Source: Sphyrna mokarran (lineage: Eukaryota). Taken from it: a stretch of 64,000 bases of DNA. The stretch lies in assembly GCA_024679065.1 (NCBI GenBank), contig JAGIQG010000001.1, positions 130,448,001 through 130,512,000 of the forward strand. Reading direction: 5' to 3'. The position numbers were made by a program, and so were the translations under genes. The notes under the pieces are model-generated. The model made no database searches, had not been told where the DNA came from, and was given only the letters and a program-made list of their open reading frames with translations. The stretch's first letter is position 1; each line of letters begins with the position of its first letter. Shown one piece after another: positions 1-64,000 of the stretch.

Positions 1-20
1 TGGTCTCCCTTTTGTTCTCT

Positions 21-41
21 TTCTCTCTCTCTCTCTCTCTC
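21..41. repeat. (CT)n microsatellite
   Basis: Direct reading. Confidence 0.9.
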
Positions 42-835
42 GCTCTGCGCTTCTATTACTCCACTCCACCCCACCCCACCAACAGTTCCACTTGTTGGTA
101 AGGGATTGATGGCGATAGGACTTTGGAAACTTGTTGAACTGTAACTTTCAACAAGTTTTCAAAGTTTCTATTCTTAAATAGAAAATGGAATGAATGAAGA
201 AAGGGTGATCCTAGAAAAGCTATAAATGGCAACAGTAGAACCGTTGTGAGCTTTTGCTTTTGGGGCAAAATATGAGATTTGTGCATACGGCATGAAGTTA
301 TTGAAATCGGTGTCTATTAGGTTATAAGATGTCTAATCAAAACATAAACTGTTTTGCGAGATGCTTTTGAGCTTCATTAGAATGATTTAGGGAGGTCAGA
401 TAGGAATAGGTGGGGAAATAGCAAGCATTCAGAAATTCAGGATCATGCTTGCAGTCTAAATGGAGGTGATTAGCAAAATGATCACCCAATCTGTTTTTAT
501 GAAATTTTCGCAATTTTTGAAAATACTTTGGATTAATTTTCATATAGTTTGCAGCATGAGATCATTTGGTCTATAGTATCTCTGTTGGCATTAGCCCTTC
601 ATCTAGAGTTACCATTTCCATAGAATCCTGGCAATGCAGAAATAGGGCATTCAGTCTATTGAGCCTGCATTTTACCCAGGTCCATCTCCCTGCCTATCTC
701 TAAAACCCCACACATCACTTAATCTGTACATCTTTGGACTGGGGGGGAGAAATTGGAGAACTGGTTGCCCTGCCTTTTCCTATTTTCCTGCTTTTCTCTA
801 TCTTAAAATATGCTGAATTTCTTTGTAATGTTATT

Positions 836-1130
836 GGAGAGGCACAGTGGTTAGCGCTATTGCCTCACAGTGCCAAAGATACGAGTTTGATTCCCAGCTT
901 GGGTCACTGTCAGTGTGGAATTTGCACATTCTCCCCATGTCTGCTTGGGTTTCCTCCTGGTGCTCCAATTTTCTTCCATAACTGAAGATGTGCTGATTAG
1001 GTGCACTAGCCATGCTAAATTCCTCTCAGTGCACCTGAACAGGTGCCAGAGTGTGGCAAGTAGGGGATTTTCACATAACTTCATTGCATTATTAATGTAA
1101 GCCTACGTGTGACCCTAGTAAATAAACTTT
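836..1130 (+). mobile_element. tRNA-derived V-SINE (HE1-like), 'gcctacttgtgac..aataaa' tail type
   Basis: A-box-like ggcacagtggttagc, B-box-like gtttgattcc and V-domain core gtgtggaatttgcacattctccccatgtctgcttgggtttcctc. Confidence 0.85.
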
Positions 1131-1253
1131 TTGAAACCTGAGAACTCTGTCAATGTAAAATAAAGTGTTTTCTAATAATCCAACTAGATATATTTTTAAA
1201 CATCTCTATTGCAATAAAAAGAATACACATTTTTGAACTGCTTTCTGTACCTG

Positions 1254-1327
1254 CAGCCTCTCATTTCTGGCATTTTACAGCCTCTCATTTCTGGCATTTT
1301 ACAGCCTCTCATTTCTGGCATTTTACA
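1254..1327. repeat. 24-bp tandem repeat x3 (cagcctctcatttctggcatttta)
   Basis: Three identical consecutive units. Confidence 0.95.
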
Positions 1328-1529
1328 TGTGAATCTTTATCTTTGAAATTTATGACTTTGTAGACCTTAGCAGTTTCTTGTAGCTCATACAAATGATTAT
1401 TTCTGTGTGATTAAAACCCAGCCATTTTCCTTTAAGATGTTGCTTAAATCCAACTGTAATGTGATGAATGGCTGACTATGTGCTGGTTGTGATTGTCATA
1501 CCAAAAACAGTTTGAGGCATTTTCAACAC

Positions 1530-1665
1530 ACAGAAAATCCTAGAATAACTCAGCAGGTCTGACAGCATCTGTGGAGAGAGAATAGAATTGATGTTTTCAG
1601 TCAGGATGACCCTTCCATCAGAACTGTTTTTGTTTCTGATTCCAGCATGTGCAGTATTTTGTCTT
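1530..1665 (-). mobile_element. Degenerate Penelope-type terminal repeat fragment with a decayed hammerhead-like core
   Basis: Reverse complement reads cagttCTGATGGaagggtcatc..ctgAAAAcatc..gatgctgtcagacctgctgagt. A related copy lies on + at about 43185-43275. Confidence 0.5.
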
Positions 1666-3414
1666 TATCTGGGAATTTTCAATATAATTCTGAGTGGATG
1701 TAGATCTGCAGATATAATTTAAAAGAAGACAAATAGTCTAACAGTTCTCTAAGTGGCATTTGGACATATCATTTGGCAGGATAGAAAATGTTCCTGACAG
1801 CTGAATGGATCAAGGCACTGCAGTATGCAACCAAGTTAGAACTGGAACACTCCAGATTTGATCTCCAATCTGTGCTGAATTAAATGATTTCAGCAAGAGT
1901 AACTAGATGTTCAGCAATAGTCCCTAGCTTACTTAGGGAGAGCAAATTTGAATGAAGTACGTACTCCAGATTGGGAATTATCTGAAAGCTTGGCTGATTG
2001 GTTTGGGCTTGCATATGATGCCCTCCACAGTCAAATAGCTTGCTTAACTTCGTTGTCTAATTTTACAAAAAATGGCCATTTGGATGAATTGCAGGCAGAA
2101 GTGGTGACAGGACACAAGTAGGAGTGTGTTCCAGGATTTCTTGAGCCTTTCAGAAGAAGCGGGGAGCAAACTGGGGAAATTACATTGTGCATGATTGGCA
2201 CTACTCTACCAGCTGCGCTGCACACAATGTTGCTGGATAACATAATAATTAATTTGCTAGCACTCAATGCCTTTACACAAAAAAGTAAATATGAAAAACC
2301 AATGTTCTTTTCTGTTGTCAATGCTTTCTGCTTAAATTCTGTATAAATGGAAATTTTTTTTGAATTGCTAGTGAAATATCACACCTTTTAAGCAATGGAA
2401 TGTTCATTTTTATTTTGACAATGACATTATTAAGTCATTAGTTAATCTACTGATTGACAGCAGACTTCCTGTGATACTTTCTAATGTGTAATCTTACTTG
2501 ATTGCTGTGCAAAAGGAAGTGTATAGGAAATAAAATGAAGTTAAGACTTGTCATCTCAATATTCATAAAACTCCATTGTAATCCCACGAAACTAATAAAA
2601 GAGCTGGTGCCTTTTTTAAAACCACTTTTGGATCTGTGGGGTTTACAGAGTGAGAGGGGGTCAAGGGTCATTGTACTAATAAGAGTGTTTGGGATGTCTG
2701 CTGCCACAAAACAAAATGGAAACTTGATTGATAGCTAGAGGGCTGAAGGGAGAGAGTAACAGAGAAAGCAAAGGTCACAGAGACATTTCCCCTCTTTGCA
2801 TATATAATAACCTGCATGGTATAGGTAGCAAAATGTAGATATTGTGGATCAATATGACATATGCTGTACACATTTGGAGCAGTAATAAGACCCGCAAACA
2901 CAGTTTATAGTAACATTATATAGTTGAGCAATTGTAGATAAAGTGGACAATGAGTGGAGATTAAAATGGATGATTAATATAGTGCTCAATCTATCTGTAA
3001 TAGAAAATATAAGCAATGTGATGATAGCCTAGCTGTTTAATTAGGCTTCTAATTGATTTTAAGAAAATTCAATCAATTAATTAATTTGAAATTTGGATTT
3101 TTTTTAAAAGGTGCATTTTCATTCTTGGTAATAAAATGGTGTTTACTAAAACGCAGTTTGGTTGGATATTTTTTCCCCAAAAGATTTATCATTTGTTATT
3201 TAAAATAAAATTATATACCTTTCACTTTTATTCTCAAAGTCCACTTTTGGAATACATAAATAATTAAAATATGTAGTCTGGACTGTATCTATATTGGTTG
3301 ATTCTGAAATAATTTCCTGTTCATATTTACATTGATGTGCAGTATTTTAAAGGAGTGAGCACTTTATTGCATGGCATTCCCCAACACTGAGTAATTGCTC
3401 AAAAGAAATCAAAG

Positions 3415-5500
3415 AAATATATGGCACAGAAAGAGGCCATTCGGCCATTGTGTTGGTTATAAAAAAGCTCAGTAAGCCAATCCCACTTTCAATTCTTGGT
3501 CTGTGGCCCTGTAACTTATAGCAAACACCCTGAAAACATATCCAAGTGCTTAAATATAATGAGGGGTTCTGTCTCCCTCTCCCTTTTAGGCAGAGTTCCA
3601 GATGACCGCCATTCTCTGGGTGAAAATATTTCTCCTCAACTCCCCTGTAAATCTTTTGCTAATTATTTTGAATCTGATTAACTTCCTTGATTATTGATTC
3701 CTCTGGTGAGAGAAATGAATTATATTGTTCCCTCAATACACCTCAATTAAATTTCCACTTGGCCCCTTCTGTTCCAAAGAAAGCAACACGCAGAATGCCT
3801 GAATCGCAGAATTATTGCAGTGCAGAAAGAGGCTATTGGGCTCATCATAGCTGTATAGGCTCTCCAAATCACCAATCACTTAATACCATTCTTCCACCTT
3901 ACCCGTAATCCGGAATGTTCTTTCTCTTCAACTAACAGTTTAGTTCTCTTTTGAATCTCTTGGTTGAACCAGCCTCCTCCATACGCTTAGGCAACACATT
4001 TCGGATCTTAACTGTTCATTGTGAATTTTTGTTTTTTTTTTAAGCAACACAGCACGGGAAACAGGCCCTTCGGCCCAACGAGCCCGCGCTGCCGTCATAC
4101 TATATAGTAGCAAATACATTATCCTATTTTAATATTCCTATATAATAACATATATATTATTCCTAATATGGAAAATTTTCACCATAGGGACAATTTGTTT
4201 CCCAATCAGCCTAAGAGCGAATTTTTGGGTTGTGGGAGGAAACCGGAGTGCCCGGAGAAAACCCACGCAACCACGGAGAGAACGCGCAAACTCCCGCAGA
4301 CACCGGCCCAATTCCAAGTGTCTGCACAGCCACGTCGATAGTCTTTGAGCTGTCATGGTGCCCTTCAGATGGTCCACATAAAGCACTCATTTACGACATG
4401 AGGTACCAGGCACCCCATGAATCAACATCCAAGAGCTGTACCCGCACCACCTGCCAAATGCATGCTCAAAGTATGGACCGAATTACCTGTGGAAAAAAGC
4501 CGTAGTTAATGTTTTGTTACTGTTTATTTGCCATTCACTTAAATTGGTGTCCTGTTGCTGTTAATCATTTCATGAATGGGAGCAATTAATGTCTGTGTGA
4601 AATCTCATTTGTCTTCTCTTCAAGGAAAATATCTTGAGGTCCTGATCCCTAGAACTATTTTCATGAATCTCCCTTCTCCAATACCTTCACATCCTTTTTA
4701 AATGGTGGCACCCAGAACAGATCACAGTGTTCCAGCTGAGGCTGAACCAGTGTCAAATACCAATTCAATGTAACCTCTTTGTTCTTGTATTCAGTGCCCC
4801 TAATTATAAAACCTAGTCTGTGGTTTCCTTATTAATTGCTCTCTCAATCTGTCATAGAATCCTAGAATAACCATAGAGTTGTTACAGCACACAAGGCGAC
4901 CATTTGGTCCATTATATCTGTGCTGGATCTTCTAATGTAGAGATGCTGGCGTTGGACTGGGATAAACACAGTAGAAGTCTCACAACACCAGGTTAAAGTC
5001 CAATAGGTTTATTTGGTAGAAAATGTTTGCTACATATTTCTCCCTTTCACATGGCCGATTCCAATTTTTCATTATAGTTAAAATTCTTCATTCTGGGCAA
5101 CATGTTCATAAATATCACCTCTGTTCTCTGATACGATCACGTCCTGCCTGTAATGTGATCAGAAACAATTAATTCAGCTGTGATCTTATTAGTGTTTCAT
5201 ACAGTTCCAGCATCAATCTCCTTATTCTAACCTCTGTTATCCAAGATATAGAATACAAGTGTTCCATATGCTTCCTCAACCACTTTATGTACCAGTTCTG
5301 CCACTTTCAAGGATCTGTGGGAATGCACACCAAGGTCCCCTGTTCTTCTGTATCTTCCATTTATTATGTATTCACTTTGCCTTGTTTCCCTCCTCAAATA
5401 CATCTCATGATTGAACTCCATTTGCAAATTTTCTGCCCATTTCCTAATCCTAGATCTTTCTTTCTCACTATCAACAACACATTTTTCAACTTCCATTTGT
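3415..5500 (-). mobile_element. Cluster of old CR1-type LINE 3' fragments (interrupted by a SINE at 4032-4498 and a Penelope end at ~4937-5020)
   Basis: CR1 tails (ggccattcggccc). ORF 5227-5496 gives KWAENLQMEFN..DLGVHSHRSLKVA..AYGTL. Confidence 0.75.
4032..4498 (-). mobile_element. Structured-head V-SINE, subfamily B (poly-A tail)
   Basis: V-domain core, CR1-type 3' stem-loop gggctcgttgggccgaagggcctgtttccc and an A-run tail. The extra 5' head is homologous to those at 30741 and 55615. Confidence 0.85.
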
Positions 5501-6199
5501 GTAAAGAAGCCAATACTTCAAAGCTGAGCTAAATTTGTTACACTGTTATTTGCTGAATGGACGAAAGAACATTATCATCACGTTTTATAACGATCTAGCA
5601 GCCAGAAAAATTAAGTATAGCAAATAATTTATTTAGTGCCACTAATGTTCTGAGTCATTCATGACCATTTACTGGGATGGCGCAGGGAATAGTGTTTAGT
5701 CACCTGAAGAACCTTTGTCACTGCCGTAGTTATTGTAACAAAGAAAAATAGACACCTTGTATTTTAGGAACTGTATAGAGCAATGTCAGTTTTATCTCGC
5801 ATGGTTCACTTTTTATTAACTTGTAATTTTTAAAAATCTCCTTTAGTCGTTTGGCTGAAACATTTGATTTCTCAGTTCAAGTTTCTGCGATTTTTGTTTT
5901 TAATGAATAGCAAAGTGGTATTGTGCACCAGTAGTCAGTGGATATTTGCAGCTCCGAAAGAAGTAATCAGCTTTTTAAAAAATTTAACACTGGCAAATTG
6001 AAATTACAGTCTTTTTGAACTTTACAAAAGCACTGACTAGAAATGGATCTCTACAATATCTAGCAAAGCATATGGGTGATCTATACATATAGTTAAGAGG
6101 AATTTCTTAAATGTTATATAATATTTTGCTTACCAAGAATGTTTTTTATGGTTTTGATTTGCAAAAGCAAGATACTTTGAATTTATTATTGTACATGCT

Positions 6200-6490
6200 T
6201 GCTACAGTGGTAAGCACTGCTGCCTTACAGCACCAGGGACCCAGGTTCAATTTCAGCCTCGGGTTGCTGTCTGTGTGGAGTTTATACGTTCTCCCTGTGT
6301 CTGTGTGGATTTCCTCTGGGTGCTTTGGTTTCCTCTCACATGCCAAACGTGTGTGGGTTAGCTGGATTGACCTTGTTACGTTGCCCCTAGTGTCAGGGGA
6401 ATTAGCAGGGTAAAGTCGTGAGGTGGGATTATGGTCAGTGCAGACTTGATGGGGCGAATGACTTCCTGCACTGTCAGGAGTTGATGATTT
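6200..6490 (+). mobile_element. tRNA-derived V-SINE (HE1-like), CR1-type tail
   Basis: cagtggtaagcactgctgcc..ggttcaatt, V-domain core and tail gcagacttgatggggcgaatg. Confidence 0.85.
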
Positions 6491-6494
6491 CATG

Positions 6495-6895
6495 ATTCTG
6501 AGACACCCCAAAGTGCTCCAAAAGTATCACATTGGCCGTGAACTGCAGTCATTGCTGCAACATAGGAAAATGCAGAAGGCAGTTTACATGCAGCAAGGTT
6601 GCACAAACAGCAATTAAAGACCAGGTAATCTGTCTGTGTTGTTGGCCAAGATAGTTGAGAACTTCTGTCTTTGAATATTGCAAAAGCTCTTTCACGTTTA
6701 CCTAGAAGGGGCAGACAGAGTCTTGGCTTTATCATCTCATCAGAAAAATGGCAGCTCTGACTATGAAAAATTCACTCAGTGCTGAAACTGAAATTTCAGC
6801 CTAGATTATGTCTTGAAGTCTACGTGGAGTGGTATTGAATTTATGACCTTATGACTTAAAGGTGCGAGCGCTACTAGTGAGCTAATGCTGACACG
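6495..6895 (-). mobile_element. DeuSINE (SacSINE1/AmnSINE1-like)
   Basis: Deu-domain-like agaaggggcagacagagtcttggctttatcatctcatcagaaaaatggcagctctgac, with a tRNA-like head at the right end. Confidence 0.7.
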
Positions 6896-7252
6896 AGAGA
6901 ATTGTCTTGAAAATGGAAGAACAGCTGAGTTTATGTTGAAACAGAATTGGTTTTAGTTATTGCATACCAAAAGGAGGTACTGTTGGTAACTTATTTACAT
7001 AGTCTTTGAAAGCCAGCAAAAACAATGAAGAAATGATTAACATTCTGCATGTATATTTTATGATAGAGCAAGATGAGGCTAATTGAAATGTTTTGAAATA
7101 TTTTTTATAGGAAAAGGGTCCTTTAAGGGTATAGATTGACCTGGCTTATTTAAATTCTATTTTTTTGTATCTATGTATCTGTACTACTCTAATTCCAAAC
7201 TCTTGAATAATTTCAACATTACATTTTAATTAAATATATTTCTTCGTTGTAG

Positions 7253-7314
7253 GTTTGGTCTGTATGAAATCTAGCAGTTCTGTTGTGGAGTTGGTCATGT
7301 TACTGTGTTCTCAA
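7253..7314 (+). CDS. LRBA: Internal coding exon of a BEACH-domain protein (LRBA; paralogue NBEA less likely), 62 nt
   Basis: Acceptor tttcttcgttgtag and donor gtaagt. After 2 nt of a split codon it reads LVCMKSSSSVVELVMLLCSQ, the conserved LRBA/NBEA segment. From recall, SSSS matches LRBA and NBEA has SSTS. Confidence 0.92.
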
Positions 7315-7488
7315 GTAAGTCTTTCAAAATCATATTAATTTGTATTATTCAATTTGCACATTATATACTGATGAGCTATTTCACTGAAGTATAAATTAGT
7401 TGGGAAATTGAAAAATAGAACTATATATGTATAATTTTAGCTTTTTCTTATTAAATTAATGTTCCCCTTCCTCAAGTTAGACATTTCC

Positions 7489-7646
7489 TAGATGCGCCAA
7501 GTTTGGTGGCGTTTAAGAGGTTAGTTGATAAGTATACGGAAGAGAAGGGAATGGTTTAGTTTGGAGGGTCATTGCTTTTTATATTGGTCGGCGCAACATC
7601 GAAGGCCGAAGGGCCTGTTCTGTGCTGTTATGTTCTATGTTCTATA
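7489..7646 (+). mobile_element. Short 3' end of a young CR1 LINE
   Basis: Nearly identical to the reverse complement of 38343-38503. Ends in (tgttcta)n. Confidence 0.9.
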
Positions 7647-9567
7647 GTGCATGCTTGTTGAATACTATTGTTTCTACTGTAATGAATTGTAACATTTTGC
7701 AATAATCTGAAATACATTTCACACTGTAATTTTCAGTCATAGTTATCAAAATGTTCAGGCAATTGCCCAACTAAATTCTGACAGAGTATTTTCTAAATTC
7801 TTCAAATTTCCCTATGGAAGATTAGTTGTTCACCAAGATCTTTATAGGAATGATTATTTTCCCTTCCTTCGCCCCAAGACGTCATTAATTTTGTAAAGTC
7901 AAGATTGTAACAGCTTGAGCTCAATGTATAGTTTTTATTGTACATTTTTTTTGTTTGCCTGTAGGGATTTTTTATTTGGCTCTTTTTGTACTAACTTGGA
8001 AATTAATTTTGATATATGCGGAAGTTTTCAGCACATTAGTTTTGAGACCATGAATAAAACAAAAGCTATAACTGGTGAGAAGGAGGCTTCAGAGGTCATG
8101 GGTTCTGACCCTTTTCAAAGCTTTTGACCTTCATTTACAACCTAAAGGTTTACTTGGCTGACAAATAAGGATAATGCATCATTAATGTTCTTTTGCATCG
8201 ATTTATTCATTTTGGTGGGTATGTTGCCAAATTTATTTAGGCTGTGCTGATGGATAGGTCATGAATATAAATGAAAGAATCATAGAAGGTGTGAAAAATC
8301 AATTCTACATGTTGTCAATATGGTGCAATGAGCACATTTACTTGAAAAGATCACACCTAATGGATCTCCAAATAAACCAGTAAGCGCAGCAATACATTCT
8401 TGAATGTTTTGACTATTGCACAGAGATTATGCAAAACACGAGTTTGGAAAATATGAAAAGAATTTGAGAATCTGGTTATGTAATATAAGAATAAACTGTG
8501 CAGTCATACATTTTGGTAAGGGTAAGTGCTGAAAGGAAATTCAAATTTGTTTCAGTTCATGTTCATTGTTAAGCTAATAAATATGCCACTTCATCTGCCC
8601 CTTGAATAACGTACTCATTTATAGGACTAGATATTTTTCAGATTTGTGGTATAATTATACAAATGCACAACGATGATATTGGTGATAATTTTGTGTAATG
8701 TTGATCAATTTGTTGGTTAATATCAATGCCATGGCAGTACATTGTTTTCAAAATCTTCAAAGTAATTATGTGGGGCTAGAATTTTATATTATTTTGAACT
8801 TTTGGAATCAGATTTAATCATCTGACACACAATGATAGGTTTACATTTATTAAGTGGACGACATGATGCTTTGAAAATATTAGAAAGAATAAATCTAGAA
8901 AGGAACTAAAATTCTAGTTCAGTGGAAGTCCCACTGTTCTCAGGGATTTCTATTCCCATGAGTTCTTACAAAGATCCCAATCCCAAATGTAATTCGAAAT
9001 AGAAGTGGATTAGGTAGGACTCAGCCATCCCAAAATTTGCATGTTATTCACGTTCTCTTCTCTCTCTCTCTCTCTCTCACTGAGAGACTTTCCTGATCCT
9101 TTCATGGTTTCACGTGGTTTCTCCGTGATCCAGTTCTCTCTTTTCCTTCCTTATTTATTTTGTAGCATGAAACAACTGAAACAACTTTCAGAAAACTGAA
9201 AGCAAAAGACAAGTTTCACACCACCAGAGATAAACAAGTGGGATTTTAAGGAGTAGAGCTCTCTTTACCACTTAGACTTTCTTGCTCTCCCTCCCTCTGG
9301 GATTAAATCCTGACATTTAACGCATTTACTCCTCTTTTCCCCACGTTTAACTATGGCCAAATGTAAACCCATCATCCAGCAGTCCTTTTAAATGTTCTCC
9401 CCCTCTAATTAGTGTTGTCTTCTCCTCACTCTGGTTCTAGATGGGGTTTAGTGAATGAGGTTGTACGTTTAAAATGTCACTGCAAGTGATAGGAGGATTG
9501 AAAATAAAATTGTTCCTACTTATGGCCTCCACTCTCGCTCTGTCATGCTTCTCCTGGCACTCCTGTT

Positions 9568-9875
9568 TGGGGGCAGCACAATGGATTAGTACTGCTGTCT
9601 CACAGCTTCAGGGACATAGGTTCGATTCCAGCATAGGATGACCGTGAAGAGTTTGCATGTTCTCCCTGTGTCTGCATGGGTTTCCTCTGGGTGCTCTGGT
9701 CTAGTCCTACAGTCCAAAGATGTATTAATTAGGATGCTTGGCAATGCTAAATTGCTTCTTAGTGTCAGGGAGATTAGCAAGACACATGAGGTGACAAGGA
9801 TAGGGCCTGGGTGGAATTGCTGTCAGTGCAGACTCGATGGGCCAAATGACTTCCTTCTACACCGTAGGAATTTAA
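9568..9875 (+). mobile_element. tRNA-derived V-SINE (HE1-like), CR1-type tail
   Basis: B box ggttcgattcc, V-domain core and tail gcagactcgatgggccaaatg. Confidence 0.85.
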
Positions 9876-9967
9876 TGTTTGGATGAGTGAGAGAAGCTGC
9901 AACTTCAATAGGGACTTCATTTGTAGCGGGACCCAAGCAAGATCTGTTTGCAACTAATGCAAAGCTT

Positions 9968-12954
9968 TGTCTCTCTCTCTCTCTGAGTTTCTCTCTCTCT
10001 GATTTTTTTCTATCTCTGTGTCCCTCTCTCACTCTCTCTCTCGCCTGTGTGTCCCCCTCTCTCTCGCCTGTGTGTCCCCCTCTCTCTCGCCTGTGTGTCC
10101 CCCTCTCTCTCGCCTGTGCGTCCCCCTCTCTCTCGCCTGTGCGTCCCCCTCTCTCTCGCCTGTGCGTCCCCCTCTCTCTCTCGCCTGTGTGTCCCCCTCT
10201 CTCTCGCCTGTGTGTCCCCCTCTCTCTCGCCTGTGTGTCCCCCTCTCTCTCGCCTGTGCGTCCCCCTCTCTCTCGCCTGTGCGTCCCCCTCTCTCTCGCC
10301 TGTGCGTCCCCCTCTCTCTCNNNNNNNNNNNNNNNNNNNNNNNNNNNNNNNNNNNNNNNNNNNNNNNNNNNNNNNNNNNNNNNNNNNNNNNNNNNNNNNN
10401 NNNNNNNNNNNNNNNNNNNNTGTGTGTGTGTGTCTCTCCCCCGTGTGTGTGTGTCTCTCCCCCGTGTGTGTGTGTGTCTCTCCCCCGTGTGTGTGTGTGT
10501 CTCTCCCTCCTGTGTGTGTGTGTGTCTCTCCCTCCTGTGTGTGTGTGTGTCTCTCCCTCCTGTGTGTGTGTGTGTGTCTCTCCCTCGTGTGTGTGTGTGT
10601 GTCTCTCCCTCGTGTGTGTGTGTGTGTCTCTCCCTCGTGTGTGTGTGTGTGTCTCTCCCGTGTGGTGTTGTCTCTCCCCGTGTGTGTGTGTGTGTGTCTC
10701 TCCCTCGTGTGTGTGTGTGTCTCTCCCTCCGTGTGTGTGTGTCTCTCTCCCTCGGGTGTGTGTGTGTGTCTCTCCCTCCCGTGTGTGTGTGTGTCTCTCC
10801 CTCGCGGTGTGTGGTGTCTGTTCCCTCGCGTGTGTGTGTGTGTGGTGGTGTCTCTCCCTCGTGTGTGTGTGTGTCTTCCCCCGTGTGTGTGTTGTCTCTC
10901 CCCCGTGTGTGTGTGTGTCTCTCCCCCGTGTGTGTGTGTGTCTCTCCCTCGTGTGTGTGTGTGTGTCTCTCCCTCGTGTGTGTGTGTGTCTCTCTCCTCC
11001 TGTGTGTGTGTGTGTGTCTCTCCCTCGTGTGTGGCTCTCCCTCGTGTGTGTGTGTGTGTCTCTCCTCGTGTGTGTGTGTGTCTCTCCCTCGTGTTGTGTG
11101 TGTGTTCCCCTGTGTGTGTGTGTGTCTCTCCCTCGTGTGTGGTGTGTCTCTCCCTCGTGTGTGTGTGTGTGTCTCTCCCTCGTGTGTGTGTGTCTCTCTC
11201 CCTCGTGTGTGTGTGTGTCTCTCTCCCTCGTGGTGTGTGGTGTCCTCTCTCCCTCCGTGTGTGTGTGTCTCTCTCCCCTCGTGTGTGTGTGTGTGTCTCC
11301 CCTCGCGTGGTGTGTGTCTCTCCCTCTTGTGTGTGTGTGTTTCTCTCCCTCGCGTGTGTGTGTTTCCTTCCCTCGCGTGTGTGTGTGTGTTTCTCTCCCT
11401 CGCGTGTGTGTGTTTCTCTCCCTCGCGTGTGTGTGTGTCTCTCCCTCGCGTGTGTGTGTGTCTCTCCCTCGCGTGTGTGTGTTTCTCTCCCTCGTGTGTG
11501 TGTGTGTGTGTGTTTCTGTCCCTCGCGTGTGTGTGTTTCTGTCCCTCGCGTGTGTGTTTCTGTCCCTCGCGTGTGTGTGTTTCTCTCCCTCGCGTGTGTG
11601 TGTCTCTCTCCCTCGCGTGTGTGTGTCTCTCTCCCTCGTGTGTGTGTGTCTCTCTCCCTCGTGAGTGTGGGTCTCTCTCCCTCGTGTGTGTGTGTGTCTG
11701 TCCCTCGTGTGTGTGTGTCTCTCTCCCTCGTGTGTGTGTGTGTCTCTCCCTCGTGTGTGTGTTGTCTCTCCCTGTGTGTGGTTCTCGTCGTGTGTGTGTC
11801 TCTCCCTCGTGTGTGTGTCTCTCCCTGGTGTGGTGTCTCTCCCTCGTGTGTGTGTTCTCCCTCGTGTGTGTGTGTGTGCTCTCCCTCGTGTGTGTGTGTG
11901 TGTCTCCCCTCGTGTGTGTGTGTCTGTCTCCCTCGGTGTGTGTGTGTCTCTCTCCTCGTGTGTGTGTGTTTCTCTCCCTCGTGTGTGTGTGTGTCTCTCC
12001 CTCGTGTGTGTGTGTCTCTCTCCCTCGTGTGTGTGTGTGTGTCTCTCTCCCTCGCGTGTGTGTGTTTCTCTCCCTCGCGTGTGTGTGTCTCTCTCCCTCG
12101 CGTGTGTGTGTTTCTCTCCCTCGTGTGTGTGTGTCTCTCTCCCTCGTGTGTGTGTGTCTCTCTCCCTCGTGTGTGTGTGTCTCTCTCCCTCGTGTGTGTG
12201 TGTCTCTCTCCCTCGTGTGTGTGTGTCTCTCTCCCTCGCGTGTGTGTGTCTCTCTCCCTCGCGTGTGTGTGTCTCTCTCCCTCGTGTGTGTGTGTGTCTC
12301 TCTCCCTCGTGTGTGTGTGTCTCTCTCCCTCGTGTGTGTGTGTGTCTCTCTCCCTCGCGTGTGTGTTCTCTGTGTGTGTGTGTGTCTCTCCCTCGCGTGT
12401 GTTTCTCTCCCTCGCGTGTGTGTGTGTGTTCTCTCCTCGCGGTGTTGTGTGTTTCTCTCCCTCGCGTGTGTGTGTGTGTTTCTCTCCCTCGCGTGTGTGT
12501 GTTTCTCTCCCTCGCGTGTGTGTGTGTCTCTCCCTCGCGTGTGTGTGTGTCTCTCCCTCGCGTGTGTGTGTTTCTCTCCCTCGTGTGTGTGTGTGTGTGT
12601 GTTTCTGTCCCTCGCGTGTGTGTGTTTCTGTCCCTCGCGTGTGTGTTTCTGTCCCTCGCGTGTGTGTGTTTCTCTCCCTCGCGTGTGTGTGTCTCTCTCC
12701 CTCGCGTGTGTGTGTCTCTCTCCCTCGTGTGTGTGTGTCTCTCTCCCTCGTGTGTGTGTGTCTCTCTCCCTCGCGTGTGTGTGTCTCTCTCCCTCGCGTG
12801 TGTGTGTCTCTCTCCCTCGCGTGTGTGTGTCTCTCTCCCTCGTGTGTGTGTGTCTCTCTCTCCCTCGTGTGTGTGTCTCTCTCTCCCTCGTGTGTGTGTC
12901 TCTCTCTCCCTCGTGTGTGTGTCTCTCTCTCCCTCGTGTGTGTGTGTCTCCTTC

Positions 12955-12987
<33 letters not shown>

Positions 12988-25878: not shown

Positions 25879-26482
25879 CCCAGTCGTCTTCCTCTTTGCA
25901 CAGTGGGATTCCAGCCATTGGACAGCTTTTCCTCTGATTATCATTGATTCTTTATGCCATGCTCAATCAAATAGTTGAACCAAGGCTTTAATGAGGACCG
26001 AAGCCAATTGCCCCTGATGTCTATTGTCATTGACTATGAATTGGGAACTAATTTTTTGCACTGCCCCTACCCTCAGTTGAAAAGATAGGTTTGCGTCTAA
26101 TGGAGTTAATATTATTAAAGAAATAGGTGGTATTTATTTGAAATCTGCCTGTTATAATTTCAGTATCTATTATTGAAGGAACCAGTTTTCCAACCATCTA
26201 CTGTGTCAGATGGATCAAATAGTTGTTATACTTAGTACACTTACTGAATGTTAAAATAAAGTTTTGAACATATATAATTAAACAGCTGATATCAGACAGC
26301 TGTTTATGACATCATAAGTCTTGCAGAACAACTTCACCACACGTAAGGCATTCAGCAAAGCTTGTCTGAGCAACAGGTGATATTTTAACAGGAACAAAGT
26401 AATGAATACTAAAACTGGAGAGGTGGAAGTGCAGATCCTGCACATTGAAAATTCATCACATAACTTGGAGGCTCTTTATTAT

Positions 26483-26800
26483 AGAACAAAGAACAAAACA
26501 GCACAGGAAACAGGCCCTTCGGCCCAACGAGCCCGCATTGCCACCCCGATGTTCCCACTTCTACCCGCGACCCCTGTCCATGTTTATAGATCTATGGATT
26601 AAAAACCAAATTTGAGACAATTTAGCGAGAATTTGTTTTGCCAATTAGTCTAAGAGCACATCTTTGGGATGTGGGAGGAAACCGAAGCGCTCGGAGAAAA
26701 CCCATGCAAGCACAGGAAGAATGCGCAAACTCCCACAGAGACAGGCCCAAATCCATGTATCTGCACAGCACAGTGATAGTCACTGAGCTGTCGTGTTGCC
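26483..26800 (-). mobile_element. Structured-head SINE subfamily A, copy lacking the head
   Basis: Colinear with 30889-31214. Similarity stops at ggcaacacgac, the head/tRNA-region boundary. Confidence 0.88.
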
Positions 26801-26919
26801 AATCTGCTGATTTCTGGTTTCAAATAAATCCTGGAAAAATAAGCATTTTACATTGTGGCATATAATCAAGGTTATGTGACACTTGCACTGTGCCTCATAC
26901 CTGATGTTTAAAATAAATT

Positions 26920-27540
26920 TCTCCAAGCAGTTTCTGGCACTGTAGAATAGGCAGTATTTTTATGGAATTTCAGAAGACTCTTGAGGTTCTGTGCAATAAA
27001 TTATCAAACATGAAAATGATTGGTGGAATTGGGGCAATCTTGTGACATAGATTGGTAATTGGGTACAAGGTACACGTCACCTTTCAAGAAGCGGTTCCTC
27101 TACCTCTTTTCTCAGTAAGGATGAACACAATGTTCTCTGGTGACTTGTGACATGGTATATACCACTGATCTCTAGGGGCCTCAGTTTTTCATTATAGACA
27201 TATGTTGGATGAACGAATCAAGAGCTGGGTGCCCAGTTTTAAAGAAGGCATAGTAAATTGGATAGATGAGAGCAGAACATTTAGAGGCATTGGTTGAGTA
27301 AATGAGAAATGGAATGGTAGATGGAGTTCAAATGGGAAATGGAAAGTCATTCATTTTGAATCTCCAAAAGATTAATATGAATATTAATGGTGTGAGAGTA
27401 AGTTATAGAGGAACAAAATAATTAGCTGCCCATATATGCAACTCATTAAAAACATCAGTTCAGAAATGATACTTCAGTTTGACAAAACCTTAGTTAAACC
27501 TCCTCTGGAACAAACATCAGGAAAGATCTACCGGAGAGAA
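26920..27540 (+). mobile_element. Highly degenerate CR1 RT fragment
   Basis: tatggaatttcagaagactcttga (YMDFxKAFD-like), tggtagatggagttcaa and aaaccttagttaaacctcctctggaa. Confidence 0.55.
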
Positions 27541-30169
27541 GTTACAAAGCTATACTCCTTTATCTTTGGATATATGATTTATTAGGTTTCACCTGATTGG
27601 AAATTTTCCAGTTGGAACAGAGACCGAGCAAACTGCTTAAAAATGAAAGGCCGCATTTCAAGATGAAGGTGAGAAATAACATCACCCATGGCAACGTAAA
27701 GACAGAGATTTCCTGCAATCCGGAGACTCATCAAAACTCATAGCTGTCTCAAGAAGAGACATTAAAAATGCACAGTACTGGGCATTGAAACAATGACTGC
27801 CACAGACAGACCTATGCAAAACCTGGTTAAGTTACAGGGTATGTGGATATTTTGATCCATCTGATAGAAAGCAGGTTGGTATTTTGGAAACGAATTTTAT
27901 AACAGATCCTGAAATCATAGCAGGAAGGTTTCAAATAAATAGTGCTTTTTTTGAATAATATCGAACCATCAAACACAAAGATCACAAGTAATACAGGCAG
28001 ACTCTAAAAAGCCTTCAGCAGAGGAAATGAGGTCTTTTGCATTTTGTTTTGAAATAATTGTGTTGCTCAGCTTGAGAAGGCAACTTATAGAAACCTATCA
28101 GTGAACCAAGATGTTGTAATAATTGAGCATATACATGCATGCATCCTTATTACTGCACAAAAGACCAACTGCTTAACATCACATATTTATTATTTTTCTT
28201 TGGTTTAGGGAGGTGCATAGATTTGCTGTTCCTTTAACGCAAGGAAATCTAGTTTGACTCCTTATTGCTCACAGCCTAATTAATTAAATACATTTTGATT
28301 TTGGAAAAGCCCATAATCTCATGAAAAAGAAACTTAAACATTTATTGTGATCATTTGAGAACGTTGAATAGAATTATCCTTTCTCACCTTGTGACAACAG
28401 CATGGATTCAGTGGAATGATACTATCCGTCAAATTATGAGGGCAGGTTGCATGAACATGGTTTGTAATGCTTTGTGTTCACAATGTTGTGGGGTGTCTTC
28501 TTTGATGTCTCCTGAATTGTAGAATGATTCAACATGAAATGTTCAAAAACGTTGTTTTAGTGAGGATATCCAGAAGTGAAATCAGGGATACTTTTTCTCA
28601 GAGGCATGTAAATCTACAGTTCTTCTCTTCAAAAAGCAATGTTGCTTATTCAGTTGAAATTTTCCAAATGGAGGTAGTCTTCTGTAGGATAATGGGATAT
28701 GGAAGAAGGGAGTTACTGTTCAGCCTTGATCAATAATGTCAGAAGATGCTCAAGGGACTGATTAGCTTAGCTCTGTTTCTATGTGCATACAACTGGAACC
28801 TTTTCTGTGCTTATTTGTTAAAGATGTCTGTTGGAAATTAATTCCGTCTTTTGTCTGGGAATCAAATACAACATGAGTGTGATAATGGACCAAGATTCCT
28901 GTGCTTCCGTCTAAAATTAAAACATTGCCATTAAGTGCATTCTCACAGGCTTCCTCAATGGAGCTACTTATCCCATCATGCTTTGGAGAAGTCTTGCTAT
29001 TAGCCATGTGGTTAGAGAATTTTCTATGAGGCTGCTTTGATTAGAGGCTTTTCAATGTCATACCACAGGGATCATGCTGGTGGTGGATAATTGAGCAATT
29101 AATGAGAGGAGCAGGCTTCATGAACATCCTCACCCTCAACAATGGCAGAACCCAGCATGAGGGTGCAAAAGACAAGGCTGTTTCATTTATTAATTTTATG
29201 TATTGCACTGAGTAAGACTAACGGATGGATTACTGCAAGTAACCAAATTGAACCAGCTTTTTACACCTCTCAACAGAGAGAGTAGCAGAAAGGGCAAATC
29301 CTCCAATATACTACACTCCCTCCCGACTTGGAAAAAAAGCTTTCATATTAAATATGAAATAGTGCGTGGATGTAAGTTTTCAGAATACAGTGCAACTAAA
29401 CCAATATTATTAAACCTAATATTTAACAGAGAGAGGATTACATATTGGTTTTTACACTAACCACAGCCAAAGTATATTTGATTGCTATTACTAGAGTAAT
29501 TTAAATGTTTAGAAAAGTTCCTCCTGAAGACCAGAATGTGTTTATGAACAGTGTCATAATGTGACAAATGAAAAGAACATCCTTTTCTTCTTTCCTCCTA
29601 CATACTTTCAATTAACCTATCTGGCCTCTTTTGTTCTCTCAACATTCCTGATTGCATCAAATCTTTGACTCTGACTACCAACTCCACTTCGCATACCATA
29701 CTGTATCATACCATATCGTGCTTTTATACGGATCATCCCTGTGTGTTCTTGTTGGTCTAACAATTTCTCTCTTTAAACCTTGACAGAATAATGACTCGTA
29801 AATCCCAAAGGAGACAGCTTAGATCAGCACTCAGTTCATTTATACATACGAAATATTCATGCAATTTCTCATTGCATTCTTTAGGCCAATCATTCATGAC
29901 ACAATTGAGCACTTACCTGAATACCACATCTTGCAAGTTTCTTCACTAATTTCTCTGGGAGATATTGGCATATCATTATATATGTAAAGTAATTCACAGA
30001 TAACTCACTGGCTAGAAATGGATCAATCTTGACAGGAAATCTCCTAAGAACATTCACATTTGTATGCTGTGCTAACTTACGATATTTAATATCATACTGA
30101 TGGCAAATTTTATCATTTGGTCCTCCTAACTTAAAGACCATTTTGTGCTGTCTTTAACTTCCTCAAGAC

Positions 30170-30480
30170 AGTGGTACTTGTACTGATCAGTACTGTAAAT
30201 AACTCAGCCAAGTTTAACTATATCTTCAGTCAATTACTTTCAATCGGGGACTTTGTTTCCAATACTATCATTGTCGAGCAATGGGATGTATTGTTGTAAT
30301 CCACTTTAAAACTAATTTCAAATAATGAATGCTCATCTTGGAATAACTCATCAGTTTTACACCAGTTTTGCATTAAAAAAAAGTGATGTGGGGTCTTGTA
30401 TTCTGCTTCTGATATAACAGACACCATTGCAGCTGTATCAACAATGAAGGCAAGTTGTCAATCTTTGACTTTCATTCATA
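30170..30480 (-). mobile_element. Decayed Gypsy-type LTR retrotransposon, aspartic protease region
   Basis: Minus strand reads MKVKD*QLAFIVDTAAMVSVISE (FxVDTGAxxSVI motif). After frameshifts it reads TGVKLMSYS and KVDY..IESN*L (GRNWL-like). Confidence 0.6.
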
Positions 30481-30574
30481 CAGTGTCTGCTCAAATTCCA
30501 TTTTGAGCCACATTATTCTCATCTTCCATGTGCTTTTTTTTTGCTCTTTTACTGAGTACAACTCTTGACTTTCC

Positions 30575-31888
30575 TGCCTGATATAGACAGGATGCAAGAC
30601 TGGGCGGAGAAGTGGCAGATGGACTTCAACGCCGATAAATGTGTAGTGGTCCATTTTGGCAGGAATAATGGGATGAAGGATTACAATATAAAGGGTAGGA
30701 GTCCTAGTTGTGTTGTAGAGCAGAAGGATCTCGGGGTCTGTTTTTATCCTACCGGTGCTTTGGTCCACCTTGTTGTCTAACGAGGGCATACACGCGATGG
30801 GTCGTGAGAGGACTGCTCTTGGATCTTTTTCGAGAGTATCCTACTGCTTCACGTTGTTAGTGTATGCTTGACCTGGACCATCTGATGGGCAACACGACAG
30901 CTCAGTGACTATTGCTGTGCTGTGCAGATATGTGGATTTGGGCCTGTGTCTGTGAGAGTTTGCGCATTCTCCCCGTGATTGCGTGGGTTTTCTCCGGGAG
31001 CTCTGGTTTCCTCCCACATCCCAAAGATGTGCTCTTAGGCTAATTGGCAAAACAAATTCTCCCTAAATTGTCTCAAATTTGGTTTTTAATCCATAGATCT
31101 ATAAATATGGACAGGGATCACGGGTAGAGATGGGAACATTGGGGTGGCGGCGCAGGCTCGTTGGGCCGAAGGGCCTGTTTCCCATGCTGTTTTGTTCTTT
31201 GTTCTTTGTTCTTTGTCTGGGTCCATAGGACTCTTAAATCGGCCTCGCAGGTGGAGGAAGTGGTCAAGAAGGCGTACGGTGTACTGGCCTTCATTTATCG
31301 AGGAATAGACTTTGGGAGTCAGGAAGTAATGATGCAGCTCTATAAGACTCTTGTCAGACCCCAGTTGGAGTATTGTGCGCAGTTCTGGTCACCTCATTAT
31401 AGGAAGGATGTAGAGGCTATTGAGAGAGTTCAGAGGAGATTTACAAGGATGCTGCCTGGATTGGGAGGCAGGCCTTATGAAGATAGGTTGAGGGAGCTGG
31501 GACTCTTCTCACTGGAGAGACGTAGGTTGAGAGGCGACCTGATAGAGGTTTATAAAATGTTGAGAGGAATAGATAGGGTGGACTCTCAGAGACTATTTCC
31601 CCGAGCTGAAATGGTCACTACGAGAGGACACAGATTTAAGGTGCAGGGAAGCAAATACAAAGGAGATGTCAGGGTAGGTTTTTCACTCAGAGGGTGGTGA
31701 GTGAATGGAACCGACTGCCGTCGGAGGTTGTTGAGGCAAACTCACTGGGGTCTTTTAAGAGACTTCTGGATGAGTATATGGAAAGGAATAGGATAGGGGG
31801 TTATAGATAGGTCTGTGGATTGTTAGATGTGATCGGCGCAACTCGTGGGCCAAAGGGCCTGTTTGTGCTGTATTGTTCTATGTTCTAT
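30575..31888 (+). mobile_element. Young CR1 3' fragment split by a SINE at 30741-31214
   Basis: Reads DIDRMQDWAEKWQMDFN..QKDLGV, then after the SINE WVHRTLKSASQVEEVVKKAYG..RPQLEYCAQFWSP. (tgttcta)n tail. Confidence 0.93.
30741..31214 (+). mobile_element. Structured-head V-SINE subfamily A, full length, 5-bp target-site duplication GTCTG
   Basis: gtctg at 30736-30740 and 31215-31219. Order: head, decayed tRNA region, V-domain, CR1-type stem-loop, (gttcttt)n tail. Confidence 0.92.
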
Positions 31889-32317
31889 AACATTAAATTC
31901 TGTTTGCATATTTATTATCTGTTCATTCAAACCTGTCAAGATTCCTGAACAAACCTTATATCTATCTCAACTTTGGTAATTGACTGCAACCTGGAGCTTT
32001 GTCTTTTTCACTACTATATGACGGACTTTCCCATAGATTTTTGACTGGAAACAGGAGGATTTAAATAGCTGCTAGCTATTATGACAGCGGCAGCATTTAA
32101 ATTTCTGGCTCTGAGACTGAGTTTGGCTCCTGTGTCCAGAATCTTGCTGAAATTAAGTGGATCATCCCTGATGGCTCAAGGCAATAACACCCTTTATAAA
32201 TTGCAACTCTGGGCTGCATTTTAGAGGGTTGCAAGTGTTTCACTAAGAGCAAGTCAGAGACTACAAATTCTACAGACAGTAACTCAACTTCTGACTCCTA
32301 AAAAAATTTGTTCAATA

Positions 32318-32815
32318 TCTATAAGACAAGGTGTGTAATGGAATACTCTCCATTTGCCTGGGTGAGTGTAGCTCTCAAACAACAAGAAGTTTCACACCAA
32401 CCAGGACAAAGCAGCTTGCTTGATTGACATCCCATCTACAAATATACACTGCTTCCACCACTGCTGCAAAGTGGCAGCAGTGTGTACTATCTACAAGATG
32501 CACTGCAGGAACTCACAAAGACAACACCTTTAAACTTGCAATGTTTATCACCTAGGACAAGGCCAAATGATGAATGGCTATACCATTATTTGGAAAAACT
32601 CCTTGAAGCCACTCATCATTCTGACTTCAAAATAAATTGCTGTTCCTTCTCTATCACTGTGTCAATATCTGAGAACTCCTTCCCTAACAGTACTGTGGAT
32701 GTACCTACAATACGTGGACTGCAGAGGCTCAAGAAAATGGCTCCACACCTTGAGGGCAATTAGAATGGGCAATAGATGCTGACCTAGCCAATAATGCAAA
32801 AAAAAATGCACGTGT
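32318..32815 (+). mobile_element. CR1/L2-superfamily LINE 3' fragment
   Basis: Reads IYK..VMEYSPFAWVSVA, with tail cttgagggcaattagaatgggcaatagatgctg. Confidence 0.7.
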
Positions 32816-33985
32816 AAAATTGAAAAATATTGAAGAGCATGCAAACTGATTCCACATACATTCATTAATAGCCTCTAGGGTCTTCAGTTTCCTCAACAAC
32901 TTTGACCTTTTGCTGTGTCCTCAGAGCTCCTACTCATTGCATTGCTTTTGTAACTACACTTAGCTTGTCCTGCTCAATATTCTAATCACTTTGCGTGGGT
33001 GATTTTGTTTCACTTTCCAACCTTTGCATACTGCTACCTTCATGATCTTCAACCCTTTACACACCCTTTGTATCTCAAACCTTTGCCACCAATTTTGAGG
33101 GAACCCACATTGCCATTTGATCAGCTTGTATATGTGGATTCTCTTGCTTCTCTTTATAGGTGTATTATTTAATTGCTGCTGAACACTTAATTTAAAAATA
33201 TTCTGTGACATCTTCTGGTGTTACTGCTTCCTCCTTGAAGGAAATGTTCAGTTGAAGGAGATACTATAAAAATAAAAAAAAGTCAAAAGTTAATGCATAT
33301 GAATGCTGGAGCTTTGAGACTGTGTTTGTATCAGATCAGTGGATTATATTATTGAAGCTTTATAAATAGAGAATGTTTTTATTGTAAGAGACAAAGCATG
33401 CTTTGATGTGACACAGGGCCAGTTAGTTATTTGCTGAGTCGTCTAGTCTCCAGGTAACAGCATGCTATTATCATAACATATTCATGTGTCCATATTCTTA
33501 TGACAATAAATCAAAAGCAAAGTAAAATCATCTGACACTTAATTCTTGTAGCTTCCTGCTGATTAAAAACTATAAAGCAAAGTTGAACTCATCATAACAG
33601 GAAGTAGGCTACAGGAGTTAACCAACTCCTAAAGTATGCTTTAATATCACACACTTAGCTTTTCTGACTTGATAATATTCCTGAAGGCATGCTGGTAGTC
33701 TTGAAATTTTAAACATTATTCACATGGTTCATTGTCAACAATGTGGTTTCCTAAGTAGTCATAGAGTCAGAGGTTTACATCATAGAAACAGGCTCTTTGA
33801 CCCAACTTGTCCATATCTGCCCAGTTTTTATCAATAAGCTCGTCCCAATTGCTGGCATTTGGCCAATATTCTTCTATACCTATCTTATTTATGTAAACAC
33901 CTTTTAAAAGACAAAATTGTACCTGCCTCGACTACTGCCTTTGGCAGTTTGTTCCAAACACTGACCACCCTCAGTGAAAAAATTG

Positions 33986-34066
33986 CCCCTCTGGACCTTT
34001 AGTGTCTCGCCCCTCTGGACCCTTTAGTGTCTCGCCCCTCTGGACCCTTTAGTGTCTCGCCCCTCT
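33986..34066. repeat. 24-25-bp tandem repeat x3 (gcccctctggacctttagtgtctc) inside CR1
   Basis: Direct reading. Confidence 0.9.
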
Positions 34067-35520
34067 CACCTGAGCCTATGACCTACAGTTTTAGACTCCC
34101 CCACCTTTGGGAAAAAGTGTTAACTGTCTAGCTTATTTATGGCTCTCATTAGTTAATAGACCTCAATAAGAGCCTCTTATGCTCCAGGAGAAAAAGTCCC
34201 AGTCTATCTAGCCTTTCCTTACAACGCAAACCATCAAATCCTCGTAGCATTCAAGTAAATTTTTTCTGCACTCTTTCTAGTTTAATATTATCCTTTCTAT
34301 AATAGAGTGACTAGAACTGTACATAGTATTTCAAGTGTGCCTTACCAATGTGCTGTACAACTTCAGCAAGACATCCCAACTCCTGTATTCAATGTTTGAC
34401 CAATGAAACTCATGAATGTCGCATTCTTTCTTGTTGACCCTGTCCACTTGTGACTCCATATTCAAGGAGCTATGAATCTGTATCTCTAGATATCTTTTTT
34501 TCTATAACGCTCCCCAGTGCCCTACCATTAACTGAGTAAGTCCTGCCCTGCTAAGTCCTGGTTCGATCTACCAAAATGCATCACCTCTCATTTATCTGAA
34601 TTAAACTCCATCTGCCATTTGTCAGCCCACTGGCCCAATTGATCAAGATCCCATTGCAATCCTAGATAACCTTCTTCACTGTCCACTATGCCACCAATCT
34701 TGGTATCATCTGCAAATTTACTAGCCATGCCCCATAACGTCACATTCAAATCATTAATATGAATAACATAACAGTGGACCAGCACCAATCCCTGAGACAT
34801 ACCGCTGGTCACAGGTCTCTGTTTTGAAAAACAACATGCAACCTTAACCTTAAGCAACAACATACCATGTGGTATCTTGTCAAAGGCCTTGCTAAAGTCC
34901 ATGTAGTTAATGTCAATTGCACTGCCCTCATATAACTTCTTGGTTACCCCTTCAAAAAAAACAAGTTGGTCAGACATGATTTTCCATTCACAAAGCCATG
35001 CTGCCTGTCCCAATCAGCATCTCGAAATGCCAGTAGATCTTTTTCTAAGAATACCTTCTAACAACTTACCCATTATGGATGTTACGTTCATTGGTCTGTA
35101 ATTCCCAGGCTATTCCCATGAAACCCTTCTTAAGCAAAGTCACAATATTTGATACCCTTCAATCTTCAGGCACCTCACCTGTGGCTGTCGATCATTCAAA
35201 TATTTCTGCTAGGGGACCTGTAACTTTCTCCCTTGCCTTCCACTGTGTCCTGGAATACATTTCATCCAGTCCCAGTGATTTATCTACCTTGATGCACTTT
35301 AAGACTTCTTGCACCCCTTTCTCTGTTATATGTACACTCCTCAACACATCACTATTCATTTCCCAAGTTCCCTAACACCATGTCTTTCTCAACAGTAAAT
35401 ACCAATCAGAAATATTTATTTAGGATCTCACCCATCTTTTGTGGATCCGCAGATAGATGACCTTGTTGATTCTTAAGAAGTATACTCTCTTCCCAGTTAC
35501 TGTTTTGCCCTTTAAGTATT

Positions 35521-36243
35521 TAGAACATAGAACACTACAGCACAAACAGGCCCTTCGGCCCACAAGTTGTGCCGAACATATCAAAACCTACCCAGCCATA
35601 GACCTATCTATAACCCCCAATCCCATTGGATCCCATATACTCATCCAGAAGTCTTTTAAAAGACCCCAGCGAGTTCGCCTCGACCACCACCGACGGCAGC
35701 CGATTCCATTCACTCACCACCCTCTGAGTGAAAAACTTTCCCCTAGCATCCCCTCTGTACTTGCTTCCCTGCACCTTAAATCTGTGCCCTCTCGTCGCGA
35801 CCATTTCAGCCCTGGGAAATAGTCTCTGAGAGTCCACCCTATCTATTCCTCTCAACATCTTGTAAACCTCTATCAGGTCGCCTCTCAACCTTCGTCTCTC
35901 CAGGGAGAACAGTCCCAGCTCCCTCAACCTGTCTTCATAAGGCATGCCTCCCAATCCAGGCAACATCCTTGTAAATCTCCTCTGCACCCTTTCAATAGCT
36001 TCCACGTCCTTCCTATAGTGAGGCGACCAGAACTGCGCACAGTACTCCAAGTGTGGTCTGACAAGGGTCCTATAAAGCTGCAGCATTACCTCCTGACTCC
36101 TGAACTCAATCCCTCGATGAATGAAGGCCAGTACACTGTAAGCTTTCTTAACCACATCCTCCACCTGGGAGGCTGATTTGAGAGTCTTATGGACCCGGAC
36201 CCCAAGATCCCTCTGCTCTTCCACACAGCTAAGACTCCTACCT
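35521..36243 (-). mobile_element. Young CR1 3' fragment nested in the host CR1 ORF2
   Basis: Open 206-aa ORF2 C-terminus (35604-36224). Same family as 31215-31888. (tgttcta)n tail. Confidence 0.93.
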
Positions 36244-38342
36244 TAGAGACTCTTTGAGATTTGTAGAGACTCTTTGGATTCTCCTTTGCCTTAACTTCCA
36301 AAGAAATCTCATGTCTTCTTTTTGTCCTCTTGATTTCTCTCTCAACTCTACTCTGACAATCTCTATACTCTTCAAGGGATCCACTTGATCTCAACTGCCT
36401 GTTCATGTCATATGCTGCCTCCTTTTTGACAGGGCCTCAATATCATGAGTCATCCTGGGTTCCCTAGTTCTACCAGCCTTGCCCTTTACTCTTAAAGGAA
36501 TGTGCTTATCTTGAACCTTGGTTAACACACTTTTGAAAGTCATTCACTTACCAGACATTCTTTTGCTTGCCAACAGACCCCCCCAATCAACTTTTCAATA
36601 TTCCTATTTAATACTCCAATTTAGAATTTTAACTTTTGGACTAGACCTATCATTCTCCATAGCTAACTTAAAACCGATGGAATTATGGTCACTGATCCTA
36701 AAGTGCTTACTGACATTTCCGTCATTTACCCTTTGTTATTTCCCAAGAGAAGGTTAATTTTTGCCTCCTCTCTAGTCAGGTCATCCACATACTGAATGAG
36801 AAATTCAACAAATTTCTCCCCATCGAAGCCACTAATACTATGGTTGTCCCAGTCAATATTGGGAAAATTTAAGTCCTCTACTATTACCACCTTATTTTGC
36901 TTGCAGCTATCTGCAATCTCCTGATGTATTTGCTCCTCAAATTTCCACTGACTGTTTGGGGGCCTGTCGTACACTCTATCAAAGTGACTTCCTCCATATT
37001 TCTCAGTTCTACCCAAAGAGACTCAGTGGGCGAATCCTTTGATATTCCCCTCTCAGTACTGCTATTATGTTCTCCCTAATCAAAAATGCAACTCCCTCTC
37101 CTCTCTTACCTCCTGTTCTATCTTTCCTATGGCATTTGTACCTTGGCACATTGAGCTGCCAGTCCTGTCCCTCCCTTAGCCATCTTTCAATAATAGCAAT
37201 AATATCCCTGTCCTGTAATGCATCCATGCTCTGAATTCATATCCCTTGCCTATTAGACCTCTTACATTGAGATAAATGTAATTTAATCTCCTTTGCTTTC
37301 AGGCCTTTTTTCTCAGACCAACTGTCCTGTCATGTTTTGTACAATTTTCCTGTGTTTTATTTTTCTTAGCCTTACTAGACTTATTCAATGAGTTGTCCAC
37401 AGGCTATGTATTCTATGCTGTGGCTCTTTTCTATTTTTGATTTTGGTTTCTCTGCTTTCCATTTTCCCTTTATTGCCTTTTGTTTCTGATCCCACTTTAC
37501 TTCGCTCTAACTTCCTGCATCAGTGCCCATCCTCCTGCCACATTAGTTTAAACTCTCCCCAATAGCAAACGAACACTCCACCTAGGACATTGGTGCAGAC
37601 CATTCAATTTGTACTCGTCTGACCTCCCCCAGAACTGATTCCAATGTCCCAGCTATTTGAGTTACTCCCTCTTGCACCATCTCTCAAACCACGAATTCAA
37701 CTTAGCTATCCTGACGTTCCTACTGTGACTAGCACGTGGCACTGGTAGCAATCCTGAGATTACTGTCTTTGACGTCCTACTTTTTATTTGAACTTTGAAT
37801 TCACTGAAGTCAGCTTGTAGGACTCATCCTCTTTTTTATCTATATCAATGGTACCTATGTGCACCACAACAGCTGGCTATTCACCATTCCCCTCCAGAAT
37901 CCTGTGCAGCTACTCTAAGACATCCTTGACCTTGCACTGGGAAGGCAACATACCATCCTGGAGTCTGCAAAAACATCTGTCAATCCCCCTTACAATTGAG
38001 CCTCTTATCACTATAGCTCTGCCACGCTTTTTTCCGCTCTCCTGTGCAACAGGGCCAGTCATGAATCTAGCTACTGCCATCTTGCTCTGGTGAGCCATCT
38101 TTCCCAACAGTATCCAAAGCGATGTACCTGTTTTGAAGGGAAATGTCCACAGGGGACCTCTGAACTGTGTTCCTCTGTCTGGTGATCACCCATTCCCTAT
38201 CTTCCTCAGAAGTTTTTATCTGGAATGTTGTGATCAAGTTACTGAACATGCTATCCATGACTTCCTCAACACTGTGGATGTTCAAACTGAATCCATTTGC
38301 TGAATCCAGAGCTGTCAAGTAATCTAACAGGAGCTGCAGTTG

Positions 38343-40016
38343 AACATAGAACATAGAACAATACAGCACAGAACAGGCCCTTCGGCCTTCGATGTTGTGC
38401 CGACCTAAATAAAAAGCAATGCCCCTCCTAACTAAACCATTCCCTTCTCTTCCATATACTTATCAACTAACCTCTTAAACGCCACCAAACTTGGCGCATC
38501 TACAACAGCTGCAGGCAGGGCATTCCACTCCCTAATCACTCTTTGAGTAAAGAACCTACCTCTGATATCCGTCCTATAACTCATACCCCTTAATTTAAAG
38601 CTGTGTCCCCTCGTGCTAGCTTTCTCCATCCTAGGAAAAAGGCTATCACTGTCCACCCTATCCAAACCTCTAATCATCTTATATGCTTCAATAAGATCCC
38701 CCCTTAGCCGCCTCCTTTCTAACGAAAACAACCTCAAATCCTTCAACCTCTCTTCATAGGACCTGCCCTCCATACCAGGCAACATCCTGGTAAACCTCCT
38801 CTGTACCCTCTCCAATGCCTCCACATCTTTCTTATAATGTGGGGACCAGAACTGCACACAATACTCCAAGTGCGGCCGCACTAGAGTTTTGTACAGTTGC
38901 AACATGATGCTGCGGCTCCTAAATTCAATCCCCCTACCAATAAAAGCTAAGACTCCATATGCCTTCTTAACAACTTTATCCACTTGACTGCCTACTTTCA
39001 GGGATCTATTGACACATACACCAAGATCCTTCTGTTCCTCAACACTATTAAGAGCCCTACCATTAGCCCTATACTCTACACATTTATTGTTCCTGCCAAA
39101 GTGCATTACCTCACACTTTTCCACATTAAACTCCATTTGCCACCTCTCGGCCCAGCTCTGCAACTTGTCCAAGTCACTCTGTAAACTAAAACACCCCTCT
39201 TCACTATCTACCACACCACCAACTTTAGTATCATCTGCAAATTTACTGATCCATCCCTCAATACCCTCATCCAGATCATTTATAAAAATTACAAACAGCA
39301 GGGGCCCCAAAACAGACCCCTGAGGCACACCACTCGTCACCGAACTCCACGATGAATATCTCCCATCAACCACCACCCTCTGTCTTCTATCTGCCAGCCA
39401 ATTTCTAATCCAATTAGCTAAATCACCCTCTATTCCACACATCTGCATTTTCTGTAGAAGTCTTCCATGGGCCACCTTATCAAAAGCCTTACTAAAGTCC
39501 ATATATACTACATCAACCGCCTTACCCCCATCCACCTCTCTGGTCACTTTCTCAAAAAACTCAATGAGGTTAGTAAGGCATGACCTACCCTTCACGAAAC
39601 CATGCTGACTATCCCCAATCAATTCATTTCTCTCTAAATAACTATAAATCCTATCCCTAATAATTCTCTCCAATACCTTGCCCACAACAGAAGTAAGACT
39701 CACTGGCCTATAATTCCCAGGAAGGTCTCTCTTCCCCTTCTTAAACAATGGGACCACATTCGCTATCCTCCAGTCCTCCGGAACCACACCCGTAACCAAC
39801 GAGGACCTGAAGATCAGAGCCAGAGGCTCTGCAATCTCCTCTCTTGCCTCCCAGAGAATCCTAGGGTAAATCCCGTCCGGCCCAGGGGACTTATCCAACT
39901 TCAAACCCTCGAGAATTTCTAACACATCCTCCCTATCTACTACAATACTCCCCAATTTGCAACCCTGTACCTCAGTGCTCTCCACAGCTACATTTCCAGC
40001 ACTCTGCGTGAATATT
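38343..40016 (-). mobile_element. Young 5'-truncated CR1 with an uninterrupted RT frame, nested in the host CR1 ORF1
   Basis: The frame is open from about 40016 to the stop at 38432: [48 protein letters not shown]. (tgttcta)n tail. Confidence 0.96.
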
Positions 40017-40869
40017 TCTTGCATGTGCAGAGGTCGTGGACACTGGAAGAATCTCTGAATTCCCACATCGCAAAAGAGGAGCATGACATTGGTCTGGGAT
40101 CTTCTGCCATGACTTAATCCTTAAATTAACTTATAACAACTATGACGCCAAGGAAAAAGAAAGGAAAAACTACTTAGCAGCTAATTACTTAGCTACTGGC
40201 TGTAATGGCACGGTTTGATTTCTTTCTATCTCTCACTTGCCCTTGAGTCTCCTTCGCAAGTCCACCTGTCAGCTTCTCCTGAAAATGAGCACCTCTTTCT
40301 TCTCAGTTCCAAATTCCCACTACTCTCACTCTGGCTGATTCTTATTCCAACTGCAGTCTGTCTCATTGGTTTATGCAAGCTCACTGATCAACTAGTGATC
40401 TGAAATAAGGGTTTCAGAAATTCTATATTTTAGATGACAATCAATAGTAGATACTAGAATAAAATTTTGATCCAATTATGGCTGTGGTATAAAATGAGTG
40501 TTCTTGGACAGATGGATTAGGTAAACACAAAGCTGTGAAATATTGAAACTAAATTTCAAACTATTACTGTGACAAAAATTGGACGTTCTCAAAGTTACAT
40601 TGTGCAGCATGTAGATTTGGAATCCTCTGTTAGTTTGGTGTCAACCATGATCACTTTGTGTTTGAGTTTTAAAAGTATGTCAACAATGAGGAATTCCTCC
40701 ATTTTTATTGAAAAGTGCCATACAGGCAATATTAAACATTTATTTTAAATGTAGGTTTTTATCCTGGGGGGAGAAATGGCCATTTCCTGAAAATCAGCAT
40801 GAAAATTGTGGTATACAATTTCAAACTGTCCTAAAAAGCAGAAGTACAGCAGACATTTACAGTCGTAAA

Positions 40870-41640
40870 GTCATAGAATGGTTAGGCAGCAGAGGAAGCA
40901 ATATGGCCTGTAATGTCATCTGGACTTCTGAAAGAGCAATTCACATAACACCACTCCACATTCTTCCTTTACAAATAATTACCCAATACCTTTTTTGAAT
41001 GCCTTGATTGAATCTGCTTCCAGCAATCCTCAGGCAGTGCATTCCAGATCCTCACCACTTGCTGTGTGAAAAACATTTTCCTCTTGTTGCCAGTGCTTCT
41101 TTGCCAACAATCTTAGATTTATGCCCTCTGGTTCTTGATACATCCACCAATGGAAACAGCTTCACCCTATTTACTCATCTATGATTCCAAATTTACATTT
41201 TTCATAATGCAATTTCAAGAATGTCCATTTTTTTGTCATGTTTGTAGCTGAAATTTCATAATTGAAAGTTAACATCAACATTTTGCAGCTTTGAGTTTCA
41301 CTTAATATAACTCTCTTCTTCATTTTATGCCCTCTTTATAAAGCTCAGGTACTGAATGCCTTCAATTTGTCCTGCTCAATGTTAATGCACATTTTCACAT
41401 GGGTCCCCCAGCTTCTCTGTCCATTTTAGAATTGAACCCTTTATGTTGTTTCTTTGCCTTCTTCCTATCAAAATGAATTACTCCATACTTCTCTGCGTTA
41501 AATTTAACTTGCCACTTGTCTGCTCCTTTCTCCACCCACCTGTGCAGGACCTTTTTGAAGTTTACTTTATCCTCTTCATAATACTTCCAAGTTTATATCT
41601 GCAAGTTTTGAAGTGTGCTTGTACGCCAAAGTCTGGCATT
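40870..41640 (-). mobile_element. Old CR1 3' fragment
   Basis: caggcagtgcattccagatcctcaccacttgctgtgtgaaaaac and ttaaatttaacttgccac. Confidence 0.65.
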
Positions 41641-41761
41641 AGCAGTGCTTTATTTTTAAGTACTGGAATGTAGCAAGGAAATATTAGTCTTTCCCTGTGA
41701 TATTACATTGATGTAAAGTGAATTGATTGAATGTTGGCCTTCAGTTCAGTTTTCATAATTT

Positions 41762-42050
41762 ATTTTATTATTGTTACAAGTAGGCTTATAGTAACACTGC
41801 ATTGAAGTTACTGTGGAAATCCCTAAGTCGTCACACTTGGGTTCCTTTTTGAGCATACTGAGGGAGAATTTAGCATGGTCAATGCACCTAACCAGCATGA
41901 CTTTCTAACTGTGGGAGGAAGTTGGAGAAACCAGAGGAAATCATGCAAACGCGAGGGAGAATTTGCAGATTCCACAAACAGTGACCCAAAGCCAGGAATC
42001 AAACCCTGGTGCCTGGCGTTTTGAGGCAGCAGTGCTAACCACTTTGCCAA
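41762..42050 (-). mobile_element. tRNA-derived V-SINE (HE1-like)
   Basis: Same tail type as 836-1130. Head gaggcagcagtgctaaccact. Confidence 0.85.
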
Positions 42051-42056
42051 GAAGCT

Positions 42057-42086
42057 GCTGACAGCTTTCATATGAAAGCTGTCAGC
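42057..42086. repeat. Perfect 30-bp palindrome
   Basis: gctgacagctttcat|atgaaagctgtcagc. Confidence 0.95.
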
Positions 42087-42231
42087 GACAAGCAAGCTTC
42101 AAAACAGAGACACTTGAACCAGTATTTCTGATGTAGTATTGATACCAATGAAAAATGCATCTTCTTTTATATAAAGAATAATTTTCCACTTGTTCCCTTT
42201 CCCACCCAACTTGTTGGACCTAACTCGAATT

Positions 42232-42388
42232 AAATTGATTTTCTCTACACTCTAGCTATGACTGTAACACTACATTCTGCACTCTCCTTTTGTGCCCTAT
42301 GTATGCTGTGCTATGACTTTATAACATACAAGAAACAATATTTTTCACTGTGCACTAATACATGTGAAATAATAAATCAAATCAAATG
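42232..42388 (+). mobile_element. Rex1/Babar 3' tail
   Basis: Reverse complement of the tails at 17285-17440 and 19008-19165. Ends aataaatcaaatcaaat. Confidence 0.8.
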
Positions 42389-45239
42389 ATTGAGATAATC
42401 CGCACTGAGAGTAGTTCACCTGTAGTACCTGGTTATCCACTGGACTGAGATGAACTATCTACCTTGGATATTGCGTTCTAGCTAATGATAGTGATTTTCT
42501 GCTAGTATATCAAAATTGTCAATAGAAAGTTTACCTACAAATTGTACTATGCAGAAACTAATTTCAATTGCCATTAAGGTGATATGCTGGTAACTATCTT
42601 AATTGAATCATAATTTACATTGGTTCACATGATATGAGATAATATAGATCTCTGACCTGTTGTGGCCAGGTTTAATATCTAGGCACTATTAAATTTTCCA
42701 ACCTAGCCTAGCTGGCGATGGAAAATATTCCAATTATCTTATAGTGTGCTGAGTCAGCAATAGTCAGAACCCATTCTAATATTGTTTGGAGCCATAATTT
42801 GGATGTCAGTGTTGGGGCATGGAAGAGTAGCCAGTCAGTTTTACCATTAGATCTGGGACAAATATCTCCTACAGCTGTCATATGGATTTTTTTTATTTCC
42901 CGTCTCTGCCATTATCAAGGCCTTGAAGTCTATTCCACGTTGCAGGCTTTCAGGTTGCCTTTCTGCATGCTTTGTCTGATATTCATATGTTCTCTGTCAC
43001 TCATAAATGCTTTTTAACTTCTTTTAATTTCTCTTATTTTGTCTCCTCTTGTCCTCTGCCAATATAATTTTGTGAACTGTCGTGTTTTCACTTTGTGTAT
43101 TATAAGTCAACTTATTTCTCTCCAATTGGACACCTTTTTTACCTCTGTTTTTGCTGCCTGTTCACTGCCGTTTTTAATATATTTCAGTTCTGATGAGTTT
43201 CATTTCTAAAGCACTAACTTGTCTGTTCTTTACATAATGCTGACAGACCTACTGAGTGTTTCCACCTTTTATGTTTAATTGATTTTCAGCATATGCGGTT
43301 ACTTACTATAATGTTTCAATTTTATTTTTCAACTTTTGTAGTTTTCCCTTTGTAGTGCAAAACCTTTGAAACTGGTATGAAAATAATTAGCCCTTTTTAA
43401 CGCTCCTAATGGCTGCATGCAAGTTTGGATTGAGATTCCCTATTGACTTGACTTCAGACCTTTCAGGGCAGGAGTTGCCATTTGTCTTCAGGGCTGGAGT
43501 TGCCAAACGGACAGATCATAGGCTAATTGAACACTTCCATATGAAAATCTAGATTGGAGAGACTTTAATAATCATCTGTTATAAGCTTGTAGATAGTAGA
43601 AGGAGGGAGCCATTTTTATCGTCCACATTGAAACCAAACTCTTTCTATTGACTACTGAAAGAACTTGAGTTATACAGACTCCTGTCAACGCTGAGGCTAT
43701 TTAAGAATCCTTTTGCAAGTTGTTAAGGGTTTATATTTGGGGTAGGAGAAGTTTACTTTAAATTTGTATCTATCAGCCAGCAGCAATTATAACTGGTTTT
43801 CCACTTTCAGAAAACTTAATTAAAAAAATTGTTAACTTTCAAAATTTCAAGTTTTATTCTTATTCAAAGTAAAGAATCCAGTTATGGAGAATGGAGGATT
43901 CCTATATCAGGTAAATCACTGAGATCAAGTGTAATATCTATTGTTCTAATTTTAAATTTTAAGTCTACAAGTATAACTGAGTGATAGAATATTGAATTGA
44001 TTTGTACCTGGAATGAGGCTCAGCTTCCCCACCCTCTGCCAATGCCCATCTGTTTAGTTTAGTTTTTTGTTGCCTGATCTCTCCAATTTTTTTTGCCCAT
44101 CTGTCTCACCTCTGAACTGTTAGTCCTATCTCTGCCTATCTTAATTTTTCAGTACCTTTATATTGTGCTCTGCCTTTCCATAATTTATCTCCTTTTGAAT
44201 GTCTCATTCTGCCCCACTGTCTTTAAAATCTTGTTTCTCTCTCTTGAACTTCTTCATTAGTTCTGTAGAGCACTCCCCTCACCATCGTTGATCCAGTATC
44301 TCTTTACTGCCATATCTGCACTTCCCTGCTGTTACACTTCTTCACTCACTCTTGTGGGTGGTGTGAAAATGATCTGTAGGACCAGGGGAAGAGAAGAACC
44401 AAAAAATGGTGAGAAGGAATTGGAAATTTCCAGAGGTCCTGAGGGAATCTGAAAGGAAGACAAGAGGTTTCAATGAGGCTACTATTTAAAATTTGGCAGT
44501 AGAGGCTTAGTAGCCACACAACAAGATAAGATGACTCACATAACTCGCATTCTGGCAGGAAACCTGAAATTGCACCATGACAAGCCATTCATCTCTCAGG
44601 ATTTGTTACAACTGGACTCCTTAAGTTTGAAGCTACACTTGAAATACTTTTTAAAAATGTAATCCCAGGCTCAGTGGTAAGAACAGCAACTTGCATTCAT
44701 TTATTGCCTTTTGTTTTGTTTCAGAGATGACTCTCACCAGGATTTTAGTACAAACAGGACTTTATCACAAAAGCTTTTACAGTGTCTGCTCTCTACAATC
44801 TTACAGCTTACTTTCAGTTTCTCTTTCTTTGTAACCACACCTGTAGGGTTGACTAACTGCTAACAGCACAGAACAGTCAACACCAATAAAAACTGGACAA
44901 TTGGGCACAAAATCCTTCTCCATTGTGGAAGACCTTATTTTAAATTAAACCATCCGAAAAAACAAACATACGTATATTGTCAGTTTTTCGAGATCGAAGT
45001 ATCTATTTAATCTTGAGATATGAAGGTCGCTGATAACAGTGCTAAGAGCTGCGAATTTGAGGTTGTAATTCCACATGATCACCTCGAAGAGGTGGAAGAT
45101 CTTACTGTGATCGCTGTCAGAAAAGGAAATATATCCTCATACTTGCGGTCCTTGAAATATTCTGGTCTGCCCATTATCAAGCATCTCATATTCCTCCTTG
45201 TGTTATCCTCCAACAGATATAAACAATGGTATCAAATAA

Positions 45240-46240
45240 CCACCTGAACTACTTTGGTCCTGACAGAGATTATGTCAGCTTGTGCTAATAATCAGTGCAG
45301 AGAATGAACTTTCTACCATAGAGATGCATGTGTTAATATTCACAAGCGTAAATAGAGGAAAATGCTTTCTACTCTCTAGTAGAATATTTATGTTCAGTTT
45401 CTGACAAGGACATGATGCATAAGTGATTTGCTGTTTGCTTTCTTTCAATGTACTGACTATACAGTTCTAATCAGATTTCCTGACACGTTTATTGTAACGT
45501 ACATTTCCTCATAAATTGAAATGTGTGAGGATGGCGGAGATCACTTTTAACATGTCTGATGCTGATTGCTGTACAGTTGCCCATTCATTTTGTGCAGTAG
45601 CATGTGGAGAGGGTCTATGGTCTCTGCATACTGAGAAAAATTGGTAGTATGAGGAATGGTGCTTTGTTTGAGGGTCTCAGGACTGCATGAATGGCTTTGC
45701 TGTTCTGTTTAGGCTTTGTTCTGGCTGCTGTTATTCCCTACCTTAGTTTTTGTCTTGTTAAATTGTGTATAGCTGCTGATTCATGTTTTGTTTTGTTCCT
45801 TCCATAGACAAGAATTTGTTGAGTTTGTTTGACTGTCTCTTTAATATTTGGGAAGAAAATATTCCTTACTCTCCCTGAATGTAGTAAATAAGGAATGTTG
45901 ATCATGTTAATGTGTGCTGTGGTGGGCTTTTAAGATTGAAGCCAAGTTTATCAAATCGGTTTACCCATAAGCCTTCTACTTTTGGCTAGAAAACAGGGAA
46001 CTTATTTCAGCTCATGTCTCATGTTTTTGTAGCGCTCTGAACTGTGATTGTTTCCAAAACAGGAATAATCAAGTTCTTGTAAGTTTAAAAGTGTCTGTTG
46101 CAAGATTGAGGTAAAGTTGCAAGAACAACCGTGATAGATACTTTTGATGTGACCTGAATGAGGAGTGACACTCATACCTGTGATCTCAACTTTGCGATCC
46201 TTAAAATGACCTGGAGTTACCACCTGTGTTAAATACATGC
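45240..46240 (-). mobile_element. Decayed Gypsy pol (RT to RNase H); possible LTR remnant at about 44712-44882
   Basis: Minus-strand blocks appear in the correct order: EGLWVNRFDKLGFNLKSPP, ILVYGRNKTKHE, KAIHAVLRPSNK, YAETIDPLHMLLHK, WATVQQSASDMLK..ILTHFN, YVTINVSG..IRTV*S, ITYAS, KYSTRE*KA..ACEY*HMHLYGRKFILCTDY. Confidence 0.85.
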
Positions 46241-47537
46241 TGTATTTAACATCTAAGAGTAGATTCCTCTATGTAGCAAACTGAAGAGATTGTCTTCATT
46301 GACCTACATTTGTTAATGCAGTATTTCATCTTTGAACACGAGTTACAATTTTTCCCTCTAAATGGATATGGTATTGTGAATCAGTGGGTATCTACATAAT
46401 TTAGGTGCGGGTAAGGAAGTCTTGATGACAGGGAAGCAAGAGTTGGTGAGTCTGCTAAGATTTCTTTGTCCTTAGCACTTTCATTTGAGTTATTTGCTCA
46501 AGCTGTGTTTGCATTCTGTTGAATCTGAGGGTGAATATCTTTAAATCAAATATGACAGATTTGATTTATGCTGCCAAGATTATGGGTTTTCCTAGAATAA
46601 ATAATTATCCTCCCTGATGCATGGAATTGAAATTGTCGATTAATTAATTAGTCCGTCAAACTTACACATGGACACCAACTGCCATGTATCAATTTATGGG
46701 CTAACCATTTTCCTGGCAGCTCTGGTGGAAGGATACCATTCCATTGTTGCTCTTTCCTTTTGCCCAAGCATTTTTTTCAGCACATTTAATACCATATCAA
46801 ACAAAGATTTGTCATCTTTGAGCTGCTAGCGTTATGTCCCAAGGCAATGCATGAGAATCACCTTCTTGCTATCTACTGTCAAGATTGTATCTTCCATTCC
46901 TGTTCCTGTTCCTGAAATCCATCAATTCCATAGCAGAATCTCTCTGTGAAGAAACTAAAGGTGCTGGAGTGAGGAAATTTAAAATATTCCCCATCTTAGT
47001 TGCCAGTTATTTTGCTTTGTTTCTCTGAGATGTACAGAGATGATCCTCACCGGAGTCTGTGTGAGAACGGGATTTTGTAAGTCTTTTAAAATGCCTGCTT
47101 CCTACAAGCTTGCAACTTGCTTTCAGTTTCTCTTTTTCGAAACCATATCTCCAGACTTCCACAACTGCACAGGGAGCAGTCAACAGCATGCAAAATCAAA
47201 CACAGAATAATTAAATACAACATCCATAATGTAAAGAAAACCCAAGCCAGTTCAGGAATCATTGCCAAGCAAAATTTGACACGCACAACAATATCCGATC
47301 AAATGATCAAAAGTAAGTGGTATGAAAGTTCTTATAGGAAGAGGAAAAGATGTAAAAAGGTTCCAAAATCTTAGATCCAAGGAGCTGAAGATGCTAACAT
47401 CTGTAATGGGTTGGTTACAATCTAGAATGCAAAGAGGCAATATTGGAAGAATGGAGTGATATAGAGGTTACACAACTGGGGAGTGGCAAGATCATAGAGG
47501 AATTTGAAGGCAAGGGTGAGAATCTTAAAGTCAGTTC

Positions 47538-47700
47538 AAAGATGTTTGGATTAGGTGGATTGGCCATGCTAAATTGCCCCTCAGTGTCAGGGGGACTAGT
47601 TAGGGTAAGTGCATGAGATTATGGAGATAGGGCCTAGTGAGATTGTGGTTGGTGTCGACTCGATGGGCCGAATTGTGGCCGCCTGCACTGTAGGATTGTT
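47538..47700 (+). mobile_element. 3' half of a V-SINE (CR1-type tail)
   Basis: gattggccatgctaaattgcccctcagtgtc..gactcgatgggccgaat. Confidence 0.75.
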
Positions 47701-49138
47701 AGTCCAAATAAAGATTCCTTATTAAGGATTTCTGACGGCTGCTTCAGAGCCAAAATTGTGGCACCAGTTGTCTGCTATAGGATTCTGAAATATTACTGGA
47801 GTAGGGGAGTTCCATCTTGATATTTTGTCTAACTACAATGTACTATTTTAAAAAAAAACTTCTATTTTCTCTGATAAAGCAGGCATATATTTAAAAAAGT
47901 GGAAGGGGAAGCATACTTTAGTATTATAAAGCAGAATTACAAAAACATAATTTTCAGACAGTTGAGCTACGGTTTGCTGCAGGTAGCCATTGGAACATGG
48001 GAACATTTGTGGTAATATGAATTTTCAGCATTACCTATGATCTTTTAGTTGAAAAAATATGCATACTTCTGCCTTGATTTGTCAATAATTATCTAACAGC
48101 CTTTCTCCTAATCAGAGTGTTAATCAGTCTGCTAAGATGGAACTGCATTTAACTTGACCAGTCCTCTCAATGTTTAAACTTGAGATGACTACTTACTTGG
48201 TCAAGGAACTTTGTGACTCCAAAGGAGATTATCGCTTTCAGGTTGCAGCTGAGAAGTTTTCAGGATTTTGAAATTGCATAATTGAGCATCATGTGCAATT
48301 ATGCTGTTTTTAATATATTAATAGCACTTCTTCCATGATGTGATAAGTGTTATGATATGAGAGGAGCAAAATGTTACGCAATATTTTTTGTGCTAAAATG
48401 AAACTGCTTAATTTTAAGACTCCAAAGTCTGCTTTATGAACACTGGGAGAGTTAACTTGAAAGTTTACGACTTAGAATGGAAATCAAGCCTCCGATTTTG
48501 TTTTTGTGGGATGACGAGTTAAATAACAGGAATAATGATTGTTATAATTATATTTCTTCCAGTAATTTTTCAGAACATTCTATACAATAAATTAATCCAC
48601 ATTGAATTAGGTAATGCCAGTTAATTAGATGAAACAAATTGTGCCAATCACTAAACAGAAGTGGAGATGTCAAAGATGAAACCTGCCTGACTTCAATTTG
48701 CAACTCAAAGCCCTTAATGAGCTCATTATTGCCTCTTTCAGAAAATGGAGTGCAATCTTGGATTGGGTAAAGTAGTGGGAGATGGGTTCAACATATTGTC
48801 TCAAATGTCATGAGGGACCAGGTGATGCCATAATGAAAGTACTCAAGTATATCGGGACATATGCAAATTGTATTGACAATGGAAGACAGAGATGGCCCTC
48901 GCCGTATCAGCAGCAGAAAGAATGTAAAGTTGTCAACAGTAACAAATTATAGAAGAGCATTGAGAAGGGAAGTCAAAGTTAAAGGCAGAAAGCTATATTC
49001 CAATGCTGATTGGAGTAGTAGTTAAACATGCAGACCCTTTTTATGGCTTCTCTGCCTCATCTCTCCTTCCTTGGCTTATTGTTAAATTCTCATGATGCAG
49101 CTGTCCAGGTGGCTTCTCCACATTAAAGATGTATTCTA

Positions 49139-49891
49139 TGTGACAATACTGTACCTTTAAAAAATGTATTTTAATCATGTTTCTCTGTAGGGAATGTCAG
49201 CAATCCCTGGGATTTTGTTGCACTGTATTTCCTGTAGTCGGTGTCCTTTCTTGTTACTGAAGCAATATAATTGGCATCGTGGTTGTTTTAATCTGAACTG
49301 ATACAATGTTCTGTGTTTTTAATGTTCCCCTGGGATTGCAGAGCAGAACTTGATTTGAGATAATTGGCAAGTCAGATGATATGGCTGGGGATAGCTGTTT
49401 TTCACAGAGCATTCCAGTCTTAGTTTCATTTTTCAGGATTTGCTTGGAGCTGAGAGAAGCAGTAATGTTTTTCCCCTCTCTGGAATCTGAAGACTGGAAG
49501 CTGCCAGAGATTAAATTTACCTCTCTGAAGTTTGGCTATTTTGAGGATATATTCTGCTGTCCATTAGCATCATGTGAACATACTGAAATTTGGGCTAACT
49601 CAGTGTGATGTGGGATGTTGCTTTACCTTGGAATAAGAGAGATAGCTAACTGTTAGGAGTTATACAGTCATGTTTAAGTTTTATAATAGGTAAAGGTTAT
49701 ATGAACTCTTTTTATTATATTTTAACTGCGTTCAAAAATAAACTTTGTTTGATGAAAGCTTCTGCATTGATCATTTGAATCATACCTGGAGTGAAATACA
49801 TTATGCTCACCAATGCCAAAATCAAATGTAAAACTTTGGGTCTAGGCTAAGTTCACAAAATACCTTGGCATTTCTGGTCTGGAACTTAACA
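49139..49891 (+). mobile_element. Solo LTR (TG...CA)
   Basis: Starts tgtgaca, ends ttaaca and has AATAAA near 49737. Flanks tcta/tata match 3 of 4 as a TSD. Homologous to 21162-22427. Confidence 0.7.
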
Positions 49892-50099
49892 TATAATTGA
49901 AGTTTTTGTCATTGTTGGTGGGGGTTCATACCTAGTGTGCAGTCTGCTGCCAATTATGGAAGAGCACTCGATGAATGGTTTGAGTTTGACCCAATCAGCT
50001 AAGGTGCAGGAACAAGGGAAGTAGGACTCTGAGTGATGTTACACGTTCTCCTGAGGTTCACCATCCTCTCTGGATGAGCTTATGTGTTCAAAACATGGA

Positions 50100-50600
50100 A
50101 TCATTGTGGTACAAGATAAATGGACTGCTCAGCCCCACAGTGCCACAGGTAACAGCACTTGAGCGCACACATCATTGGTTTTCAATATTCAGGCCAATAT
50201 CTCTACCTTGCTGATAGGGATGTGTCAGTTTTCTGTCCTCCTAAAGGACCTAACCATGGCTGAATCTACTTGCCACCAATTCCTTTGGCTCTAAGTTGAC
50301 ACCAACTCTACTGATCTGCTAGCCCCATCGAAGTATGAATGTCTGTGCAGGTAAAGGATGCACTGGCAAAATGTGATCGTGCAGTCTCTGAGGCATCATC
50401 TTCATATTGCCTGTGCAATTGCTGTTTGCAGTTGACCATATTGGAAACATAATAGAGGATACTGAGCCTTCATATAACAGATGCTTATGCTGCTTAAAAT
50501 AATGAAACAACAGCTTCTGCAATGATAGGTAGTTGCACACAAAATATTTGCATACATCATTTGTATCCATAGATGATCAGATGCTGTTAATCTATCTCCA
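50100..50600 (-). mobile_element. Possible very decayed PIF/Harbinger transposase fragment
   Basis: Minus strand HDHILPVH..QTFILR followed by IGGK*IQPWL.PL loosely resembles CDH..I..V..PGS.HD.FILR and LGDKGY.L.PWLMTP. Weak. Confidence 0.3.
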
Positions 50601-52554
50601 GCAAATCCCCATTTCTCTGTTCCCTGCAACTAGACGCCCTGGCCACTTGAAGTGCCTGCTCCTAGAAGTACATGAAGACTTTAAGCCATGTCTGCATTTC
50701 TTCCATTCTCGTCCTCATTAGTGTTCATCTCTGATTTTGCCTGCAGGGAAGAGAGTGATGCCATGTATGATTACATGATTTTCTTATGTACTTGTAGCCT
50801 TTCAATTGTTAACAACATGACAGACTGAATTCCAGCTTCCTAATCAGTAAAATTTAGACAAAGGACCACAGCACGCCCCTCTCCCATGGTGATTAGCCTT
50901 TTATGTACTCTAATGTTTCCCCTTTCTCTGGCATTCTGGTGATACACAGATGGCATGCCTTCCAATCAGTATCTCTCTTCACTCACTTCGCCGAACCTAA
51001 TCAGATCATTGAAGTGTCTGCAACGATGCATCCAGGTCTTCTGCATCACTGCTTAACTGCTGACCTTATTAGCAATCTCCAGTCTTGCAGTCTTGATCCA
51101 TTGAGACCTTTGTTAGGAAAGAAAATGCTCCAATGGGTTTTAACAACTTCCAATAACACCTGAAGTAGAAAATTGGGTGTGTTGTCCTGACACACTTCCT
51201 AACCACTCTCGTTTGTTCTGTGGACAAATGGTAGCAATAGCAATGGCTGCCACTCTCCCTTTAAAACAGGCCCACACCTGATCTTGTTACACTTCCCTTC
51301 TGTGTCCACCAATCTTAATTGGACAGTGAACGTGAAATTGCGGATTTGTATCTGGAAATCTCATTGAATGCATATTCTCTCATTGATGTGGGATTAGGAC
51401 CCTGGCAATCTGGGGCTCTTAACCCAGTTCTTGATCAGGTAAAAGATTAACAATAGCTTCAGTATGCAACTATTACTTGGATAAAGCTGTTATTCTCTAA
51501 TTCACTTCAAATGCTTTTAAAAATCAATTGCTTAGGGATCTTGTACCACGATGAGATGAACACTAACAATTGTAGTGAGAAATTTATGCTACTGCAAGCA
51601 AGAAAATATTGCACACCACTGAGTCATCCAAGGAGTATCAAGCATAAAGAGCTCAAGAAAAATAATCAGCTGCAAGCTTTTGAGTGCATGGTGCCTTGAA
51701 GATGATCATACATAAATGACAATATTATTGTTCAGTTTCAAATGGTGGTGCGAAATAGGTTTTTAATCTTTGTTTTATATTACTTATCTGAATTGAGATC
51801 TTTAATTGGTGCGTTGAAAAGTATCTGAAAACATCTCAAAAATATTAGGCCACTTGATTGGCATTATTTATTATATTTCATGATTGACCTTTCCAGACAG
51901 TTGTTTTCATAAGTTTGTTTCAGTGTAAGGCACTGCCTAGGTGCTATCCTTGCTTTAAATTGTATACTTACTCCTTCTATTATGATTTGCTATAGCTTCA
52001 TTTGGAATAAATAAGTTAGCACAACAAGTGTGCACAGGCATACTGACGTTAAAATGTAATGAATATAGGTTACAATACTTTCTAATCAGCGGCTTTTATT
52101 TTTCCATAATTTTTTAAAACTGATACTCGAATACTGTATCACCTACTGAACGCGCTGACACTTGTGCCTGTGCATAAACTGACTTCAAATGGAATATGAA
52201 TGTTGCACAGTAATAACAATGTCATAAATGATGTATGCAAGCATGGTTTGAAGGCTGTAATCATATTTTGGGGTTCTGATAGCTGTATTCGGTGCTTGAG
52301 TTTCACTCTGTGGTGTTATCCAACTTTTTTTGTTATTAGATATTATACCTTAGCCCAATGTAGACCTGATGTTTAATAAAGCAAATCATCTAGGATTAAA
52401 ACAAATCTGAAAAGTTGGTTATCAGAGAGTGTGGCTGAGATTTTCTTAAACTAAGCAAGATAGCTCCAGTACAAAGAAACCCATAAATATATAGTGTTTT
52501 TCACAATGTTAAAATGCTTCTCAGCAACTGAAGTACTTTTGAAATGTAGTCGTT

Positions 52555-53458
52555 GTCATGGCATAGGGATGGTCAGCATGGCTTTGTAAGAGGAAGATCA
52601 CATTTCTGGAATTTGATTGAGTTTTTTGAAGGGGTAACCAAGAAGGTACATGAGACCAGTGCAGTCGACATTGTCCACGTGGACTTTAGCAAGGCTTTTG
52701 ATAAGCTATCATATGTTAGGTTGTTGCATGAGCTTAAATCTCATGGGATTGAGGATGTAGTAGCCAATTGGATGCAAAATTGGGTTGATGACAGAAGGCT
52801 GAGGTAGTTGTAGAGGGCTGTTTTTCAAACTGTAGGCCTGTGACCAACGATGTATCTCAAAGATTGATGCTGGATTCGTTGTTATTCGTTATTCATTTGA
52901 ATGATTTGGATGAGAATTTAGGAAGCGTGGTTAGTAAGTTTGAAAATGACACCAAGGCTAGTGGTATAGTGGACAGTGAAGAACATTTATCTAGAATTGC
53001 AGTGGGATCTTGATCAGTTGGGTCTTGATCAGTCTGCTGATGAATAGCAGATAGTGTTTAATTTAGCTAATGTAGGTGATGTATTTTGGTGGACCGAATC
53101 ATAGAACAAAAGAGATCTGTAGGTACAGGTTCGTAGTTCCTTGAAAGTGGATCGCAGGTGGACAGGGTGGTGAAGAAGACATTTGGAATGCTTGGTTTCA
53201 TTGGTCAGAACACTGAATACAGGAGTTTGGATGACTTGTTGAAGTTATATAAGACATTGATAAGGTCACATTTGGAATATTGTGTACAGCTCTGATCACC
53301 ATATTATAGAAAAAATACTATTAAACTAAAAGGGTGCAGAAAAGATTTACTGGGATGCTATGGGGACTTGATGGATTAGTTAGGAGAGGCTGGATAGACT
53401 GGGACTTTTTTCCCTGGAGTGTAGGGGACTTGGTTGATCTTAGAGGTTTATAAAATAA
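52555..53458 (+). mobile_element. CR1 RT fragment, mutated
   Basis: ORF gives QHGFVRGRS..NLIEFFEGVTK..VDFSKAFDK. Confidence 0.88.
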
Positions 53459-54865
53459 CTGGGATCATGAGTTTGCAAAATCCTATGAACTATCCTGCTC
53501 GAGACAATTCACACCACTTTAACCTCTGATCAATCCCCTCTCTCTGCACACTGTACCTCTAATGACTTGATTACCTGTAAAGGCTGGCATTCCAACCACT
53601 CTTCAAATTCCGGTTTGCAGTTGTCTTGTAATTGTGTCTTTGCTTATATGTCATGTTTGTGAATTAACCCCACTCATCTGATGAAGGAGCAGCGCTCCAA
53701 AAGCTTGTGATTTCAAATGAACCTGTTGGACTTTAACCCGATGTTGTGAGACGATTATTGTGCCCATTCCAGTCCAGTGCTGGCATCTCCACCCCATCGC
53801 TAACATTGACACCACAAACAGCTGGCTCAAAGTGGAAAGGATTTCCAAGAAGGTTGTGCATATTGACACTGACATCAAGTTTCTACAAAGATGCAAGAAA
53901 GCATCCTGAAAGGGCTACAGATCATGAACCCACTCAAGTCGGTCTACAGTTCAGACTATGCTGAGAGACTGCCATTGCACTTCTGTCACTCTTAACTACT
54001 TTGTACACCAGGTCTAGGCAGATGCCACAACTTTGAAACCAAGATAGAGTCCATATTCTCAGCTGTGTTCAGGATGCACAGACCAGCTGTCAAGCAGATG
54101 AGACAACAAAATTATGCCACCTATATGCACACCGAGAACAGAAAACTTGAGAAACTCAGCATCACCACCTGCAGCAACCAAGTTTCTCCAGTACCGCTAC
54201 AGGAAAGTCCACTGTCAACTTGTCAGACAACACAGCCAAATGAAATTGAAGTTCTCAGCTGAGGGCTCAGTTTTTGCCCCACTACCAAAATAAGCTCCAT
54301 TGATCTTGTGGCAGATACAGAGGAAGTTATCAGGTGTTGAGGCTTTGGGAATTCTTCTACAAAGCCAAGAGGTCAAAAACAAATCTAATGACACCCAACC
54401 AATGAAATGGAAAAGCTGATGGAGAAGGTCCGCACTGCAGCAACTGAAAAGGAAACAGTTGAATTGAACCCCTCCAGAAGGCCACTGCCCTAGATTTGAC
54501 ATACACTCAAGCCATCAGGAGATGCACCAGTGCCAGACTTATCAGCCGCACTCATAAAATAGCCCTGAATGTCACCCAAACGCAATGCAATGCCATCCGT
54601 GTCTTCAAGACTAATCGCAATATTGTCATCAAACCAGCAAAGAAGGAGCTATTGCCACGCTTTACAGGACAGACCGCTGCAAAGGAGTATGCTGACAATT
54701 AAACAATGAGAAACACTACAGACTGTTATCATAGATCCAACCAAATAACACATCTGCCAACTCAACAAACTGATCAAGATCTTTGATCCACACCTTTTGA
54801 GCGCTATACATGCTCTCATCCCATGTACCCTCCGCATTGGAAGTCTCTACTGCCTCCCGAAGAAC
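53458..54865 (+). mobile_element. Penelope-like element: pseudo-LTR with hammerhead motif plus the 5' part of the ORF, 3'-truncated
   Basis: pLTR 53458-53800 (tcatCTGATGAaGGAGCagcGCTCCaAAAgcttgtga). Decayed ORF includes EVLS*GLSF.PT, NRNIVIKPAK(KG) and RIGSLYCLPK. Confidence 0.82.
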
Positions 54866-55614
54866 CATAATTTTCATCTGTCTTCACAACTGTCAACCAA
54901 CCCACTATTAAAACATTTTGTTTTTGCCTGTAAACATTTATCAGCAGCCATGATATTTAACACATTCTATCTAGAGGAAGCTTTATTAGTGGACTTCGTG
55001 TCATATCTTCAGCACTTAAAATGTATTATTGGTTTAAACTTCATTTTAAATGCTTTTTTCAAATGCTGAACTCAAAATGGAAAACAACCTGGTCAATAAA
55101 AACTCCTTTACAAACTTTCTATACCCACTAAATCAAACAACCAGTAAGAAACAAAACTCGGTTATCTGTATGTGCTAATTAGAATTAAGGTTGTTGGTTT
55201 GGATTTCTGTCCATAAGAAGGGCTGCCTGCTTGTGGAAGTTGCCTTTGAGTCAAAACATTTGAGAAAAGCCTAAATGATGTTGGAAAAGGAACTAAATAT
55301 ATCAAAGCAATATTTTGTAGTAATTAGCATTGTGCTATAAATTGTTTACATTTAAAATGATAAACATGCTTTACAAGGCATTTGCCTAGGCAGGTTATAT
55401 AGTTGAGCAATATGGATATGTCAGGTTCCAACTTCAAACTTTGTCTGTATTGAATCAGTTAATCTTGGCTGGGGCAACAATGCAGGTGCTATACTTGGCC
55501 TCTATGAAGGGGGGAGTCAAACACCAAATCTTGGTGGTGGCTGGTCGTGTCTTCTGCAGTACAGAAGAGTTCCAATATAAGTCTTGTTCACCATGTCATT
55601 TATGAGCAGGAAAT

Positions 55615-56073
55615 CATCTTCAGATGCTTTGGTCCATCTTGTCTAACAAGGGGCATACACGCGATGGGCTGAGAGAGGGCTGCTCTTGGACTTTTTTTTC
55701 GAGAATATCCTAATGCTTCATGTCGTTAGTGTACACTTGACCTGGACCATTTGATGGGCAACACGACAGCTCAGTGAATATCGCTGTGCTATGCAGATAC
55801 ATGGATTTGGGCCTGTGTCTATGGGAGTTTGTGCATTCTCCCTGTGCTTGCGTGGGTTTTCTCCGGGTGCTCCGGTTTCCTCCCACATCCCAAAGATGTG
55901 CTCTTAGGCTAATTGGCGAAACAAATTCCCCCTAAATTGTCTCAAATTTGATTTTCAATCCATAGATCTATAAACATAGACAGGGATCACAGGTAGAGGT
56001 GGGAACATCGGGGTGGCGGCGCGGGCTCGTTGGGCTGAAGGGCCTGTTTCCCGTGCTGTTTTATTCTTTGTTC
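55615..56073 (+). mobile_element. Structured-head V-SINE subfamily A, near full length
   Basis: Colinear with 30745-31214, including the head. Confidence 0.9.
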
Positions 56074-57109
56074 AAATTTCTGATCACTATCCATTCTTGG
56101 AAGTTTGTGCACATGGCTCTCTGGTAAGTGAATTATCTCTCTTAGTTGTGATAATTCCTATGGCTATATTGCTTACTTTGGCTCCCTCCCTAAATATACA
56201 CTAGAAATGTGGTAACCAGCATGATGCGTTAGAGGGCCTCTAACGTCTGTGACAATACATCTAATAAGGAATGAAAAACTTCACGAGGAGAGAAAAGTAA
56301 ACATAAAATTAGGTAATAATTTTCAAATTATTGACACCCTAGGACATTTCAAAGTGCTTTATATTGACTAAAGCACTGTTCTAATGCAGTTTTGTATAAT
56401 TAAATGAGCTATTTCACCTGGCATAATGAATGGCACTTAATAGATGTGACTTTGGTAGCAATCCTATTTTGCTATGCTCTCAGTTGGGGAGGAAATGTAG
56501 AAATTTGAGAGATGAGAGTATTGGAAAAGGTATAAAACCATTAGTATGTTTTTTGTGTAAATTCTACTTTTGTCGCATTTCTGAAGGAGCTGATAATTTT
56601 TAACTATCTTGTAGCTGAACCCTGTCAGAGTTTACCTTTCATAGAAGACAATTTTCATTAAATGTTGAATTTCAATAGACAAGACCATAATAGAAATGGG
56701 CAATGGTTTATGAAAGTATTATAAGTAACACTCCTAGAACGTATTCTTGAACATTTAGCACAATGGAAAATAATTACATCATTTTTTGTTTATTTATTAA
56801 CTAGTTTTGTAATATATATGCTGACCGTCAGTGTTTTGCATCAGAGTTCCCCTGGTGATTTGCTGCTTTAGTTTAATAAAGTAACCTGCTTCATGCAGGA
56901 AACTTTCTAATTGCAATATTGTTAAAATGCTCACTTGAGCAAAATTTGTAAAGTGGTTCACATTTTGTTTGTTATCTCTGAATTGCTTTTGGCTAAATAA
57001 CTTCATCCTTCAATTAGAATATAACTGGAGATTTCTGATACAATGGGAAACATCAAGTTAAAAAATTTGGATGGGATTCTTTTTGAAAACTGTATCTTGA
57101 CATTAGAAA

Positions 57110-57510
57110 GAAGGGAAAGATTTTATGTAATGCCTTTTAAAACTTCAAGAATCCCAAAGCAATTTGTAATCAATAGAATATGTTTGATCAGTGTTGTAAA
57201 ATCTAAAGCATGACATTCAAGTTGTGCGTAGCAAGATCCCACAAAGGGCAATGAAATAAATAACCAGATCCTCTGTTTTCATTGTAGGGTGAGAGATAAA
57301 TGTTGTCAAGGTCACTAGGAGGGCACTCCTGCTCTTAGATTAGTGCTATGGGATCTTTTATGTTCTTCTGAGAGAGTAAATGAGATCTCAATTTAACATC
57401 TAATACAAATGATGGAATTTCTGACAGTGTCAGTCTCATATTATTTACTAAAGTTTTTGAAGTGGACTTGAACCTATAGCTTTCTAGTTCAGGTGAGAGT
57501 GCTAACATAT
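57110..57510 (-). mobile_element. DeuSINE (SacSINE1-like)
   Basis: ctcctgctcttagattagtgctatgggatcttttatg..tttaacatct. Parallel to 6495-6895. Confidence 0.7.
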
Positions 57511-58298
57511 TGCAGTGTTATGTGAACAAGTGATAAAATGGATGAATTGATTGTTTTCAAAATGAAAGCACCACAAAAGAGAAAAACAATCATCTTGTAC
57601 ACTTTCATCACATGGATTCAATTGTATCTTGCGTGTACAGTTCAGTTTTTTTTGATTTGTTGATCTTAGGTAATGAGATTCAAATATAATATGAAACATT
57701 TCTGACTCGCATCAATTTACAATTTAGTAATATGTATAAATTTATTGACTCAGTTAATTGCATCTTACAACCCATCTCTCTGAAGTGCTAAAATATGATT
57801 TCCGGCACTTTAGCACCATTAGTGGTCATGTTTGAGGCTTTTAGCTTGTTTTTTTTTTCAGTACCACTGGGAGACGGCTACCTCAGCCCTTTAAACATTG
57901 CACATCAGATAGTTTTATTGTTCTTGTAATGTGTGCACACAGTGTTGAAATATTAAATTGGGTCATGAAAGACACTGACCATTAAGCTTCTTCCAGAACT
58001 ATTAGAACTCACTCGAGGTTTGATTCAGCTGAGGTTTATCTGGAAGTTGTTTAGTCTAGGGTGTTCTTTGGTACTTATGTATGAAGTCATTAATGCTAAA
58101 ATATATCATGATAGATATGTTTTATTCTCTCTTTTGGCATTTTTTTATCTTCACTAATTATGAGCTAAAGATGCCAATCAATTGGTATGTGATGGTGTGA
58201 AGGCCTTGGACCATATACATCACATGGCAACCAGATTTATTTCTATATATTTAACTTGCAAAAAAATCTCTAATTTCTTTTTCCAATTTTTATTACAG

Positions 58299-58363
58299 GA
58301 ATGGCAGAACTCCATTCAGAAAAACGCTGGTCTTGCTTTTATTGAGCTTGTTAACGAAGGAAG
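58299..58363 (+). CDS. LRBA: Next internal coding exon of LRBA, 65 nt
   Basis: Acceptor ttttccaatttttattacag and donor gtaatg. Reads [21 protein letters not shown](R), in phase 0 with exon 7253-7314. From recall, ELVNEGR is the LRBA form and NBEA has ELINEGR. Confidence 0.93.
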
Positions 58364-59664
58364 GTAATGTTGTTTTAGTATTAAACTTTTAAGCTGTATA
58401 TTCCAATACACCCATATGCACATGAATTACTGATCCTAAATTCCAACTTCAGATTTAAAGATTCATAGTACCTGTGTGAGTGAATGGATGTCATCAAGAT
58501 CTTTGCCTTTGGGAACTGCTGCCAAACCTTTCAGCTGTGTGGCAGTTTTTCAGTGAAGAAATTTTCTTTACGCTTGAACATTTTGCTTGCGTGCCATCTG
58601 TGGGGGAAAAAGAAATTATGCTGGCACACCGAGGAGAATTTATTGGAGTTATTAACGTGTTTTCAAGACCATTATTCCCCTGTTCTACAATTACATAGAA
58701 GTAAACATATTAATATGTCATATTTTGGACCATGAAATAACTATCGAAAGAATTTCAGATAAGCAAATCTGTTCTTTAGGCCCACTTAAGAATGCATAGA
58801 CAAAATTTATCAATAATATTCATTAAATCCTGTGAAACTATTGGTTGGTATCATGTATTCCATAATTTATGAAATAGAGCTTGAGTAAACAGGAATGAAT
58901 TAAAATACTTTGTGCATCGTTCCCCCTCCCAGATGAATTTAAAAAAGAAATCTGAATTTAAAAACAAAACCTGATCTTTTTATTTCTGCAATATTCATTT
59001 TGGTTGTTTTACAAAGCGATGTTAGATAAATTTGGCAGAAAATAAACTACCTTGCAAGGAAATTGTTTGAATGTATTAAGTTTATAGAAGGTTTATGATG
59101 ATACTTGGAACAACATTTTTGTTCTGCTGGAGAAAACTAGTTATTGCATTTGATCCCAGGGGCCAGTGTAAAGTAACAAGGGTATTAGGTTACACTGGAA
59201 GGACCTGGTCTGTTATTGTTTCTCATTATATGGTCCTGACCTGCTCTGACCTCTTGGAACAGAATGGTTGCTCTGAATTTGGTCCTTGATTAATATTTTA
59301 TGAACCCTATAACACTAGGATTCTGTACACATGTAAGAGAAGTTGGTAAGGTCTATAATCTGGATTAGGTGTTAATCATTAACAAATCAATTAGTGATGT
59401 AGAAGTGTAAGCAATTACCAGCCGTTTTTCATATGATTTGTGCTAAGGGAACAAGGTCCTCCACAAAGCTTAGATGGTTAAATAATTGAGTCAGAATTTT
59501 TTAATTGTGCTAATGGGTTAGTATCATAATTTTTGATTCCACATTTTCCATATATTGATGGAGTATTACCTCGCTAAAGTTGTAGGAAAATCATGTAGTA
59601 ACATAGGGTGGGCCTAGTCAGCAGTACTCACATTCTGTAAATGAATCTTTAAGAAAAAGCATAC

Positions 59665-59935
59665 ATCATATAGTCCCTAGAGTGTAGAAGTCTAATTTAG
59701 CCTATCGAGTCTGTATTGACACTCTAACTGACACAAACTTTGGGACACTAAGAGACAATTTGGCATGGCCACTCCATCTATCCTGCATATTTTTGTACTG
59801 TGTGGGAAAGCAGAGTATCTGCAGGAAACCCATATAGACACTAGGAGCAGGTGCAAAACTCGAGACAGTCACCTCAGGCTGGAATTGATCCGAGGTCCCT
59901 GGAGCTGAGAGGCAATCGTACTAACATTGTGCTAC
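59665..59935 (-). mobile_element. Degenerate V-SINE
   Basis: gtgcaaaactcgagacagtcacctcaggctggaattgatccgaggtccctggagctgagaggca. Confidence 0.75.
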
Positions 59936-60197
59936 TGACTGTTATCATGCAATATGTTGCCTACTTCAAAAAACAAGTGGGTTTTTTTGTTTGTTCAGGG
60001 GCAGTGGGCATCACTGGCAAGGCCAGCATTCATTTCTTGGATCATTGTATTTAAAAAGCCTTTGGCAGATAATGATAAAAACCCATCTTTACAGATATGG
60101 GAGTCATGATGTAGAGATGCCGATGTTGGACTGGGGTAAGCTCAGTAAGAGGTCTGGCAACATCAATTTTAAATCCAACTGATTTATTTGACAGTAA

Positions 60198-60235
60198 ATC
60201 TGCAAGCTTTCGACTTTCATGTTCGTCAGGCAAAT
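60198..60235 (-). ncRNA. Minimal hammerhead ribozyme motif (second pLTR copy)
   Basis: Reverse complement reads atttgc-CTGACGA-a-cat gaaa gtc-GAAA-gc-T-T-gcagat. Confidence 0.6.
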
Positions 60236-61682
60236 GCAGTGTTCTGGACTGCAACAGCACACATATCAGCACAGACAGTCACAGATTGCTGATTAGAATG
60301 TGAATTCTTACACCTAACCTGCTATTCAAGTCTTAAAGTGGCTAACAATGTGGGTGAAGGGAACCCTGAGCATTGGTTAGAGAGATGTGTATTGTCTCCA
60401 GACAGCATAGTGAGTGAGATTTTTTGCTAACCCAGGCAAGTCATGGGGGTTACAGATAGTGTGACATGAAGCCAAGATCCCTGTTAAGATCATGCTCATG
60501 TGTGCGGAACTTGGCTATCAATCTCTGCTCAGCGGCTCTGTGCCGTCGTGTGTCGTGAAGGCCACCTTGAAGAACGTTTACCCGAAGGTCGGAAGCCAAA
60601 TGCCTGTGACCACTGAAGTGTTCGCCCACAGGAAGGGAACAGTCTTGCCTGGTGATTGTCGAGCGATGTTCATTCATCCGCTGTCGTAGTGTCTGCATGG
60701 TCTCTCCAATGTACCATGCTTTGGGACATTCTTTCTTGCAACGTATTAGGTAGACAACATTGGCTGAGTTGCAAGAGTGTGTACCATCTACCTGGTGAAT
60801 GGTATTCTCACGTTTGATGATGTCATCCATGTCGATGATCCGGCATGTCTTGCAGAGGTTACTGTGGCAGGGTTGAGTGGTATTGTGGTTGCTGTTTTCC
60901 TGAAGGTTGGGTAGTTTGCTGCGAACAATGATCTGTTTGAGGTTGCGCGGTTGTCTGAAGGCAAGAAGTGGGGGGGTGGGAATGGCCCTAGTAAGATGTT
61001 CATTATCATCAATGATATGTTGAAGACTCTGGAGAAGATGTCGTAGCTTCTCCGCTCCGGGGAAGTATTGGACAACAAAGGGTACTCTGTCCATCATGTC
61101 CCGTGTTCGTTTTCTGAGGAGGTCAGTGCGGTTTATCGCTGTGGCACTTCGGAACTGTCGATCGATGAGTCGAGCACCATATCTTATTCTCATGAGGGCA
61201 TCTTTCAGCGTCTGGAGGTGTCTGTCATGATCCTCCTCATCTGAGCAAATTCTGTGTATACGGAGGGCTTGTCCGTAGGGGATGGCCTCTTTAACGTGTT
61301 TAGGGTGGAAGCAAGAGAAGTGGAGCATTGTGAGGTTGTCTGTCGGCTTGTGGTACAGTGAGGTGCTGAGGTGACCGTCCTCGATGGAGATGTGTGTGTC
61401 CAAGAATGCAACTGATTCTGGAGAATAGTCCATGGTGAGTCTGATGGTGGGATGGAACTTGTTGATATCATCATACAGTTGTTTCAATGATTGTTCACCA
61501 TGAGTCCAAAGGAAAAAAATGTCATCGATGTATGTAGTATATAGCCTCGGTTGAAGATCCTGTGCGGTGAAGAAGTCTTGTATGAGACTTGAATAGCAGG
61601 TTAGGTGTAAGAATTCACATTCTAATCAGCAATCTGTGACTGTCTGTGCTGATATATGTGCTATTGCAGACCAGAACACTGC

Positions 61683-61720
61683 ATTTGTCTGATGAAGACG
61701 AAAATCGAAAGCTTGCAGAT
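61683..61720 (+). ncRNA. Minimal type-I hammerhead ribozyme motif in the Penelope pLTR
   Basis: atttgt-CTGATGA-a-gac gaaa atc-GAAA-gc-T-T-gcagat, with a 6-bp stem I. Confidence 0.65.
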
Positions 61721-62364
61721 TTACTATCAAATAAATCGGTTGGATTTAAAATTGGTGTTGCCAGACCTCTTACTCAGATGTGGGGGCCCAGCAACGTCTC
61801 ATCCGTAAGACTTGTGCTCCAGAACTAGTTGTGCCACAACCCAGCTGTCCTTAATAATCAGACATTATCTAATAAAGATGGTGGTGCACAGACTGGTCCG
61901 CTAAATTGGTTGGCCTAATGTGTTTGGTGCCCCACATAATGCAAAGTAACTCTAATATGTGTTTATGAAAAATTTAGTTCTGTTAAGTTGCTGTTGTATC
62001 TTTTCTTGTCTACTCAGTGTATTTGGAACGTTAGGGAAGAATTTTTCATTTTTTTTTAAACAAGCCCTGAATGGAAATTGTATCAACTAAGCTTGCACTA
62101 GTTCCCGTTTAGTTTACCCTAGCAATACTAACATGGTTTTTGGACTTTTTTGAATATATACGTTTAAGTTATTTTCCTTCTATACTCGATACATTCAAGT
62201 ACATGATTTTGACATCATTACTTTCTCCCTTATTCCGAGTTCATCTCTCATTCCAATTTCACTTCTCAATTTGTTATTCGCTATACTATTGCTTTTGGCA
62301 CCTCCCAGTGTGTTATGCATCCTGATATTCTTCCCTAATATTTTCTCTTGGTTCTTACATATGC

Positions 62365-62740
62365 CAATTTAATTTAAAGCCCCCCACCCCCCCCCAAAAC
62401 ATAAACAAAATGCTCCACAAAGAACTCAGTCCCAGTTCCGTTGAGGTGTAATTTGTCTGGTTTTTACAGGTGACATCTCCACCTCGAGCCAAGGTTGTGT
62501 CCCAGGAATCTCTTGTTTCTGTACTGACCTGCGTGTGGCACTGGGAGTAATCCAGAGACTACGACATTTGAGTTTCTGCTTGATAATTTCCTTCCTAGTT
62601 CCCTAAATTCTAATTTCAGGAAACCTTCCCCCTTCCTATCTACATCATTGATACCAGTGTAGACCATGACTTCTGACTATTGATCCTCCCACAGAAGAAC
62701 TGCAGCCACTCTGTGGTATCATTGACCTTAGCACCAGTAT
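62365..62740 (-). mobile_element. CR1 ORF1 esterase fragment
   Basis: ORF gives VYTGINDV..EFRELGRKL..VVVSGLLPVP. Confidence 0.8.
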
Positions 62741-63231
62741 GTATGGATTCATCTTATCTGCACATGACCCTGTAGTGCCTCAAGGAGTACTAACATGTGG
62801 GAACACATCTGTTGTTGCTGCTGACATAGATAGTGTCTCTTTTCTATTGGCCCTGGGGCCTGCTGTCTGTGCTACCTGAGCAGGGCTGTGTCTGTCCTCC
62901 CTCCTCCAAGGGAAACTGACAAAACATGCCTCTGTGTCTTGCACCACCTCCTGCATGCCAATGGTACGCTCCTCAACCTTTCTATCAGTGTGCAAAGATC
63001 CACCAAGTGCATTTGTGCTGGCGAATGGCATGCTTGAAAGGTGTGACAGTGCTTCTTTGATCTTTGCTGGTTATCTTGTCCTGATAATGGATTGGAGGGT
63101 GGACTTCTGCATTTATGGGAGACACAAAAGATCAAGTGAACTAGATTTGGAATATAGAGCCCGTTGTAGTGCTGAGGGTTCCCAATTCAATTCAGCATGC
63201 TGTTAGCTAGGTGAAGTGCAAACAATCCTCC

Positions 63232-64000
63232 CACAAGAACCAGGAAGAGGAGTCTGCAATTCAATCCTTTTGAGTCAGCTCCACATTTCAATATGATCAT
63301 GGCTGATCTCATGTCCATCTTATCTCCACCTTCCTGTCTGCTCCCCATAACCCTGCATATGTCTACTAATTAAAAACCTACCTATTGCCTCAAATACCTC
63401 CAGACTATGGAGTTTGCATGTTCTCCCCATGTGAGTGCTCCAATTTCCTTCAGCAGTCCAAAGCTGTGCAGGTTAGGTGGATTAATCATGTTAAATTGCC
63501 CCTTAGTGTTCCAAGATGTGTAGATTAGATGCATTAGCAAGGTAAAGATGTGTGATTATGGAGATATGGAGTTGCCTCTTCTGCACTCTGATTCTATGAA
63601 TCAGCTGCTGCACTCTGCACTGCAGATTCACAATCATTTGAATAAAGAAGTAAATTCCCACTTCTGTTTTAAATCTCAGCCCTTAGCTTAGAACTATGGA
63701 CCCTTATTCTACAATGCCCAACAAGGGAAAGCATTCCCTCTGTGTCGATCCTGTTGATCCCTTTTAGCATTTTATCTCCTCATTTATTCTAAATTCCAGT
63801 AAATATAGGCCTAAACTGCTCAAACTGTTTTCATGAGACAAATCCTTCTTTACTGGAATCAATCAATGAACCTTCTTTGTACCGCCTCAAATTCATTTAC
63901 ATCCCCCTTAAGTAAGGGGACTAAATCTGTCTGCATTACTCCAGATGTGGCCTCACTAATGCCCTTTACATTGCCACAGCATTTCCCTATTTTTATACTC
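63232..64000 (-). mobile_element. Old CR1 3' fragment with a partial + strand V-SINE at about 63400-63600
   Basis: tatgatcatggctgatct tail and actccagatgtggcctcact. The inserted segment carries the tggagtttgcatgttctcccc core. Confidence 0.7.

What the first reader, a model, noticed from the sequence alone, without database searches (positions are those of the whole stretch)
30741..30890. SINE family with a decayed Pol III promoter and a ~140-nt covarying stem-loop head of unknown origin
Seen in sequence: three copies (30741-31214 +, 55615-56073 +, 4032-4498 -) carry an extra head in front of the tRNA-derived/V-domain body. Their tRNA region has an altered A box (cagctcagtga) and no recognisable GTTCRANNC B box, unlike the ordinary V-SINEs here. 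The head folds as nested stems. The outer stem is (t)cagat or caggt pairing with atctga, followed by GGTCCA/TGGACC. The middle stem is gcatacac/gtgtatgc in subfamily A versus gagcat.cattt/aaatg.gtgctt in subfamily B. The apical stem is aggactgctcttgga/ttcgagagtatcct in A versus gggtac..ctcttggat/attcatggggtgcct in B. A also has a side hairpin (ccttgtt-gtct-aacgagg). The subfamilies differ strongly in sequence yet keep the pairing. The TSD at 30736/31215 shows the head moves with the element. Inference: a selected RNA structure may replace the lost promoter, for example as a processing signal or ribozyme releasing the RNA from read-through transcripts, or as a captured ncRNA or LINE 5' element. 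I do not recognise it as a known RNA family.
Basis: partly seen in the sequence, partly recalled or inferred. Interest (0 to 1): 0.72.

Follow-up and report, generated by a model that had tools for sequence, protein, structure and literature searches.

The report
Selected RNA hairpin in shark LINE
What looked like a small parasitic element with a strange head is the cut-off end of an abundant jumping gene (a CR1 LINE, probably of a shark or ray), whose untranslated tail carries a predicted 130-base RNA hairpin that its lineages have kept pairing while the letters changed, and which likely serves the element's own RNA rather than replacing a lost promoter.

Summary
The hairpin and the dead Pol III promoter are real; the SINE reading is not. 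The three copies are 5'-truncated insertions of one CR1 LINE clade (46,498 exact hits of a diagnostic 17-mer). 103 of 119 sampled copies with a whole 'head' run on upstream, and long copies carry a TATA 5'UTR, an esterase ORF1 and an EN-RT ORF2. The 'head' opens the 3'UTR, ahead of the captured front part of a V-SINE and the LINE's own tail. Its predicted fold is under selection in the source elements: real lineage changes kept it where permuted changes did not (0 of 200-250 in 9 of 12 comparisons); four pairs changed on both sides. No Rfam, HDV-like or hammerhead match. 5' ends are about threefold enriched over the hairpin's foot but at no single base, which explains the SINE-like stubs and argues against a cut site. 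A splice-acceptor-like site precedes it; no spliced retrocopy was found. Its 5' arm is the element's best complement to its own tail stem-loop, a possible switch. This scan has reported the captured V-SINE before, on other DNA of this genome.

The parts
30736..30740 (+). left target-site duplication (GTCTG; the last 2 nt also match the element)
30741..31214 (+). 5'-truncated copy of CR1 LINE subfamily A (young); 3'UTR only
30741..30754 (+). pyrimidine tract and acceptor-like site (CAG|G in the family; CCG in this copy)
30751..30769 (+). 5' arm; pairs locally, and in intact family members is the best complement of the tail stem-loop
30762..30767 (+). closing stem, 5' strand (GGTCCA); near invariant
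   Evidence: helix 2, 98% paired
30768..30785 (+). side hairpin; lost in the youngest B subfamily
30874..30879 (+). closing stem, 3' strand (TGGACC)
30887..31064 (+). captured front part of a V-type SINE: tRNA-derived region without B box, then V domain; the SINE's own tail is not included
31146..31214 (+). LINE tail: GGCC-GAAG-GGCC stem-loop (31164-31175) and (TTCTTTG)n-type repeat
31215..31219 (+). right target-site duplication
55621..56073 (+). second truncated copy, older subfamily A; hairpin at 55621-55753 has decayed
4032..4509 (-). third truncated copy, youngest B subfamily; hairpin at 4366-4489
26483..26804 (-). fourth copy, subfamily A, truncated just after the hairpin
25776..25875 (+). 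fifth copy, subfamily B, tail only
30580..31826 (+). older short-tailed CR1 copy into which copy 30741 inserted (pieces on both sides)

Best explanation
The three copies are 5'-truncated insertions of one CR1 LINE clade, and the 'head' is a predicted ~130-nt hairpin at the start of its 3'UTR, kept pairing across subfamilies, that likely acts in cis on the LINE's own Pol II transcript as a protein-binding or stabilising domain helping that RNA to be copied. Shown: LINE anatomy (5'UTR with TATA, ORF1, ORF2, 3'UTR of spacer, acceptor-like site, hairpin, captured V-SINE front, tail); single origin; loss of the B box; lineage changes that preserve the predicted fold; even decay of copies after insertion; a broad excess of 5' ends over the hairpin. 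Inferred: a foreign block (spacer, hairpin, SINE front) once entered the 3'UTR of a short-tailed CR1, its first ~35 nt probably from an inverted CR1 tail; the Pol III boxes decayed because transcription comes from the 5'UTR; selection acts during transposition, not on the host; the closing stem keeps the acceptor-like AG and the tail-complementary arm folded away; reverse transcriptase tends to drop off or jump at the hairpin's foot, leaving stubs that look like a SINE with a head. Odds: identity as LINE 3'UTR about 0.95; fold under selection about 0.85; this cis role rather than its rivals about 0.5.
For: 57 of 60 best hits share upstream sequence; 103 of 119 unbiased copies with a whole head reach 100 nt or more upstream or join family sequence. 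Near-full-length L148: GDSL esterase, endonuclease and RT domains; TATA 5'UTRs in L148, L218, L243, L339. ORF2 ends of 25 head-bearing copies form one clade, support 0.993, with 14 short-tailed CR1s outside; A and youngest B are 80% alike there (39 of 129 candidates used). Fold z below -3 in 10 of 14 subfamily consensuses, antisense weaker; F from 30 copies z -4.5. Permuting the real substitutions never reached the real energy in 6 of 8 pairs (0 of 250) and 3 of 4 pairs (0 of 200). 92.7% of cells paired against 35-47% for slid partners; both-side changes CG>UA, AU>GC, UA>AU, UA>CG and a new UA pair from GG. Copy-specific non-CpG change 2.2-2.4% in ORF2 end, tract, hairpin and SINE part alike. 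The hairpin is kept in every subfamily seen while the neighbouring spacer shrank from ~170 to ~15 nt. 5'-end rate 0.276 per 100 nt at -40..+35 against 0.086 in three flanking bins. Precedent that 3'UTR stem-loops are needed by stringent LINEs: PMC5135761, passages.
Against: No experiment and no probing: the fold is predicted. Most changes are one-sided G-U swaps; pairs with a both-side change (114 of 500 shuffles) and further pair types (337 of 500) do not beat the shuffle, one of the five both-side pairs is an alignment artefact, and the structure was drawn from these sequences. The lineages are few and related. Four consensuses fold weakly (C -0.75, G -2.3, D -2.4, two-copy F 0.04); weaker permutation results are 1 and 11 of 250 and 5 of 200. 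The SINE-derived part is constrained too (0-5 of 150), so selection may act on the whole 3'UTR. No A-to-G excess that would show the duplex in vivo (p 0.37). The -40..+35 bin was chosen after seeing the first sample; in the second sample the excess is spread over the whole hairpin (0.20-0.21 against 0.03-0.09), and 28 deletion-type copies were left out of that count. None of the four long copies translated (L148, L218, L235, L243) has unbroken ORFs. Short-tailed CR1 families in the same genome spread without the hairpin. No binding partner is identified.
Confidence: 0.55

Rival explanations
1. RNA switch: the hairpin's 5' arm alternates between its local partner and the tail stem-loop that reverse transcriptase is expected to recognise, and so gates when the LINE RNA can be copied.
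For: The arm is the best complement of the tail among about 4,900 and 5,100 windows of two full-length copies (0 better; -28 and -25 kcal/mol against mean -9, next best -21). Arm-tail duplex -23 to -30 against -11 to -15 locally in 8 of 8 lineages; the tail-paired form is predicted to dominate in 1 of 8. TT and a C/T-only site that are unpaired locally but pair with the tail are conserved.
Against: Descent explains the match: the first ~35 nt resemble antisense tails of sister CR1 families (2 of 200 shuffles, two tail types). The three variable bases facing the tail's G run show no pyrimidine preference (12 of 24, by eye). Local pairing is predicted at 0.68-1.0 in 6 of 8 lineages. The tail is invariant, so no covariation can test it.
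Confidence: 0.15
2. The acceptor-like site is functional and the hairpin regulates it: splicing factors bound there help export or 3'-end formation of the intronless LINE RNA, or splicing from an upstream donor makes an inactive RNA.
For: Pyrimidine tract (60-80% Y) and CAG|G in all lineages seen, spared by independent spacer deletions. A donor-like motif near the ORF2 end in 103 of 119 head-bearing copies against 6 of 141 others, 117-262 nt from the AG. A perfect donor in the 5'UTR of the E/Bo lineage. The AG is predicted paired in 7 of 8 lineages.
Against: No spliced retrocopy: 0 for two 5'UTR donors in B/E/C, 0 for the A 5'UTR site, 1 hit for the ORF2 donor that is unrelated DNA. 37 true junctions at the acceptor in family A fall 9/10/9/9 over the four registers, no AG excess (counted by eye; 16 of 53 rows dropped as small indels; the pattern sees about a quarter of junction types). 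The 5'UTR donor is degraded in A (2 of 2). No joint onto the acceptor among the 15 of 50 joints listed in four contig runs (weak). ACAGG may come from the inverted tail, and the ORF2 motif may be only a clade character.
Confidence: 0.17
3. One reading: a non-autonomous element whose head replaces the Pol III promoter by self-cleavage or host processing out of read-through transcripts.
For: B box lost; 5' ends enriched near the head; all three window copies begin there.
Against: Most copies continue into ORF2; ends spread over at least 75 nt with at most 2 per position; no Rfam hit; HDV-like and hammerhead patterns not met on the sense strand in 8 of 8 lineages.
Confidence: 0.04
4. Passenger: a chance fold in captured DNA, kept because G-U-rich stems tolerate transitions and few master elements were sampled.
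For: Most changes are one-sided; two count measures do not beat shuffles; hairpin-less CR1 families thrive.
Against: Permutations keep the same base changes and still lose 9-18 kcal/mol; both-side changes in several helices; hairpin kept while the adjoining spacer was deleted repeatedly.
Confidence: 0.09

Closest known systems
HER1 CR1 LINE and HE1 V-SINE of sharks and rays (Ogiwara 1999, 2002; originals not held, seen as a table row in PMC3747384 and a passage in PMC4824008)
   Same: CR1-type LINE and V-type SINE in one genome; V domain present; tail stem-loop of CR1 type. Naming the free SINE HE1 and the LINE HER1-like is recalled: no reference sequence was at hand.
   Different: There the SINE borrows the LINE's tail; here the LINE carries the SINE's front part, promoter dead, inside its own 3'UTR, behind a hairpin that neither free SINEs nor short-tailed CR1s in 1.3 Mb of fetched DNA showed.
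MER6/MER6A, a Mariner MITE carrying a V-SINE-derived V domain (PMC6887750, abstract seen)
   Same: Another element took up a V domain and spread it.
   Different: DNA transposon, non-autonomous; the abstract names no upstream RNA hairpin.
3'UTR stem-loops of stringent LINEs: UnaL2, ZfL2, SART1, R2 (PMC5135761, passages)
   Same: cis-acting folded 3'UTR RNA needed for transposition; R2 keeps structure at low sequence identity.
   Different: Those are the terminal recognition elements. This ~130-nt domain lies about 280 nt upstream of a separate tail stem-loop, is of foreign origin and has no test.
Ribozyme-headed retroelements: R2 and its non-autonomous derivatives (PMC3414825), twister in Schistosoma non-LTR elements (PMC8501958); search listings only
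   Same: Structured RNA in a non-LTR element.
   Different: They cut at one site to make a 5' end; here no ribozyme pattern and no sharp end.
Composite SINEs with LINE-derived middles (Kojima 2018, PMC5786205; part 2 of 5 and passages read)
   Same: Modules are swapped between LINEs and SINEs.
   Different: Opposite direction of flow; the text read has no shark case (0 occurrences of 'shark').

Membership tests
tRNA-derived V-SINE (HE1 type) | internal Pol III promoter with B box | tested here: not met
   exact B box (recalled motif) 0 of 74 against 36 of 84 free copies; with one mismatch 0 against 59
tRNA-derived V-SINE (HE1 type) | short non-coding unit with a fixed 5' end | tested here: not met
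   103 of 119 copies continue upstream; ends range over 4 kb
tRNA-derived V-SINE (HE1 type) | V domain behind a tRNA-like region | tested here: met
   aligns with the consensus of the genome's free SINEs; that these are HE1/V is recalled
tRNA-derived V-SINE (HE1 type) | the SINE's own 3' part | tested here: not met
   similarity stops about 180 nt in; the tail is the LINE's
CR1-type LINE | ORF1 with esterase domain | tested here: met
   Lipase_GDSL_2 E 1e-6, below the curated cut-off; Cys/His motif visible
CR1-type LINE | ORF2 with APE endonuclease and RT | tested here: met
   Exo_endo_phos E 7e-11, RVT_1 E 4e-34
CR1-type LINE | frequent 5' truncation, short-repeat tail, no LTR | tested here: met
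CR1-type LINE | an intact, autonomous copy | tested here: inconclusive
   four long copies all have breaks or insertions; young copies 99% alike exist
CR1-type LINE | RT groups with named CR1 references | not testable with these tools
   no Repbase or Dfam; tree uses this genome's copies only
HDV-like ribozyme | nested double pseudoknot with short P3/L3 and P1.1 | tested here: not met
   recalled descriptor 0 of 8 lineages on both strands; Rfam none at E up to 10
Hammerhead ribozyme | core boxes around a three-way junction | tested here: not met
   0 of 8 on the sense strand; one loose antisense pattern in E, not pursued; Rfam none
Self-cleaving or processed RNA (any class) | one sharp 5' end | tested here: not met
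   at most 2 ends per position in the 3'UTR
Self-cleaving or processed RNA (any class) | cleavage in vitro | not testable with these tools
   needs bench work
Used spliceosomal 3' splice site | pyrimidine tract and YAG|G | tested here: met
   (consensus recalled)
Used spliceosomal 3' splice site | spliced products among retrocopies | tested here: not met
Used spliceosomal 3' splice site | junction reads in RNA | tested here: inconclusive
   contigs only, RNA status guessed, 15 of 50 joints shown

The most novel reading that the evidence does not exclude
A vertebrate LINE turned an inverted piece of its own tail into a regulatory RNA switch: the arm either closes the hairpin, leaving the reverse-transcriptase recognition stem-loop free, or pairs with that stem-loop about 400 nt away and hides it, while covering or exposing a splice-acceptor site at the same time. 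This would be a structure-gated control of retrotransposition built from captured parts.
Probability: 0.15. Interest if true: 0.75.

Novelty: new variant of a known kind. Interest (0 to 1): 0.42.

Why it matters
A very abundant LINE clade (at least 46,000 copies) has kept a large folded RNA domain of foreign origin in its 3'UTR through a split that left ORF2 only 80% alike. CR1 3'UTRs are usually thought of as a short recognition tail (recalled). A dated series of subfamilies with stepwise compensatory changes gives ready-made variants for testing what the domain does, and places the unexplained V domain in a Pol II transcript without its promoter. The excess of 5' ends at the hairpin shows how a LINE can shed SINE-like stubs, a trap for repeat annotation and a possible route to new non-autonomous elements.

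Tried and rejected
SINE with a new head: rejected. Known RNA family: Rfam gave nothing on the window at gathering scores, on 30700-31250 at E up to 10, or on the heads of four loci at E up to 5. HDV-like fold, suggested by GGGCAAC after a helix and a CAGA behind a second helix: order of helices does not fit, 0 of 8. An intron spanning both ORFs from a 5'UTR donor: no retrocopy, donor degraded in A. An intron from the ORF2-end donor: none; the reading frame such a splice would add is not conserved between lineages (by eye). Exon trapping of host transcripts: no AG excess; one copy, L170, joins an ORF2 GT site to the acceptor but has 6 nt of microhomology. (0 hits) was too restrictive to weigh. 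ADAR signature: none. Source locus of the hairpin: a profile search of 543 kb and 1.29 Mb of fetched DNA found it only in this clade; genome searches return only the best 40, so a host source is not excluded. Failed attempts: first ORF2 tree (3 sequences), first free-SINE collection (3 copies), query taken from ORF2 instead of ORF1 (mended). Literature searches found no description of this 3'UTR; Repbase, Dfam and both Ogiwara papers could not be seen, and no supplements were read, so it may be deposited there.

Full report
1. The observation. The three copies are at the stated places, and a covariance model built from 17 real copies finds exactly these three in the window. Copies 30741 and 4498 fold much better than shuffles (z -4.4, -3.6; 0 of 200) and better than their antisense strands (-1.8, -0.9); copy 55615 has decayed (z -0.2). 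Rfam has no match. The B box is absent from 74 of 74 such copies and present exactly in 36 of 84 free V-type SINEs. GTCTG flanks copy 30741, which splits an older CR1.

2. It is not a SINE. Of the 60 closest genomic copies, 57 share sequence further upstream; the seven printed read as CR1 ORF2. A diagnostic 17-mer has 46,498 exact hits, control 0. Two samples picked by motifs 3' of the head (89 and 90 copies, 176 after removing duplicates) give 5' ends from the tail to more than 4 kb upstream; 103 of 119 copies with a whole head reach 100 nt or more upstream or join family sequence. L148 is near full length: tandem 5'UTR monomers with a TATA box, ORF1 with a GDSL esterase domain, ORF2 with endonuclease and RT. 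L218, L243 and L339 have related TATA 5'UTRs. None of the four long copies translated is unbroken. The ORF2 ends of 25 head-bearing copies form one clade (support 0.993) apart from 14 short-tailed CR1s; A and youngest B are 80% alike there (39 of 129 candidates). The window itself holds two more copies cut further 3'. That the host is a shark or ray is inferred from the likeness to the HE1/HER1 pair (recalled; listed in PMC3747384, table passage).

3. Anatomy of the 3'UTR. ORF2 stop; a spacer of about 170 nt in the old F and C subfamilies, cut to about 80 nt in A and about 15 nt in B; a pyrimidine tract and CAG|G; the hairpin; about 180 nt from the front of a V-type SINE; a variable linker; the LINE's tail stem-loop and short repeat. 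The SINE's own tail is not included. The first ~35 nt of the hairpin region resemble the antisense tail of sister CR1 families (2 of 200 shuffles for two tail types; not significant against its own tail); the rest has no match outside this clade in 1.29 Mb of fetched DNA.

4. The fold is under selection in the source elements. Fourteen subfamily consensuses were built. Ten fold at z below -3; four are weak (C, G, D and a two-copy F), and F from 30 copies reaches -4.5. When the real substitutions between subfamilies are moved at random among sites with the same base, the fold loses 9-18 kcal/mol on average; 0 of 250 reach the real energy in 6 of 8 pairs (1 and 11 in the others) and 0 of 200 in 3 of 4 (5 in the other). 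On real copies 92.7% of cells pair, against 35-47% for slid partners. Percentage paired, cells with both-side change and covariation score beat 500 of 500 shuffles; the counts of both-side pairs (114 of 500) and of pair types (337 of 500) do not. Four pairs changed on both sides (a fifth is an alignment artefact) and one G-G mismatch became U-A; several went in steps along the B series. The side hairpin was lost in the youngest B. After insertion, copies decay evenly (2.2-2.4% non-CpG in ORF2 end, tract, hairpin and SINE part; 3.1% in the tail) with no A-to-G excess, so selection acts on transposing RNA, not on the host. The SINE-derived part is constrained as well. Caveats: few related lineages, structure drawn from the same sequences, no probing.

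5. Why the window's copies look like a SINE. The rate of 5' ends is 0.276 per 100 nt at -40..+35 around the AG, 0.144 within the hairpin and 0.06-0.11 elsewhere; ratio 3.2 to the three flanking bins, nominal p 9e-5. The bin was chosen after the first sample; in the second the excess covers the whole hairpin (0.20-0.21 against 0.03-0.09). The 28 deletion-type copies were left out; 8 of them also break within -40..+40. No position in the 3'UTR holds more than 2 ends. This fits a polymerase that drops off or jumps at a strong structure (inferred; 5' truncation by incomplete reverse transcription is standard, PMC2881922 passage) and not a cut site or start site. HDV-like and hammerhead patterns are not met.

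6. The acceptor-like site. All lineages keep a 60-80% pyrimidine tract and CAG|G. Candidate donors exist in the 5'UTR of E/Bo and near the ORF2 end (103 of 119 head-bearing copies against 6 of 141 others). Yet no spliced retrocopy was found: 0 and one chance hit, against an estimated 25,000 copies long enough to show the ORF2 junction (estimate). The 37 true junctions at the AG in family A are even over the four registers. The A 5'UTR donor is degraded. Contigs of four runs show no such joint among 15 of 50 listed (weak). The AG is predicted paired in 7 of 8 lineages. A used splice site is unlikely; a masked or factor-binding one remains possible.

7. The arm and the tail. The 19-nt 5' arm is the best complement of the tail stem-loop in two full-length copies (0 of about 4,900 and 5,100 windows better). 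The local fold is predicted to win in 6 of 8 lineages, the tail-paired form in one, neither in one. Descent from an inverted tail explains the match; a switch is the boldest reading left open.

8. Mechanism. Most likely the hairpin is a cis-acting domain of the LINE's Pol II transcript that raises its chance of being copied (RNA stability, packaging or location), and also keeps the acceptor-like AG and the anti-tail arm folded away. Precedent: 3'UTR stem-loops needed by UnaL2, ZfL2, SART1 and R2 (PMC5135761, passages). The step from 'selected fold' to this role is inference. Rivals: splice-factor site (0.17), tail switch (0.15), passenger (0.09), promoter replacement (0.04).

9. What is known. 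HE1/HER1: table row and passage only; the originals were not held. MER6 captured a V domain (PMC6887750, abstract). Kojima 2018 covers LINE parts entering SINEs (part 2 of 5 and passages). Eight literature searches listed no description of this 3'UTR; Repbase and Dfam could not be checked. This scan has reported the LINE with a captured V-SINE at least eight times on other DNA of this genome, once with the acceptor and structured RNA; my reading was written before those look-ups. Added here, as far as the short notes show: the selection test on the hairpin, the truncation zone, the tail complementarity and the negative splice tests.

10. Verdict. Observation partly confirmed; interpretation partly supported. 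New variant of a known kind; interest 0.42.

Noticed in passing
window 26483-26804 (-) and 25776-25875 (+): Two more copies of the same LINE clade, cut further 3' (after the hairpin; tail only).
   Followed up: yes
window 9994-13180: Long minisatellite of 23-25-nt CT/GT units, with a 10-nt-period stretch at its end.
   Followed up: no
window 60141-60333 and 61585-61777: 193-nt inverted arms, 94% complementary, 1,251 nt apart; could be the ends of a DNA transposon.
   Followed up: no
L293 709-871 (+): U2 snRNA match above the Rfam gathering score, probably a retrocopy.
   Followed up: no
L148 2912-3243: 5'UTR made of two ~182-nt monomers, each ending near a TATA box; a run-A contig also joins monomer to monomer.
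   Followed up: partly
L148 4864-5290: About 430-nt insertion in ORF2 of a very high-copy repeat.
   Followed up: no
subfamily F spacer (L271-L300): A perfect 16-nt palindrome about 35 nt after the ORF2 stop, lost in A and B.
   Followed up: no
ORF2 end of the clade, about 90 nt before the stop: Donor-like motif (codons P-S-K-V) in 103 of 119 head-bearing copies and 6 of 141 others; no spliced retrocopy uses it.
   Followed up: yes
L170 1501-1520: One copy joins an ORF2 GT site directly to the acceptor; 6 nt of microhomology make a deletion as likely as splicing.
   Followed up: partly
L092 2666-2830 (+): One copy has the hairpin joined almost directly to the tail, the SINE part deleted.
   Followed up: no
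samples: Many insertions sit directly behind the tail repeat of another CR1 or inside older CR1 copies.
   Followed up: no
runs X1, X5 (organisms A and C): The hairpin's 3' half and start of the SINE part are covered at 80% likeness in two organisms' contigs; organism C shows the older base at one site of the apical stem.
   Followed up: partly
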